Positions 1 through 64,000 of a stretch of 64,000 nt of DNA are shown piece by piece. Source of the stretch: an uncultured Chloroflexia bacterium (GTDB taxonomy: Bacteria; Chloroflexota; Anaerolineae; CG2-30-64-16). How positions within the stretch are numbered: position 1 is the first letter of the stretch; each line of letters begins with the position of its first letter. The notes under the pieces were generated by a model. It did not search any database. It saw nothing but the letters and a program-made list of their open reading frames with translations, and was not told where the DNA came from. The stretch covers positions 1,312,001 through 1,376,000 of the forward strand of contig CAVZDU010000001.1 of NCBI GenBank assembly GCA_963774265.1, written 5' to 3'. Made by a program: the position numbers and the translations under genes.

Positions 1-377
1 CTGCGTTCACTTCCTTGGGCTTGCCGGGCCTGGCAGGCTTCTGGAGCGAGTTCTTCGTCTTTCGCGGCGCTTTCGCTATCGTGAGCGTCTGGGCGGCCGT
101 TGGTGTGATCGGCATCGTCCTGACCGCAGCCTACATCCTCTGGAAGATCGTGCAATATACCTTCCTGGGTGAGTATGACCCGCATAAGATTGCTCACTGG
201 ACCGATGTGGAGACGCGTGCGGAGCTGCACGAGCCCAAGGATCTCGCCATGTTTGAGAAGGTGACGTTGTGGCCGCTGACGATCTTCATGGTCCTGTTTG
301 GCCTGTTCCCGGCGCTGATCCTGGTGTTCTTCAATACGACCTTTGTCAATCTGATGACCGGGTTGGCCGGCAAGTGA
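1..377 (+). CDS. nuoM: NADH-quinone oxidoreductase subunit M, 3' part (truncated by window edge)
   Basis: FTSLGLPGLAGFWSEF motif typical of the NuoM C-terminus; lies directly upstream of nuoN. Confidence 0.9.
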   Translation, partial: AFTSLGLPGLAGFWSEFFVFRGAFAIVSVWAAVGVIGIVLTAAYILWKIVQYTFLGEYDPHKIAHWTDVETRAELHEPKDLAMFEKVTLWPLTIFMVLFGLFPALILVFFNTTFVNLMTGLAGK

Positions 378-402
378 TGATCCAGGGACGGGAGGCGGTC
401 CT

Positions 403-1896
403 TTGAAACTGACTGATCTTGTTTATCTTTTGCCCGAGGTGATTCTCCTGCTCGGCGCGGCGCTGGTGTTTTTGCTCGACATCCTGTGGTTGCGGCGAGC
501 CATGTCAGCGGACCGGCGTTTTTCGTGGTTGGCCGGTGTCGCGCTGATCGTCTTGCTCGTTGCTGCGCTCGGCCTGATCCCCTCCCAGGGCCAGACAGTC
601 ACGATCGCGACGATGCTGTCGGTAGACCCGTTTGCAGTCTTCTTCAAGGCGCTAGCCCTGATGGGCGTGGCTCTGGTGATCCTCATCGCCATGCCCTACC
701 TGAAGGGACGTACGGCGTTTGGCGGTGAGTTTTATGCGCTGCTGCTGATTGTCGCGCTGGCAATCTGCTTCGCGGTGTCTGCGAACAATCTGATCATGAT
801 CTACCTCAGCATGGAGTTTCTGAGTATCACCAGCTACGTGTTGGCCGGTTATTTAAGGCAGGACCGGAAATCGGGTGAGGCTGCCCTGAAGTACTTCCTG
901 TATGGCGCAACCGCGTCGGCGGTAATGCTCTACGGCATGTCCCTACTCTATGGGGCCACCGGCACGACGGATCTTGCACAACTCTCGACAGCGCTCGCCG
1001 CCCGCGGTCAGGGTGAACTGGTCTGGCTGGTGACCCCTGCCGTCCTGATGCTGATGGTCGGCTTCGGCTTTAAGGCCAGTCTCGTGCCATTCCACCAATG
1101 GGTGCCCGACACGTATGAGGGTGCGCCCACCCCGGTCACGGCGTTTTTGTCCACCGCGTCCAAGGCCACCGGTTTCGCGATTTTGATGCGGGTTTTGCTG
1201 ACCGCCCTGGGCAGCCGGCCCATCGCTGGGACCTGGATCACCCTGCTGGTTGCCCTCTCCGTCCTGACCATGACGCTGGGCAACCTGACGGCCCTGCGCC
1301 AAACGAACATCAAGCGCTTGTTGGCCTACTCCTCAATCGCGCAGGCGGGCTACATCCTGATCGGCGTCGCGGCCGTGTCGGCAGACCCCAGACTAACATT
1401 CAATGGCATCAACGGTGTACTGATCTATCTGCTCGCCTACCTGTTCACCAATGTGGGTGCGTTCGCAGTGGTGACTGCAATTGAGACGGCCACAGGTAAG
1501 GTGGAGTTGAAGGATTACACCGGGTTGATCCGACGCTCACCCTGGTTGGCCGCACTGCTGTTGATCTTCCTGTTGTCGCTGGCCGGCATTCCCCCCACAG
1601 GCGGATTCCTGGCGAAGTTCTTTGTCTTTGGCGCAGCCGTGTATCGGCAAATGTGGGTGTTGCTGGCTATCGCGGCGATCAATACGGTGGTGGCCGCGTT
1701 TTACTACTTGAATATCGTCCGGTACATGTTCCTGACCCCGCCTGAAGCGCAGGAAGAGCGTGTGTCTGTGTCGCCCGCGTTCGGCGCGGTGCTGGGCATC
1801 ACCGCATTGGTGACGTTACTGCTCGGCATCATCCCGGGTCCACTCATCGCATGGGCTTCTGATTCGGCGCGTATCCTGCTGGCGGCCTTGCGCTAG
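403..1896 (+). CDS. nuoN: NADH-quinone oxidoreductase subunit N
   Basis: EAALKYFLYG, GFKASLVPFHQWVPDTYEGAPTP, KRLLAYSSIAQAGY and SLAGIPPTGGF motifs; TTG start with GGGAGG RBS. Confidence 0.95.
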   Translation: MKLTDLVYLLPEVILLLGAALVFLLDILWLRRAMSADRRFSWLAGVALIVLLVAALGLIPSQGQTVTIATMLSVDPFAVFFKALALMGVALVILIAMPYLKGRTAFGGEFYALLLIVALAICFAVSANNLIMIYLSMEFLSITSYVLAGYLRQDRKSGEAALKYFLYGATASAVMLYGMSLLYGATGTTDLAQLSTALAARGQGELVWLVTPAVLMLMVGFGFKASLVPFHQWVPDTYEGAPTPVTAFLSTASKATGFAILMRVLLTALGSRPIAGTWITLLVALSVLTMTLGNLTALRQTNIKRLLAYSSIAQAGYILIGVAAVSADPRLTFNGINGVLIYLLAYLFTNVGAFAVVTAIETATGKVELKDYTGLIRRSPWLAALLLIFLLSLAGIPPTGGFLAKFFVFGAAVYRQMWVLLAIAAINTVVAAFYYLNIVRYMFLTPPEAQEERVSVSPAFGAVLGITALVTLLLGIIPGPLIAWASDSARILLAALR

Positions 1897-1913
1897 GGGG
1901 CGCAGCACGCGTA

Positions 1914-2444
1914 GTGAGTGAAGAGAAGCCACTCCGGCGCCGGCGAGTCCATCGAGAGAGTCGCGGTCGTCAGTTCCTGCGCAACTATCGATTCGATCTG
2001 CTCTGGCTGCTGCTTGTTGCGATTGGACTGTTCCTGCTCCTGGAGCGGAGCAATCTACGTGAATCCTTGACCACGTGGGCCAGGGAGGCGGCGCACAAGC
2101 TGCTCCAACGTGCGACGGCGCTCGACGAACAGATCAGTGCGTTCCTCGCCCAGGTGTCCATCTCCCACCTGGTCGGTCTTGTGCTCGTCGTGATCGCTGT
2201 GGTCGCGTTTCTCTTGCGAGTTCGATGGCGGCTTTTGAACGCGCCCGAACTGACGCAGCTTCGGTGTCCACATTGCGGCGGAGGCCTTCACCGCGTCCAT
2301 CGCACCGCGACCGACCGGCTCATCGGGTTGTTTGTGCCGGTTCGTCGATATTGCTGCCGGGCCGACGCATGTGGTTGGAAGGGACTGCGCGTCGGTCGCG
2401 GCCACGTCATTTCCGAGAGTAAGGGTCTTCGTTCTGCGGTGTAA
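1914..2444 (+). CDS. hypothetical membrane protein with C-terminal zinc-ribbon-like motif
   Basis: Two hydrophobic segments followed by CPHC...RYCC-x4-CGW; tightly spaced between nuoN and murE. Confidence 0.7.
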   Translation: MSEEKPLRRRRVHRESRGRQFLRNYRFDLLWLLLVAIGLFLLLERSNLRESLTTWAREAAHKLLQRATALDEQISAFLAQVSISHLVGLVLVVIAVVAFLLRVRWRLLNAPELTQLRCPHCGGGLHRVHRTATDRLIGLFVPVRRYCCRADACGWKGLRVGRGHVISESKGLRSAV

Positions 2445-2458
2445 GGTCCGATGTATCT

Positions 2459-4093
2459 ATGCGTCTGGTTCAACTGATTGAGGCTCTGCCAGGGATCATC
2501 TCCCTGACCGGCGATCCCGACACCGACATCTCACACATCAGCTCCGACTCGCGCCAGGTCACGCCTGGCGCTCTTTTTGTTGCGTACCGCGGTGTAGGTG
2601 TTGATGGTCATCGCTATATTGCTGATGCGGTTCGCCGAGGCGCGGCTGCCGTGGTTTGCGAGAAACCGACCGCGAATCCAGGAGTGCCGACTGTGCGGGT
2701 CACCGACGGCCGCAGCGCCCTAGCGTGGCTGCATGCAGCCTGGTATGGTCACCCAAGCCGGAGTATGACCGTTATCGGCGTTACTGGCACAGACGGGAAG
2801 ACGACCACGTGCAACCTGATTTACAGTATCCTCAAAGCTGCCGGAATTCGTGCAGGCATGATCAGCACGGTGAACGCGGTCATTGGCGATGAGATCTATG
2901 AGACTGGCCTTCACACCACGACCCCGGATTCAGCCGACGTCCAGCGGTTGCTGGCTCAGATGCGGGACGCAGGGACGGAGATCGCAGTCCTTGAGACGAC
3001 ATCGCATGGCCTTGCTCAGCACCGCGTCACCGGCACCGCCTTTGACGTGGCCGTGGTCACCAATATCACACACGAACACCTGGATTTTCACGGCAGCTAT
3101 GAAGCCTATCGTGATGCGAAGGCAATGCTTTTTCGTTCGCTTGTGGAGATTCAGAACGTAGGGGTGAAGTCGCCTCGCCCCTATGAGGCGCCTAAGACCT
3201 CTGTCTTGAACTACGATGATAGCTCGTTTGCGTTCCTGGCCGCGATTCCTGCAGACCGATGCATCGTCTACAGTGAAGAGCAACAGCAGCTGAGGCCGGC
3301 TGACCTGGAGTGCCTTGTCGCAACCGGCCCGAAAGTGCTGTTGCGGGCTGCGCACGTTGAGCAGGCCCCTTCGGGTATGTCATTCGAGGTGCAGATGCTC
3401 GAGAACGATGCCCTGCTTGAGTCGCTGCACGTCACAACGCGCCTTGTGGGTCGTTTCAATGTGTCGAACGTCCTGGCAGCCGCTGGCGCAGCGCTGGCGC
3501 TCAAGATCACTCCATCCCTTATCGCGGAGGGTATAGCCGCGCTTGACGGCGTGGTCGGCCGTATGGAACGTATCGATCGTGGGCAACCTTTCACTGCGAT
3601 TGTGGATTTCGCTCATACACCTAACGCGCTCGCATCGGCGCTCACCACTGCTCGTGACCTCGTGGAAGAGGGACGGCGGGTCATTGTCGTTTTCGGCAGC
3701 GCCGGTTTGCGTGATCGCGAGAAGCGCAGATTGATGGGCCATGTCTCCGCTCAGCTCGCTGACACCGTGGTGATCACCGCCGAAGACCCACGCTCGGAGG
3801 ACCTTGCAGCGATCATGGCCGAGACCGCCGAGGCAATGGTTGCCCGCGGCCGCATTGAAGGCCGCGATTTTGTCCGGATCGCAGATCGGCAACGTGCGAT
3901 CCTCCACGCGGTCTGCAACGCAACGCCTGGGGACATCGTATTGGTGTGTGGCAAGGGCCATGAGCAGTCGATGTGTTTTGGTGCAGTTGAGCACCCCTGG
4001 CGCGACCAGGACGCGTTGGCCTGGGCGCTAGATCGGTGCATACGGCGGGCGAACGTTCCACCTCCCTTTCAACTACCGACTTGGGAGGAGTGA
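2459..4093 (+). CDS. murE: UDP-N-acetylmuramoyl-L-alanyl-D-glutamate--amino acid ligase MurE
   Basis: DSRQV, GVTGTDGKTTT, TTPD, ETTSHGLAQHRV, HEHLDFH, VDFAHTP and GKGHE motifs. Confidence 0.93.
   Translation: MRLVQLIEALPGIISLTGDPDTDISHISSDSRQVTPGALFVAYRGVGVDGHRYIADAVRRGAAAVVCEKPTANPGVPTVRVTDGRSALAWLHAAWYGHPSRSMTVIGVTGTDGKTTTCNLIYSILKAAGIRAGMISTVNAVIGDEIYETGLHTTTPDSADVQRLLAQMRDAGTEIAVLETTSHGLAQHRVTGTAFDVAVVTNITHEHLDFHGSYEAYRDAKAMLFRSLVEIQNVGVKSPRPYEAPKTSVLNYDDSSFAFLAAIPADRCIVYSEEQQQLRPADLECLVATGPKVLLRAAHVEQAPSGMSFEVQMLENDALLESLHVTTRLVGRFNVSNVLAAAGAALALKITPSLIAEGIAALDGVVGRMERIDRGQPFTAIVDFAHTPNALASALTTARDLVEEGRRVIVVFGSAGLRDREKRRLMGHVSAQLADTVVITAEDPRSEDLAAIMAETAEAMVARGRIEGRDFVRIADRQRAILHAVCNATPGDIVLVCGKGHEQSMCFGAVEHPWRDQDALAWALDRCIRRANVPPPFQLPTWEE
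3158..3184. repeat. GTAG-type REP-like palindrome inside murE, read in frame
   Basis: gtaggggtgaagtcgcctcgcccctat: GTAG head plus an imperfect inverted repeat; translates as VGVKSPRPY. Confidence 0.6.
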
Positions 4094-4120
4094 CGGTGCC
4101 GCCAGTGACGGCCTGTAATT

Positions 4121-5422
4121 CAGGGTGATTTCATAGTGCGGGTGCGCCGAATAAATGCAGGGCGCGTTGCGGATGGGCTGCGTAGCAACGGGTGGCGGCG
4201 GCGAGATTGCTCCAACCGTGGAAGCGCAGGGTGGAGATGACGGCATTGCGAATGGCCGCCAGGGCTTGGGCTGCGGCGCCGGTATGCACTTGACAGCGAT
4301 CTTCACCGAAGGTCCCGTCCCGCACGTAGTGCAGGCGATTCTCGATGGTCCAGTGGCCGCGCCAGACCTGCTCCAACTGGTCCGGACCCGCCCAGGCGGC
4401 CGGCAAACTGGTCAACCCATAAGTGACCTCGGTTTCGTATTTGCCGGTGCGCTCGTGAATGCGGCGGCAAGTGCGCCGCAGCACTTGGGCTACGCCTGGC
4501 CAAGTCAGATATGCATTCAGGGCCGTGGTCGTGACCAGTGTCCGCCGCTCCCAGCGCCCATGCGCCTTGTCGGTCGTACGGTGGGACGCGCACTCGCCCG
4601 ATTGGCGCGGCAGCGGTGGTTCGTCAAAGACCAACTGGGCGGCCCAGTAGAGCGTCGGCTGATTCTTCTTGAGGATCATCAGGTAGTGGCCCCCCTGATC
4701 CAGGATTTGTTGGGCGAGGTGGCGCTGCGTCAGCAGGGCATCCATCGTGGTGATGGTGCCGGTCAGATCGCGACCGGCCAACAAGATCGGAACGGCCGTG
4801 ATCTCATTGGTTTTGACATCCACGGCCGCTTGGCCCAGGACATAGGCGCTCTCATGGCGCACGAGACTGACCAGAAAGGTATGCTGCCCGTGGGCGCTGG
4901 CCCCGCGCACATCCTTGCCGTCGACCGCCTGGGCGCGCAGCACCTGACCCTGGCGGAGCCGAATGGCGCCGCAGGTGACATCCGCCTGATCGAGCGCCTG
5001 ATGGTACGCCGCCACTTGCTGCTCCAGGCTGTACATGTCGATGTGGGCCACCAACCGCCGCCAGGTCGCCGCACTGGGCAGGCGGGGACAGGCCGGCTGC
5101 AGGGTGGTCAACAGCTCGCTGCGCTGGTCACGCGCCCAACCGACCATCGCCAGCACGCTCGTTTGGCCGGCTGCCATTGCCGCCGCCAGCAACGCCAACA
5201 GATACGTCCAGGCAAAGCGGCGGCCGCGGGTACAGCGAAAGTCAGGAACTTGGCTCAGGTAGGCCAGCAAGGTAGACTGCAGTGGATCCATCGGGACGAA
5301 CCTCCTTGTGATTGCTGTCACTGAGATTCTAACCGATGGATCCTTGCCTGGCCCACGTGTGGATGCCGAATTGCCACAAGCGCTGCTACCTGCCGCCTCG
5401 GCCGCAACATGACTTCGCCCTG
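4121..5422 (-). mobile_element. ISAs1-family insertion sequence, apparently complete (1302 bp)
   Basis: Terminal IRs cagggtgatttcatagtgcgg (4121-4141) and, as reverse complement, cagggcgaagtcatgttgcgg (5402-5422), 16/21 identical; direct repeat cctgtaatt at 4112-4120 and 5423-5431. Confidence 0.93.
4131..5291 (-). CDS. ISAs1-family DDE transposase
   Basis: VPDFR N-terminus; AVDGK, KTNEI, TMDAL and HWTIENRLHYVRD-x-TFGED motifs; ATG at 5291 preceded by AAGGAGG. Confidence 0.93.
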   Translation of the reverse strand: MDPLQSTLLAYLSQVPDFRCTRGRRFAWTYLLALLAAAMAAGQTSVLAMVGWARDQRSELLTTLQPACPRLPSAATWRRLVAHIDMYSLEQQVAAYHQALDQADVTCGAIRLRQGQVLRAQAVDGKDVRGASAHGQHTFLVSLVRHESAYVLGQAAVDVKTNEITAVPILLAGRDLTGTITTMDALLTQRHLAQQILDQGGHYLMILKKNQPTLYWAAQLVFDEPPLPRQSGECASHRTTDKAHGRWERRTLVTTTALNAYLTWPGVAQVLRRTCRRIHERTGKYETEVTYGLTSLPAAWAGPDQLEQVWRGHWTIENRLHYVRDGTFGEDRCQVHTGAAAQALAAIRNAVISTLRFHGWSNLAAATRCYAAHPQRALHLFGAPAL

Positions 5423-5430
5423 CCTGTAAT

Positions 5431-5458
5431 TTGACACACCTTCTGCAAAGAGTAGAAT
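5431..5458 (+). promoter_or_regulatory. sigma70-type promoter for the corA leader
   Basis: TTGACA-16 nt-TAGAAT. Confidence 0.65.
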
Positions 5459-5464
5459 ATTCTA

Positions 5465-5843
5465 ACATCGTGTGACTGCCAACCAATGAAGCGGTGTAAC
5501 GAGTGAACTGGGAGATTTCGCTCCCAAGGATGCATCAAACAAGGTCATGGATAACGATACAACACCTGGTAGTAGTACCAACAGCGCTGACGGCGATAGT
5601 TCGACCGGCAGCAAACCTGAACATAGGGACCGGCCTGTTCCCGGCCACCTCGCAGTGACCCCACACCGGGCGTAATCGCCTCCGTTGGGCCTCCGCTGTG
5701 CGGTGGCCGACGAGTTTCAGGCTCTCCCTGCTAATCGACTAAAACCAAACAAATCCGGTCGCCGTGCCCTTGCATGACACCGGCTAACGCGCGTGTCTTG
5801 ATCGCGCCTTAGCCGTTCGCGGCAGGGACCGACAGGAGGAACC
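5465..5843 (+). promoter_or_regulatory. long structured 5' leader of corA (candidate cis-regulatory RNA or attenuator)
   Basis: About 380 nt non-coding; helices cggccacc/ggtggccg, cctgaa/ttcagg, cggctaa/ttagccg, and cggtc/gaccg abutting the AGGAGG RBS. Confidence 0.5.
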
Positions 5844-6773
5844 ATGATCACGATCTACAAGACCGGGGAACAGGGCCTGGAGGTCCTCGAAGAAATCACC
5901 AAGGGCTGCTGGATTAGTGTTATTGATCCGACGCCTGAGGAGCTGGCTCGGTTGCGCGAATTAAGCGTGCCCTCCGAATTCATCACCTACCCGCTGGACC
6001 TGGATGAGCGGCCCCGCGTCGAACGCGAGGATGGTGAGACCATGATCCTGCTGCGTGCACCCTTCTATTCAGGCCCGAATACAGATGTGCCATTCACGAC
6101 CATCCCGATGGGGATTGTGATGGATGGACAATGGATCATGACCGTTTGCCGGCACGATAACGACTTGCTGCGCGAGTTGGCTGCGGGGAAGATCCGGGGG
6201 TTATCCACCGCCAAACGCAATCGGTTTATCCTTCAGGTGCTCCTTGCGGCGGCAAGCAAGTACTTGCTTTATCTTCGTGAGATCAATCGCACTGTCGATA
6301 ACCTGGAGGATCAACTCCAGATGTCGATGCAAAACCGCGAGTTATTGGGGTTGCTGAAATATCAGAAGAGCCTGGTGTATTTTACTACGGCGCTGAAGGC
6401 CAACGAGCTCATGATGGAGCGCCTGCATCGGTCGGGCTTCTTTCGCACCTACCCGGATGACGAAGACTTGCTCGAGGACGTTCTGACGGAAAACCAGCAG
6501 GCCATCGAAATGACGAACATCGCCAGCAACATTCTCAGTTCGATGATGGATGCCTTCGCTTCGATTATTTCGAACAACGTGAATGCGGTCATGAAGTTCC
6601 TGGCTGCCGCAACCATCGTGGTTGCCCTGCCGACGCTCATCGCGAGCCTTTTCGGCATGAACGTACCGCTGCCGTTTCAGGACCACCCGTTAGGATTTGT
6701 GTTTGTGCTCGTTGCGGCAGTGGGGGTGTCCGCGATCGTAACCCGGCTGTTCGTGAAGCGAGGCTGGTTCTGA
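5844..6773 (+). CDS. corA: CorA-family magnesium transporter
   Basis: FGMNV signature; LDLDERPRVE; two C-terminal TM helices; KRGWF end. Confidence 0.9.
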   Translation: MITIYKTGEQGLEVLEEITKGCWISVIDPTPEELARLRELSVPSEFITYPLDLDERPRVEREDGETMILLRAPFYSGPNTDVPFTTIPMGIVMDGQWIMTVCRHDNDLLRELAAGKIRGLSTAKRNRFILQVLLAAASKYLLYLREINRTVDNLEDQLQMSMQNRELLGLLKYQKSLVYFTTALKANELMMERLHRSGFFRTYPDDEDLLEDVLTENQQAIEMTNIASNILSSMMDAFASIISNNVNAVMKFLAAATIVVALPTLIASLFGMNVPLPFQDHPLGFVFVLVAAVGVSAIVTRLFVKRGWF

Positions 6774-6792
6774 TAAGAGTGTGGCGCTGAGA

Positions 6793-8147
6793 TCAGTCGT
6801 TTAGCGCATCGAGCGCCTTGTCGAGTGCTGCCAACCGTTGGCTGACCAATTCCAGGCCCAGTTGCGCTGCTTGCCGCACTTCCTGTCGAGGATGGCCCAG
6901 ATGGGTGCGGTAAGCCTCTTCGGCTCGTTCGGTGAGGCGCCGCCACGTCTTCAGTGTTGCCAAATCTGCTGACGTCCAGTCATCCTCGGTCTGGAGGCTG
7001 GCCTGTAAAGAGGCCGTCAGTGCGGCAAGCCTTTCGCGTTGCACGAGCGGATCGAGCGCGCCACCGGCGCGCACTCGTGGCGGCACTACGAAAATGATCC
7101 CGTCGGCTGCATGGGTGTATAACACCGGCGCGGCCCAACTGCGGTCGCCCGGGTGCAGGACTGATAGCATGCTTCGTGCGTAAGCTACCGCCACGTCTAC
7201 TTGTCCCGCGCCATCGCCAACGCACAGCCGTTTGTAGAACTCCCGCGCGAAGATCGCTGCAGCTTTGTCGGCTATCACAAACTGCATTGCGACCACGGCC
7301 GGTACGCCGTAACGCACCAACTGCGGTGCAAGGCCGGTGAACGCCCGGCCGTCATCCGTCTGCCCGCTCTCGCACACGTTGAGCAGCGCAAGCTTGATTG
7401 AACGGTAGTTGACCGCCAAACGCGCCAATGCGTCGCCATCAATCCAGTCGGGCGCGCCGCCCGGCTCGTTCAGCCCCAGGTAGCCTCGGCCATCGATAAA
7501 GCCGCCATGGCCTCCAAAATGGACGATGTGGTAGTTGCCCACGAGGAGGGCGTCGGCCAGGTCGGCTCGCGTCACGGCGCCGTCAAGCGTGCGCACCCGG
7601 AGTGCGCCGTCGGTCGCCCCAGCCACCTGCTCCACGTTGCGTCTTTCCTGCGCCAGATCCAAATCAGGCGTTGCAGGGAGCACTAGCAGCAGTTCGATGG
7701 GGAGCTCAGCGCCCTGTTCGGCAAGGCTGCCAAAGCGATCAGCCTGGTCGAAGTAGCGCACCAACGGAGTGGACGGGGAGGTGGCGAAGGTGTAGTTCCG
7801 CTCTGGGTCGTGAAGCAGTTCCCACGGCCAGGCGGCGATTTCTGGTGCGTCGATGGTCAGCCGGATGCGCAGCCCCATGGCTGCGCGCTCCGCGCGATCC
7901 CACGCCACACGCAGATGGGCGCGTATTGGGGCAGGAAAGACCCAGTCAAACAGGAGGGTGCCCGCCTTGGTGAGAATCTCCGGCGGCGCAGGTGTGGGCG
8001 CCACGGTCGCGCACGAGCGGCTGTGAGAGCCACAGGCGGTGGGGGCAGGACAGCCGAGGTGCGGCCAATGCCTGCTGCCAACGCTGTCAGCGCATATCCG
8101 CCCGGCTGCCGCTCTCCGATGTTGAGGGTGAAGTCCTCGTAGCGCAC
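6793..8147 (-). pseudogene. CHAT-domain (caspase-like) protein, split by a frameshift near 8005-8020
   Basis: N-terminus MRYEDFTLNI (8147, AGGA RBS) is in a different frame from the body carrying WPWELL, VHFGGHG, LNVCESG and PAVVAMQF; may be an assembly indel. Confidence 0.7.
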
Positions 8148-8168
8148 CGCCCTATTCCTCTCCTCGCA

Positions 8169-8939
8169 TCAGGCGAGTAGTTCGTAGCCGCCGTCCATAA
8201 TGATCGTCTGGCCTACGATCATCTTTGCATCGTCAGTACACAGCCAAGCGACGAGCTTCGCCACCTCTTCCGGCGTCACGAGCCGGCCCGCGGGCGTGCG
8301 CCGCAATCCTTCCGACACGATTGCATCCTTGCTCGGGAAGAAGTTGAGCGCCTCAGTTTCGACCACGCCAGGACTGACCGCGTTGCATACGATCCCGTGC
8401 GGTGCGAGTTCAACGGCGAGATAACGGATCAGCGCTTCGATGGCGGCCTTGCTTACACCCACCACGCTGTACTCGGGAAGCACGCGGCGCGAGCCGAAGC
8501 TGCTGATGCCGATGACTCGTCCCCAGCCACGCTGTTTCATGTAGGGCGCGGCGGCCTGCACGCCGAACAGTATTGAGCGGGCGTTGATATTGACGGTCCA
8601 CTCCCAGCCTTTGAGTTGTTGGTCGACCGCGGGTTTCAGCACGCCCGACGCTGCGTTTCCGACGAAAATATCGACTCCGCCGAACGCCTCGGCGGCTGTT
8701 TCAACCAACCGCTTCACGCCCTCGACCTCGCCGACGTGCGCCTTCACCACAATGGCCCGTGCGCCGGCTCGTTCGATTTCTGCCGCGGTGCGATCGGCCT
8801 GCTCTTTGTGGCGGAAGTAGTTTACCGCCACATTGATGCCATGCTCAGCCAGCTGCAGCGCGATGGCCCGGCCGATCCCTCGACCACTGCCGGTGATAAC
8901 TGCCGTCTTTCCTCGCAGGAAGTCGTAGGGCGTCATCAA
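8169..8939 (-). CDS. fabL: FabL-like enoyl-ACP reductase (SDR)
   Basis: [18 protein letters not shown]-x6-K (YSVVGVSK), [15 protein letters not shown]. Confidence 0.75.
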
Positions 8940-9760
8940 CCGACGACGTCCTCTCCGCCGTCCACGAAGATCACCGAACCGCTGACGAACTTCACTTCGG
9001 GATGGCTGAGCGCAACGATTGTCGCAGCCACATCTTGTGGCGTGGTCATTCGGCCGCTGGGGTTGCGACGCAGCGTGGTCTCGATCATCTTGTCGTTGCC
9101 GGGGATCTTGCGCAGCGCAGGTGTATCGGTCACGCCGGCCTGGATGCAGTTGACCAGGATGCCGCGTGGGCCCAACTCCATGGCCAGCTGTCGGGTGTGC
9201 GATTCGAGTGAGGCCTTGGCCGCGGACACAGCGCCATAATTAGGTACGACGCGGTGGCTGCCTTCACTGGTCATGCCGAAAATGCGACTGCCGCGTCCGA
9301 GCAACCCGCGTGCCACCATGTCTTGGGTCCAATAGACCAGGCTGTGCGCCATTACGTTGAGGGTCATGTCCATCTGTGCCGGCTCAATCGCGTCTCCTGC
9401 TGCTCCGGGCGAACCGTCCGCGGCCAGCGGCGGGATGAGCGGCTTGAGCGTCCCGAAGGCTAGCGAGTGCATGAGAACGTGTACTGTTTCGCCTGGCCCG
9501 AGCGCCTGCGCCAGCCCATCAAGCACCTTGCCGCGTCGATCCGGGTCGGCCGCGTTGGTGTTGAAGAAGAGGGCCTTGACGCCCTGCGCTTCGATGTCGG
9601 CGATCACCTCCTTGGCGTGGGGAAGGGTTGTGCGCAGGTCCAGATGCACGCCGGCGATGTTCATGCCTGCGGCCGCAAGCGCCTTGCCCGCCGCTGCGCC
9701 GAACCCGCTGGATGCGCCCAAGATCAGGGCCCACCGGCCCAGTAGAGGTCGTTCGGTCAT
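8936..9760 (-). CDS. SDR oxidoreductase, FabL/FabI-like enoyl reductase paralog
   Basis: [15 protein letters not shown]-x6-K (YGAVSAAK), AGVTDTPAL; ATGA overlap with the downstream gene. Confidence 0.8.
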
Positions 9761-9857
9761 GATGGCTCCTTAGGTGGGAGATAGTGTATGTGCTTCGCTC
9801 TGGCTTCGGGATTAACCCGTCGCGCTCGGCAAGGTCGCGTCCGTTGCTCTCAGAAGA

Positions 9858-10793
9858 TCAGTCTCCCACTAACGCTCGGAGGAAGAACAGCAGATTCGAC
9901 GGCCGTTCGGCCATCCGCCGCATGTAGTAAGGATACCAGTGAGTCCCATATGGCACGTAGACCCGCACCCGGTGACCTTTCCGCACCAGGCTTGTCTGCA
10001 GTTCCCGGCGGATGCCGTATAGCATCTGGAATTCCACCTCGCCTGCTGCCAATCCATGTTGATGTGCATACGCGCGTGCGAAGTTGACCACATCCTCGTC
10101 ATGCGAAGCCACAGCCGCGAACGCACCCTTCGCACGTGACTCAGGCGCGAAGCAAGTACGGATCAGAGCCTGCATGGCTTGTGTCACTCGCGGTCGATCT
10201 CGATACGCGATCGTCGCGGGCTCGTCGTATGCTCCTTTGCAAAGGCGAAAATGCCCCATGCCATCCGCAATCAGCGCCTCCACATCGGCTTGCGTCCGAT
10301 GCAGGTACGCCTGCACTACGAGCCCTGTGTTGTCGAACTGCCCGCGCAGCCGCCGGTAGATGGAGATGGTGCGGTCCGTGTACCCAGATCCTTCCATGTC
10401 GACCCGTACGAAGTTGTTCAGCTCCTTTGCCCGAGCCACGATGCGGGAGACGTTATTGAAGCAGAAATCATCGCCCAGGTCCATCCCCATTTGCGTCAGC
10501 TTGATCGAGACATTGGACTTCACCCCTGCCGCATTGAGGGCATTCAGGGCGAACAAGTATTCATCCGCCGCAGCCACTGCCTCGGCCACTGTGTCAACGT
10601 TTTCGCCCAGGTGGTCCAGCGTCGCGAGCATCCCTTGTTCATTGAGGTGACGCACTGCACTAATCGCGTCCTCCAACGTCTCGCCGGGCACAAAGCGCCG
10701 CGCCATCTTGCGCGCCACAGGCACGCGCACGATCAGGTCCTGGAGGGTTTTGTTGCGGGAGAGTGCAATCAGGGTGGTTCGCATCAGGGGCAT
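9858..10793 (-). CDS. monofunctional proline dehydrogenase
   Basis: RRFVPGE, DHLGE, SIKLTQMG, VRVDME, RLCKGAY, FQMLYG and YYMRRMAERP motifs. Confidence 0.92.
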   Translation of the reverse strand: MPLMRTTLIALSRNKTLQDLIVRVPVARKMARRFVPGETLEDAISAVRHLNEQGMLATLDHLGENVDTVAEAVAAADEYLFALNALNAAGVKSNVSIKLTQMGMDLGDDFCFNNVSRIVARAKELNNFVRVDMEGSGYTDRTISIYRRLRGQFDNTGLVVQAYLHRTQADVEALIADGMGHFRLCKGAYDEPATIAYRDRPRVTQAMQALIRTCFAPESRAKGAFAAVASHDEDVVNFARAYAHQHGLAAGEVEFQMLYGIRRELQTSLVRKGHRVRVYVPYGTHWYPYYMRRMAERPSNLLFFLRALVGD

Positions 10794-10891
10794 AAAAGTC
10801 TCCTCCGGTCATCGTTGCATCAGATCGAAGTCTATTGTGCCGTGCGGTACAGCACTTGTCAAGGGGTGCAGGCCCAGCAACCGTTGGCGCC

Positions 10892-12541
10892 CTATACCTC
10901 GAGCACCAGTGGGAAGATCAGGGGCCTCCTGCCCGTTCGGTTGTAGCAATACTGGCTCAGCACATCTTTTATCTTGTTGCGCGTGGAAGACGCGGCGCCA
11001 CCCGGGCCACGCAGTACTTGCCACATCCGGTCTTTTGCCCCCTCGATGAGTTCATCCGATTCGGCAACGTAGATGAAGCCGCGCGTTAAGATCTCGGGGT
11101 CGGCTACAACTTCGCCCGTCGCCCGATCTATGGCCACCATTGCCACCAGGAAGCCATCGCGCGCCAGGTGTTTGCGGTCTCGCAACACGGCCGCACCGAT
11201 GTCGCCCACGCTTAAGCCATCCACCAACACGTTACCAGCGCCGACCTCCTCACCCAGCCGGAGTGCGTCGCGATGCACCTCGATCACCTGCCCGCTCTCC
11301 ACCACCTGGATGTTCTCTGGCGGGACGCCCGTTTCTCGCGCCAGGCGGGAGTGCAAGACCAAGTGCCGGTATTCCCCGTGCATGGGGATGAAAAATCTCG
11401 GCCGCGTGAGAGACAGCATCAATTTCAGGTCTTCCTGGCTGCCGTGGCCCGACACGTGGACGCCGCACAAATCCGAATAGATGACATCTGCCCCAAGCCG
11501 GAAGAGGTCGTCGATGATATGGTTGACCAGTTCCTCATTACCGGGAATCGGCGTGGCGGACAGCACAACTGTGTCGGTGGGAAGAATCTGCAACTGCTGG
11601 TGTTCATTAGCGGCCAATCGCGCCAAGACGGCGCTCGGTTCGCCCTGGCTGCCCGTACACACGATCACCACCTTCTCAGGCGGCAGGTTGTTCATCTCAT
11701 GCAGGCTGAGCAATTCGTCAAGCGTGACGTTTAGGTAGCCGAGATTGATCGACATACGCACGTTGTTGACCATGCTCCGACCGATCACCCCGACGCGGCG
11801 ACCAAAAAGCCGTGCCGTTTCGATCACCTGTTGGATGCGCGAGATGTTTGAGGCGAATGTGGCGATAATGATGCGCCCTGAAGCAGTGGACATCACCTGT
11901 TCCAGCGTCTCGTTGACGCTCTGCTCAGACGGGGTGAAGCCCGATGAGTCTGCGTTGGTCGAATCCGATAGGAGGACGAGCACCCCGGCGTCGCCAATCC
12001 GCCGCAGCTTCTCAACGTCCGTGAGCTTGCCGTCGACCGGGTGTTGGTCGAACTTGTAATCGGTGGCATGGACCACTGAGCCGACTGGCGTATGGATCAC
12101 GATGCCGACCGCATCGGGGATGCTGTGGCACACGTGAAAGAATTCCACCTTGAAGCAGCCAAGTTCGATTTGGCTGTCAGCGGTCACTGTATGCAGCTCG
12201 CTATCGGCCAGCAGCCCCGCTTCCTTCAGCTTGATCTCTGCCAGTCCGCGCGTCAGGGCGGTGGCGTACACGGGGACATCGAGATACTTGAGCAAATACG
12301 GCAGCGCCCCAATGTGGTCCTCGTGGCCGTGTGTCAGCAGGATTGCCTGCACGCGATCTGCGCGCTCCGTGAGGTAGGTGATCTCGGGATACACCAGGTC
12401 GATGCCGGGCATATCGCTCTCAGGAAACATCAAGCCCGCATCGATCACCAATATGTCGCGGTCGTATTCAAGCGCCAGCAAGTTCTTGCCGATCTCGCCA
12501 AAGCCGCCCAGCGGGATCACCCGCAAAGGAATGTCACTCAC
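10892..12541 (-). CDS. rnj: ribonuclease J
   Basis: PLGGFGEIGKN, THGHEDHIG, SDSTN, TGSQGEP, HVSGH and PMHGE motifs; GTG at 12541 with GGAGG RBS. Confidence 0.95.
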   Translation of the reverse strand: MSDIPLRVIPLGGFGEIGKNLLALEYDRDILVIDAGLMFPESDMPGIDLVYPEITYLTERADRVQAILLTHGHEDHIGALPYLLKYLDVPVYATALTRGLAEIKLKEAGLLADSELHTVTADSQIELGCFKVEFFHVCHSIPDAVGIVIHTPVGSVVHATDYKFDQHPVDGKLTDVEKLRRIGDAGVLVLLSDSTNADSSGFTPSEQSVNETLEQVMSTASGRIIIATFASNISRIQQVIETARLFGRRVGVIGRSMVNNVRMSINLGYLNVTLDELLSLHEMNNLPPEKVVIVCTGSQGEPSAVLARLAANEHQQLQILPTDTVVLSATPIPGNEELVNHIIDDLFRLGADVIYSDLCGVHVSGHGSQEDLKLMLSLTRPRFFIPMHGEYRHLVLHSRLARETGVPPENIQVVESGQVIEVHRDALRLGEEVGAGNVLVDGLSVGDIGAAVLRDRKHLARDGFLVAMVAIDRATGEVVADPEILTRGFIYVAESDELIEGAKDRMWQVLRGPGGAASSTRNKIKDVLSQYCYNRTGRRPLIFPLVLEV

Positions 12542-13085
12542 GACCCAGTCCTCCAAAACACCTTGTCATGCGTTTAGCTGCATCCTGGCGTGCGGCACGG
12601 AGCCGGGCTGTGATTTCCGAATCCTCAAGGTCGGGTGTCGTCATGATCAACCCGTCTTCGCCGTCCCGATAGTACTTACGCCGCGTGCCTACCACGTTAA
12701 AACCGAGCTTTGCGTACAGTTTCTGTGCGACCAGGTTGCTGGCGCGCACTTCGAGGGTGGCAACCCTCGCACCGCGTTCCAGCGCTTCATCCATCAGCGC
12801 CACCATCAGCCATTGTCCCAGACCGCAACCCCGGTAATCGGGGTGTGCTGCTACGGTGGCAATATGGGCTTCGTCGACCAGCAGCCAGAAGCCACCCCAG
12901 GCAAGGATCGGCGGTAGCTCGTTGCCATCAGCAGGCCGAATTACCTGATACGTCGCTAATGAATTGTCGGTCAGGTCGCTTGCGTACATGCGCCGTGTCC
13001 ACGGGTCGGCAAATGCCTGCCGTTCCAGGGGCATGATGACATCCAGGTCGGTCAGCTCCATAGGAGAAATAATGGGTAGCATCAT
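12534..13085 (-). CDS. rimI: ribosomal protein S18 alanine N-acetyltransferase (GNAT)
   Basis: DEAHIATVA, RGCGLG, LEVRASN, LYAKLGF, RRKYY; follows tsaB. Confidence 0.88.
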   Translation of the reverse strand: MMLPIISPMELTDLDVIMPLERQAFADPWTRRMYASDLTDNSLATYQVIRPADGNELPPILAWGGFWLLVDEAHIATVAAHPDYRGCGLGQWLMVALMDEALERGARVATLEVRASNLVAQKLYAKLGFNVVGTRRKYYRDGEDGLIMTTPDLEDSEITARLRAARQDAAKRMTRCFGGLGRE

Positions 13086-13783
13086 CAGGCTGTCTTCGAC
13101 CCATCCGGGTGCTGCAAATAGATGGGGCTGAGCGTCGCGGCATCATCCGCTTGCCCCAGCTCCAGACGCTTGGCGGCCAATTCTGCGAGACAACCCGCCC
13201 GACGCAGACCTAGTCCGGGAGGGAGAAGAATGACCCGCTGCTTTCCCGCCAAGCGTGTCAACGTTTCCTGGTCGGTCTCGCTCAATTCGCCGGCAAAGGC
13301 CATCGTGCGGACCACGGTGTTCGCCATTTCAATGACGGTCGACAGAGCGTATGGCTCTTGTGGTCCCCAGCCTCCGGGTCCGTGAGCGAAGGGCGCCCAA
13401 TATATGCGGCCCCGGCCCGCCTGCGCGACCGCCACCACTGGAATGGGTTGTGACTGGTGTGGGTAGGCGGTCACATCCAGAGTGGGCACGCCGACCAGCT
13501 TGAGGTCCTGTGCCAGCGCCAGCCCTTTGGCTGCAGCCAAACCGACGCGCAGACCGGTGAAGGAGCCCGGCCCGATGGCCACGGCCACGGTCGTCAGGTC
13601 GCGGGCCGCAACTCCGGACAATGTAAGCAGCGCAGAAATTGCGGGCATCAGCTCTTCAGTGTGACGGTTGGCCGAAAACCAGCTTTGCTCCGCGAGCAGC
13701 TGTCGTCCGCGGCCCGTATGAACCTGGTCGTCGTACAAGGCGATGCTCGCCTGACGGGTGGAGGTGTCGATGGCTAATAGCAT
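13085..13783 (-). CDS. tsaB: tRNA t6A biosynthesis protein TsaB
   Basis: LLAIDTS, GPGSFTGLRVG, PIYL. Confidence 0.93.
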   Translation of the reverse strand: MLLAIDTSTRQASIALYDDQVHTGRGRQLLAEQSWFSANRHTEELMPAISALLTLSGVAARDLTTVAVAIGPGSFTGLRVGLAAAKGLALAQDLKLVGVPTLDVTAYPHQSQPIPVVAVAQAGRGRIYWAPFAHGPGGWGPQEPYALSTVIEMANTVVRTMAFAGELSETDQETLTRLAGKQRVILLPPGLGLRRAGCLAELAAKRLELGQADDAATLSPIYLQHPDGSKTA

Positions 13784-13786
13784 GTT

Positions 13787-14281
13787 TCAGGCCTGTTCCA
13801 GCACCAGGCGGCGTAATTCGTGCAGCAAGTTGGCGTAGCATACGCCGCGAGCCGTCAGCGTGAACTGCCGGTCGTCGCCGTCGCCATGGTCAATGGCAAT
13901 GTCGAGATATTCAGGCGGCAATAAGCCCGGGATGCGGTCCGCCCACTCGACGACCACCACATCATCGCTCCAGAACAGATCGCCAAGGCCAACATCCCAC
14001 ATCTCGAGCGGCGCATTTGTCAATCGGTAGCAATCCGCATGTTGTAGCTGTCGGCCGTCTGCACAACGATAGCGGTTGATAAGGATAAAGGTGGGACTGG
14101 TGATGGCTCCCTTCACGCCCAAACCAGCACCGAGACCCTGCACGAAGGTTGTTTTGCCCGCGCCCAAGTCGCCTGTCAAGGTAATAATCGCGCCCTCACC
14201 CAGCAGCCGTCCGATGATTTCGCCCAGGCCGCGCGTCTGCTCGGCCGACCGTGTTTTAATCAGGAGTTGTGTTTCGCTCAT
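13787..14281 (-). CDS. tsaE: tRNA t6A biosynthesis ATPase TsaE
   Basis: GDLGAGKT, SPTF, HADCYRL, VEWA. Confidence 0.93.
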   Translation of the reverse strand: MSETQLLIKTRSAEQTRGLGEIIGRLLGEGAIITLTGDLGAGKTTFVQGLGAGLGVKGAITSPTFILINRYRCADGRQLQHADCYRLTNAPLEMWDVGLGDLFWSDDVVVVEWADRIPGLLPPEYLDIAIDHGDGDDRQFTLTARGVCYANLLHELRRLVLEQA

Positions 14282-14292
14282 AGTCGCCTGCC

Positions 14293-14320
14293 ATTATACC
14301 AAGGTACCGGGGCGCGACAA
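14293..14320 (-). promoter_or_regulatory. promoter of the tsaE operon
   Basis: TTGTCG-16 nt-TATAAT with extended TG on the minus strand. Confidence 0.55.
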
Positions 14321-14396
14321 AACACTTTGAGGCTTTTGATTCAAAACGCCTCACCGTGGTATCATGCGCCACATCTTTGGCAGGAGTCGACCTGGT

Positions 14397-15135
14397 ATGC
14401 GCGTCCTGGTTCTGTCTGATATTCATGCAAATCTGACCGCCCTCGAAGCAGTGCTCGACGACGCGCATGGTGCATACGATGCGGTCTGGTGCCTGGGGGA
14501 TACGGTTGGCTACGGACCCGAGCCGGACGAATGCGTCAAGCGCGTTCGCGGCCTGGGCGCCACAACCGTCATAGGCAATCATGACTGGGCTGCCCTGGGC
14601 CGCATGGACGTGGAGGACTTTTAATCCTGAAGCTCGCCGCGCCGTCATCTGGACGCGGGATCATCTGAGCGAGGATAGCGTGGCGTGGCTGGCGGCGTTG
14701 CCCAGTCGACCGATTGAGATCGACGATTTCACGCTGACCCATGCCAGCCCTCGCGATCCGATCTGGGAGTACGTCCTCTACCCCTCAATCGCTTCCGCTA
14801 ACTTCGAGTACTTCAGCACGCCCTTCTGTCTGGTGGGCCACACCCATGTGCCAGTGTTGCACGTCATGGCGCAGGGAGAGAACAAACTACGCCTCATGGC
14901 GCCCACCTTTGGAACAGGTATGCCCCTCAAGGAAAACTGGCGCGTCATTCTGAACCCGGGCAGTGTTGGCCAGCCGCGCGATAACGACCGGCGCGCGGCC
15001 TATGCTCTGCTTGACACGGAGTCGGCCGTGTGGGAGCCCCACCGCGTGGACTACATGATTGAGGTGACGCAGAATCGGATGCGCCAGGCGGGCCTGCCTG
15101 AGCGGTTAATCAATCGATTGGCGTTCGGCTGGTGA
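14397..15135 (+). pseudogene. calcineurin-like metallophosphoesterase, frameshifted at 14619-14622
   Basis: SDIHAN, LGDTVGYG and GNHD in the first frame; THASP, VGHTH and NPGSVGQPRD in the next; removing one T from GACTTTTAAT restores DFNPEA. Confidence 0.8.
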
Positions 15136-15147
15136 GCACCCGATGGT

Positions 15148-17790
15148 CTACCGCTGCTCCGTGAACCCGTCTGCCTGAGTGCCGCCCCCGCGCAATTGAT
15201 GATATACTGATAACGCTTCGATCAGTTCTTGCTGTCTGCTGCTCGCGCGACGCTGCTCATCTCGCAAGCGGAATCGATTGAGCTTCTGGAATACCGTAGC
15301 TTGCACATATTTCGGGTTTGGCACCATGTTGAAAGTAAACCCTTCGTCAGACGCCGCGGTGCTTATTACCACGTCACCGTAGTCGAAGATCGTCGCCCAG
15401 ATCCCATTTTGCTGGAACACTACGTTCTGAACCTTCTCCAGTCCGCCCTCACGGCGTTTCGCATTGAGTCCCAAAGGCTTCATCTCGATGTCAATAACGC
15501 GATCATCGGTGGCGATGTAGACATCGTTCCGGTAGTCGGTGAACTCCCACCAAAACCAGAACGCTGCAAACGCCATCAACACCGACCACCCGGCCAACAG
15601 GGGTATCGCGTCGAGCCAAGCAAAGTCGATTAATCCTGCGAGAAGCAGCACAGCGATCACCAACAGCGCAAAGGTCATGAGGAATGGGGCGCCGATCCGG
15701 CCCAGCGCGTTTAGCCAATGCTTGCGCCAGATCACCATGCCGGGCAACTCTTTGGCTGGGGTGACCGGAGGCGTGATGCCAAAAAGAACCCTACGCCAAC
15801 CTTCCGGCAGACTCGATGAATGTTGTGCTAACCAGGCTTTGGTGTTCGGCGGGGTCGGCAGGCGTTCCTGCCTGGGCGGCCGCGTGAAGAGCCTTTTGAA
15901 CCAAGGTGGCACGATCGACACCGTGGGAGGCTGCACGTCGCCAAGCGCCCGCTGGCGTTGCGGGATGGGCAACGCCAGTCGCAAGTCTTTAATCAGGCCT
16001 CGCCGCAATTCCTCCTTTTGCCGCCCGCGTTCTTGAGCCTGGGCTTCGGTTTTAGCGACTTCGAGCTCTTTTTGGACTCGATATGGATCGGGTGTGTTGT
16101 TCAACTTGATTGGCTCGGCCTTTGAAGCGGTGCGAACGGAGACATCCCCATAGTCGAAGATCCGCCCCCAGAAGTTAGTGTCGATCGTCACGTCCTGGAT
16201 CATTTCTACCGGGGCCTCTGCACGCGACTCAAACAACAGGAGCTGCCGGTCACGACGCGTTACACGGCGGTTGGTGACGACATAGTAGTCATCGTAGTAG
16301 TTGATCACCAACCCGATGGCCAGTGGAAGCAGGACGAAGGCGGCGATCAGCAGTAGGGCGATGCCCCCGGCCCCGTTCAGCCCGCCAGGCAGCACGGAGG
16401 CAAGGCCGGTCAATGCGAACAAAAGGAGCACCACAATGGACAGCGGCAAGATGAGCCAGAAGAGATGCGGACGGTCCTTCCATTTCACAACCTCACCCTC
16501 TTGCATCCACCCAAAAGCGGGCTTGAGTTCTTTGATTTGCTCGAGTTTCTGCGCCAGCTTGGCGTCTGACCAGATATCAGGCTTGTCTGCCAGGGCATAG
16601 CCAAAGTCGCGGCGATCCAGGGTCAGGATGTCTGCCCCCGCCAGGCCCGGTTGTCCGCGAACGCTTTCGCCGCGCACTGCGCGCACCGTCACATCGCGCG
16701 TCTTGCCCTGCAACAGCGAGGTTTTCCCAAAGGCCGTCTTGGGTTGGACGCGGCTGCGGGGCCGCTCCCGGCCGAAGTTGTCGAATGCCGTAATCAGTGC
16801 GCCGCCCTCCCGCACCATGACATAGGAGTGCCCGGCACTTCCCTGCGTCGTGATGTTCTGACTCTCGGGCACGAACTCCCATGCGGTGAACTGCGCCAGG
16901 TGATGTTTCTGCCGGGGGGACAGGTCTTTAAACAGCTCCGCCTCGTTGAGAGTCGCTACTATGTTCACCGGCTGCTGGACCAGGCTGCCAACATCCGGGA
17001 ACATCGTGATCAGGCGGTCTGCATGCTCAGCGGGAAGGTAGAACAAGTGCGTGGGCACGTGGGCCACGGCGGAATCGGCAGCGCAGTTCAGCCCAAAGCG
17101 CATCATCTTGCCCGGCTGGGACGCCAGCCCCGGATCGCCCTGGGACACGAAAAAGTTGCCCACGGTGATGCGCCACGCCTCCCATTCGACCGGGTAGGGA
17201 TTGATGGGGCCCTTGAGCGCTATCTGACCCTGGTCGACGATCCAGATGCCTGGCCGCTCGGGCAGTGCGAGCGCTTCGCCGCGGGCCAGATTAACCTCGT
17301 CCACCAGGTGCGCCAACCAACGCACCTGGTCGTCGGTGAGATCGCGGAACAGGGGGATGCGCCGCAGCCGTCCCGCGCGCGCCTCATGCAGCAAATCCTC
17401 GCGCAAAGTGGGCGCACGTTCCATCGCCTCGCGCAAGTCGGCTGCCCTCATCAGAAGCAATGTGGTCTGCTCGCCTCGCAGAGAGGCGCGCGCAGCGGCG
17501 CGATACATCTCGTCGAAGAGCGCCTGTTGTCCAAAAAACTGACCCGGTAGAAATTCTTGCTCGAACCATGTATCGCCACCCTCCGCCAGGCGCATCACCA
17601 CCCGGCCGGTGGCAACAATGAACAGATAGGTGGGGGGATCTCCTCGGTGAAAGACAAAGTCGCCGGGCGCATAGGTCTTCAATTCCAGGCGCGGCAGCAG
17701 GAACGTCCGGAAATCGGGCCATTTTTGCACCAGAGGCGAGTCTTTAAGAACTTGCCAGAACTGGGCGTCTTCTGCCTGCGTCAGAGTCAT
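15148..17790 (-). CDS. membrane protein with three cyclic-nucleotide-binding-like domains and two bacterial PH (bPH_2-like) modules
   Basis: Repeated LxxxPLFxDL and GxxFG..AL..R motifs; two TM pairs, each followed by YVVTNRRV or YIATDDRV ... IFDYGDV. Confidence 0.75.
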   Translation of the reverse strand: MTLTQAEDAQFWQVLKDSPLVQKWPDFRTFLLPRLELKTYAPGDFVFHRGDPPTYLFIVATGRVVMRLAEGGDTWFEQEFLPGQFFGQQALFDEMYRAAARASLRGEQTTLLLMRAADLREAMERAPTLREDLLHEARAGRLRRIPLFRDLTDDQVRWLAHLVDEVNLARGEALALPERPGIWIVDQGQIALKGPINPYPVEWEAWRITVGNFFVSQGDPGLASQPGKMMRFGLNCAADSAVAHVPTHLFYLPAEHADRLITMFPDVGSLVQQPVNIVATLNEAELFKDLSPRQKHHLAQFTAWEFVPESQNITTQGSAGHSYVMVREGGALITAFDNFGRERPRSRVQPKTAFGKTSLLQGKTRDVTVRAVRGESVRGQPGLAGADILTLDRRDFGYALADKPDIWSDAKLAQKLEQIKELKPAFGWMQEGEVVKWKDRPHLFWLILPLSIVVLLLFALTGLASVLPGGLNGAGGIALLLIAAFVLLPLAIGLVINYYDDYYVVTNRRVTRRDRQLLLFESRAEAPVEMIQDVTIDTNFWGRIFDYGDVSVRTASKAEPIKLNNTPDPYRVQKELEVAKTEAQAQERGRQKEELRRGLIKDLRLALPIPQRQRALGDVQPPTVSIVPPWFKRLFTRPPRQERLPTPPNTKAWLAQHSSSLPEGWRRVLFGITPPVTPAKELPGMVIWRKHWLNALGRIGAPFLMTFALLVIAVLLLAGLIDFAWLDAIPLLAGWSVLMAFAAFWFWWEFTDYRNDVYIATDDRVIDIEMKPLGLNAKRREGGLEKVQNVVFQQNGIWATIFDYGDVVISTAASDEGFTFNMVPNPKYVQATVFQKLNRFRLRDEQRRASSRQQELIEALSVYHQLRGGGTQADGFTEQR

Positions 17791-17808
17791 GTCACAACCC
17801 TTCGCGGA

Positions 17809-19695
17809 CTAGAGTCCCTCACGGATCGCCTGTGCGGCTGCCAGGTTCATACCGGGCGCGGCTGCCAACTGTTCGAGCGATGCTTCGCGGATCGCCTCAA
17901 GAGAGCCGAAATGCTTGAGCAACGAGCGACGACGCGCCGGCCCAATGCCTGGGATGGCGTCCAACTCCGATGTAACCGATGCCTTGCTGCGCTGTTCACG
18001 ATGGGCGGTGATGGCGAACCGATGTGCCTCGTCGCGGATGCGCTGGATCAGGAACAGGCCCTGGGTCGCAGGCGGCAGCAGGATCGGATCCGACCGACCC
18101 GGGAGAAACAACTCCTCGCGCTGCTTGGCCAGACCTGCCACGGGCACGACTTCGGTCAGCCCGAACTCAGCCAAAACCTCGATAGCAACACCCAGTTGTC
18201 CCTTACCGCCGTCGACGATGAGCAGGTCGGGCAATAACCTCCACGCTGCATCCCACGGCCGTGCCTTGCCGCCAGGATCCTTGACAGCGTCTTCGACCGC
18301 CCGGCGAAAGCGACGGTGAAGCACCTCACGCATCGATGCGTAATCGTCCGGCTCGCCCTGGTTGCCACGACCCTTGACGTTGAACCGGCGGTAATTGCTT
18401 TTGAGCGGAGCTCCCTTTGCAAAGACCACCATGCTGCCTACGGTGTATGTGCCCTGCAGGGTGGAGATGTCGAAGCACTCGATCCGGCTCGGCGGTTCCT
18501 CCAACCCCAGCGCCTCCTGGACCTGGCTGAGGGCTTCCGTCTGCCGGTTCGTGTCGGCTTGCCATTGGGCCTGCAGCGATGCGAGCGTCGCGGCCGCGTT
18601 TTCACCGGCCATGTGCAGCAGTTCCTGCTTGGCTCCGCGCTTCGGCACGGTCAGCATCACCTTCTGCCCTCCCCGGCGGCTGCGCAGCCACTGTTCGATG
18701 ATCGTGCGCTCATCGAGATCCTTGGGCAAGAGGATGCTGGGTGGGACAAAGGCGGCTTCATCGTAGAACTGCTTGACGAAGGCCGAGATCAACTCGCCGT
18801 TTGCCTCTGGAGGCACGCCCTCAAGCACGAAGCTCTCGCGACCGATCAGCTTGCCGCGGCGGATAAAGAATACCTGGACGCATGCCTCGCCGGTGCGCTC
18901 ATCCTGGGCGAAGGCGATCACGTCTTCATCTTCTTGTTTACCGCTCACGACCTTCTGGCGCTCGACAATCTGGCGGGCGGCCCGGATCTGATCGCGCAAC
19001 TGTGCCGCTCGCTCAAACTGGAGGTTTTCAGCGGCCCTTTCCATCTGACCAGTCAACTGATCGAGCACGCGCTCACTGTCGCCCTCCAGGAACGCGCTCA
19101 GCCCGCCAACCATCTGGCGGTACCCATCCCGATCAACGGCGCCGATACACGGCCCCGCGCAGCGCTTTATATGGAAGTACAAACAGGGTTTTGGGTCTCT
19201 CCCCGTGATCTCGCGATTGCAGTCCAGGTACGGAAACACTCGGCGCAGCACGTCGAGCGTTTGGCGCACGGCATAGGCTGACGCAAACGGCCCGTAGTAA
19301 CGACCACCGTCGCGCTCCATGCGCCGCACGATGCTGACCTTCGGGAAATCCTCTTGCCAGTGAATTTTGATGTAGGGGTAGGTCTTGTCGTCGCGCAGCC
19401 GTACATTGAACCGGGGCCGGTAGCGCTTGATCAACTCGTTTTCAAGGATCAGCGCCTCGAGCTCAGTGTCTGTGACGATCCATTCGAGGTCGGTTATCTC
19501 AGTTACCAGCCGCCGTGTGCGCGGCTCATGGCGGGCTGCTTCGTGGAAATAGGAGCGAACCCGGTTGCGTAAGACCACCGCTTTGCCGACATAGATAACC
19601 TTGCCATCGGACGAACGGTAAATGTAGACGCCTGACCGTTCGGGCAGGGTGTCCAACTTTTGCGCGAGATCGGGGGCAAGGTGATGATTGTTCAC
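17809..19695 (-). CDS. uvrC: excinuclease ABC subunit C
   Basis: GIY-YIG (GVYIY..IYVGKA), RIECFDIS, DGGKGQ, RDEAHRFA and HhH motifs. Confidence 0.97.
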   Translation of the reverse strand: MNNHHLAPDLAQKLDTLPERSGVYIYRSSDGKVIYVGKAVVLRNRVRSYFHEAARHEPRTRRLVTEITDLEWIVTDTELEALILENELIKRYRPRFNVRLRDDKTYPYIKIHWQEDFPKVSIVRRMERDGGRYYGPFASAYAVRQTLDVLRRVFPYLDCNREITGRDPKPCLYFHIKRCAGPCIGAVDRDGYRQMVGGLSAFLEGDSERVLDQLTGQMERAAENLQFERAAQLRDQIRAARQIVERQKVVSGKQEDEDVIAFAQDERTGEACVQVFFIRRGKLIGRESFVLEGVPPEANGELISAFVKQFYDEAAFVPPSILLPKDLDERTIIEQWLRSRRGGQKVMLTVPKRGAKQELLHMAGENAAATLASLQAQWQADTNRQTEALSQVQEALGLEEPPSRIECFDISTLQGTYTVGSMVVFAKGAPLKSNYRRFNVKGRGNQGEPDDYASMREVLHRRFRRAVEDAVKDPGGKARPWDAAWRLLPDLLIVDGGKGQLGVAIEVLAEFGLTEVVPVAGLAKQREELFLPGRSDPILLPPATQGLFLIQRIRDEAHRFAITAHREQRSKASVTSELDAIPGIGPARRRSLLKHFGSLEAIREASLEQLAAAPGMNLAAAQAIREGL

Positions 19696-19737
19696 AACCG
19701 ATATTATACACTAAAGGGGAAGAGAAACAAGCGTCTA

Positions 19738-21366
19738 TTAATAGGCGCCTTTGCCGCTGAAGACCGCCGGAAGGGTGCGCAAGATAATCTCCACATCACG
19801 TCCGACTGAATAGCGGTCGATGTACTGCAGCTCCAGCCGCAGCCGCTCATCGAACGGCAAATCACCCCGGCCGCTCACCTGCATTGGGCCCGTCATCCCC
19901 GGCTTCACTGCCAGCCGGCGGCGCTGGTCATCTGTGTACCGGGCCACGACTGCAGCCTCCTCGGGCCGCGGCCCTACCAGGCTCATCTCTCCAGCGAGCA
20001 CATTGAATAACTGGGGTAACTCGTCCAGGCTCCACCGCCGCAGGAACCTGCCGGCGCGGGTCACGCGCGGATCGTTGGGGATTTTGAAGGCGGGCGTGGT
20101 CAGCGCGTCCAGGTCGACTAATTCTGGCAGCACTGCTTCCGCATTACTCACCATCGTGCGAAATTTTAGGATGCGGAAGGGCGCCCCCTTCTGACCGATG
20201 CGAATCTGTCGAAAGAGCGCCGGGCCTGGAGAATCGATCCTGATGACCACGGCTATGATGGCCATGGGCAGTGCAAATAGTGCCAGGGTCGCCAGGGCGC
20301 CGACGAGATCGAGCATCCGTTTTGCCACGCGTTGCATGACGGAGAGAGCGGGCCGGGGCTCGGCAGCCCGGCGGCGGAAACGCACCAATCCGACAGCAAA
20401 GCCGACGCCGAGCGCCAAGGCGCGCACCCAAACCAGACCGATCGCTGCAGGCAGCGCAGAGAGATCACGGCGAGCAATTTTTGAAAGGAGGGGCAGGGCG
20501 GTAAGCTCGAAGGTGACGAACGACAGCAGTGCCGTCATTAGCCCAGGCCACCAGGCGCGGCGGATGACTGAACTTGCCACCGCAGTCACTATCAGAGCAG
20601 TGAGGCCAACGGCGGCCAGGAGCAATTGCGCCTTAAGCGACTCGGGTGTGTGTGAGTCATTGGCCACCTGGGTCGGGTGCTGCCGCGTCACCCGCACCTT
20701 CCACATGCCGATCCTGAACTTGCGCCGGATGTACTGGGCCAGCGTTTGGTTATGCTGATGGTAAACATGGGCTGCTGGCACAAAGACCAGCTTGTACCCT
20801 TTTTCCGCCAGGCGGAAGGAGAACTCCTGGTCTTCGTCGATGAGGAAACTGCTGTCAAAGCCACCATTGAGCAGGAAAATGTCGCGACGGTAAGCCGCGC
20901 TGTAAGTGTCGATGAAATCGATGCGCTCTGAACCCGCCATCCGGTCGTAACGGTCTTCGTACTCAAGTTGCGTAAAGCGGGCGACAAGATCGCGCTGCCT
21001 GGTGAGGTAGGCGCCCTTTGCGCCGGCAACTTCGCTATCCGTAAAGGGGGTGCTGAGCGCCTCGATCCAGCCGGGGATCGGCGCGCAATCGGCATCGGTG
21101 AAGAGCAGGAGCTCGCCGCGGCCGGCAGCTGCGCCGCGATTGCGCGCGGTCGCCGCGCCGGCATGAGGTTGGACGATGGTTGTGACGCCTGCTGCACGCG
21201 CTACGCCCGCCGTCTCGTCGGTCGAGCCATCATCGATGACGATGACTTCGTAGTCTTCGTGACGGATGGTTTGTTCGGAGAGGGCGGCCAGGCACGCAGG
21301 CAAAGTGTCAGCGGCCTGATATGCCGGCACGATCACCGAGAAGCGTGGCGTCTCAGGGTCGCTCAT
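19738..21366 (-). CDS. fusion of a GT2 glycosyltransferase and a bacterial sugar transferase (priming phosphoglycosyl transferase)
   Basis: SVIVPAY, DDGSTD and FTDADC, then TM helices, then KRMLD, KFRTM, DPRVTRAG, SLDELPQLFNVLAGEMSLVGPRP and KPGMTG. Confidence 0.88.
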   Translation of the reverse strand: MSDPETPRFSVIVPAYQAADTLPACLAALSEQTIRHEDYEVIVIDDGSTDETAGVARAAGVTTIVQPHAGAATARNRGAAAGRGELLLFTDADCAPIPGWIEALSTPFTDSEVAGAKGAYLTRQRDLVARFTQLEYEDRYDRMAGSERIDFIDTYSAAYRRDIFLLNGGFDSSFLIDEDQEFSFRLAEKGYKLVFVPAAHVYHQHNQTLAQYIRRKFRIGMWKVRVTRQHPTQVANDSHTPESLKAQLLLAAVGLTALIVTAVASSVIRRAWWPGLMTALLSFVTFELTALPLLSKIARRDLSALPAAIGLVWVRALALGVGFAVGLVRFRRRAAEPRPALSVMQRVAKRMLDLVGALATLALFALPMAIIAVVIRIDSPGPALFRQIRIGQKGAPFRILKFRTMVSNAEAVLPELVDLDALTTPAFKIPNDPRVTRAGRFLRRWSLDELPQLFNVLAGEMSLVGPRPEEAAVVARYTDDQRRRLAVKPGMTGPMQVSGRGDLPFDERLRLELQYIDRYSVGRDVEIILRTLPAVFSGKGAY

Positions 21367-22435
21367 GGCCGGTATCCTGCGCCTGGGCATTCAGAGCCCG
21401 GTCATCGTCGCTGAGACCGGCTGCACGTCGTAGTGAGTGCAAGGTGATAGCCTCACCGAGCCGCCAGAGTCGATTCCACAACGCCACACTGCCCATAAGC
21501 ACCGGGGGTCCGACAAGGACGACGTTTAGCACCGTGCCAAGCGCAAGGCCGAGCGTCTGATTCACCCCAAACGCCGATAAGACAGCCACCGCCACGGCGC
21601 CCACCACGCCGATCATAGCCGGCGGAGTCGGCATCCAATTGCTGGTGGTGAGGGCAAGCATGAGCGCCAATCCAGCGCCCCATCCGAGTCGGAGGTCGAA
21701 CGCCAAGAGCATGATCTGGACTGTGAGCAGCGATAGCAACCATATGCCGGCAGTAAGCGCTGCCACGCGTCCGAGTTGTTTGCCTCGTAAAGACCCCATG
21801 CTCGTCAAGACTGCAATAATCCCGCGCCGGACCTTTCCCAGCCAGAGCGCCCATCGCTTGTTTGCTGGCTCGGGGATGCGAGCAAGCAGGTCCATTAAGA
21901 AACCCTGGAATCGCCCCACAGCAACCAGCATGAGGAAGACCGCACCGCCCAAGAGCAGCCCTCCAGTGCCAACGTGTGTCTGGAATGATGCGGGGGCGAG
22001 AACCAACGGCACGCCCAACAGGACAATCAGTCCCACGGCCAGGAGGTCAAGGGCTTTTTCAACCACGATCGTGCCAAAGGTGACGGCAACCTGTCGCCCT
22101 TCCTGGCGCATCAGTCCGAGGCGGGCCAGTTCACCCAGACGAACCGGCACCACCAGGTTGAGCATTTGGCTGATCATCAGGATGGCGAAGTGCGTTGACC
22201 AGGGGCGGGATGGGATAGCGCTTCCGTAAAGCCACTGCCAGCGCAGCGCTTTACTGACAGCAACTAGGAAGACGCAGGCCGTCGCAAGGAACACCAGGGG
22301 AAGTGAAAGAGTCGTGATCTCAGCGCCAAGCGCGGTCAGATTGGCGCCGCGCAACGACAACCACAGGCAGACCACGCCGACGAGCAGCGCTCCCGCCACT
22401 TGAAGGGAGGTGGTGCGCGTCCTTCCTTTGGTCAT
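21353..22435 (-). CDS. lysylphosphatidylglycerol-synthase TM / UPF0104 flippase-like membrane protein
   Basis: ALRWQWL, NLVVPVRLGELAR, TIVVEKALD, PTPPAMIGV. Confidence 0.8.
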   Translation of the reverse strand: MTKGRTRTTSLQVAGALLVGVVCLWLSLRGANLTALGAEITTLSLPLVFLATACVFLVAVSKALRWQWLYGSAIPSRPWSTHFAILMISQMLNLVVPVRLGELARLGLMRQEGRQVAVTFGTIVVEKALDLLAVGLIVLLGVPLVLAPASFQTHVGTGGLLLGGAVFLMLVAVGRFQGFLMDLLARIPEPANKRWALWLGKVRRGIIAVLTSMGSLRGKQLGRVAALTAGIWLLSLLTVQIMLLAFDLRLGWGAGLALMLALTTSNWMPTPPAMIGVVGAVAVAVLSAFGVNQTLGLALGTVLNVVLVGPPVLMGSVALWNRLWRLGEAITLHSLRRAAGLSDDDRALNAQAQDTGHERP

Positions 22436-22437
22436 CG

Positions 22438-23004
22438 CTAAAGCAAGGTCTCCTCCCGCCCTCGTTGGCGACGGCGCACGAGGAACCAGGTGATCAGGAC
22501 AATCATCAGCAGCACCAACACCGCCGTGAGGGAGGGCAGCAGTACAGCGGTGAGTGCGGTCACACCAGACACAACATCTTCGGCAACACTGACCACGGGA
22601 TTACCGATTCCGGCAGTGGTCGCCGTGATCACCGGCCGCACACTCGCCTTCACTGCATGCACCCCGCCGGCGACCAGCAGCCCCAGGATCATTGCGAGGA
22701 CCGGGCTCATTTCGCTGATCACGTTTCCGCTGGCCGCGAAGAAGATCGCGCCGGCGGTGGGCCGGACAACCGTCTGGATCACGTCGTTGACCGAATCCAC
22801 AGCTGGGATCTTATCAGCCGCCATCTCGATGACGAGCAACACGCCCAGAACGCCGAGCACCCAGGGGTTCTCCAGGGTGTTCCACGGGGTGCTGAGCGTG
22901 ATAAGGTCCGTGAAGCGCGCCAACAGGCCGACGATCAACAGCGGCAGGTAGGCATTGAGACCTGTCGCGGCTGATAAGCCGAAGGCTGCAAGGACTTCGA
23001 TCAT
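22438..23004 (-). CDS. DUF4126-type membrane protein
   Basis: GLNAYLPLL, EMAADKIPAVDSVND, RPTAGA, NPVVSVAED. Confidence 0.8.
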   Translation of the reverse strand: MIEVLAAFGLSAATGLNAYLPLLIVGLLARFTDLITLSTPWNTLENPWVLGVLGVLLVIEMAADKIPAVDSVNDVIQTVVRPTAGAIFFAASGNVISEMSPVLAMILGLLVAGGVHAVKASVRPVITATTAGIGNPVVSVAEDVVSGVTALTAVLLPSLTAVLVLLMIVLITWFLVRRRQRGREETLL

Positions 23005-23031
23005 CGTCGTACTCCCGACCCCTGATTGGCA

Positions 23032-23727
23032 TTATTCTACAGGCGTAACACTGTACTTTCCGATCTGGCCAAACAGGTGCGCCTGGACCAGGTATTGCCA
23101 GAGCATGGCGAACGGAACCGTGATCAAGACGCCGCATACGAGCGCCACGAGACCCAGGAGGGCCAGCACCGAGGCGACCGCACCGACGACGAGGAGCAGC
23201 AGGAGCGCGATGATCACGTTGCCGATATTGTCACGCGTGAACGCCCACATGCGGCCGAACTCAAACGCGGACGAGAAGCGGTCCGTTGCAGCGATACGCA
23301 CGTAGATCGCCGGCGTGAGCAGCGTGACGAACAGGGCCCACAGGAACAGCAGACACCCGCCGCACACCATGATCGTGATGCCGATTGCTTCGCTGCCAGT
23401 GCCCTGGTCGGTCATTGCGCCGCCGATGGCCAGTGGAATCGAAAGCAGAATCGCGGGCAGGGACCATACAAAGATCGCTGCACACAGCTTGAACCCACGG
23501 CTGAGGAAGCCTCCCCAGTCTTCCCACTCGGGGAGCGGGTGTTCGCGGCCAGCCATCACATTGCGAATGACATCCACAGTGTAGCCTAGCAACATGATGA
23601 GCGGGACGATCCCAATCAAAACCGGGCTTAGCAGAATGCCCACGAAGCCGACCATCGTCCCGATGCCCAACTTCTTGAGCCAGTCGGGATCCTCGAACAT
23701 GAACGTGAAGGCCTTGCCGAAATCCAT
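23032..23727 (-). CDS. DUF4013-type membrane protein
   Basis: MDFGKAFTFMFEDPDW, GY..VIRNV, LPEWEDWG; AAGGAGG RBS. Confidence 0.8.
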   Translation of the reverse strand: MDFGKAFTFMFEDPDWLKKLGIGTMVGFVGILLSPVLIGIVPLIMLLGYTVDVIRNVMAGREHPLPEWEDWGGFLSRGFKLCAAIFVWSLPAILLSIPLAIGGAMTDQGTGSEAIGITIMVCGGCLLFLWALFVTLLTPAIYVRIAATDRFSSAFEFGRMWAFTRDNIGNVIIALLLLLVVGAVASVLALLGLVALVCGVLITVPFAMLWQYLVQAHLFGQIGKYSVTPVE

Positions 23728-23874
23728 GATGTCCTCCTTGAAGAATGCATGGCCGTAGCTGACGGTCAATACCCATCAAAACGATAGCACTAAAACGTTC
23801 CTGTCGCGTGGCATGTGGCGGACGTCTGCCTGACCGTTGCGCGACAGCCGTATCATACCATAGCCCCGCCGATC

Positions 23875-24678
23875 CTAGAACGGCAGGCCGAAGCGCGCGG
23901 TTAACGCGTCGCGTCCAATTCCGATCAGGGTAATTTCGCCCAGTGCGAGGGCAAGCCCGATCAGAAGTGGGATGATGATCTCTCGCCCGTGTTCGGCGCG
24001 GCCTTCGCGGTGTATGCTGGCCAGATAGAACATGGCGTTCAGCAAACCCAACAAGGCCGGGATCATCACGCCGCTGAGCAACGCGAGGGGATATAGCAGC
24101 GCGTCCAGATCACTGCCGACCGTCGCGACGACCAGTCCGCCGCCTGCGAGCAGCCAGGCCAGGTCTCGCCAGTTCCCGATGCTGCGTTGAGGGTCGGGCC
24201 GGCGCCACAGCGTCATGTTCCATGCCGGCAGGAGCACCGCGGCAACTGCAATGCCTTCCAGCGTGCCGGTCAGAAGGCGCAGCCGGTTGCTCGGCTCGTA
24301 CAGGTGAGGCAAATCCATCAAGTTCAGGAAGGAGTTGATCCCATCGGCGGACCAGGCCAGCATGAAGACGGAGAGCATCAGGAGTTGTGGGCGCGCAGGG
24401 AACCGACCGGTCTTGGCGCGGCCACGAAGGGCAAGCACGGCCAATCCTGCGAACGCACCCAGGTACGTCCCACTACACCGCGCGCATAACGGAAGCTGCC
24501 TGCCGCCGATCACGAAGCTGTGGTCGGTGATGCGGTGACAGACCGCATAGGCCGCGCGATCTGCTTTATCCAGCAGGCCGTGTGGCCCGAACGACATGAG
24601 CAGGACAATTGCCACCAGGGCCAGACCGGCCAAGGCGGCGTCTATTCGCGGCGTGGAGCGTAAAGAGGGCGCGGTCAT
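23875..24678 (-). CDS. DUF2085-type membrane protein
   Basis: VCHRITDHSF, QLPLCARCSGTYLG, DGINS, LRLLTG. Confidence 0.8.
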   Translation of the reverse strand: MTAPSLRSTPRIDAALAGLALVAIVLLMSFGPHGLLDKADRAAYAVCHRITDHSFVIGGRQLPLCARCSGTYLGAFAGLAVLALRGRAKTGRFPARPQLLMLSVFMLAWSADGINSFLNLMDLPHLYEPSNRLRLLTGTLEGIAVAAVLLPAWNMTLWRRPDPQRSIGNWRDLAWLLAGGGLVVATVGSDLDALLYPLALLSGVMIPALLGLLNAMFYLASIHREGRAEHGREIIIPLLIGLALALGEITLIGIGRDALTARFGLPF

Positions 24679-24740
24679 ATGCAGGTATTATACCGCGTTA
24701 TTGTTTCACCTTTATTGCGCCGTTCGGAGCAAATTAAGAT

Positions 24741-24769
24741 TTGCGTTACGCCAGGAGACATGCTAGAAT
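24741..24769 (+). promoter_or_regulatory. promoter upstream of the sugar ABC ATPase
   Basis: TTGCGT-17 nt-TAGAAT with extended TG. Confidence 0.5.
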
Positions 24770-25115
24770 CGATGCACCTGCCGTCCCGGTGAAACGCGGT
24801 CAGGCGTTTGTCTGGGCCGGAATTGTCTCCTGTCAGGAGCCTTGATTTTTCTTCTCATAGTGGAGGTGTATCAAGGAAACCGAACCCAATCCTCTCATTC
24901 ACCTATTGATCTGTCATGTAGCCACGGCAGAGCGGTCACGGCGTTAGCGCCCGAGATGCTCGCAACGACCCGGTCTTGGCCATTGGATGTGTGGAGGCTC
25001 GGCCTAGCCTTCCAATCGGGGACGACGATCACTCGACCGAACAGTTCTGTTTGCCCTGGCTGAGTCTGATATCGCTCAATCAATCTGTCACAAAGCACAA
25101 GGAGTAAACACACCC

Positions 25116-26225
25116 ATGGCCAGTGTAACCTTTGACCACATCTACAAGCGCTACGGCGATGTGATCGCCGTGAATGACCTCGATCTTTCTATCGCGGATA
25201 AGGAATTCCTGGTGTTCGTCGGCCCTTCGGGCTGCGGCAAAACCACCAGCCTTCGTCTTCTCGCGGGCCTCGAAGAGATCTCCGATGGCCGCATCCTGAT
25301 CGGCGACCGCGTTGTGAATGACGTGCCGCCCAAAGACCGCGATATCGCCATGGTGTTCCAGAGCTATGCGCTCTACCCACACATGAGCGTGTACGACAAC
25401 ATGGCGTTCGGCCTGAAGCTGCGCAAGACCCCGAAGGCCGAAATCGACAAGAAAGTCAAGGAAGCCGCTGAAGTTCTGGGCATCGGGCAGTACCTCGATC
25501 GCAAGCCGAAGCAGCTTTCCGGTGGTCAGCGCCAACGCGTTGCGGTGGGCCGCGCCATCGTCCGCAACCCGAAGGTCTTCCTGTTCGATGAGCCATTGTC
25601 CAACCTGGACGCCAAGCTGCGCGTCGAGACGCGTGCCGACATCAGCAAACTGCATATGAGCCTGGGCACCACCTTCATCTACGTGACCCATGACCAGGTT
25701 GAGGCCATGACCATGGCCTCTCGTATCGCGGTCATGAAGGATGGCCTACTCCAGCAGATCGATACGCCACAGCATCTCTACGATCATCCCACGAACATCT
25801 TCGTCGCCGGCTTCATCGGCAGCCCGTCGATGAACTTCTTCGAGGTGACCCTGGTCGAGCAAGATGGCAAGCTGTTCGTCGACGGTGGCACGTTCAAACT
25901 GGCGGTGCCGGAAACGAAGAAGGCCGACTACCTGCCGCACAAGGGCAAGAAGGTCATCTTCGGCGTCCGCCCCGAGGACATCCATACCAAGGGCTTCGAG
26001 GCGCCAGGCATCACCCCCGCGCCCATGACGGCGCAAGTCGATGTTTCCGAGTTGATGGGCAACGAAATCTTTCTTTACCTGGTTACCGGGAAGAAGCAGT
26101 TTGTTGCCCGTGTTGATCCGCGCACCCATGCCCGCGTCGGCGAGACGATCGAAATGAACATCAATATGGACAACATGCACCTGTTCGATCCGCAGACCGA
26201 GAAAACGCTGGATGTGGAACACTAA
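25116..26225 (+). CDS. MsmX/MalK/UgpC-type sugar ABC transporter ATPase (orphan)
   Basis: GPSGCGKT, MVFQSYALYPHM, LSGGQRQR, DEPLSNLDAKLR, C-terminal TOBE-like region. Confidence 0.93.
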   Translation: MASVTFDHIYKRYGDVIAVNDLDLSIADKEFLVFVGPSGCGKTTSLRLLAGLEEISDGRILIGDRVVNDVPPKDRDIAMVFQSYALYPHMSVYDNMAFGLKLRKTPKAEIDKKVKEAAEVLGIGQYLDRKPKQLSGGQRQRVAVGRAIVRNPKVFLFDEPLSNLDAKLRVETRADISKLHMSLGTTFIYVTHDQVEAMTMASRIAVMKDGLLQQIDTPQHLYDHPTNIFVAGFIGSPSMNFFEVTLVEQDGKLFVDGGTFKLAVPETKKADYLPHKGKKVIFGVRPEDIHTKGFEAPGITPAPMTAQVDVSELMGNEIFLYLVTGKKQFVARVDPRTHARVGETIEMNINMDNMHLFDPQTEKTLDVEH

Positions 26226-26276
26226 GAGGACATGAAGCAGGCGCGCTCCTGTGTGAGCGCCTGAATCGGAACGGCC

Positions 26277-26312
26277 GCAGGGGCGCCCACATTGGGGGCG
26301 CCCCTGCCTTTG
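26277..26312. terminator. GC-rich hairpin between convergent genes
   Basis: gcaggggcgccc/gggcgcccctgc 12-bp stem followed by ctttg. Confidence 0.65.
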
Positions 26313-26322
26313 TGGGGGAAGG

Positions 26323-26889
26323 CTAGAGGGCCAGCTCTTCGGCGCGGTCCATCAATACGGTCGCTTCTGCAGCTTCGCCAGTAGCCGCGGCAGCTTCTTC
26401 GGCGCTCATCTTGTGGATGGTGGCCGGATCGGCTTTGTCGATGAACAGCACACCGTCCAGATGGTCGATCTCGTGCTGGAAGATGCGCGCCAGGTAGTCA
26501 TATGCTTTGATTCGCTGAGGCCGACCAAATGCGTCCTGCCCGCGCACCAGGATCTCAACGTGCCGATCCACTTCGCCGAGGTAGCCGGGGATCGAAAGGC
26601 AACCTTCTTCGCCCGCTTCGGTTTCGCGCGAGACCTTGACGATCTCTGGATTCACATAGGCGTACAATTCGGCCGGCAGTCCTTCTTCCTCATCCGCAGG
26701 CAGTTCCAGCACGATGATCCGCTCTCCGATATTCACCTGGGGCGCAGCGAGCCCGACGCCGGGCGCCGCGCGCATTGTTTCAACCATGTCATCGATCAAC
26801 TGCTTGAGCTCGGGACCGAATCTGGTCACTTTGCGTGCTTTTTGCCGTAACGTAGGATGCCCAAGCGTTATGATTTCTCGAATCGCCAT
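26323..26889 (-). CDS. def: peptide deformylase
   Basis: GVGLAAPQ, EGCLS, QHEIDHLDG; ATG at 26889. Confidence 0.96.
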   Translation of the reverse strand: MAIREIITLGHPTLRQKARKVTRFGPELKQLIDDMVETMRAAPGVGLAAPQVNIGERIIVLELPADEEEGLPAELYAYVNPEIVKVSRETEAGEEGCLSIPGYLGEVDRHVEILVRGQDAFGRPQRIKAYDYLARIFQHEIDHLDGVLFIDKADPATIHKMSAEEAAAATGEAAEATVLMDRAEELAL

Positions 26890-26925
26890 GCGTATCGCCC
26901 CCTGATTTCTCAACAAATCAGTATA

Positions 26926-26954
26926 ATTATATCGCTGAGAGTAGGATGTGTCAA
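26926..26954 (-). promoter_or_regulatory. consensus sigma70 promoter of def
   Basis: Perfect TTGACA-17 nt-TATAAT on the minus strand. Confidence 0.8.
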
Positions 26955-26975
26955 CGTCTCTACCCAAGATGTAAT

Positions 26976-27004
26976 TTGCGGCGCAATAGTAACCTGCGTA
27001 TAAT
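26976..27004 (+). promoter_or_regulatory. promoter of the BMP ABC operon
   Basis: TTGCGG-17 nt-TATAAT. Confidence 0.6.
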
Positions 27005-27297
27005 ATAGGTGGCTATGGCGGGCGCGTCAGGATGAGCTGGCGTTGCCAAACTACAGGCCGCAACCTGCCGTGCCACGGTGGTTTTTTCCCGTAGCACAAG
27101 GACTGACGCACGTTCCTCATTGTATCCCAGTAAGCAGTATGGCGCTGGTGAGCTCTCACCGAAAGGAGGTGTTTGTCCACTCGGATGGCAGGGCGTCCGT
27201 GGTTTAGCCTATCAGCGCTGCGTTCCTCTGCCAAGTTTTGTCCTCTGCCCGAATTTCGGTTTTCCACATAAGTTTCAGTTAGGAGGAGATTAAAGTC

Positions 27298-29529
27298 ATG
27301 CGCAACAAGCTGTTCAGCATCGTGAGTGTGCTCGTTCTACTGAGCATGATCCTGAGCGCGTGCGGTGGAGCCAAGGCTACCCCGACAACCGCACCGGCGG
27401 CCGCGCCCGCCCCAACGACGGCTCCTGAGCCAACCAAGGCTCCTGAACCAACCAAGGCTCCTGAGCCAACCAAGGCCCCGGAACCTGCGGCCGCGACAAA
27501 GCCTGCCGGCATCACGGTTGGCCAGGTGACGGACATGGGCGGCATCGACGACAAGAGTTTCAACCAGACTTCCTGGAAGGGCGTTCAGGATGCCGAGAAG
27601 GCGTTGGGCATCACCGGCAAGTATCTGGAGTCTCAGCAGCAGGCGGACTACGCCAAGAATGTGCAGCAATTCGTGAGCGAGAAGCTGGACCTGATCATCA
27701 CGGTCGGGTTCCTGCTGGGCGTGGACACGGCGACGGCGGCGAAGGCGAACCCGGGTCTGAAGTTTGCCATCGTGGACTACGGGTATCCTGACTGCTGGCC
27801 GGGAGCGGTGGTTGGCAAGGACTGCGGGTCGGACGTGGCGCTCGACAACGTCTTGGGCCTGAACTTTGCGACGGACGAGGCGGCCTTCCTGGCGGGTTAT
27901 GCAGCGGCTGCAGCGACGAAGACCGGGGTGGTCGGCACGTTCGGTGGGATCAAGCTGCCGACGGTGACGATCTTCATGAAGGGCTTCGAGGCCGGCGTGA
28001 AGTATCACAACCAGGTGAAGGGCACCAAGGTTGAGGTGTTGGGCTGGGAGACGGCGAAGGACGAGGGTGTGTTTGCCGGCAACTTCGAGTCGCTGGACGA
28101 CGGGCGGAAGATCGCCGAGTCGATGATGGACGAAGGTGCGGACATTATCATGCCGGTGGCGGGTCCGGTGGGTCAGGGTTCGGCGGCGGCCTGCAAAGAG
28201 AAGGGCTGCATGATCGTCGGCGTGGACTCCGACTGGTACGTGTCGATCCCTGAGTACAAGGAAGTGTACCTGACCAGCGTCATGAAGAACATGGACGTGG
28301 CCGTCTTCAATGCCGTCAAGGCGGTGCAGGATGGCACGTTCAAGGGCGGCTCCTACGTGGGCACCCTGAAGGATGCCGGCGTGGGCATTGCGCCGTTCCA
28401 TGATTTCGCCAGCAAGGTCCCGGCCACGCTGCAGGCCGAGCTGGATCAATTGAAGCAGGATGTTATCGGCGGTAAGATCAAGGTCGATGACGTCCTGGCT
28501 GGCGCTGCTGCTGCCCCGGCCACCGAATTGAAGAAGATCACGGTTGGCCAGGTGACGGACATGGGCGGCATCGACGACAAGAGTTTCAACCAGACTTCCT
28601 GGAAGGGCGTTCAGGATGCCGAGAAGGCGTTGGGCATCACCGGCAAGTATCTGGAGTCTCAGCAGCAGGCGGACTACGCCAAGAATGTGCAGCAATTCGT
28701 GAGCGAGAAGCTGGACCTGATCATCACGGTCGGGTTCCTGCTGGGCGTGGACACGGCGACGGCGGCGAAGGCGAACCCGGGTCTGAAGTTTGCCATCGTG
28801 GACTACGGGTATCCTGACTGCTGGCCGGGAGCGGTGGTTGGCAAGGACTGCGGGTCGGACGTGGCGCTCGACAACGTCTTGGGCCTGAACTTTGCGACGG
28901 ACGAGGCGGCCTTCCTGGCGGGTTATGCAGCGGCTGCAGCGACGAAGACCGGGGTGGTCGGCACGTTCGGTGGGATCAAGCTGCCGACGGTGACGATCTT
29001 CATGAAGGGCTTCGAGGCCGGCGTGAAGTATCACAACCAGGTGAAGGGCACCAAGGTTGAGGTGTTGGGCTGGGAGACGGCGAAGGACGAGGGTGTGTTT
29101 GCCGGCAACTTCGAGTCGCTGGACGACGGGCGGAAGATCGCCGAGTCGATGATGGACGAAGGTGCGGACATTATCATGCCGGTGGCGGGTCCGGTGGGTC
29201 AGGGTTCGGCGGCGGCCTGCAAAGAGAAGGGCTGCATGATCGTCGGCGTGGACTCCGACTGGTACGTGTCGATCCCTGAGTACAAGGAAGTGTACCTGAC
29301 CAGCGTCATGAAGAACATGGACGTGGCCGTCTTCAATGCCGTCAAGGCGGTGCAGGATGGCACGTTCAAGGGCGGCTCCTACGTGGGCACCCTGAAGGAT
29401 GCCGGCGTGGGCATTGCGCCGTTCCATGATTTCGCCAGCAAGGTCCCGGCCACGCTGCAGGCCGAGCTGGATCAATTGAAGCAGGATGTTATCGGCGGTA
29501 AAATCAAGGTCGATGACGTCCTGAAGTAA
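27298..29529 (+). CDS. BMP-family (nucleoside-type) ABC substrate-binding lipoprotein with two tandem binding domains
   Basis: Lipobox LSAC; PT/PE-rich linker; GGIDDKSFNQ, AFLAGYAAA, VGVDSD and TSVMKNMD each present twice. Confidence 0.9.
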   Translation: MRNKLFSIVSVLVLLSMILSACGGAKATPTTAPAAAPAPTTAPEPTKAPEPTKAPEPTKAPEPAAATKPAGITVGQVTDMGGIDDKSFNQTSWKGVQDAEKALGITGKYLESQQQADYAKNVQQFVSEKLDLIITVGFLLGVDTATAAKANPGLKFAIVDYGYPDCWPGAVVGKDCGSDVALDNVLGLNFATDEAAFLAGYAAAAATKTGVVGTFGGIKLPTVTIFMKGFEAGVKYHNQVKGTKVEVLGWETAKDEGVFAGNFESLDDGRKIAESMMDEGADIIMPVAGPVGQGSAAACKEKGCMIVGVDSDWYVSIPEYKEVYLTSVMKNMDVAVFNAVKAVQDGTFKGGSYVGTLKDAGVGIAPFHDFASKVPATLQAELDQLKQDVIGGKIKVDDVLAGAAAAPATELKKITVGQVTDMGGIDDKSFNQTSWKGVQDAEKALGITGKYLESQQQADYAKNVQQFVSEKLDLIITVGFLLGVDTATAAKANPGLKFAIVDYGYPDCWPGAVVGKDCGSDVALDNVLGLNFATDEAAFLAGYAAAAATKTGVVGTFGGIKLPTVTIFMKGFEAGVKYHNQVKGTKVEVLGWETAKDEGVFAGNFESLDDGRKIAESMMDEGADIIMPVAGPVGQGSAAACKEKGCMIVGVDSDWYVSIPEYKEVYLTSVMKNMDVAVFNAVKAVQDGTFKGGSYVGTLKDAGVGIAPFHDFASKVPATLQAELDQLKQDVIGGKIKVDDVLK
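27421..27486 (+). repeat. 18-bp tandem repeat encoding (APEPTK)x3+ in the lipoprotein linker
   Basis: gctcctgaRccaaccaag repeated. Confidence 0.85.
27511..29523 (+). repeat. 987-bp near-perfect direct repeat (27511-28497 and 28537-29523)
   Basis: Offset 1026 bp; the only difference I found is synonymous AAG/AAA near the end; 39-bp unique spacer. Confidence 0.92.
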
Positions 29530-29603
29530 CCGAGGTAAGGACGGGGGGGGGCCAGGGGAGCGATCCTTTGGCCCCCTGTTACTATCCAGAGCAGGAGAAT
29601 GGC

Positions 29604-31172
29604 ATGCCACCCGTACTGGAACTGCGCGGAATAACCAAGGCCTTCCCTGGCGTGCTTGCCAACGATCATATCGACCTAACGTTGGAGCAAGGCGAAATCC
29701 TGGCTTTGCTCGGCGAGAACGGCGCGGGCAAAACCACCTTGATGAACATCCTCTACGGCCTATATCGGCCAGACGAGGGTGATATCCTGGTCCGCGGCGA
29801 AAAAGTGGATATTCACGGGCCAAACGATGCCATCGCCCGCGGCATCGGCATGGTGCATCAGCATTTTATGCTGGTGCCCGTGATGACGGTCACGGAGAAC
29901 GTCATGCTCGGAGTTGAGACGACGCGCGGGATGTTTCTGGACCGGGAAGAGGTGGCGCACCGCATCGATCAAATCGGCAAGGAACACGGCCTGGAGGTCG
30001 ACCCACACGCCTATGTCAAGGATCTGCCGGTGGGTCTGCAACAACGCGTCGAGATCATTAAGGTGCTCTATCGGCACGCGGATATCCTGATCCTGGACGA
30101 GCCCACCGCAGTGTTGACGCCACAGGAAGCTGAGGATCTTTTCAAAATCCTCCGGTCGCTCATCGCACAGGGCAAATCCATCATTTTCATCACGCACAAG
30201 CTCAAGGAAGTGATGGCCGCAGCCGATCGGATCACTGTGCTGCGCCTGGGGCGCAGTGTTGGCACCGTGGAACCGTCCAAGACCGACCCACAGCACCTGG
30301 CCTCCCTCATGGTGGGCCGTGACGTCAACCTGGTCGTCGCCAAGAAACCCGCCGTCCCCGGCGATCCGGTCCTCGAAGTGAAGGACATGGTGGCGCTGGA
30401 CGACCGGGGTCATATTGCAGTGAACGGCGTGTCGTTCGAGGTGCGGGCCGGCGAGGTGCTGGGCGTTGCGGGCGTCCAGGGCAACGGGCAGACGGAGTTA
30501 GTCTATGCGCTGACCGGATTGCGCCCACCTGCGATGGGTGAGGTGCGCATCCTGGGTCAGGACGTCAGCAAGGCAAATCCGCGCCAGATCACCGAAAAGG
30601 GTGTCGCGCACGTGCCGGAGGATCGGCAGAAACACGGCCTGGTGCTCAGCTTCCCGGTCTCCGACAATATGGTGTTGAACACCTACTACTTACTGCCGTT
30701 TGCGAAGGGCGTCAACATGCAGCAAGCCGCGATTTTGGCGGCTTCCAGGGACCTGGTGGATCAGTTCGATGTCCGCACGCCGAACGTCCACGTGAACGTC
30801 TCTACCCTTTCCGGCGGCAACCAGCAGAAGGTGATCATTGCGCGCGAGTTCTCGCGGCCGATCAAGCTGCTGATCGCTTCTCAGCCGACGCGTGGCCTGG
30901 ACGTGGGATCGATCGAGTACATCCACTCGCGCATCATCGAGAAACGCGATGAAGGCACGGCCGTGCTCGTCGTTTCCTCCGAGTTGGACGAGATTATGGC
31001 GTTGTCCGACCGCATCGCCGTCATGTACAAGGGCAAGATCCTGGACATCGTGCCCGCCAAGGGCATCACCAAGGAGCATCTCGGTCTTCTCATGGCCGGG
31101 ATCAAGCCTGCCGAGGGCGTCAGCGCTGCGGAACCGGCCGGCACCGAGGTCGCGATCGAGCGCGTGTTTTAG
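29604..31172 (+). CDS. nucleoside/sugar (CUT2-type) ABC ATPase with two ABC domains
   Basis: GENGAGKT, GMVHQHF, LDEPTAVL, VPEDR, LSGGNQQK. Confidence 0.92.
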   Translation: MPPVLELRGITKAFPGVLANDHIDLTLEQGEILALLGENGAGKTTLMNILYGLYRPDEGDILVRGEKVDIHGPNDAIARGIGMVHQHFMLVPVMTVTENVMLGVETTRGMFLDREEVAHRIDQIGKEHGLEVDPHAYVKDLPVGLQQRVEIIKVLYRHADILILDEPTAVLTPQEAEDLFKILRSLIAQGKSIIFITHKLKEVMAAADRITVLRLGRSVGTVEPSKTDPQHLASLMVGRDVNLVVAKKPAVPGDPVLEVKDMVALDDRGHIAVNGVSFEVRAGEVLGVAGVQGNGQTELVYALTGLRPPAMGEVRILGQDVSKANPRQITEKGVAHVPEDRQKHGLVLSFPVSDNMVLNTYYLLPFAKGVNMQQAAILAASRDLVDQFDVRTPNVHVNVSTLSGGNQQKVIIAREFSRPIKLLIASQPTRGLDVGSIEYIHSRIIEKRDEGTAVLVVSSELDEIMALSDRIAVMYKGKILDIVPAKGITKEHLGLLMAGIKPAEGVSAAEPAGTEVAIERVF

Positions 31173-31196
31173 GGGCCACCAGCCCAGGAGGCACCG

Positions 31197-32477
31197 TTGG
31201 AAAAGATTCAACCCACAGTCGCACCAACGCCGAAGCCGGAAGCCGGGGCTGGCAAGGCTGGCGGTGGAAAACAGCAGACTGCCGGGCGCCGAGCGCTCCT
31301 GCAGGCCATCCTCATCCCGCTCCTGGCCGTGCTGACCGGCCTGATCATCGGCGCGATCGTCATTATCATCACCGATCCTGCGGTGGTGGCTGCCTTTGGG
31401 GCGTTCTTCCAGGCGCCGGGCGCTGCGTTTGCCGCGGCCTGGAAGTCCATCTCGACGGCATACGGCGCGCTCTTCCACGGCTCGTTTGGCAGCCTGAGCG
31501 AGATCACCAGCGCGCTGAAGAGCGGTGACCCGGCAGCCATTCGGCAGGCTTTTTGGCCCATTACCGAAAGCCTGGCTGCATCAACCCCATACATTTTTGC
31601 GGGTCTCGCGGTAGGCCTGGGCTTCAAAGCGGGCCTGTTCAACATCGGCGCCGAAGGTCAGTTCTTCATCGGATCGTTGGGCGCGGCTTTTGTCGGTTAT
31701 AGCCTGGTCGGCTGGCCATGGTACCTGCACCTGCCGCTGGCGCTCCTGGGCGGGTTTGTCGCTGGCGCAATCTGGGGCGCGATTCCCGGCTGGCTCAAGG
31801 CGAAGACCGGCGGCCACGAGGTAGTCAACACCATCATGATGAACTACATCGCGTTCCGCCTGAGTGACTGGCTGATCAACGGCCCCATGAAGGCCCCCGG
31901 TTTCCGGCCGGTGACCCCCCATATTCAGATGTCCGCGGCGCTGCCGCGGCTGTTTGCCGACCCGCTGCGCTTCAACGTCGGGTTCTTCCTGGCGCTGATC
32001 GTGGCTGGAGTGGTGTTCTGGCTGCTCTTCAAGACCACCATCGGGTTCACGATCCGCGTAGTTGGCGCCAACCCTGACGCGGCGCGTTATTCCGGCATGA
32101 GCATCACCCGCACGATCGTCCTCGCGATGACGCTGAGCGGCGGATTGGCCGGGCTGGCGGGCACGAGCCAGGTGCTGGGTGTGGATTACTGGGTGGGCCA
32201 GGGCTTTTCTGCAGGTTACGGCTTCGACGCCATCGCGGTCGCCCTGATCGGCAAGAGCCATCCCTTTGGCATAGTGCTGGCCGCACTGTTGTGGGGCTTC
32301 CTGCGCAGCGGGGCCACTCGTATGCAGTCGCTGGCCGGCATCCCGATCGACATCATCTCGATCATCCAGGGCCTAGTGATCGTCTTCGTCGCGGCGCCCG
32401 ATATCATCCGCATATTGTATCGCCTGCGGAAGGTGGCCGCGGAGAAGGTCGTGTTGAGCCGCGGGTGGGGATCTTGA
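31197..32477 (+). CDS. nucleoside-type ABC permease
   Basis: GLFNIGAEGQ, HEVVNTIMMNY, GFDAIAVAL. Confidence 0.9.
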   Translation: MEKIQPTVAPTPKPEAGAGKAGGGKQQTAGRRALLQAILIPLLAVLTGLIIGAIVIIITDPAVVAAFGAFFQAPGAAFAAAWKSISTAYGALFHGSFGSLSEITSALKSGDPAAIRQAFWPITESLAASTPYIFAGLAVGLGFKAGLFNIGAEGQFFIGSLGAAFVGYSLVGWPWYLHLPLALLGGFVAGAIWGAIPGWLKAKTGGHEVVNTIMMNYIAFRLSDWLINGPMKAPGFRPVTPHIQMSAALPRLFADPLRFNVGFFLALIVAGVVFWLLFKTTIGFTIRVVGANPDAARYSGMSITRTIVLAMTLSGGLAGLAGTSQVLGVDYWVGQGFSAGYGFDAIAVALIGKSHPFGIVLAALLWGFLRSGATRMQSLAGIPIDIISIIQGLVIVFVAAPDIIRILYRLRKVAAEKVVLSRGWGS

Positions 32478-32499
32478 GGCTGACAGGGAGGAGACAACC

Positions 32500-33769
32500 A
32501 TGACGACTGCAACCGCAACCAGGGCGCTCCCTGCTGAGATCAAGCGCAGCCGGATCATCGGCGTGGTGCTGCTGCTGATCGGTCTCGCTATTTTCTTGCT
32601 CTTCGGCACCGGGATGGAGAGCGGGCTGACCACGAAGTTCGGCATGAATCCGGGCGTCGGCTCGCAGGCGCTCCGCATCCCAGACCTGACCCTGCCCACC
32701 GCAGCCTCGATCTATCTCCTGTCCGGTGTGTCCATCTTTTTGGGCGCGGTCCAGATCGCGCGTGGCTTCAAGCGCGCAGGCCTGGTCATCGGACTTGTCG
32801 CCGCGTTCTTCGTCATCGCCTTCCTGGCGTGGGCGGCGCGCGTGGAAATCGTTCAACCTGGTTGGGATATTGAGCAGCTCGGTAGTGCGCGCCACGCCCA
32901 TCGCCCTGGCGGCGCTGTGCGGCGTGATCAGCGAACGCGCGGGCGTGGTGAACATCGGCATCGAAGGCATCATGCTCCTGGCCGCGCAGGCTGCCGTCAT
33001 GTCAGCCAGCCTAACCGATAGCCTATGGATCGGCCTGGTTTTTGCCATCCTGACTGGCATGTTGTTTGCCGCCGTGCACGCCGTCCTGGCCATCCGCTTC
33101 AAGGTAGATCAGATCGTGAGTGGCGTGGCGATCAACATCTTCGCGACAGGCACGACCAGTTACATCTCGTCGCGCTTCATGGAGCGAAACGCCGACTTGC
33201 TGAACAACTCAGGCATCTTCAAGCCCATCGCGATCCCACTGCTCTCGAAGATCCCGATCCTCGGGCCGATCTTCTTTGAGAACAGCATCATCGTGTACCT
33301 GATGATGCTGCTGGTTGCGGTCTTGCACATCATGCTGTTCTACACACCGTGGGGGCTGCGGACCCGCGCAGTGGGCGAGCATCCGAAGGCCGCTGACACG
33401 CTCGGCGTCAACGTGTTCAGGATCCGCTATGTCAGCGTCATCCTCGGCGGCGCGATCGCGGGCATCGGCGGTGCGTACTTCACTATTGGCTCGGCCGGCC
33501 GGTTCGACGAGGTGATGACCGCGGGCAAGGGTTTCATCGGCCTGGCCGCCATGATCTTCGGCAAGTGGACGCCTATCGGTGCGTCCCTGGCCTCGCTGCT
33601 GTTTGGCTTTGCCGATTCGTTGCAAGTCAAGCTGCAGATCCTACGGGTGCCGATCCCGTCGGAGTTCCTGCTCATGGCGCCGTACATTGTGACTATGATC
33701 GTGCTAGCCGGCGTGGTGGGTCGCGCGGCCGCACCGGCTGCAGACGGCGTGGCGTACGAGAAAGACTAG
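32500..33769 (+). pseudogene. second nucleoside-type ABC permease, frameshifted near 32840-32850
   Basis: N-terminal TM region (GGGAGG RBS) continues in another frame as KSFNLVG...ERAGVVNIGIEG, RAVGEHP and GKGFIGLAA. Confidence 0.8.
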
Positions 33770-33778
33770 AAAATCTCA

Positions 33779-33858
33779 CCGTAGAGGGCACTGAGAGCGC
33801 AGAGGCTGAATGGGGGATTCCCCTCTTCTGACCTCTGCGTTCTCTGTGTGCTATGCGG
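33779..33858. repeat. long imperfect palindrome (REP/MITE-like intergenic element)
   Basis: ccgtagagggcactgagagcgcagagg ... cctctgcgttctctgtgtgctatgcgg. Confidence 0.6.
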
Positions 33859-33881
33859 CAAAAAGGGAATATATTCCGTAG

Positions 33882-34439
33882 ATGGCTTTTGCTGAAGTTC
33901 TGCTAATCGCCCTTGGCCTGGCGATGGATGCGTTCGCCGTGAGCCTGGCGGCCGGCGCCACGAGTTTCATCAATGGTCCCCGGCCGGTTTTCCGGCTCTC
34001 GTTTCATTTCGGATTGTTCCAAGGCCTGATGCCGGTGCTTGGCTGGCTGAGTGGCTCACTGGTGGCAAGTTACATCTCCGCGTTCGATCACTGGGTCGCG
34101 TTCGTGCTCCTGGCATTCGTCGGGGGGCGCATGGTGCGTTCGGGATTGGATCCAAAGACAGAGGGTGTTGAGGTAGATCCATCGCGGGGCGGGACGCTGA
34201 TTATGCTGGCTGTCGCCACCAGCATTGACGCGTTCGCCATTGGTCTTTCGTTGGCCATGCTCAGAGTGAATATCTTCTATCCCGCAGTTGTGATCGGCGT
34301 GGTTGCTGCGGCGCTATCGGTCGTAGGCATTGCCCTTGGGAATCGGCTGGGTAGTAAGTTGGGCAAGCGGATGGAAGTTGTAGGCGGCATCATTCTGATT
34401 CTGATTGGGCTACGGGTGGTGATCTCACACACAATGTAA
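33882..34439 (+). CDS. mntP: manganese efflux pump MntP family
   Basis: LAMDAFAVS, FGLFQGLMP, DHWVAF, ATSIDAFAIG. Confidence 0.88.
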   Translation: MAFAEVLLIALGLAMDAFAVSLAAGATSFINGPRPVFRLSFHFGLFQGLMPVLGWLSGSLVASYISAFDHWVAFVLLAFVGGRMVRSGLDPKTEGVEVDPSRGGTLIMLAVATSIDAFAIGLSLAMLRVNIFYPAVVIGVVAAALSVVGIALGNRLGSKLGKRMEVVGGIILILIGLRVVISHTM

Positions 34440-34522
34440 CTCGATTGTGCTACGGTGGTTGGTGAAGATGGGCTTTATCTGGGGTCCAAGCTGGTTCACT
34501 AAGGTGCGAAGGAGCGAGTGCG

Positions 34523-34888
34523 GTGCGCGGGATGCTTGCGGGATTGATCGTTGCGTTGACTATCGTGGTCGTCGCTTTGCTTGTTGCGACGCTTGGGAGC
34601 GTGGGAGTGGCCGCCATCGGTTGGCTCGTCAGCCACTGGTTTGACTTAAGCCAATGGCAGGGCAGCCTGATCGCACTGGCGGTGGCGCTCGGCGTCGGGT
34701 TCGCGATCTATCGCTTGGCTGCGAACAGCTCACCGATCGAAGCTGAGCCGGAGTGGATCGATTGGGTCGAAGAGGAGGAAGAGGAGGCGGCGCAGGAACC
34801 GCCCGTCGTGCCCTGGCGCCGCCAGCGCCCCACCCAGGGCGAGCTTCCGCCGCAAAAACCCGTGCAGAAGGGCCAGCGCTCCAAGTAG
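34523..34888 (+). CDS. small membrane protein (about 3 TM) with acidic and basic tail
   Basis: Hydrophobic N-terminal 65 aa; EEEEEE run; AAGGAG RBS. Confidence 0.6.
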   Translation: MRGMLAGLIVALTIVVVALLVATLGSVGVAAIGWLVSHWFDLSQWQGSLIALAVALGVGFAIYRLAANSSPIEAEPEWIDWVEEEEEEAAQEPPVVPWRRQRPTQGELPPQKPVQKGQRSK

Positions 34889-34906
34889 TCAAGCGGGGAG
34901 ATTGAG

Positions 34907-35884
34907 ATGATGTATCGCAGGTTCATTCGTATCGTATCGTTGGTTTTGGTCGTCGTGTTCCTGGGCGTGGCCGTTTCGTCATGCGCACCCGTGCCCGCTG
35001 CCCAGCCTGAAGAGTCGAAGCTTAAGCTCGCGCTCATCCCTGTGCTCGACACGATTCCCATCTATATCGCGCTTCAGAATGGTTATTTTGGCGCTCAAGG
35101 CATAGCGGTTGAGGTCGTCCCTGTGAAAAGCCCCCAGGAACGGGATGTTCTGCTCCAAACAGGCCAGGTAGATGGCGTGTTGACCGATCTCCAGGGGGTC
35201 GGCCTGCTGAATAAGGATAGCGTTAAGGTTAAGGCTGTTTATACTTCGCGAAGACCATTCCCCGACGCACCGCTGTTTCGAATCCTGGCTAGCCCGAAGT
35301 CAAACATCGCCACACCAGCGGACCTCAAGGCAGTGCCCATCGGGATCAGCAATAACACCATCATTGAGTACCTGACAGACCGCATCTTGACTTTCGAAGG
35401 GCTCACGACCGATGAGATCGCCAAGATCGAGGTGGGCGCCATCACGGTGCGCTTCGAGCAGTTGATGAACGGCAACATTCAAGCCGCCGTTCTGCCCGAT
35501 CCGCTCGCCCAGGGGGCGATTGCCGCGGGCGCCAAGCTCGTCGTCGACGATACGAGGTATGCGAATCTATCGCAGTCGGTCCTGGTCTTCCAGGCCAGCG
35601 CGCTGCAATCGAAGCCGGGGACCGTGCGTAAGTTCCTCAGCGCCTGGGAGCAGGCCGTCAAGGAAGTCAATGCCAATCCTGACAAGTATCGTGCCGTTCT
35701 GATGGAGCAGGGCCGCGTGCCTCAGTCGATCCAGAACTCGTACAAGATGCCGCCCTTCCCGGAGAGGGGTGTGCCGAGCGAGGGGGAAGTGGCCGATGTG
35801 ACCGCGTGGTTGAAAGCCAAGGGTCTCGTCAGCCGGGATATCCCATACACTGACATGGTCGATGCGTCGTTCTTGCCGAAGTGA
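34907..35884 (+). CDS. SsuA/THI5(NMT1)-like ABC substrate-binding lipoprotein
   Basis: Lipobox VSSC; PIYIALQNGYF, GQVDG, IGISNNTIIEY, AAVLPDP. Confidence 0.82.
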   Translation: MMYRRFIRIVSLVLVVVFLGVAVSSCAPVPAAQPEESKLKLALIPVLDTIPIYIALQNGYFGAQGIAVEVVPVKSPQERDVLLQTGQVDGVLTDLQGVGLLNKDSVKVKAVYTSRRPFPDAPLFRILASPKSNIATPADLKAVPIGISNNTIIEYLTDRILTFEGLTTDEIAKIEVGAITVRFEQLMNGNIQAAVLPDPLAQGAIAAGAKLVVDDTRYANLSQSVLVFQASALQSKPGTVRKFLSAWEQAVKEVNANPDKYRAVLMEQGRVPQSIQNSYKMPPFPERGVPSEGEVADVTAWLKAKGLVSRDIPYTDMVDASFLPK

Positions 35885-35962
35885 AGCACAACCTGCGGCC
35901 CACAATGATTCCTTACAAGGCACCGTGAGCCGCAGGTTATTTACGTCTCTCAGCCACCAGAG

Positions 35963-37738
35963 TTGATCCCCGTGCCATCCGCCGTTCAGATCCGTGAGCT
36001 TTACTACGCCTATCCGCCTCCATTGCCCGGCGCCGCACCGACTGAAGCCCTGGTTAATGTGTCGCTGGACATTCAAGCCGGTGAGTTTGTTGCACTGCTG
36101 GGCCGGGTAGGTGCGGGGAAGACCACACTGTGCCTGGCGCTGAACGGCCTCGCGCCTCATGCGACAGGCGGCATCTTTCGGGGCCAGGTGATCGTGGGCG
36201 GGCTAAACACCCGTGAACAACCGGTCACACGGATCGCACAGGCGGCCGGGCTGGTCTTCCAGGATCCCGAGACACAACTGACTCAGATGCGAGTCGAGGA
36301 TGAAATCGCGTTCGGTCCCGAAAACCTCGGCCTGCCGCGCGCCGAAATCGCAGAGCGCGTGACCTGGGCCTTAAGCGCGGTCGAACTCAACGACTATCGC
36401 GACCGCAATCCCTCGCGGTTGTCGGGGGGTGAAAAACAGCGCGTTGCCATCGCTGCCACGCTCGCCATGCGCCCACAGGTAATGGTGTTGGACGAGCCCA
36501 CGGCCAATCTTGACCCAGGGGGCAAGGCGGCAGTATTTTCCGTTCTTCTACGCCTTGCCAGGGAGCGAACCATCGCAATCCTGCTTGCGACGCAGGACCT
36601 TGAGCGAGTGCAGCGGTACGCTCAGCGCGTCCTGGTGTTGCACGATAAACGAATTGCCCTGGATGGCTCCCCGGAGGAAGTTTTCGGCCATGAGCGTGAG
36701 TTGAAAGCGTGGGGCATCGGCGTACCACAGATGACCGAATTGGCGCACGAGTTATCGGAGCGCATTGGCAAGTCGTTTTACTTCCCTTCTCTGAGCAGCG
36801 CCGTGCGAGGAATTCGTCACGCGATAGCTGAAGGCGATGTCTCGCTCCAAACGAACGCTGCCGTAGGGACGTTGCGCGAGGTAGAGACGTTGCAGGCCTT
36901 CGGGCGAACGTCTCTACACGCAGGGGCCGTCGATTCGCCACAGATTGCCGTCGAACGATTAGGCTTCACCTATCCTGATGGCACTGCTGCCCTTAGAGGT
37001 GTTGATCTGTCGATCCAGTCGGGCGAGTTCGTCGCGCTGGCCGGCCCAAATGGCTCGGGCAAGACGACGTTGGCGAAACACCTCAACGGTTTGCTCAAAC
37101 CATCTGCCGGGCGGGTCCTCATCGCCGGGCAAGATACCGCTGCGCTACGGGTGCCACAGTTGGCCCGCTCGGTCGGTTATTTGTTTCAAAATCCGGATCA
37201 TCAGATTTTTGCTCCTACCGTCAGCGAGGAGATCGCGTTTGGGCTTCGTCTGCAGGGACTTTCGGCGGGTGAGGTCGCGGAGCGCGTGGCCGACGCAATG
37301 GCGGCGCACGATCTGACCACCTGCGCGGGCCTCCCGCCAGCCACCCTCAGTCTTGGCCAGCGCCGTCAGGTCACACTGGCTGCAGTACTTGCAGCGCGGC
37401 CGAAGATCCTTGTGCTGGATGAGCCAACCGGCGGCCTGGATTGGCGCAGCCGGCACGCGCTCATGGCGCGGGTGCGCGCATTTAGCACAGCAGGGGGCAC
37501 CGTCATCCTCATCACGCATGATGTGCGTCTGATCGCTGAGCACGCTGGCCGCGTCGTTGTGATGTACGCGGGCCGCGTCTTGTATGATGGACCGCCTGTG
37601 GATTTGTTCGGCCAGCGGCAGGTGCTCGCGACGGCTCGCCTAACCGTCCCCCCCGTTGTGCGCCTGGCCCAGCGCCTGGCGCCCTTCGGCGTACCGCCGT
37701 CGGTGCGCACGGTGACGGAGCTGGCCGATGTCCTCTAA
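35963..37738 (+). CDS. ECF transporter fused double ATPase (A-A')
   Basis: Two Walker A motifs (GRVGAGKT, GPNGSGKT); VFQDPETQL and FQNPDHQIF; EIAFG; LDEPT. Confidence 0.88.
   Translation: MIPVPSAVQIRELYYAYPPPLPGAAPTEALVNVSLDIQAGEFVALLGRVGAGKTTLCLALNGLAPHATGGIFRGQVIVGGLNTREQPVTRIAQAAGLVFQDPETQLTQMRVEDEIAFGPENLGLPRAEIAERVTWALSAVELNDYRDRNPSRLSGGEKQRVAIAATLAMRPQVMVLDEPTANLDPGGKAAVFSVLLRLARERTIAILLATQDLERVQRYAQRVLVLHDKRIALDGSPEEVFGHERELKAWGIGVPQMTELAHELSERIGKSFYFPSLSSAVRGIRHAIAEGDVSLQTNAAVGTLREVETLQAFGRTSLHAGAVDSPQIAVERLGFTYPDGTAALRGVDLSIQSGEFVALAGPNGSGKTTLAKHLNGLLKPSAGRVLIAGQDTAALRVPQLARSVGYLFQNPDHQIFAPTVSEEIAFGLRLQGLSAGEVAERVADAMAAHDLTTCAGLPPATLSLGQRRQVTLAAVLAARPKILVLDEPTGGLDWRSRHALMARVRAFSTAGGTVILITHDVRLIAEHAGRVVVMYAGRVLYDGPPVDLFGQRQVLATARLTVPPVVRLAQRLAPFGVPPSVRTVTELADVL
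36863..36917. repeat. GTAG-type REP-like elements in the ATPase inter-domain linker, read in frame
   Basis: gtagggacgttgc (36863), then gtagagacgtt (36881) ... aacgtctctac (36907-36917), a perfect 11-bp inverted repeat. Confidence 0.7.
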
Positions 37739-38504
37739 CTACGACGTATACTTCCGCCGCAACACGTGGGTCTATAGCCTGGATCCTCGCGTTAAGTTTG
37801 CCTTTGTCTTTGTCCTGATCATCCTGACTCTTCTGTGGCCGAGCGTGTCGATGGCCTTGGGCGTCAGCTTCGTCGCGTTGGTGCTATTAGTGGTTGCACA
37901 GGCGCCGCGCGTCCGCATCGTCCACTTCCTGCGAGGTATTGTCGTTCTTTTGGCAGTGGTATTGGTGCTCACGGCCCTTTTTGCCGGGGACGCCGGTCCG
38001 CCCTGGGTCGTTTGGGGACCGTTACGCGTCACGCCACAGGGTTTTCACCAAGGTGCGCTTCTGACCTCCCGTCTCCTGGCACTGGGACTCGTATTTTTCT
38101 TTTGGCTCAGCACGACGGATCAAGGGGAGATGGTGCGTGGGTTTGTGGCGCTGGGGCTGCCGTATGATTGGGGACTGACCGTAGCGCTGGCCTTGCGTTA
38201 TCTGCCTATCCTGGCCGGCCTGTTCGAGCAGGTGCGTGAAGCGCAGGAGGCGCGCGGCCTGGACCTGGCACAACGCAGTTTTTTTGCCCGGCTCCAAGCT
38301 TACCGGCCGATTTTGATCGCTGTCGTGATCGGGGCCCTGCGACACGGTGAGCGTCTTGGCTGGGCGTTGGAGGCGCGGGCACTGGATGGTGGGGGAGCGC
38401 GGCGCACGGTTTTTCGGCCCCTGCGCCTTCACCGAGGCGACTATCTGGCTCTGGCCATCCTGTTTGCCATCCTCGTCGGCGCCGTCCTTTTGCGCTTGCT
38501 GTAA
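37728..38504 (+). CDS. ecfT: ECF transporter transmembrane T component
   Basis: LDPRVK, ALRYLP, AQEARG and ALEARA motifs. Confidence 0.88.
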   Translation: MSSNYDVYFRRNTWVYSLDPRVKFAFVFVLIILTLLWPSVSMALGVSFVALVLLVVAQAPRVRIVHFLRGIVVLLAVVLVLTALFAGDAGPPWVVWGPLRVTPQGFHQGALLTSRLLALGLVFFFWLSTTDQGEMVRGFVALGLPYDWGLTVALALRYLPILAGLFEQVREAQEARGLDLAQRSFFARLQAYRPILIAVVIGALRHGERLGWALEARALDGGGARRTVFRPLRLHRGDYLALAILFAILVGAVLLRLL

Positions 38505-38561
38505 CAGTGTATTGGAAGTCACTTAACGGCTCAGCACACGTGGTACACTTAAGTCACTTAT

Positions 38562-38611
38562 GGGCCGGGGTTAGGCAGGGCTGGCAGTGCCTAACTTCGG
38601 CCCGGTCTTTT
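38562..38611 (+). terminator. hairpin with U-tract after ecfT
   Basis: gggccggggttaggca/tgcctaacttcggccc followed by tctttt. Confidence 0.6.
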
Positions 38612-38624
38612 AAGCGTCCCGATT

Positions 38625-38653
38625 TTGCCTTGTGGCCGCGCCGGTGTTATAAT
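38625..38653 (+). promoter_or_regulatory. tRNA promoter
   Basis: TTGCCT-17 nt-TATAAT. Confidence 0.7.
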
Positions 38654-38665
38654 TTTGTTATGTAT

Positions 38666-38737
38666 GCCCCCATAGCTCAGTGGATAGAGCGCTAGCCTCC
38701 GGAGCTAGAAGCGTGGGTTCGAGTCCCGCTGGGGGTA
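38666..38737 (+). tRNA. tRNA-Arg (anticodon CCG), CCA not encoded
   Basis: Acceptor GCCCCCA/TGGGGGT; D-arm GCTC-AGTGGATA-GAGC; anticodon stem CTAGC-CTCCGGA-GCTAG; T-arm GTGGG-TTCGAGT-CCCGC. Confidence 0.96.
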
Positions 38738-38770
38738 CTTTTCCAGTCAAGACGCCCTTGATTTTGCAGG

Positions 38771-38803
38771 CGGCCCGGTCTTATCCACCGGGCCGTTTTT
38801 GTT
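38771..38803 (+). terminator. rho-independent terminator after the tRNA
   Basis: cggcccggt/accgggccg followed by tttttgttt. Confidence 0.8.
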
Positions 38804-38816
38804 TGGTCTCTCCAAG

Positions 38817-38845
38817 TTGACAGTCGTGTCTGCGTGCGGTATGGT
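38817..38845 (+). promoter_or_regulatory. promoter of the Ldh_2 operon
   Basis: TTGACA-17 nt-TATGGT. Confidence 0.55.
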
Positions 38846-38905
38846 CAGGTCAGGTCGACCTCTATCGGGTACTTCTCAGACAACAGCTTTAACAGGAGCA
38901 ACAAC

Positions 38906-39985
38906 GTGAAACCCTCAGGAACTCATTTCACGGTCAAGGTCGGAGACCTGACTGCCTTCTGTCTGGCCGCGCTGCGCCAGGTGGGGGTGAACGAGGCAGA
39001 TGCACAACTGACGGCCGATGCCTTGGTGACGACTGACACGTTGGGCACTTTCACCCACGGCACGCGACAGTTGCGCGGCCTGATCAAGAACGTGCGGGAT
39101 GGCCGCCTCAATCCAACGGCTGCGGAGACGATCGTGTCAGAGGGCCCCGCGTGGGCCATGCTGGATGCTCATCATGCGATGCCCCCGGCTGTGGCCTGCC
39201 GCGCGATGCAGCGGGCGATGACTAAGGCCCGTACGTGTGGCTTGGGATATGTAGGGGTGCAGCGCACCAGTCATTTTGGTGCGGCGGGCTACTATGCCCG
39301 ACTGGCGGCGGCTGAGGATATGCTGGGCCTGGCACTGTGCAACGTCGATCCGGTGATGACCGTCACAGGCGCAGCCGCCAAGGTCATCGGCACTAATCCG
39401 ATCGCCTGGGCCGCGCCGGCCGGTAAAGAGCGGATGGTCTTTCTGGACATTGCCACCAGCCGCGTGGCTGCCACAAAGGTGTTCGCCGCCAAGGCGTTAG
39501 GCAAATCAGTGCCCGATACGTGGTTGATCGACGCAAACGGTCTGCCTACCACTGATCCGAGCCGCTTTCCCGAGGAGGGTGCGCTTTTGCCGCTGGCCGA
39601 TTACAAGGGTTATGGGCTGGCGGTCCTGGTTGAGGTGTTGGGGGGTGTCTTGACCGGGGCGGCCCTGTTGAGCGGTGTGGTAAGTTGGGCCAACAACTCC
39701 CGCGAGAAGGTGAACCAGGGGCATGCCTTTATTGCGTTCGACATTGGCGCCATGATGCCGTTGGCCGAGTTCAAGGGGCGGATGGACAGTATGGTGCGCG
39801 AGCTGCGCGCTGCGCCGAAGGCGGCAGGGGCCAAGCGCGTCTATCTGCCCGGCGAAATGGAATGGGAACGCCGGGAAGCGGCGCTGACCGCGGGCATCCC
39901 GCTGCCTCCTGACGTGGCAGCCGGCCTGCGAGGGCTTGGGGAGGACCTTGGGCTGGCCCCAGAGGACTTCAATTTGAAGCTGTAA
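38906..39985 (+). CDS. Ldh_2-family oxidoreductase (malate/L-lactate/sulfolactate dehydrogenase-like)
   Basis: THG, SHFGAAGYY, GTNPIA, LDIATS, YKGYGL, LPGE; GTG start with AGGAG RBS. Confidence 0.88.
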   Translation: MKPSGTHFTVKVGDLTAFCLAALRQVGVNEADAQLTADALVTTDTLGTFTHGTRQLRGLIKNVRDGRLNPTAAETIVSEGPAWAMLDAHHAMPPAVACRAMQRAMTKARTCGLGYVGVQRTSHFGAAGYYARLAAAEDMLGLALCNVDPVMTVTGAAAKVIGTNPIAWAAPAGKERMVFLDIATSRVAATKVFAAKALGKSVPDTWLIDANGLPTTDPSRFPEEGALLPLADYKGYGLAVLVEVLGGVLTGAALLSGVVSWANNSREKVNQGHAFIAFDIGAMMPLAEFKGRMDSMVRELRAAPKAAGAKRVYLPGEMEWERREAALTAGIPLPPDVAAGLRGLGEDLGLAPEDFNLKL

Positions 39986-39995
39986 GGAGGAAGTT

Positions 39996-41039
39996 GTGAG
40001 CGGTGAGATTCGGGTTCGACACGACGCGCTGGTTGCCACGATTGCAGAGGTCCTGGCAGCCGAAGGTGTCCCGGAGCACGTCCGGGGCGTTGAGGCTGAG
40101 TTGATGGCGGAGGCCGACCTGCTGGGCGTGCCGTCTCACGGCATCCGTATGCTGCCGCTCATCGTCACGGGGATCCGAGATGGCCGTGCAAACCGCGATC
40201 CGCAACTGCGACTAGTGCGCGACCACGAGGCCGCGTGCGTGCTCGATGGCGACCGGGGTCTAGGACGTTACGTGTCGGTCAAGGGCATGGAACAGGCCAT
40301 GGCGCGCGCGCGGCGCTTCGGTGTTGGCCTCTGCGTGGCCAACCGTGTGACGCACTGGGGCCGTGCACATGCCTATGCCTACCGGGCTGCGCTGCAGGGA
40401 ATGATCGGCATCTGCACCACGAATGCCATTCCCAACATGACCGGGTGGGGCTCGAAGCAGCCAGTGGTGGGCAACAATCCCCTGGCAATCGGTGTGCCGC
40501 AGGGAGAAGGCCGTGATCCGCTTGTGCTTGACATTGCAATGAGCCAGGCGGCCGTGGGCAAGATCGGCACGTATCTGCGCGAGGGCAAGACTGTCCCGAG
40601 CGGCTGGGGGCTTGACGCCTCCGGGCAGCCCACCAGCGATCCTTCGGCGATCTTGAGTTCCGGGCTCGTTCTGCCGATGGGCGAGCACAAAGGTGCGGGC
40701 CTCGCTCTGATGATGGAGATCTTCACCGGCGCGTTGGCCGGCGGGCTGCTCAGTTACGAGGTGGGCCAGGCTGATTCGACCGGATTGGATCCGGAGGGCA
40801 GCAAATTTCTGCTCGCGATCGACGTCTCGAAGTTTGTCGAGCCGGAGCGCTTCACCGAGCGCGTGGGCGACTTGCTGAGGTCCGTCGCCCAGGGGGTCGG
40901 CTCTGATGGGGAATTCCTCTACCCGGGTCAGCGCGGTTGGCAAACCCGAGACCGCAACCTGGTGGAGGGTGTACCGATCCATAGTAAGATCGTCGAGCAG
41001 CTTGCAGGCATCGGTGTGACTCTGCCCTCTATCGAATAG
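39996..41039 (+). CDS. Ldh_2-family oxidoreductase (YiaK/DlgD-like)
   Basis: GVPSHG, THWGR, WGS..PVVGNNPL, LDIAMSQ, HKGAGL, YPG. Confidence 0.85.
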   Translation: MSGEIRVRHDALVATIAEVLAAEGVPEHVRGVEAELMAEADLLGVPSHGIRMLPLIVTGIRDGRANRDPQLRLVRDHEAACVLDGDRGLGRYVSVKGMEQAMARARRFGVGLCVANRVTHWGRAHAYAYRAALQGMIGICTTNAIPNMTGWGSKQPVVGNNPLAIGVPQGEGRDPLVLDIAMSQAAVGKIGTYLREGKTVPSGWGLDASGQPTSDPSAILSSGLVLPMGEHKGAGLALMMEIFTGALAGGLLSYEVGQADSTGLDPEGSKFLLAIDVSKFVEPERFTERVGDLLRSVAQGVGSDGEFLYPGQRGWQTRDRNLVEGVPIHSKIVEQLAGIGVTLPSIE

Positions 41040-41056
41040 ACCATCCCGGAGAGATC

Positions 41057-42049
41057 ATGAAGCGTGTTCCATTTGCAAGAACCGGGGAAACGGTGTCGGA
41101 GTTCTGCCTGGGCACCATGATGTTCGGCGCCCGATGCGATGAGATGGAGTCGGATCGGATTCTAAGCGCTGCCCTGGAGCGCGGGGTCAACTTTGTGGAC
41201 ACCGCGGCCATGTACGTGAACGGCGGCACAGAGGAGATCGTGGGCCGGCTGCTGCGCGGGCGGCGCGACAAGGTGTTCCTGACGACGAAGGTGCACAAAG
41301 GCCTGGAGCCGGGGGACATCCGCTCGAGCATCGATGAGAGCCTGGCGCGGCTGCAGATGGACTACGTCGACTTGTACCTGTTGCACTGGCCACTGAAGGG
41401 CATGCGTCCCGTCGAGATCATGGCTGCGCTGAACGAGGTGGTGCAGGCCGGCAAGGCGCGCTATGTGGGATGCTCCAATTTCCCCGCATGGTTGCTGGCC
41501 CACTGTAACGCGATTGCGGCCGAACATGGATGGCCCCTCTTGATCAACAACCAGGTAGCATACAATCTGTTCGAGCGGGGGATCGAGGTGGAAATCCTGC
41601 CCCAGGCCGTGGCCGAGGGCATCGCGATCACCGCGTACAGACCGATCGCGGAGGGCGTCCTGGCTGGCCGCTACCAGGTGGGCGGTCCGTTCCCGTCGGG
41701 TGCGCGCGGTGAGAACAGCGGGCCGGTTGTCACCTGGCTGGCGCAGCACGGCGATGGCATCGAGCGTTTCAACCGCTGCGCGGCTGAGCTGGGAGTGGCG
41801 CCGGCTGCGCTGGCGTTGGCATGGCTGCGCTATTCGCCGGGGGTCACTGCAATTATCGTCGGCTCGAGCAGACTCAGCCAACTGGACGACAACTTTGCCG
41901 GCTTCGAGTTCGACCTGACTGAGCGCCAGTACGATGAGGTCACCGCGCTCTTCGATACAGAAGTCAAAGAAGAGGGGTTGCAGCGATTCCCAGGCCGTAA
42001 AAATAACTTCCCGCGGTTGCGGCGCAATTTGCGGCTCCTGGAAGCCTAG
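41057..42049 (+). CDS. aldo/keto reductase
   Basis: LGTMMFG, DTAAMY, TK, DLYLLHWP, VGCSNF. Confidence 0.9.
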   Translation: MKRVPFARTGETVSEFCLGTMMFGARCDEMESDRILSAALERGVNFVDTAAMYVNGGTEEIVGRLLRGRRDKVFLTTKVHKGLEPGDIRSSIDESLARLQMDYVDLYLLHWPLKGMRPVEIMAALNEVVQAGKARYVGCSNFPAWLLAHCNAIAAEHGWPLLINNQVAYNLFERGIEVEILPQAVAEGIAITAYRPIAEGVLAGRYQVGGPFPSGARGENSGPVVTWLAQHGDGIERFNRCAAELGVAPAALALAWLRYSPGVTAIIVGSSRLSQLDDNFAGFEFDLTERQYDEVTALFDTEVKEEGLQRFPGRKNNFPRLRRNLRLLEA

Positions 42050-43026
42050 CCCCGGATCGCTCGCAGCACCTGATCGATCACCCACGTGGTGTGTGCCCCG
42101 GTTTCTCCCGTGCTGGGGCACACACCAACGCCGTTCAGCTCGTCAACGATCGTCTGAATCAGGGGCTGCTGCACGTGCGCGGGGTTTTCGATTGGAAGGG
42201 CCTGACTGCCCTCCGCCGTCTCAAGCGTGATCGGCTCCGCGTCAAAACTGGAGAAGACCACTTTGCCCCGAGTGCCCACGATTTCGGTTGCGTCACGATT
42301 GCCATAACTTGTGAAGTTCCACGCACCTGCCCCTAGCACGCCCGACGCGAACTCGAACGAAGCAGTGACGGTGTCCTCCGCCGGGTAGAAGCCCGCCAGA
42401 TTCCCCGCGTGTCCCTGCACCGAACGAATGGGCCCCAGCACATAGTCCAGGAAATCGAGGGTGTGCGAACCCATATCGACAAAGCGGCCGCCGCCGGAGA
42501 TTTCGGGCAATACGCGCCACGGCAGATTGGCCGGGTCGATGTCCTCCGGCACAGGCTTCTGCTGAAGCAGCACGGTCACAAAGCGGACTTCGCCGATCGC
42601 GCCCCTATCGATCAGCCCTTTGACCCTGAGAAACCGAGGCATGGCGCGGCGATAGTAGGCCACGAAGAGGGGAACGCCGGCCGCACGACATGCCGCGATC
42701 ATCTCCTCGCATTCTCCAATGTTGAGCGCCATCGGCTTTTCTACATACACCGGCTTGCCCGCCCGCGCGCATGCCAACACATACTCCTTGTGGGAAGACG
42801 GAGGGGTGGCGATGTAAACGGCATCCACCTCAGGGTCGGCAATCAAGGCGTCAGCCGCATCGTACCAGTGCGGCACGCCGTGCCGCCGTGCGTAGTCTTC
42901 GGCCAGCGCCGCGTTACGCCGCATTACAGCCGTCAGGGCTGAGTTGTGCGCTTTCTGGAAGCCGGGACCGCTCTTTACCTCGGTGACGTTCCCGCAACCG
43001 ACGATGCCCCATCGGATGGTTCGCAT
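42046..43026 (-). CDS. Gfo/Idh/MocA-family oxidoreductase
   Basis: WGIVGCG, YIATPP, VYVEKPMA, GGRFVDMGSH. Confidence 0.9.
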   Translation of the reverse strand: MRTIRWGIVGCGNVTEVKSGPGFQKAHNSALTAVMRRNAALAEDYARRHGVPHWYDAADALIADPEVDAVYIATPPSSHKEYVLACARAGKPVYVEKPMALNIGECEEMIAACRAAGVPLFVAYYRRAMPRFLRVKGLIDRGAIGEVRFVTVLLQQKPVPEDIDPANLPWRVLPEISGGGRFVDMGSHTLDFLDYVLGPIRSVQGHAGNLAGFYPAEDTVTASFEFASGVLGAGAWNFTSYGNRDATEIVGTRGKVVFSSFDAEPITLETAEGSQALPIENPAHVQQPLIQTIVDELNGVGVCPSTGETGAHTTWVIDQVLRAIRG

Positions 43027-43073
43027 ATGTCCTCCTCCGCGTTGGCGAAAGGCGCTTGGCGCAGACAGAGTAG

Positions 43074-43838
43074 TTAGTCAAGGGCGGCGGTAACAGTCTT
43101 GATGGCGGCAGTGGCGCCACCCTGCAGGAAACGGACGTCGCTGCCCATCACCACGAACCGAAAGCCTTGCTGCACGCGCAGCACAGCGAGATCGGGCGCG
43201 CCGATGTCGATACCGGGGATCCTGCCAGTGCTTTGACATGCCTGCACGACGCGTTCGAGCGCGCGTGCGTGCTCATCGTGCTGTGGTATCTCGCGCGGGT
43301 GAAAGCCTATCGAAAGCGCCAGATCCTGCGGACCGATCATGCAACCGTCTATCCCGGGCACTGCCAGAATCGCTTCGGCGTCCCTGACTGCCCGCGCACT
43401 TTCGATCTGGACTGCGACAAAGAGCTGATCGTTGATCCAGTCGGGGTAGTCTGCGCCATAGACCAAGGCGCGCCCCCAACCGAAGGAGCGTTCGCCTATC
43501 GGGGGATACCGGCACGCGGCTGCCATTGATCTCGCCTCTTCCACGGTGTCGACCATGGGTGCGATGATTCCGAGAACGCCCGCATCTAGCAGCCGCGCCA
43601 CAAGGTGGTACTGGTTGTTAAGCACGCGGGCCATCGGGGTGGCCGTGCCAGCACAGATGGAGGTCACGCCTGCGATCATCGAGTCGTCGCCCCAGGAGCC
43701 ATGCTGTGTGTCCAGCATGACGAAATCCGCGCCGCAATGGCTTAGGAATTCGGCCGCCACGGGCGAGCCCAACTTAGCGGAGAAACCGAGAGCTGGTTTG
43801 CCAGAGAGCATTTTCTGTTTGGCCGTATTGAACTTCAT
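43074..43838 (-). CDS. HpcH/HpaI-family class II aldolase
   Basis: DTQHG, ARV, LDAGVLGIIAPMV, YPPIGERS, QIES, GPQDL; ATGA overlap at the start. Confidence 0.88.
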   Translation of the reverse strand: MKFNTAKQKMLSGKPALGFSAKLGSPVAAEFLSHCGADFVMLDTQHGSWGDDSMIAGVTSICAGTATPMARVLNNQYHLVARLLDAGVLGIIAPMVDTVEEARSMAAACRYPPIGERSFGWGRALVYGADYPDWINDQLFVAVQIESARAVRDAEAILAVPGIDGCMIGPQDLALSIGFHPREIPQHDEHARALERVVQACQSTGRIPGIDIGAPDLAVLRVQQGFRFVVMGSDVRFLQGGATAAIKTVTAALD

Positions 43839-44870
43839 TGCTTCACTCCGGCTAGTTTCAGTTCTGCTGCACGATGGCAGGCGACAAAGTGGCCCGGTTC
43901 CAGTTCGGTGAGGCCGGGCGTTTGCTGCCGACAGATATCGACGGTGTATCGGCAGCGCGGGTTGAAATAACACCCGGGGGGCGGGTTTGACGGGTCAGCC
44001 ACGCTGCCCTCGAGCACGATGCGTTTCGAACGGAGCCGCGGGATCTGGCTTGGGCACGGCCGACAAGAGGGCCTCGGTGTAGGGGTGCTTAGGCGAGTGG
44101 AAGATGGCATCGGTCGGGGCCATTTCCGCGATGCGGCCCACGTACATGACCGCTACACGTTCGCTGATGTGCTTGACCACGCTCAGATCGTGGGCGACGA
44201 AGAGGTAGGTCAGTCCTAGCTCGTCCTGTAGCTCCAGCAGAAGGTTCAGGATCTGTGCCTGCACCGATACATCCAGTGCCGAGACCGGCTCATCGGCGAC
44301 CACCAACCGAGGACGCAGCGCAAGGGCGCGTGCGATGCCGATCCGCTGGCGTTGACCCCCGCTGAAGGCGTGCGGGAAGCGGCGCATATACTCGGGCCGT
44401 AAGCCCACCACTCTTAGCAACTCGGCCACACGTTCGGTCCGTTCTTCCCGATCCGTCACACCGTTGACCAGGAGCGGCTCCCCGACGATGTCCAGCAGCG
44501 TCATGCGCGGGTTCAGTGACGAGAACGGATCTTGGAAAATCATCTGCATTTCGCTGCGCAGCGGCTTTAGCTCTGCATCCGGCAACGTGGCCACGTCAAC
44601 CACTTTGCCGGCCTCCGTGTGGAAGAGGATTTGGCCGGCCGTGGGGTGAACTGCGCGCAGGATGCAGCGTGAAGTTGTGGTCTTGCCGCAGCCGCTCTCG
44701 CCCACCAGGGAGAAGGTCTCGCCATGGCGGATGAAGAAAGTAACATCATCCACGGCGCGAACGCTGCCAACGACACGCTGGAGGAAGCCCTTCCGAATGG
44801 GGAAGAACTTCTGGAGATTCTTCACCTCTAGGAGTCTGCTGGAATCTTCGGTCGCTTTCAAATTGACCAT
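43835..44870 (-). pseudogene. OppF-like ABC ATPase, frameshifted at 44040-44042
   Basis: [24 protein letters not shown]; removing one base from GATCCCGCGG joins the C-terminus PRLRSK...PPPGCYFNPRC. Confidence 0.82.
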
Positions 44871-44948
44871 ACCTCAAAGTCGTGGGCACACTGTGCCCGC
44901 GGTTCAGTGCACGTGACAGGTTCCACCACAGTTGACAACGTTACGTCT

Positions 44949-45986
44949 TCACGCCGGTTGTCCGTACAGGAAGCAGCTCGCCGACTGGCCGTTTCCCAGG
45001 TCAGCCAGCTCTGGCTCGCTGACCTCGCACACTCCACGGATTCGATCGGGACAGCGCGGGTGGAAGGGACAGCCGGTGGGCCGATTGTAGGGATGTGGGA
45101 TCGAACCGGTGATAGTGTGCAACTTGACGCGCGGGGTCATGTCGATGCTCGGGATGGAGCGCAGCAGCGCACGCGTGTACGGATGTTGCGGCCGATGGAA
45201 AATGTCATCCACCGCGCCAACCTCAACCACTCGGCCGAGGTACATCACCACAACGTGGTCGCACATCTCGGCAACCACACCCAGGTTGTGTGTGATCAAC
45301 ATGATCGCCATGCCGCGTTCTTCCTGCAGGCTACGCAGCAAGTCCAGGATTTGCGCCTGGGTGGTCACGTCGAGCGCGGTCGTCGGCTCGTCAGCGATCA
45401 GCAGCCGCGGGTTGCACGAAAGTGAGACGGCGATCATGGCCCGTTGGCGCAGCCCGCCGGAAAGCTGGAACGCGTATTCGTCGATGCGGCGCTCCGGTTT
45501 GGGGATGCCTACCTGGCGTAGCGCCTCAATCGCGTGCTCTCGCGCCTCTCTCTTGGAGACGTTCATGTGTAGCTGGACGGCCTCAATGATCTGGTTGCCG
45601 ACCGTGTGGACGGGGCTGAACGATGTCATCGGCTCCTGGAACACCAGCCCGATGTCGCGGCCGCGCAGGCCACGCATCTGACGGCCATCAGGATCAAGCC
45701 CAACCAGGTCAGTGGAGCGTCCGTCGGCATCGTACCAGTGAATCTCTCCGTTGACGATGCGGCCGGGCGGTTCGACGATGCGCAGGATGGAGCGTGCCGT
45801 GACGCTCTTACCGCAACCGGATTCTCCCACGATCCCCAGGGTTTGGCGCTGGGCGATGTCGAACGAAGCGCCATCAACGGCCTTGACGGTGCCTTCGTCC
45901 TGGAAGAAGTAGGTTTTCAGATCTCGAACCGACAGGAGCGGTGTGTTGTTATCTGGCATGGTGCGCCATCCATGGCGTGGCATCAT
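44949..45986 (-). CDS. OppD-like ABC ATPase
   Basis: GESGCGKS, FQEPMTSFSP, LSGGLRQR, DEPTTALDVTTQ, GCPFHPRC. Confidence 0.92.
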   Translation of the reverse strand: MMPRHGWRTMPDNNTPLLSVRDLKTYFFQDEGTVKAVDGASFDIAQRQTLGIVGESGCGKSVTARSILRIVEPPGRIVNGEIHWYDADGRSTDLVGLDPDGRQMRGLRGRDIGLVFQEPMTSFSPVHTVGNQIIEAVQLHMNVSKREAREHAIEALRQVGIPKPERRIDEYAFQLSGGLRQRAMIAVSLSCNPRLLIADEPTTALDVTTQAQILDLLRSLQEERGMAIMLITHNLGVVAEMCDHVVVMYLGRVVEVGAVDDIFHRPQHPYTRALLRSIPSIDMTPRVKLHTITGSIPHPYNRPTGCPFHPRCPDRIRGVCEVSEPELADLGNGQSASCFLYGQPA

Positions 45987-47134
45987 CCATACGGATCGGC
46001 CGCGTCTCGCAAGCCATCACCGACGAAATTGAACGCCAGGACGGCCAAGATGACCGGAATGACCGGAAGCAGTAACCACGGCGAAATCGCCAGGGCCTGG
46101 ATGTTCTGCGCCTGCTCCAATAACACGCCCCACGAGATCGCAGGCGGGCGCAATCCCAGGCCCAAGAAGCTGAGGGAAGTCTCGCTGATGATCATCGCCG
46201 GAATGGCCAAAGTGGTGGCCGCGATGATATGGCTCAGGAACGATGGGACCATGTGGCGGAAGATGATGCGCATCTTGCCGCACCCCACCAGCTCCGCCGC
46301 GGTGATGAAATCCTCTTCGCGGAGGGTGAGGAACCGGCCGCGCACAACGCGGGCCAACTCGGTCCAGCCCAGTAACGAGATGATAAGCGTGATTGCCAGG
46401 TAGATCTGTTGCGTTGACCACGCGCGCGGGAGTGCGGCCGCAAGGCCCATCCAGAGCGGAATAGTCGGAATCGAGCGCAGAACCTCGATGGTGCGTTGGA
46501 TCACTGTGTCTATCGCGCCGCTGAAATAGCCGGAGATGCCCCCGAGTAACACTCCCAGGAACAGACTGAGCGCCACCGCGGCCAGACCGATAACCAGCGA
46601 AATCTGCGTGGCGAGCATCAGGCGCGACCAGAGATCGCGGCCGTTGACATCGGTGCCGAGAAGGAAGAGCGATTCTTCGACCGGCGCGCCTTCCACGCCC
46701 AGCAGGTGGGTGTCTCCGGGGATGATGCCCAGGAGCTTATAGGAAAAGCCCTTGACGAAGAAACGCAGCGGAAGCTTTGTCTCCGGATCGTTGACGTAGA
46801 CGCGCTTGAAGGTTTTGGGATCTCGGGCGCCCTTGACCGCGTAGACGTGTGGGCTCAGCTTCCCATCTTGGAACCAATGGACCTTCTGAGGTGGCATCAG
46901 GCCGCGCTGGGCCTCCGATAGCTCGGGATCTACGTAAGCCAGGGCCGGCGCGAAGAAGGCAACCAGGTAGAAGAGGATCAGGACAACGGCGCTGATCATG
47001 GCCAGGGTGTGCTTGCGGAAACGCCACCACATGAGCTGGGCGGCGCTCGCTACCGAGACGCGTTCCTCGGCTTCGGTCATCGCCTCTTCCGGCGCTTCAA
47101 TGGGTCGAGCAGCGATGGGCATGGATTCAGTCAT
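45983..47134 (-). CDS. OppC-like ABC permease
   Basis: LLGTDVNGRD, EEDFITAA, ETSLSFLGLG, GDGLRDAADP. Confidence 0.92.
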   Translation of the reverse strand: MTESMPIAARPIEAPEEAMTEAEERVSVASAAQLMWWRFRKHTLAMISAVVLILFYLVAFFAPALAYVDPELSEAQRGLMPPQKVHWFQDGKLSPHVYAVKGARDPKTFKRVYVNDPETKLPLRFFVKGFSYKLLGIIPGDTHLLGVEGAPVEESLFLLGTDVNGRDLWSRLMLATQISLVIGLAAVALSLFLGVLLGGISGYFSGAIDTVIQRTIEVLRSIPTIPLWMGLAAALPRAWSTQQIYLAITLIISLLGWTELARVVRGRFLTLREEDFITAAELVGCGKMRIIFRHMVPSFLSHIIAATTLAIPAMIISETSLSFLGLGLRPPAISWGVLLEQAQNIQALAISPWLLLPVIPVILAVLAFNFVGDGLRDAADPYG

Positions 47135-48123
47135 CAGCGGCGCTCCAGGCGGATGCGCGGATCAACCCACATCAACAAGAGGTCGGAGATGAAGGTGCCG
47201 ATCACGGTCATGACGCCCAGCATTAGCACGATGGTGCCGGCGAGAAACATGTCCTGCGCAACAAGCGCCTTCAGCAGCAGGGGGCCAACGGTGGGCAGGC
47301 TCAGCACCAGCGAGATAATGATGCTACCGGAGACGATGTAGGGCAACAGATAGCCGATGGTGCTGATGAAAGGGTTCAGCGCGACGCGCACCGGGTATTT
47401 CATGATCACCCGCAGCTCGGACAGGCCGCGCGCCCTGGCGGTCATCACGTAGGGCTTGCGCAGCTCGTCCAGCAGGTTCGAGCGCATGATGCGGATCATT
47501 TGCGCCGTGCCAGACAGACCAAGGACCACGGCCGGGATCGGCAGGTGATTGATCATGTCTTTTATCTTGACCCAGTTCCAGGGCGCGTCCGCAAGGTCTG
47601 GCGAGAAGAGGCCACCCACGTTGGCGTTGAAATAGCGAAAACCAACGTACAGGACGATCAATGCCAACATGAAGCCTGGCACGGCCAGGCCAATGAAACC
47701 GATGAACGTGAAGATATAGTCACCGATCGAGTAGCGTCGCACGGCGGAGTAGATGCCGATAGGGAGCGCGAGCGCCCAGGTGAAGATGACGGCGGCTAAC
47801 GACACTACCACGGTCAGCATCAGGCGATCGCCGATCACGTCCTTGACCGGCCGGTTCCATTCCATTGCCATGCCATAGTTGCCGCGGAGGATCTGTCCCA
47901 TCCAGCGCACGAACTGGACGGTCATGGGCTTGTCCAGCCCATATTGCTCCCGTAGCGCCTGGATGTCACCTTCGGAGACGCTGGCGCCGCCGGCCGACAT
48001 AGACGCGATATATGTGGTGCCGAAGTCACCGGGCGGCAACTGGATAATGACAAACGCCAGAACACTGATGGCAAAGAGGGTGACGACGGCTAAGGCCGCA
48101 CGGCGTATGATATACGCGAGCAT
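47134..48123 (-). CDS. OppB-like ABC permease
   Basis: PPGD, YGLDKP, YVMTARARGL, VDPRIR. Confidence 0.92.
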   Translation of the reverse strand: MLAYIIRRAALAVVTLFAISVLAFVIIQLPPGDFGTTYIASMSAGGASVSEGDIQALREQYGLDKPMTVQFVRWMGQILRGNYGMAMEWNRPVKDVIGDRLMLTVVVSLAAVIFTWALALPIGIYSAVRRYSIGDYIFTFIGFIGLAVPGFMLALIVLYVGFRYFNANVGGLFSPDLADAPWNWVKIKDMINHLPIPAVVLGLSGTAQMIRIMRSNLLDELRKPYVMTARARGLSELRVIMKYPVRVALNPFISTIGYLLPYIVSGSIIISLVLSLPTVGPLLLKALVAQDMFLAGTIVLMLGVMTVIGTFISDLLLMWVDPRIRLERR

Positions 48124-48150
48124 CGCGCCTCCTTACCTCACCCACCCCAA

Positions 48151-48179
48151 CCCTCCCTCTCCGCACCGGAGAGGGAGGG
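48151..48179. repeat. perfect 13-bp hairpin between the SBP and permease genes (REP-like or mRNA stabiliser)
   Basis: ccctccctctccg-cac-cggagagggaggg. Confidence 0.6.
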
Positions 48180-48196
48180 AGGAGAGATAGGGAGGT

Positions 48197-50398
48197 TTAG
48201 CTCTTGAAGTAGAAGGTGGGCGGCAGCGAGGAGCCAGGCGTGCGACCATGCTGCGCGTTGATCTGGCGCTCTGGGACGTTGCCCATGTTATTCTTGACCA
48301 CGCGCACGCCCATGAAGGCGGGCGACTGGCCAACGGTGCCGATGCTCCACTGCTGCTCAGTGATAATCTTCCAGAGATCCTGGCCGAGCTTTTTCTGGTC
48401 GGCCTCCTTCAGCGTGGGGTACGTTTTGAACATCTCAAAGGCTTTGAGCATCTCTGGATCATCCGGCTTCACGCCCTGTGTTCCGCCGGAGGCGAACCAC
48501 TTGGCAAAGGCCATGCCCATGTGGCACTCCGCCGGGTCCACGGGAAGCGCGTGACGCGGGAAGAGGAAGATCATCTCGGAGCCGTCGTTGGCCCAGGTGA
48601 TCATTTGCTGCTCGTTGTTGGCCGTCGTGCCGAACGCCTGGTTGCGCTCCATCTCCTTGACTTGCGCGTCGATGCCGATCTTCTTCCACTGCTGGGTGAT
48701 CATTTCGCCGACTTGCGTGTATGGCACGAATTGGCCGCCGACGGTGATCATCTCCAACCGCAAGCGCTCACCATTGTCAGTGCGTACGCGGAAGCCCTCG
48801 GCATCCTTTTTGTTCAGGCCGATCTTGTCGAGAATCTGGTTGGCCTGGTCCGGGTCGTAGGTGCACCATAACTTGCGATACTCCGGGCCAGGGCTATAGA
48901 GCGTGGATTCAGCCGGCGCGTTAGAGCCAGCGGTGCCCACACCCAGCCAGAAGGTCTCATTGAGTTGATCGCGATCGATGCCCAATGATAGGGCATGGCG
49001 GAAATCCTTGTTCCTGATCCACTTCGCGATTTCTGCATCACCCGTGTACGCGTTGCCCATGTGCAGGTTGACATCCGCGCCGTTCAGGGCCGGGTCGAGA
49101 TGGACGGTGTAATTGCCCTTCTCCTGGTTTTCCAACAGTACCGGCAGGTTGGCCAGGCCGACGTGGCGCTCCTGGATGTCGTACTCGCCCGCGACCGCGC
49201 GCAGGTTCAGCACCTGCAGGTTTTCGGCAAGTGTCATGGTGATCTTGTCGATATAAGGAAGCTGATTTCCTTCGCTGTCTACGGCCCAGAAGTAGGGGTT
49301 GCGCTCCAGGACCCAGGTCGGCGTGTTGATGGCGCCGGTGGTCCTCCAGGGGGTCATGACCGGCACTTCGGGATTGAGACACCAGCTATAGCGATTCTTG
49401 AAGTAAAGCTTCCAGTCGTCGAAGCCTGCGGCTTTCGCCTTGGTGTTCAGCTCGTCGACGGATGAATACTTGGGCAGGTACTGTTTCAGGTAATGCGCCG
49501 GGGCGTAGCCGCCGCCGTAGGTGCCGAACGCACCGCGGGTGGCAAAGCCGGCGCCGATGGCTGTGCTGCCGGCCAGGGTGTACGGGAAGTAGTAGTTCGG
49601 TTCGGGAAACTCGAAAGCCACGGTGTAGTCATCGACCTTCTTCATGACACCGGACTTGCCATTGACCAGCATTTCGGTGAAGGGTGTGGGGACAAGGTCC
49701 TTGTTGCTGTAGATGTCCTCGAACCAGAACATGAAGTCATCCGCGGTGAGCGGCGTGCCATCCGACCACTTGGCGCCCTTGCGGAGATAGATCGTCGTGG
49801 TCAGACCATCGTCACTCAGCTTCCAATCCTTGGCCAGCGCAGGCCTGATCTGGGTGCCGGTGTATTCCCAGAAGAGGATCTTTTCCATCGAGACAATGCG
49901 GTTGCCATTCTCGTGGTCGGCGGGGCCGGTGAAGCCGCGGCGCCAGTTGCCGCCGTATTTGCCGACCTCGTGCAGGGGTTGAACCACCATCACTTCACCT
50001 GCTTCGGGCAGGCGTTCTTCCAGCGCAGGCAATGTGCCGGCCTTCACCAGATCCGCCCACATTGGCGCCTCAGCGAACTTGGTGGGGTACTTGGCGGCGT
50101 CAAGGATGATCTCTGGGCCTTCAAGTTTACCGATGAGCGACTCGCCCAATGCGGGCGCAGCTTCCGGGACGGCCGTGGGAGGAATGGCTGTGGGAGGCAC
50201 GGCCGTGGGAGGGATGGCCGTGGGTGCGACTACCGCTGCGGTGGGTGCGACAGGCGCTGTGGTGGGCGCTGCCGGTGCTGCTGGTGCTGCTGTGGGTGAC
50301 GGTGCGGGGGCCGTACACGCGGCGAGGGCCGCAGTGCCGATTGCCGCCCCGGATGCGGTTAGAAATTGCCGCCGGGTCAGCCGTTTACCTTTGGACAT
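48197..50398 (-). CDS. family-5 (OppA-like) substrate-binding lipoprotein, Tat-exported
   Basis: TRRQFL Tat motif plus LAAC lipobox; PTAIP/PTAVP repeats; LEERLP, WSDG.PLTADD, RNPYFW, PYID; AAGGAGG RBS. Confidence 0.9.
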   Translation of the reverse strand: MSKGKRLTRRQFLTASGAAIGTAALAACTAPAPSPTAAPAAPAAPTTAPVAPTAAVVAPTAIPPTAVPPTAIPPTAVPEAAPALGESLIGKLEGPEIILDAAKYPTKFAEAPMWADLVKAGTLPALEERLPEAGEVMVVQPLHEVGKYGGNWRRGFTGPADHENGNRIVSMEKILFWEYTGTQIRPALAKDWKLSDDGLTTTIYLRKGAKWSDGTPLTADDFMFWFEDIYSNKDLVPTPFTEMLVNGKSGVMKKVDDYTVAFEFPEPNYYFPYTLAGSTAIGAGFATRGAFGTYGGGYAPAHYLKQYLPKYSSVDELNTKAKAAGFDDWKLYFKNRYSWCLNPEVPVMTPWRTTGAINTPTWVLERNPYFWAVDSEGNQLPYIDKITMTLAENLQVLNLRAVAGEYDIQERHVGLANLPVLLENQEKGNYTVHLDPALNGADVNLHMGNAYTGDAEIAKWIRNKDFRHALSLGIDRDQLNETFWLGVGTAGSNAPAESTLYSPGPEYRKLWCTYDPDQANQILDKIGLNKKDAEGFRVRTDNGERLRLEMITVGGQFVPYTQVGEMITQQWKKIGIDAQVKEMERNQAFGTTANNEQQMITWANDGSEMIFLFPRHALPVDPAECHMGMAFAKWFASGGTQGVKPDDPEMLKAFEMFKTYPTLKEADQKKLGQDLWKIITEQQWSIGTVGQSPAFMGVRVVKNNMGNVPERQINAQHGRTPGSSLPPTFYFKS

Positions 50399-50668
50399 CA
50401 GGACCTCCTTGCTCTTTGAGAGCCACAGTGGGTGCGCCGTTGAACCGCTGTCAGATGTTGATGACAAGCGTGCACTTGGGCGATGGTGCATGAGGTAGAG
50501 GGGCAGTAGACCGAAGCGCATAACGCGGGCCTGGACTTCAGCATGAGGCCATCGAACACTTCAAGGCTCGACAGTGCCGGTGCGGCAACGTTGCTGCGAT
50601 GTGTCCAGTGTGGCATTGAATGCGCCTGTCGCGACGGGGAGGGGCGGCTGTGCCCCCTCGAACCTTAC

Positions 50669-50721
50669 GAAAATCGATTTCCCTGTGCTAAAATATAGCA
50701 TGGCTTGCACCGGCATGTCAA
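50669..50721 (-). promoter_or_regulatory. promoter with LacI-type operator for the Opp-like operon
   Basis: TTGACA-18 nt-TATATT (extended TG) on the minus strand; palindrome GAAAATCGATTTCC at 50669-50682 just downstream. Confidence 0.6.
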
Positions 50722-50798
50722 CCCATTAAGAAGTCACCGCTGTTCCATGCCGGCGTTCGAGTGCGGAATTCGCATTTCCTCCTTCGCTGCGGTTCTTG

Positions 50799-51629
50799 TC
50801 AGGGTCGGCAGACGATTGAGATCAGGTCGTGCAGGCCATTGATAACGAAATCCGGGGGGCGCTCGAGCCGTGAGACGTCCTCGCGTGTCGACACGCCGGT
50901 CAGCGGGACGGCTGTCAGCATTCCGGCTTCCTGGCCCATCCGCAGATCGGTCTCCAGCCGGTCCCCCACCATGAGGCAGCGCCCTGCGGGCACGCCCAAG
51001 CGATCCAACGCAGTGCCGAGGATCAACGGAGACGGCTTGCCCGCGACCAATTCGGGCCAGCGCCGCGTGAGCTGATAAAGTGCGGCGAGCGTGGCGCCGG
51101 CATCCGGGATGGCGCCGCCGGGCATGGGGCAGGTGTCATCGGCATTGGTGGCGAAGAATCGGGCGCCCCGGCGCAACGCCTGATAGACCGTGTTCAGCTT
51201 GCGATAGTCCAGCGTGCGGTCGAGCGCCACTACCACGGCATCGATGCCTCCGGGCTCGATGACCTCTTTGGGGTCCTGCGCCACGAGCTCATCGGCGACG
51301 CACAGTCCTGCGCCACGTAATTCCCGCCGCAGGTATTCCTCACCGATAACATAGTAGCACAATCCAGGTTCATGAGCGGCCAGGTAGTGCGCCAGCACGA
51401 AGGCAGAGGTGATAACATCCTCTCCTGGGGTTGGGATGCCCAGCCGCGTCAGCTTGGCCGCGTAGGCTTCTCGCGGTTCCAGCGGCTTGTTGCTGACGAA
51501 CATCGTCCGAACACCCGCCTTGCGCAGGCCGGTGACCCCTTCGACCGCGCCCGGCAGTGCGGCCTCCCCAAGATAAACGGTGCCGTCCAGGTCAAAGACG
51601 ACGGCGTCGACGAGCGGCTTTGAAGCCAT
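50799..51629 (-). CDS. HAD-IIA (NagD/AraL-like) sugar phosphatase
   Basis: FDLDGT, SN, GKPS and VGDRLETD motifs; ATG at 51629 with GAGGAG RBS. Confidence 0.9.
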   Translation of the reverse strand: MASKPLVDAVVFDLDGTVYLGEAALPGAVEGVTGLRKAGVRTMFVSNKPLEPREAYAAKLTRLGIPTPGEDVITSAFVLAHYLAAHEPGLCYYVIGEEYLRRELRGAGLCVADELVAQDPKEVIEPGGIDAVVVALDRTLDYRKLNTVYQALRRGARFFATNADDTCPMPGGAIPDAGATLAALYQLTRRWPELVAGKPSPLILGTALDRLGVPAGRCLMVGDRLETDLRMGQEAGMLTAVPLTGVSTREDVSRLERPPDFVINGLHDLISIVCRP

Positions 51630-51640
51630 GCGGACGCTCC

Positions 51641-52885
51641 TCAGGCGATCTGTAACATGCGCCGCAGCCGGAGCATGGGCAGCCGGTTGCGTAAGTAGTG
51701 GGCATAGGCGAGCGCGTCGGCCAGATCGCGCGGCTCCAACCCCAACTCCGCTACCGTGGTGGGGCCGCCAACGCGGCGCAAGGTGTCGATCACCGTCTCC
51801 GGCGTCGGAACGTCTGCGGCGATGGCCTGGATGTCGTCCCAATGGCTGAGAACTTTTTTGGAGAGAGCCGCGTAATCTGCCGCGTCCATGTCGAGGAAGC
51901 TTGCCTGTTCGCCGAACACCTGCTCCACGGCAAACGGCCACCCGGTCCGGATGTTGGCGATCTCCTGCTCGCGATCGGGCAATCCACTCGCTGCCAGCCG
52001 CCGGGCGGCTTCGGCCCGATTCATGCCGCGCACCTGTTGCCAGTAGCCAGCGATCAGCGACGTGCCCACGCCCACCTTTGCGCCATGCAAGAGTGCGGGA
52101 CGGTTCTCGTACAGCAGGCGCGACTCCCAGAAGTGGGACAGCAGATGCTCCGATCCGGAGGCGGGCAGGGAGATGCCGAAGTCTGCCATGCACAGGCCGG
52201 CCTCGATCAGCGCTTCCATCAGCGAGCGGATGCCGGAGGGGGTGGCGCGGCCAATCTCGTCCGCCGAATCGACGACCTTGTAGAGGGCGGTGGTGAAACG
52301 CTGCGCGATGGCCTCGTCAAAGCGGTCGGTCCACAATAGCGAACCCAACCGCCAGTCGGCCGTGGAGGTCCACTTCGCGATCACGTCACCTGCTCCGGAT
52401 GCGATCATTTTCCGGGGCGCCGCAGCCAGCGTGTCCAGGTCGGCAAAAATCGCCTGGGGCAGGTGACCCGGCGCCGTGATCTTGAGCCGGCGCACAACCA
52501 TCGGTGTGATCGGAGATGTGTAGCCGTCGACCGAGGGCGCGGTCGGCACGGAGATGAAGGCTCCACCGGTCTGCAGGGTGACAAAGCGGGTGATGTCGGT
52601 GATGGTGCCCGAGCCGACAGCCAGGAACGCGCGATCACGGGCCTCGTTGCGCAGCATGACATCGATCACCTGAAGCTCGTCGACGATGACTTCTGGCCCG
52701 GCAAGCAGGATAGTGCGCACGTCAAGGCCCGCGGCTTGCAGCCTGGCTTCCACCTGGCTGCCCAAGACGGCATACGTGTTGGCATCCGCGACGAGCGAGA
52801 AGCGGCGCAAACCCTGCTTTGTGATGTATGCGAGAAGCTGGTCGACGGCCCCGTGGCCGATATAGATAAATGGTCTCGTGGTCAT
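51641..52885 (-). CDS. sn-glycerol-1-phosphate dehydrogenase family (AraM/EgsA-like)
   Basis: AVGSGTITDITR, PTAPSVDGYTS, GDVIAK, PASGSEHLLSH, LHGAKVG. Confidence 0.87.
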   Translation of the reverse strand: MTTRPFIYIGHGAVDQLLAYITKQGLRRFSLVADANTYAVLGSQVEARLQAAGLDVRTILLAGPEVIVDELQVIDVMLRNEARDRAFLAVGSGTITDITRFVTLQTGGAFISVPTAPSVDGYTSPITPMVVRRLKITAPGHLPQAIFADLDTLAAAPRKMIASGAGDVIAKWTSTADWRLGSLLWTDRFDEAIAQRFTTALYKVVDSADEIGRATPSGIRSLMEALIEAGLCMADFGISLPASGSEHLLSHFWESRLLYENRPALLHGAKVGVGTSLIAGYWQQVRGMNRAEAARRLAASGLPDREQEIANIRTGWPFAVEQVFGEQASFLDMDAADYAALSKKVLSHWDDIQAIAADVPTPETVIDTLRRVGGPTTVAELGLEPRDLADALAYAHYLRNRLPMLRLRRMLQIA

Positions 52886-53145
52886 GTCATCTCCCTGGAC
52901 GATGGTCGAGGATGTCAGGATGCTGAAAGCAGATGAGGCGCTCGGTGAGCGTATCACCGATCACAGGGCATGTCAAACAAGGTTGAATTATGGCGGGAAG
53001 CGAGATTGCTGATCCCCATTCATCCAACATCTATAATATGCTTAAAGTTGCACTATGTGTGGAATTCGTTTCCTACACGCATGCGGCAAGTAATCCTGTG
53101 ACGCCGAACGAGTGGCGGTACGGGTGGAATCAGGGGGTGGCGTCG

Positions 53146-54111
53146 ATGTCAAGCACCATTAGTTTCACCTCGCCGAAGGATCTGAAGGACGCCCTCGGCG
53201 AACAAAAGTATATCGCGAGCGATGAAATCGCCACGATCATGTATCTGAGTCAGCAGCTTGGCAAGCCGCTGCTGACCGAAGGACCCGCGGGCGTCGGCAA
53301 GACCGAGTTGGCCAAGGCCATCGCGAGCGCAACCGGACGCGAACTCATCCGTCTCCAGTGTTATGAAGGGCTCGACGAGACCAAGGCGCTGTACGAATGG
53401 GAATATGCCAAGCAGCTGCTTTATACGCAATTGCTACGTGACAAGCTCCACGAGACGCTCGCCAGCACGGGGAGCCTGGCAGAGGCGGCGGACAAGTTGG
53501 CTGGGGAGGAGGACGTTTTCTTCTCCATGCGTTTCCTGTTACAGCGGCCTCTATTACGCGCCATTCTCAGCGACCAGCCCACGGTGCTTCTCATCGACGA
53601 AATCGACCGCGCCGATGCGGAGTTCGAAGCCTTCCTCCTTGAGGTCCTCAGCGATTTCCAGGTCAGTGTCCCCGAATTGGGCACCCTGCAAGCCGTGCAC
53701 CGGCCGCTTGTACTGCTGACCAGTAACAACACCCGTGAGCTGAGTGAGGCGCTCAAGCGCAGGTGTCTCTATTTGTTCATCAACTATCCGAATATCGATC
53801 AGGAACTGGCAGTCGTTCATCTGAAGGTGCCCGAACTTGCACCGAAGCTCGCCCGGCAGGCGGTGGAACTGGTGCAGCGGTTGCGCGGCATGGATCTGCG
53901 TAAGTCGCCGAGCATCTCTGAGACGTTGGACTGGGCGAAGGCACTGGTAACCCTGAATGCGCGGGCCTTGGACACCCAGACGCTGGAGACGACATTGAGT
54001 GTGCTTCTGAAGCACGAGACCGATCTTCAGCGCGTTCGGAATGAGATGAATCGGCCCACCGAGCGCCCCCGCTTCGACGACGAAACGGGGCGTTACCGCC
54101 GGCTGAATTGA
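53146..54111 (+). CDS. MoxR-family AAA+ ATPase (CoxD-like)
   Basis: EGPAGVGKT, RLQCYEGLD, LYEWEY, LIDEIDRAD, ELSEALKRRC. Confidence 0.9.
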   Translation: MSSTISFTSPKDLKDALGEQKYIASDEIATIMYLSQQLGKPLLTEGPAGVGKTELAKAIASATGRELIRLQCYEGLDETKALYEWEYAKQLLYTQLLRDKLHETLASTGSLAEAADKLAGEEDVFFSMRFLLQRPLLRAILSDQPTVLLIDEIDRADAEFEAFLLEVLSDFQVSVPELGTLQAVHRPLVLLTSNNTRELSEALKRRCLYLFINYPNIDQELAVVHLKVPELAPKLARQAVELVQRLRGMDLRKSPSISETLDWAKALVTLNARALDTQTLETTLSVLLKHETDLQRVRNEMNRPTERPRFDDETGRYRRLN

Positions 54112-54118
54112 GTTCACG

Positions 54119-55498
54119 ATGGACGAACGCATTGTTAAGTTCATTGCGGCTCTGCGCGGTGGCGGGGTGCGCGTCAGTCTCGCCGAGAGTGCGGATGCGT
54201 TCCGCGCGGTTGAAGAACTGGGGGTGACCGATCGCGAGCTGTTCCGCCTGAGTATGCGCGCGACACTGATCAAGGACGCAACGGATCTGTCCACCTTCGA
54301 CGAGTTATTTCCGCTTTTCTTCGGCACCTCCGATGCGCCGCCTCTGATGAACCTGGCGGAGGACCTCACACCTGAGGAGGCACAGACGCTGGCCCAAGCA
54401 TTACGTCAGTTTGCGGACCGGGTGCGGGATATGCTCGAACGCATGCTGCAAGGCAAGTCGCTGAGCCAGCGGGAATTGGAGCAACTCGGTCAGATGGTGG
54501 GGTTGAACCGTGCGGACAACCTGCGCCAGAAGGAGTGGATGGCGCGTCGCATGGCGCAGGCACTGAAGTTTAAGGATGTTCAGGCGGCGCTGGAGAAACT
54601 CCAGGAGTTGCTGGCCCAGATGGGCATGAACAAGCAACGACTCGACCAGATGCGCCAGATCTTGCAGGCGAACCAGCAGTCGACGATGGATCAGCTTCGC
54701 CAATATGCGGGGCAGAAGATCGCGGAGAATATGGCCGAGAGTCGCCCCGAGCAGCATGTCGACGCGCTCATGGATCGGCCGTTCACCGCTCTGTCAGACA
54801 AGGACATGGACATTCTCCGCAAGGAGGTCCAACGGCTGGCTGCTCGCCTGCGCAGCCGGGTCGCGCTCCGCCAGAAGCGAGCCAAAACCGGCCAGATCGA
54901 TGCCAAAGCGACAATCCGGGCCAACCTCAAACATGGCAATGTTCCCCTCATAATCAAGCACCGAGACCGGACGTTGAAGCCAAAGGTGGTCGCAATCTGT
55001 GATATCAGTACATCGATGCGCCCCGTGTCTGAGCTGATGCTGAGCCTGATCTACGCGTTGCAGGATCAGATCTCAAAGACGCATGCCTTCGCCTTCATAG
55101 ACCGACTTGAGTACGTCTCTCCTGACTTCCAGGGCAAGGAGGCGCGCGAGGCCGTTGGCGATGTCCTTTTGCGAATGCCTTCGGGCCATTACAACACCGA
55201 CCTGGGCGCCAGCCTGGCTGAGTTCACTCACAATTACCTGGACACGGTCGACAGCCGGACGACGTTCATTATTGTTGGCGATGGACGCAACAACTACAAT
55301 GACCCGCGGCTGGAGCTGTTCAGCTCCATCGCGCGGCGCAGCCGCCAGACCCTGTGGATCAATCCGGAATCGCCCACGCTGTGGAGCACCGGAGACAGTG
55401 ATATGCTAAAGTACGCGGCCTACTGCGATTCAGTCTTGCAGGTCAACACGTTGAACGAGTTGGCTGCGGCGGTTGACAAGCTGCTGGTCTCGCATTAG
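54119..55498 (+). CDS. CoxE-like VWA domain protein
   Basis: MIDAS CDISTSM; TIRANL, TDLG, VGDGRNNY, WINPE; follows the MoxR gene. Confidence 0.87.
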   Translation: MDERIVKFIAALRGGGVRVSLAESADAFRAVEELGVTDRELFRLSMRATLIKDATDLSTFDELFPLFFGTSDAPPLMNLAEDLTPEEAQTLAQALRQFADRVRDMLERMLQGKSLSQRELEQLGQMVGLNRADNLRQKEWMARRMAQALKFKDVQAALEKLQELLAQMGMNKQRLDQMRQILQANQQSTMDQLRQYAGQKIAENMAESRPEQHVDALMDRPFTALSDKDMDILRKEVQRLAARLRSRVALRQKRAKTGQIDAKATIRANLKHGNVPLIIKHRDRTLKPKVVAICDISTSMRPVSELMLSLIYALQDQISKTHAFAFIDRLEYVSPDFQGKEAREAVGDVLLRMPSGHYNTDLGASLAEFTHNYLDTVDSRTTFIIVGDGRNNYNDPRLELFSSIARRSRQTLWINPESPTLWSTGDSDMLKYAAYCDSVLQVNTLNELAAAVDKLLVSH

Positions 55499-55522
55499 AG
55501 TTCCTGGAGGCCTGTCTTTTGT

Positions 55523-55556
55523 GCGGCGGCCCTTCTTTTCGGGGAGCCGCCGCTTT
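55523..55556 (+). terminator. hairpin after the VWA gene
   Basis: gcggcggc/gccgccgc stem followed by ttt. Confidence 0.55.
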
Positions 55557-55591
55557 GCTGTGAGAATCTAGCACTGTGAGGAGGAGGTTGT

Positions 55592-56998
55592 ATGAAGATC
55601 ACATTCTACGGTGCAGCCCAAGAAGTCACCGGGTCGATGCATCTCATCGAGGTCAATGAAAAGCGAATCCTGCTGGACACCGGAATGTTCCAGGGCCACC
55701 GTGACGACACTTACGAGCGCAATCTCAACTTCCCGTTTGATCCCAAGACCATCGATGCGGTTGTGTTGAGCCATGCGCATATCGATCACTCGGGCAATAT
55801 TCCGAACCTCGTGAAGCAAGGCTTTCCCGGGAACGTCTGGTGCACGCCGGCGACGCGCAACCTGAGCGTTTACATGTTGCTGGACAGCGGGCATATCCAG
55901 GAAAGCGACGCCGAGTACATCAACAAGCGCCGTCGCAAGGATGATCTCCCGCCGATCGCGCCGCTCTACACTCGCCAGGATGCGCAGGAGAGCCTAACGC
56001 GCTTTGTCACGATTGGCCTGCATCGTCCATTTCAGGTCGCCGATGGCGTGCAGACGACGTTCCACAATGCCGGGCATATCCTTGGTTCTGCCTGGGTTGC
56101 GTTGGATATTCGTGAGTTTGCTACGGGCAAGCAGTGGCGCTTGATCTTCAGTGGGGATGTGGGACGCCCAGGAATGGCCATCCTGAACGACCCGGAGCTG
56201 CCCGATGCCGCCGATATCTTGATCCTGGAAAGCACCTATGGCAACCGGCTGCACGCAACGCAGGCAGAGGCCAGGAACGAGTTGCGCGATGTGGTGCGCG
56301 AGACGGTGCGGAGGCGCGGCAAGGTGATCATTCCCTCGTTCGCAGTGGGGCGCACGCAGGAGTTGGTCTATGCGCTCAATCAACTCGAGGCGGATGGCGA
56401 TATCCCATCGTTGCCGATTTTCGTGGACAGCCCGTTGGCCGTGAACGCAACCGAAGTGTTCAGGCTGCACCCGGAGGAGTGGGACGAGGAGGTGGCCGCA
56501 TTCTTGCGAGACGAAAACCGGCGCAACCCCTTTGATTGGCAGAATGTGGAGTACGTGCGGGACGTGGTGCGCAGCAAGAGGCTAAATTACATGAAAGAAT
56601 CCGCGGTCATTATCAGCGCGAACGGCATGGCTGAAAACGGCCGTATCCTCCACCACCTCAAGAATAACATCGAGGAGCCGGAGAACACGATCCTGTTCGT
56701 GAGTTTCCAGGCGGAGAACACGCTGGGACGCCGAATCGCAAGTGGGGCACGACGCGTGAAGATCCTGGGCGAAGAGTACGACGTGCGTGCAAAGGTCGAG
56801 AGTATCGAAGGCTATTCCGCGCACGCGGACCAGACGGAATTGTTGGCGTGGGCCCGTCCGCTCGATCGCACCCGATTGCAGAAGGTGTTTGTCGTGCACG
56901 GCGAGCCACAGGCCGCGCAGACGCTGGCAGACAAGCTGCGCGGGGAGCGCGTCGCAGATGTGACCGCGCCCACACGAGGACAAACATTCACGTTCTGA
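55592..56998 (+). CDS. MBL-fold beta-CASP ribonuclease (YSH1/CPSF-like)
   Basis: [48 protein letters not shown]. Confidence 0.92.
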
Positions 56999-57064
56999 TC
57001 TCTTCGTGCGTTGGAGACCTCAGCCGGTGATGCACAGAATTATAGCGGTTGAGGTCTCGCTGCT

Positions 57065-57817
57065 TTACTCAACTGGCGTCAACCAGCGATTCGTCCCATC
57101 CCCATCGGCGGCCCAACCATCGACGGTGTCGCTCTCCAGCTCCCACCAGGTCAGGTTATCCTGTTGCACTGGACCGCTCTTAATTGTGAACAGCGTTCCG
57201 CGCGGCACTTTTGCCACAGCATTTGCGCCGCGTCCCGGATCGGCGCGGACGGTGAGCACCTGCCCCGAGTCAGTGGTCACCTGTACGCGGTCGCCAACCT
57301 GGATGGCGCGGTCGACCAGCTTGAGCCCGGCCGGCGTTGCCGTCGGCCCTGCAGCCGCTTGCGTCTCGAGTCGCAACCACGGATCGTTCTGGGGTCCCGC
57401 CGCGACCCAGCCAGTCACGCCTGCGCCGTTGTCGACGCGGTACCAGTCGTAATTATCTGCCTGAGCCGGTCCTTCGAGAACGGTCACCAGTGCGTTGCTG
57501 TTCAGCCGGCCCACTTGCTTTGCCGCGGCACTGGCCGATTCGCGCAGATTTAGACCCCCCGTGGCCAGCACGCGCGCCTGCCGCATCATCGGTGTGGCCG
57601 GAGGTGGGGCTGTCGGGGTCGCTTCAGGGGGCTGCGTCACAGCGACGGTTGGTTGGGCTGTCGGCGCCACCGCACGAGTGGGTAGGGCGGTGGGCTCTTG
57701 CCCCGGCTCAAGTGTCGGTGTTGGGGTCACGCGCACCTGGAATCCGCCACATGCCAACGACGTGGCGAGCAGCACAACGATGGGGAGGAGGAGTACCCAA
57801 CGTCTATGATGTTGCAT
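57065..57817 (-). CDS. lipoprotein with two SH3b-like domains
   Basis: Lipobox SLAC; PT-rich linker; LNLRES...WYRV...GWV and LTVRADPG...WWEL...GWA. Confidence 0.75.
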   Translation of the reverse strand: MQHHRRWVLLLPIVVLLATSLACGGFQVRVTPTPTLEPGQEPTALPTRAVAPTAQPTVAVTQPPEATPTAPPPATPMMRQARVLATGGLNLRESASAAAKQVGRLNSNALVTVLEGPAQADNYDWYRVDNGAGVTGWVAAGPQNDPWLRLETQAAAGPTATPAGLKLVDRAIQVGDRVQVTTDSGQVLTVRADPGRGANAVAKVPRGTLFTIKSGPVQQDNLTWWELESDTVDGWAADGDGTNRWLTPVE

Positions 57818-57839
57818 CGTCCTTCTCTCTTACAGGTAC

Positions 57840-59519
57840 TTACATGCTTTCCGGAACCGATACGCCTAACAGGGCCAGCACCCGGGCGAAGACCGCCTTG
57901 GTGGCGGCGACCAGGCGCAGCCGCGCGCGGCTCAGGTCTGCATCAGCTGGATCGGAGGAGACAACCCGACAGTCTCGGTAGAAGGCGTGGAAGGTTGCGG
58001 CCAGATCCTGGGCATAGAACGCCAGGCTGTGCGGTGCAAGTTGCAGCGCCGCCTTTTCGATCGCCTCCGGCAACTCGGCCATCTTGCGCAGCAGTGTGAG
58101 CTCCCCGGGATGGACCAGCAAGGCCAAGTCGCCTTCCGTCCATTGCGATTGTGGGAAGCCGCGCTCTATCGCGGTCCGCAGGATGCTGGCCATCCGGGCG
58201 TGTGCGTACTGCACATAAAACACCGGATTCTCTTCATTCGCCTGGACAGCCAGGTTCAGGTCGAAATCAATGACTGATTGGTTGGCACGCGTCAGTAAGA
58301 GAAATCTTACTGCGTCAGGACCTACTTCGTCAACCACTTCGTCGATGGTGATGATATCGCCCGACCGCTTGGACAACTTGATTTCCTTGCCATCGCGGTA
58401 CAGGCGCACCATGTCGTAGAGCAGGATATCCAGCCGCGCCGGCTCCAAGCCTAAAGCCTCCATCAGATGGGGCATGCGCCGCGCCTGGTTCTGGTGATCC
58501 ACCGCCCATACGTCGATGACACGGTCAAAGCCGCGCATCACGAATTTGTTATAGTGATAGGCTACATCGGATGCATAGTACCCAGGCTGACCGGTTGAGC
58601 GGATCAGCACCTCATCGCGATCCGAGCCATATTTGCTCGTCAGGAGCCATTCCGCGCCATCTCGCACGACGGTCTGGCCTGCAGCCCGCAGCGCGGTGAT
58701 GACCTGATCGAATGTCCCATCCTCGTACAGGCTCTTTTCAGAGAACCAGTGATCGAATCGGATGCCTAACTTTTCGACTGAGGCACGGATCCAGGTCATG
58801 ACTGTCTGGCGCCCGATCGCGCTGAGCGCCGAGACGGCTTCCTCCTCGCTCACATGGAGGAAACGATCGCCGTGCTCAGCCTGTATCTGGCTCGCCAGTT
58901 CGATCATGTATTCGCCCTGGTAATGTTCTTTTTCCAGAGGGGCATCAAGCCCATGCGCCTGTTTGTAGCGGCGATACAGGGTCTCCGCAAACGTGCGCAT
59001 CTGCGTGCCCGCGTCGTTGACGTAATATTCTCGCTGCACGTTCCAGCCCGCGGCTGCAAGCACATTGCCCACGGCGTCGCCCAGCACCGCGTTGCGCGCG
59101 GAACCCATGTGCAGCGGTCCCGTCGGATTCGCGCTGATGAACTCAACCTGGCACGTGCGGCCGCGGCCCAGGTCTACGCTGCCGAATGTAGCGCCCTCGG
59201 ACTCAATCCTGGCGACGAGATTGGCGAGCCACTGGTCGCTCAACCGGAAGTTGATGAAGCCGGGCGGCAAGACTTCAACAGACGAAAATAGCTCCGACGC
59301 GGGGACATGTGTCACGAGCGTTTGGGCGATGGCCAGCGGGGCCATCTTCGCAAGCTTGGCGGCTTGCATGGCAACGGTCGATGAGTAGTCCCCATGTTTG
59401 GGGTCCTTCGGCCGGCCGATTTCAATGGCTGGGACTTCAAAGGGCGGCAAATCGCCTGTGTCCTGTGCATGGCGCACGGCGGCGGCGACCAGTTCTGCGG
59501 TTCGATCACGTACGAGCAC
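57840..59519 (-). CDS. argS: arginine--tRNA ligase
   Basis: HGDYS, EFISANPTGPLHMGSAR, EYYVNDAG, KLSKRSG, NPVFYVQYAHAR. Confidence 0.96.
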   Translation of the reverse strand: MLVRDRTAELVAAAVRHAQDTGDLPPFEVPAIEIGRPKDPKHGDYSSTVAMQAAKLAKMAPLAIAQTLVTHVPASELFSSVEVLPPGFINFRLSDQWLANLVARIESEGATFGSVDLGRGRTCQVEFISANPTGPLHMGSARNAVLGDAVGNVLAAAGWNVQREYYVNDAGTQMRTFAETLYRRYKQAHGLDAPLEKEHYQGEYMIELASQIQAEHGDRFLHVSEEEAVSALSAIGRQTVMTWIRASVEKLGIRFDHWFSEKSLYEDGTFDQVITALRAAGQTVVRDGAEWLLTSKYGSDRDEVLIRSTGQPGYYASDVAYHYNKFVMRGFDRVIDVWAVDHQNQARRMPHLMEALGLEPARLDILLYDMVRLYRDGKEIKLSKRSGDIITIDEVVDEVGPDAVRFLLLTRANQSVIDFDLNLAVQANEENPVFYVQYAHARMASILRTAIERGFPQSQWTEGDLALLVHPGELTLLRKMAELPEAIEKAALQLAPHSLAFYAQDLAATFHAFYRDCRVVSSDPADADLSRARLRLVAATKAVFARVLALLGVSVPESM

Positions 59520-59551
59520 GAATGGTTCTCCGATTTGAGATAAGTGGCGAT

Positions 59552-62371
59552 TCAGGCCTGGATTGGGCTCTGGTCGAACCAGTTCGGCCCGTATTCCATA
59601 TCGACTTTGAGGGGCGCGTCCAGGGTGTAAGCGCCTTCCATCGTTTCCTTGACGAGTGCTGCGACTCGGAGCAGTTCTTCCTCCGGGGTCTCCAACACCA
59701 GTTCGTCATGCACCTGGAGGGTCATGCGCGCTCGCAGCCCCTCCGTTATTAGCCGACCGTGCAAGGCGATCATCGCCATCTTAATGATGTCGGCCGCGGT
59801 CCCCTGGATCGGATGGTTTATGGCGGCACGCTCCGCGGCTTGCCGCAGGTTGTACGCCTGCGCCGACGAGGCTGTTGTCTTCAGCACCGGGAAGTAGCGT
59901 CGCCTGCCGAGCAGTGTCTCGACCCAGCCTTGCTCGCGCGCCAGTGCCTGCGTTTCTTCGATGTACCTCTTCACGCCGGGATAGGTCGAAAAATAGCGAT
60001 TCATGAAGTCGGCCGCTTCCCCGCGACTCAACCCGGTACGCTGCGCGAGACCGAAAGCCGTAACCCCGTATGATGTGGCAAAGTTCATCATCTTTGCGAC
60101 CGCGCGCTGCGTCTTGCTGACCTGGCTCAGCGGTACGCCGTATATCTTGGACGCCGCGCTGGCGTGGATGTCTTCGCCCCGTGCAAACGCAGCCAGCATG
60201 TACTCATCCCGGGTGATGTGCGCCAGGATGCGCAATTCCACCTGTGAATAGTCTGCCGAGAGCAGCACATGACCGGGCTTCGCAACGAACGCCTTGCGGA
60301 TTTCTCGCCCCACGTCCGAACGGATGGGGATGTTCTGCAAGTTTGGGTTGCTCGAACTCAGCCGCCCCGTTTCCGCGCCTGTTTGATTAAACGAGGTGTG
60401 CACCCGTCCGGTACGGGGATTCACCAATCCGGGGAGCGCATCTACGTATGTGCCCAGCAACTTGGTGAGTTGTCGCTGTTCCAGAATCAGGCTGATAATC
60501 TCGTGCCGGCCGCGCAGCCCTTCGAGTACGTCCGCAGCGGTGGAATAGGCGCCGGATTGCGTCTTTTTGAGCCCTTCTGTGGGTAGTCCCAGCTTTCCAA
60601 AGAGGATATCGGAAAGCTGCTGCGTCGAATTTACGTTGAAGGCCAAGCCGGCGATTTCCTGGATTTCGCGCTCCAGCTTGCGCACCCGGGCGGTCAGCTC
60701 AACCGACATCTGAAGCAGAAACCCGGTGTCAACCATGACGCCCGTACGTTCCATGTCGACCAGGACCGGAACCAGTGGCATCTCGACGTTGCGCAGAAGA
60801 TAATCCAGTCCCTTCTCGTGCACTTCAGGGAGCAGCACCTCGGCCAGCCGGAGCGTCATGGCTGCGTCTGCACCGGCATAGGCCCCTGCGGTGGCTGCAG
60901 GCACCTTGTCCATGGTGATTTGCGCCTTGCCCACACCGATCAGGTCCGTAATGCGCGTCATCTCGGTTTTGAGTCGCGTCCAGACCAGGTCCTTCAACCC
61001 CAGCCCGCGCAGCCCGGGATCGATCAGCCAAGCCGCGATCATCGTGTCGACCAGCGGGCCCTTCACTGGGAGCTCGTAGCGGTCCAGCATCCCGATATCG
61101 TAGCTTGCGTTGTGTGCGATCTTCTCGATGTCGGGATTGCCAAAGGAAGGCATCAGCGCAGACCGGGCGGTCTCCCACGACAGGCCGGCCGTGTCGGAGT
61201 GCCCCAATGGGATATACGCGGACTGATCCAGACCAGGCCCCCACGCGACGGCAACGCCGACCAGTTCTGCAGCATAGGGATCTGTGCCGGTGGTTTCTGT
61301 GTCGAACGCGACTTGCGCTGCGGCGCTTAAGTGCTGGGCCACTTCAGCGAGGGTAGATCTTGTGGTGACCAGCAGCGGCGTCGGTCCGGCCGGCGCCGGC
61401 AAATCGGCTGCGCCCGGCGCGTGGATCCCCGCAGGCAGACGTTCCTCTGCAAAGAGAGTCATCTGGCCGCCTTCTTGTTCGGCCTGGCCTGTGGAAGGCG
61501 CCCGGCCTTCCATCGGGGGAAGGCTTCCGGCCAAGGCTCGAAAAGCCAGCTCTTGGAACAGTGCGACGGCCCTCTGACGATCGTATTGTCGTGTGCGGCA
61601 CGCCTCAAGATCCAACCTGGTCGGCACGTCCGAGATGATTTGCCCCAGCCTGCGGCTGAGTTCCGCGTCAGCCCGTCCCGTCTTCAGCGCGGTCTGCACC
61701 CGGTTGGGCGTCACCTGGTCGATGTTCTCGTAGATGGCGTCGAGCGTCCCGTACCGCTGGAGCAGATATGCTGCACCCTTCTCCCCGATCCCTTTGACGC
61801 CGGGGATGTTGTCCGACTTGTCGCCGAGCAAGGCCTTGTAGTCGACCAGCTGAGCGGGCTCCAAACCATATTTGGTTTTGACCGACTCAGGGGTGTAGAG
61901 AATGGTGTCAGAGAAGAAGCGGCCCGACGTGAGAACGTGGATGTGATCATCCACCACCTGGAGGATGTCGCGGTCACCGGTGACGATCAGCGTATCGACG
62001 CCTTGGGCTTCGGCCTGCCTGGCGAGAGTGGCCAGGATGTCGTCGGCCTCAAAACCCTCTTGTGTAAAGATGGGGATGTTCAGGGCTGCCACGACTTCCT
62101 TAATGCGCTCCACCTGTGTGTGAAGCTCGTCGGGGGTGCGTTCGCGGTGGCCCTTGTACGCGTCGTACATGTCGTGGCGGAACGTCCTGCCCACATCGAA
62201 CGCCACCGCTACGTATTCCGGCTGCTGATCGCGCAGGACTTTGAGCAGCATCGAGGTGAAGCCGAACACCGCGTTGGTCAGCTCGCCCGTGGGCGCGCTC
62301 ATGTCGGGCGGCAGCGCGTGAAACGCCCGAAAAGCCAGGCTGTGTCCGTCGATCAGGACTAGCTTCGACAT
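59552..62371 (-). CDS. polA: DNA polymerase I (5'-3' exonuclease, 3'-5' exonuclease, polymerase)
   Basis: LIDGHSLAFRAFHA, FDTET, TGRLSSSNPNLQNIP, ADYSQVELR, QVHDEL. Confidence 0.97.
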   Translation of the reverse strand: MSKLVLIDGHSLAFRAFHALPPDMSAPTGELTNAVFGFTSMLLKVLRDQQPEYVAVAFDVGRTFRHDMYDAYKGHRERTPDELHTQVERIKEVVAALNIPIFTQEGFEADDILATLARQAEAQGVDTLIVTGDRDILQVVDDHIHVLTSGRFFSDTILYTPESVKTKYGLEPAQLVDYKALLGDKSDNIPGVKGIGEKGAAYLLQRYGTLDAIYENIDQVTPNRVQTALKTGRADAELSRRLGQIISDVPTRLDLEACRTRQYDRQRAVALFQELAFRALAGSLPPMEGRAPSTGQAEQEGGQMTLFAEERLPAGIHAPGAADLPAPAGPTPLLVTTRSTLAEVAQHLSAAAQVAFDTETTGTDPYAAELVGVAVAWGPGLDQSAYIPLGHSDTAGLSWETARSALMPSFGNPDIEKIAHNASYDIGMLDRYELPVKGPLVDTMIAAWLIDPGLRGLGLKDLVWTRLKTEMTRITDLIGVGKAQITMDKVPAATAGAYAGADAAMTLRLAEVLLPEVHEKGLDYLLRNVEMPLVPVLVDMERTGVMVDTGFLLQMSVELTARVRKLEREIQEIAGLAFNVNSTQQLSDILFGKLGLPTEGLKKTQSGAYSTAADVLEGLRGRHEIISLILEQRQLTKLLGTYVDALPGLVNPRTGRVHTSFNQTGAETGRLSSSNPNLQNIPIRSDVGREIRKAFVAKPGHVLLSADYSQVELRILAHITRDEYMLAAFARGEDIHASAASKIYGVPLSQVSKTQRAVAKMMNFATSYGVTAFGLAQRTGLSRGEAADFMNRYFSTYPGVKRYIEETQALAREQGWVETLLGRRRYFPVLKTTASSAQAYNLRQAAERAAINHPIQGTAADIIKMAMIALHGRLITEGLRARMTLQVHDELVLETPEEELLRVAALVKETMEGAYTLDAPLKVDMEYGPNWFDQSPIQA

Positions 62372-62375
62372 CTGC

Positions 62376-62621
62376 TTACCTGGGGTCTGGCTTGCGGTAT
62401 TGGCCCTTGCGGGCCTTGAACGGCTGGATCTTCAGCTTGCCTGCGATGATTAATGCGTTTACGTGGTGATGCTCCAGCACGCAGTCAGTGATGCGAATCG
62501 TCCGTCCAGCATCGAGGCGCAGCGGGCCGCTGTCGAGATTCAACAGGAAATTCTCACCAGTGACGTTGGTGATTTCGATGATCTCTTTGTTTTTCCAGGT
62601 GATCGGAAGATTGTCAGACAT
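62376..62621 (-). CDS. small hypothetical protein upstream of polA
   Basis: 81-aa ORF with GGAG RBS, ending 4 nt before the polA start. Confidence 0.6.
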   Translation of the reverse strand: MSDNLPITWKNKEIIEITNVTGENFLLNLDSGPLRLDAGRTIRITDCVLEHHHVNALIIAGKLKIQPFKARKGQYRKPDPR

Positions 62622-62679
62622 TGAAACGTCTCCGCAGTATAAGGCAGTTGGATCATTCTACCCTCGGAGGGCTGATTAG

Positions 62680-62719
62680 TCAACGCGCCGCACATTTGGG
62701 GAAGTGTGCGGCGCGTTGA
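62680..62719. terminator. long hairpin downstream of the GH130 gene
   Basis: tcaacgcgccgcaca/tgtgcggcgcgttga 15-bp stem. Confidence 0.55.
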
Positions 62720-62761
62720 GCGGGTGCAGCAGGGATGCCGTGACCACCGGCAGGGAGAATC

Positions 62762-63745
62762 CTAGACAGTGTTCTCTCGGATGAAGTCGATCAGGTCATC
62801 GCACCTCGCATATGCAAGACAGGTGACCGTATCCGCGCCTCCATAGTAGATCGCGATGCGCCCAGTGGGCGGGTCATAGAGCGCGGCGCAAGGGAATGTC
62901 ACATTGGGGACGTCGCCGGCGCATTCGTAAATCTCCCTTGGGTTGAGCAGGTAAGGGCGTGTGCGGCAGATGACTTTCCAGGGTGCATCAAGGTCCAGAA
63001 GCGCGGCGCCGAAGCTGTAGACGAAGCCATTGCACGACGTGAGCACGCCGTGGTAGATCAACAGCCACCCTTCGGAGGTCTCAATGGGCGTGGGGCCGGC
63101 CCCGATCTTGGTGGCCTGCCAGCCGCCGGTGGGCGCCATCACGTGGCGATGATGCCCCCAATGCACCAGGTCCGGACTTTCGCTGTAGAAGATGTCGCCA
63201 AACTGCGTGTGACCCGTGTCGCTGGGCCGGCTGAGCATCGCGTACCTGCCGCGCACGCGGCGTGGAAAGAGGACGCCATTTCGGTTGTAGGGCAGGAATG
63301 CATTCTCCATTTGGTGGAACGTCTTGAAATCATAGGTATAGCCAACGCCGATGGTGGGCCCGTGGTAGCCGTTGCACCAGGTGACGTAGTAGCGGTCTTC
63401 CAGCCAGCAGACGCGCGGATCATACCCGTAATCGAAGCGGCCGATCTCCTCATCTTCGGATCTGAACCGAATTCGATCCGCTTCGATCGTCCAGTGAATC
63501 CCATCGGGGCTGACGCCCGCGTGTAGCTGCATATCTCGTGCTGTGTTGTCACACCGAAACACGCCCGCAAACTCGCCCCCAAACGGGACGACCGCACTGT
63601 TGAAGATGCTGTTGATGTTCGGCACGGCAGCGCGCGTGATGATGGGATTCCAGCCTGAGCGCCACACGATTTCATTGCAGCCCTCCTGGCGCTCCTCCCA
63701 GGGGATGTTGGGCAGCGCGGACCCGATCAGCTCTATCCTGGCCAT
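62762..63745 (-). CDS. GH130 beta-mannoside phosphorylase (mannooligosaccharide phosphorylase-like)
   Basis: SIFNSAVV, YDPRV, NRNGVLFP, SRPSDTGH, KIGAGP, GDVPNVTFP, YYGGADT. Confidence 0.92.
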   Translation of the reverse strand: MARIELIGSALPNIPWEERQEGCNEIVWRSGWNPIITRAAVPNINSIFNSAVVPFGGEFAGVFRCDNTARDMQLHAGVSPDGIHWTIEADRIRFRSEDEEIGRFDYGYDPRVCWLEDRYYVTWCNGYHGPTIGVGYTYDFKTFHQMENAFLPYNRNGVLFPRRVRGRYAMLSRPSDTGHTQFGDIFYSESPDLVHWGHHRHVMAPTGGWQATKIGAGPTPIETSEGWLLIYHGVLTSCNGFVYSFGAALLDLDAPWKVICRTRPYLLNPREIYECAGDVPNVTFPCAALYDPPTGRIAIYYGGADTVTCLAYARCDDLIDFIRENTV

Positions 63746-63825
63746 CGGATAACCTCTTCAACGGAGTGATGTTGATTAAGATAAGGATGGGACGAAAGCC
63801 CGATCAGGCTTGCGTCCCGGTAACG

Positions 63826-64000
63826 TTATTTGGCCTGGCCGTGAACCTGCGCCAGCAGCCCGTCTACAAAATCCTCGGGGTGCATGGGCACGCTTTGTTG
63901 CCACATCAGCACGCTCACCAGCGGCATGTCGCCCATCATATCCATGAAGTCCATGCCGATGGTGTTTTCGTCGCCATCGGCGCCGCCGGACATCTTGCGG
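63826..64000 (-). CDS. C-terminal end of a CDS truncated by the window edge (function uncertain)
   Basis: Open frame RKMSGGADG...MDMMGDMPLVSVLMWQQ...LLAQVHGQAK*; same orientation as the GH130 gene. Confidence 0.6.
   Translation of the reverse strand, partial: RKMSGGADGDENTIGMDFMDMMGDMPLVSVLMWQQSVPMHPEDFVDGLLAQVHGQAK

Follow-up and report, generated by a model that had tools for sequence, protein, structure and literature searches.

A conserved leader RNA with an embedded short reading frame upstream of corA in one family of Anaerolineae: probably a new magnesium-sensing control element

RNA leaders control magnesium homeostasis both in Firmicutes, through the M-box, and in enterobacteria, through the mgtA and corA leaders, which carry upstream open reading frames (uORFs). 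The M-box was identified by its occurrence before non-homologous Mg2+ transport genes, and gene associations of this type have marked real riboswitches before. The enterobacterial mgtA leader combines a riboswitch with a leader ORF, mgtL, the Pro codons of which sense proline or EF-P. In the trp and erm attenuators, the uORF overlaps one strand of a set of alternative helices, and the position of the ribosome decides the downstream fold.

The combination of RNA structure and a short leader ORF in the enterobacterial mgtA leader is covered in passages of PMC3641672 and PMC6460261. For the corA leader of Salmonella and E. coli, sections of PMC5314796 and PMC11552253 describe sensing of intracellular Mg2+, mutually exclusive conformations and Rho-dependent termination, and a section of PMC11552253 relates corL translation inversely to corA expression. 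A gamma-proteobacterial 'corA motif' is described in a part of PMC6429828.

In the window analyzed here (the whole stretch of 64,000 nucleotides; all features below are on the + strand), corA occupies positions 5844-6773 (309 aa, with the GMN motif; Pfam PF01544 CorA, E 3.1e-54) and is preceded by a leader of about 375 nt, counted from a predicted transcription start near 5465. Judged from its sequence, this leader is of a functionally known kind, the Mg2+ transporter leaders that join alternative RNA structure with a uORF, and is a member of no described family. Like the corA/corL leader, it is a long leader before corA with a conserved uORF inside (39 of 40 leaders here), but it comes from another phylum, its uORF ends in the hairpin loop of a junction, it also precedes mgtE-type genes, and Rho-dependent termination is the output of the enterobacterial system; there is also no Rfam match at E <= 10, with the proviso that the gamma-proteobacterial corA motif may not be among the Rfam 15 models. 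With the mgtA/mgtL leader it has in common RNA structure and a short ORF before a Mg2+ transporter gene, whereas cmscan returned no match to that leader, and the peptide feature is an acidic-x-x-P-G/S-S pattern at the N-terminus, not a set of Pro codons. The resemblance to the M-box lies in a multi-helix cis element placed before unrelated Mg2+ transporter families (corA, mgtE), which largely replaces the M-box phylogenetically (the latter was found in just 2 of the 37 genomes of the family, elsewhere in those genomes); unlike the M-box, the element does not match RF00380, contains a conserved and apparently translated uORF, and has no terminator hairpin with a U tract. As in the trp and erm attenuators, the uORF overlaps a strand of alternative helices, but there is no intrinsic terminator and no regulatory run of codons for a single amino acid, and the stop codon lies in a hairpin loop. 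All functions ascribed to the leader below are those that we infer from sequence analysis and modelling.

Transcription of the leader is predicted to start from a promoter, TTGACA-16-TAGAAT (5431-5458), with 11 of 12 matches to the sigma-70-like consensus, in agreement with an earlier note on this DNA that had placed a good promoter about 380 nt from the corA ribosome-binding site. This is the sole promoter-like site on the + strand of the region 5200-5900, both strands of which together contain two such sites versus 0.3 expected, and its -35 and -10 boxes are alignable in most relatives. Upstream lies an ISAs1-type insertion sequence (4121-5422; DDE_Tnp_1 and DDE_Tnp_1_assoc), present in four full copies in the genome, which ends 8 nt short of the -35 box. 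Given this boundary at 5422 and the alignment of promoter and leader with those of relatives that lack the insertion sequence, both are native and not part of the inserted DNA. The search for terminator-like sites in 5200-5900 yielded none. Among sequencing runs, those listed as containing the stretch 5424-6400 were DNA runs only, with shares of at most 0.13, and no RNA run. The leader ends in the corA Shine-Dalgarno (SD) sequence AGGAGG (5834-5839), which is mostly unpaired in the minimum free energy (MFE) structure.

The MFE of the region 5465-5860 is -149.9 kcal/mol (z -3.4), and none of 100 shuffled sequences was as stable. RNAalifold applied to a plain MAFFT alignment of the central part of the leader recovered only 8 pairs; the consensus was therefore built from the MFE structures of individual sequences and a covariance model. 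In the independent core MFE folds of 24 leaders, one shared plan recurs: a junction closed by helix H6, with the arms H3, H4 and H5. The covariance model of this core domain (5613-5740), denoted R1, was built from the 24 seed sequences and consists of 152 positions with 30 pairs; its match in the window's own sequence (G000:C1:1317613-1317740) scores 84.6 bits.

A 5' hairpin, H1 (GGGAG/CUCCC, 5510-5514 / 5521-5525), precedes the uORF; it is present in the MFE structure, and 3 of its 5 pairs are changed on both sides in the alignment denoted A1. Immediately 3' of H1, the alignments reveal a conserved box, AAGGAUG (5526-5532), the AUG of which is out of frame with the uORF; the box is missing from the clade whose uORF begins with MS(N/S/T)D. 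Within the uORF, hairpin H2 (GCUGACGG/CCGGCAGC, 5586-5593 / 5605-5612) is again part of the MFE structure and has changes on both sides in 5 of 6 pairs (A1). The closing helix of the core, H6, pairs a purine-rich stretch of the uORF (UAGGGA at 5624-5629, CAGCAG in most relatives) with positions 5725-5730 of a CU-rich block (CUCUCCCUGCUAAUC in the window); 5 of its 10 pairs are changed on both sides in the R1 alignment of 40 sequences. The block as a whole (GGCUCUCCCUGCUAAUC, 5720-5736; CUGCUCCUGCUGUCAU in relatives) forms the 3' strand of H6 and is a candidate anti-SD sequence. H3 is a small hairpin, GCCGG/CCGGC. H4, GGGCG-UAAU-CGCCU (5668-5681; arms 5668-5672 / 5677-5681), is found in the MFE structure and holds the uORF stop codon in its loop; all 4 of its pairs show changes on both sides, yet only 68.5% of cells pair. 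No other core helix is as well supported as the post-stop hairpin H5 (CGUUGG+CCUCCGC / GCGGUGG+CCGACG, 5683-5696 / 5700-5712), in which changes on both sides affect 10 of 12 pairs. Between the core and the SD, the MFE structure contains a further hairpin domain (5756-5831); this is the second hairpin of the earlier note (cggtc/gaccg, tgcc/ggca, cggctaa/ttagccg), which is recovered as described there; 3 nt separate its end from AGGAGG. It differs in length and sequence among members of the family, where the distance from the uORF stop to the transporter start ranges from 116 to 633 nt, and it is not conserved family-wide.

In the R1 alignment (40 distinct sequences, 30 pairs), which was fitted to the structure that it tests and is thus biased in favor of that structure, 83.1% of cells are paired versus 78.5 +/- 0.6 in shuffles, 20 of 30 pairs are changed on both sides versus 12.3 +/- 1.9, and the covariation score of the core is 0.234 versus 0.166; none of 500 shuffles attained any of these values. 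When the pairing partners were slid as a control, pairing fell to 33-63%, and a 25-sequence core alignment yields a similar covariation picture. For H1 and H2, the MAFFT alignment A1, which was not fitted to a structure, gave 73.3% pairing versus 65.0 +/- 1.5 and a covariation score of 0.247 versus 0.127, again unmatched by any of 500 shuffles. Covariation among relatives, which had been named among the checks on the leader, is thus found beyond 500 shuffles both in the core and in H1/H2.

The earlier note had taken a single extended rod for the fold of this region. In the window's own sequence, the inner part of this rod is indeed present in the MFE structures of both 5465-5860 and the core taken alone, with the 3' half of the uORF engaged in rod-specific pairing as an alternative to H5: cggccacc/ggtggccg (5642-5649 with 5702-5709), cgcagtg/cgctgtg (5651-5657 with 5694-5700) and ccca/tggg. 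The base of the rod turned out differently, RNAfold giving UAGGGA/UCCCUG (5624-5629 / 5725-5730) and GGCCUG../..CAGGCU in place of ggcag/ctgct and cctgaa/ttcagg. The rod is predicted to be 11.1 kcal/mol more stable than H5 in the own sequence; the comparison comes out thermodynamically in its favor in 34 of 40 leaders (median -5.2 kcal/mol). Covariation, assessed for one register of the rod (columns 69-75 with 125-132 of alignment A5), is not detectable: 66.9% of cells are paired versus 66.3 +/- 1.5 in shuffles, and 204 of 500 shuffles reach this value. Because H5 covaries and the tested register of the rod does not, we prefer the junction. The rod as the fold is accordingly not upheld, its backing being thermodynamic only; the four-way junction with a separate post-stop H5 is the fold that comparative evidence indicates to be supported by evolution, and the rod may at most be an alternative state, though a plausible one.

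The uORF comprises 42 codons and a TAA (MDNDTTPGSSTNSADGDSSTGSKPEHRDRPVPGHLAVTPHRA, 5547-5675), with the stop codon (5673-5675) inside the GGGCG/CGCCU loop of H4, that is, in an apical loop, where it had been placed before. As also noticed earlier, its ribosome-binding site is weak, consisting of AAGG only, 2 nt upstream of the AUG. Of 40 distinct leaders, 39 contain a homologous uORF; the remaining one, G003, has a replaced 5' part and lacks the start codon. In 31 of 40 leaders, the stop codon occupies one and the same column of the H4 loop, and in 8 it falls elsewhere in the core (columns 53, 67, 70, 77 or 139). The aligned start-to-stop distances, 120-177 nt, fall into 10 length classes that all preserve the frame, and the uORF is 37-60 codons long in 37 of 39 leaders and 31 codons long in the other two. 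The lengths of the noncoding spacer to the transporter start, taken modulo 3, are distributed 9/8/7. Across the 38 scored leaders, the reading frame contains no stops, whereas the two remaining frames contain 36 and 91.

The conserved feature of the peptide is an N-terminal motif, M-(D/S)-x-(D/E)-x-x-P-(G/S)-S (5547-5579), in which the Ser codon is nearly always AGU; the Pro residues counted at first inspection are not what is conserved. In codons 2-9, differences are concentrated at third positions (pN/pS 0.44 and 0.58 in frame versus 0.92-2.66 in shifted frames), and Ser and Thr at fixed N-terminal positions are encoded by all four UCN and all four ACN codons, respectively, a pattern to be expected if the leader peptide is translated and its motif has a function. 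Outside the N-terminus, the peptide is poorly conserved. Over the whole uORF, dN/dS is 0.25-1.02 versus 0.03-0.17 for corA (17 of 19 pairs were used, the 2 pairs with L013 being left out), changes are spread evenly across codon positions, and synonymous divergence is lower than that of corA in 17 of the 17 valid pairs. With dN/dS this high and synonymous sites evolving slower than those of corA, substitution patterns indicate that, over most of the uORF, the constraint is on the RNA and on the openness of the frame and not on the protein. No Pfam match and no hydrophobic segment were found in the uORF product. That the short ORF matters, as the earlier note had supposed, is thus borne out by its retention in 39 of 40 leaders and the coding-type signature at its N-terminus, and the uORF is reasonably likely to be translated and to take part in the mechanism.

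At the DNA level, the leader has a match in every one of 7 congeneric genomes, with an identity of about 70%. In an nhmmer profile screen of corA upstream regions (80 genome and 80 metagenome loci), 20 of 160 regions matched, and the leader was found only at loci where CorA is at least about 66% identical to that of the window. R1 matches the 25 known leaders (the 24 seeds and L014) and none of 75 other corA loci from more distant Anaerolineae. Conservation, another check proposed at the outset, is evident within the window's GTDB family (Chloroflexota, Anaerolineae), where R1 has a single match in each of 34 of the 37 genomes; the misses are G008 (65% complete), G011 (80%) and G018 (97%), and the GTDB order comprises the same 37 genomes. 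Among 147 genomes of other families, a class-wide sample, R1 has no credible match; one match of 31 bits, in G076, lies within an ABC permease ORF and was rejected. The element is confined to one family of uncultured Anaerolineae, a narrow range.

A scan of positions 4500-7500 detected no Rfam 15 family in the leader at E <= 10. In particular, the NiCo riboswitch (czcD) model has no match at this threshold, and the M-box model RF00380 (gathering score 44 bits) has none at E <= 10 in 4500-7500 and none in the window's own genome. The absence of recognizable M-box and NiCo consensus, first noted by eye, is therefore confirmed by the Rfam scan, and the proposed novelty of the leader stands. No report of such a leader was found in the literature on Chloroflexi, corA and riboswitches, and the literature retrieved on corA leaders with a short ORF and Mg2+ dealt only with enterobacteria or with general ncRNA discovery. 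Distant corA leaders, denoted 'type-2', likewise match no Rfam family at the gathering score (20 loci) or at E <= 1 (6 loci).

Of the 40 leaders, 28 stand before corA, 5 before mgtE and 7 before a gene for a protein with PRC-barrel, MgtE_N and CBS domains, in different genera. The 5 mgtE genes encode full-length proteins (MgtE_N, CBS and the MgtE membrane domain). Of these 12 non-corA cases, 6 were assigned by Pfam and the other 6 by evident similarity. The occurrence of the same element upstream of corA, mgtE and PRC-MgtE_N-CBS genes, which is the argument by which the M-box was identified, ties it to Mg2+ homeostasis and substantiates the magnesium link suggested earlier from corA alone. With considerable confidence, we regard the leader as a putative cis-regulatory element tied to Mg2+ transport. 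Taken with its conservation and covariation, the leader appears to be a real, conserved and uncatalogued cis-regulatory element, very probably for Mg2+ homeostasis, and probably a new magnesium-sensing control element.

The arrangement of the leader suggests how it could work. We propose that the corA mRNA has 5465-5843 as its 5' leader and that this is a family-specific cis-element in which translation of the uORF would unzip the junction and the freed CU-rich strand would sequester the SD; the Mg2+ signal, polarity and output of this model are ones that we infer, and we regard the model as a whole as about evenly poised between right and wrong. According to the model, H1 would be followed by a weakly initiated uORF, about 40-60 codons long, with its N-terminal motif, the second half of which would form one side of the four-way junction, supplying the 5' strand of H6 and H3 and ending in the H4 loop; H5 and the CU-rich 3' strand of H6 would follow. 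When the uORF is not fully translated, the junction or the rod would be folded, the CU-rich strand would be locked in H6 and the transporter SD would be accessible. A ribosome on the uORF would open H6, H3 and half of H4, and would by necessity free the CU-rich strand, which might then pair with the SD region and reduce transporter synthesis. High Mg2+ would thus allow efficient uORF translation and lead to repression; at low Mg2+, translation would be poor or stalled, the junction folded, the SD free and the transporter expressed. This polarity is proposed because both translation efficiency and RNA folding depend on free Mg2+, and by analogy with corL/corA and mgtL/mgtA of enterobacteria.

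Sequestration of the SD by the CU-rich block, as the output of this scheme, is a tentative and somewhat doubtful component. In many lineages, the block is complementary to the SD region of the downstream gene: over 10 bp in leaders L192 and L195, over 12 bp in L209, over 14 bp in L211 and over 11 bp in L222; in the latter, the block (CCCCUUUU) and the SD (AAGGGGGG) both differ from the usual sequences. The CU-rich blocks pair better with their own SD (-16.03 kcal/mol) than with those of other leaders (-14.97 kcal/mol; permutation p 0.0097, n=39, in a test that ignores phylogeny). Only a weak match is seen in the L024 clade and in the window itself, where UCCCUGC (5725-5731) instead complements GCAGGGA (5822-5828). 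In a simple ranking against other leader windows, the CU-SD duplex is unremarkable, with ranks 2-46 of about 42-80. Forcing the uORF to be unpaired in silico produced no consistent shift in SD pairing in 24 leaders. When the CU-rich block was forced to pair upstream versus downstream, the energies were nearly equal (median -1.7 kcal/mol), with SD pairing of 0.67 versus 0.74 (higher in 13 cases, lower in 5 and equal in 10). The folding simulations yielded no clean switch. A run of five or more T between the core and the start codon is absent in 38 of 40 leaders; together with the lack of terminator-like sites in 5200-5900, this indicates that the leader has no intrinsic terminator.

A more specific version of the model, which we consider unlikely, assigns the sensing to the peptide: the N-terminal sequence (D/S)-x-(D/E)-x-x-P-(G/S)-S would stall or slow the ribosome in a Mg2+-dependent manner before the junction, so that the fold, and with it corA or mgtE expression, would be set by where the ribosome stands and not by metal binding to the RNA alone. 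Other Anaerolineae have corA leaders of a different type, which contain terminators, and a related motif, D-(D/E)-P-L-S-x-S-K-K-P-P-stop, is found in these. If the stalling reading holds, its presence there would make the peptide the shared sensing part, and the motif would be an ancient sensor reused with two RNA output platforms.

Several other explanations of the leader have to be weighed against control by uORF translation. The four-way junction could be a direct Mg2+ riboswitch that binds Mg2+ as the M-box does, with compaction setting expression and the uORF auxiliary or tolerated. The multi-helix junction covaries and its joining sequences are conserved, corA and mgtE are a typical M-box gene set, 35 of 37 family genomes lack the M-box itself, and the slower evolution of synonymous sites in the uORF than in corA (17 of 17 pairs) points to RNA-level constraint over most of the ORF. 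This explanation has to contend, however, with an ORF that 39 of 40 leaders keep open, its frame intact through 10 length classes, with the peptide-level selection at its N-terminus, and with the absence, in 38 of 40 leaders, of a terminator-like U run as an expression platform; we judge it improbable. The two readings are mutually compatible, as in the enterobacterial mgtA leader, where riboswitch and leader ORF are combined.

Rho-dependent attenuation, with the C-rich, G-poor 3' half of the uORF serving as a rut site that is hidden by ribosomes or by the rod and leads, when exposed, to termination before the transporter gene, would fit the lack of an intrinsic terminator and the location of the strongest C>G 40-nt window in the 3' part of the uORF in most leaders. 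Passages of PMC5314796 and PMC11552253 provide the precedent of the Salmonella and E. coli corA leaders. The window's own genome encodes Rho-like ORFs (365.7 bits and 332.8 + 131.7 bits), but neither match reaches the NCBIfam cut-off of 509 bits. The CU-rich block with its linker, considered as a rut site, was rejected, as the C>G maximum overlaps it in 7 of 40 leaders versus 22% expected from position, which also counts against this mechanism, and we hold it to be quite improbable. It is very improbable that the short ORF is an independent small-protein gene, the rest of the leader being a structured, constitutive 5' UTR without sensing. The ORF is conserved and has an N-terminal coding signature, but its dN/dS over the whole length (0.25-1.02) is far from that of corA (0.03-0.17), its product has neither a Pfam match nor a hydrophobic segment, and every copy of it is joined to this RNA domain and precedes a Mg2+ transport gene, whichever the family of the latter. 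Control by uORF translation coupled to junction folding remains our preferred reading of the leader.

The leader would add an RNA family to the catalogues and improve the annotation of Anaerolineae, a class abundant in digesters and sediments. With about 300 nt, it would provide a test case for the coupling of uORF translation and junction folding. For the family that carries it, the element would represent an independent solution to Mg2+ control, in which one RNA-plus-uORF module stands before three Mg2+ genes that are unrelated or differ in construction.

The new leader varies among relatives in its reading frames and, in one genome, in its 5' part. A second uORF, located 3' of the core between the CU-rich 3' strand of the core (CU block) and corA, is present in the upstream loci L024, L116, L117, L118, L119 and L120 and their relatives. 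In the L024 clade, this frame has a conserved start region, GGAGGCAGC(C/U)(A/U)UGAAGCG, and terminates at a UGA that overlaps the AUG of corA (AUGA), which suggests translational coupling between the second uORF and corA. The AUG within the conserved AAGGAUG box opens yet another frame, of 40-42 codons, that overlaps the uORF in several congeneric genomes (5530-5658 in the window, plus strand, +1 frame); in other genera, this AUG lies directly 5' of a stop codon (AUG-UAG or AUG-UAA). In genome G003 (L014 / L211), the core domain and corA are retained, and the 5' part, with hairpins H1 and H2 and the uORF start, is replaced by unrelated sequence; this leader contains no homologous uORF start.

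In the window, an insertion sequence of the ISAs1 family (4121-5422; ORF at about 4131-5291, minus strand, with DDE_Tnp_1 and DDE_Tnp_1_assoc domains) precedes the corA locus; this copy ends at 5422, 8 nt short of the corA promoter's -35 box. The genome contains four full copies of this element, which are 95-100% identical, along with several fragments. On the other side, corA is convergent with a gene for a CHAT-domain protein (6793-8004, minus strand), and the stop codons of the two genes are separated by 19 nt.

Other Anaerolineae, with CorA proteins 56-64% identical, carry a second leader upstream of corA that is distinct from that of the window. It occupies about 300 nt upstream of corA at loci L058, L062, L065, L070, L088, L080, L053, L055, L068, L094, L121, L114 and L057 (alignment A6). 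It combines a conserved box (CAUACCAACGCGC..CUGAACGCAGUC) with a terminator-like hairpin of 12 bp (GCUUCCCGG..CCGGGAAGC) that covaries and has a U run; on the 3' side of these come a Shine-Dalgarno sequence (SD) and an sORF of about 20 codons; a small hairpin (GGGCAGUUGCCC) lies between the sORF and the SD of corA. The sORF ends in D-(D/E)-P-L-S-x-S-K-K-P-P-stop, with synonymous variation at third codon positions. Searches against Rfam gave no match to this leader, M-box included, at the gathering score (20 loci) or at E <= 1 (6 loci).

A conserved pseudo-ORF upstream of corA in Anaerolinea thermolimosa (L047) and Bellilinea caldifistulae (L073) is explained by a tmRNA gene that adjoins corA upstream on the opposite strand (622-1013 and 701-1094 of the respective loci, both minus strand).

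Among the 37 genomes of the family, only two M-box (RF00380) matches were detected, L224 in G025 and L225 in G011; the latter is among the three family genomes that lack a match to the model of the new leader.

At seven loci (L199, L201, L206, L210, L212, L220 and L222), the gene downstream of the new leader encodes a protein of about 420-440 aa that combines PRC-barrel, MgtE_N and CBS domains; none of these ORFs includes an MgtE membrane domain. The products may be soluble Mg2+-sensing proteins controlled by the same leader.
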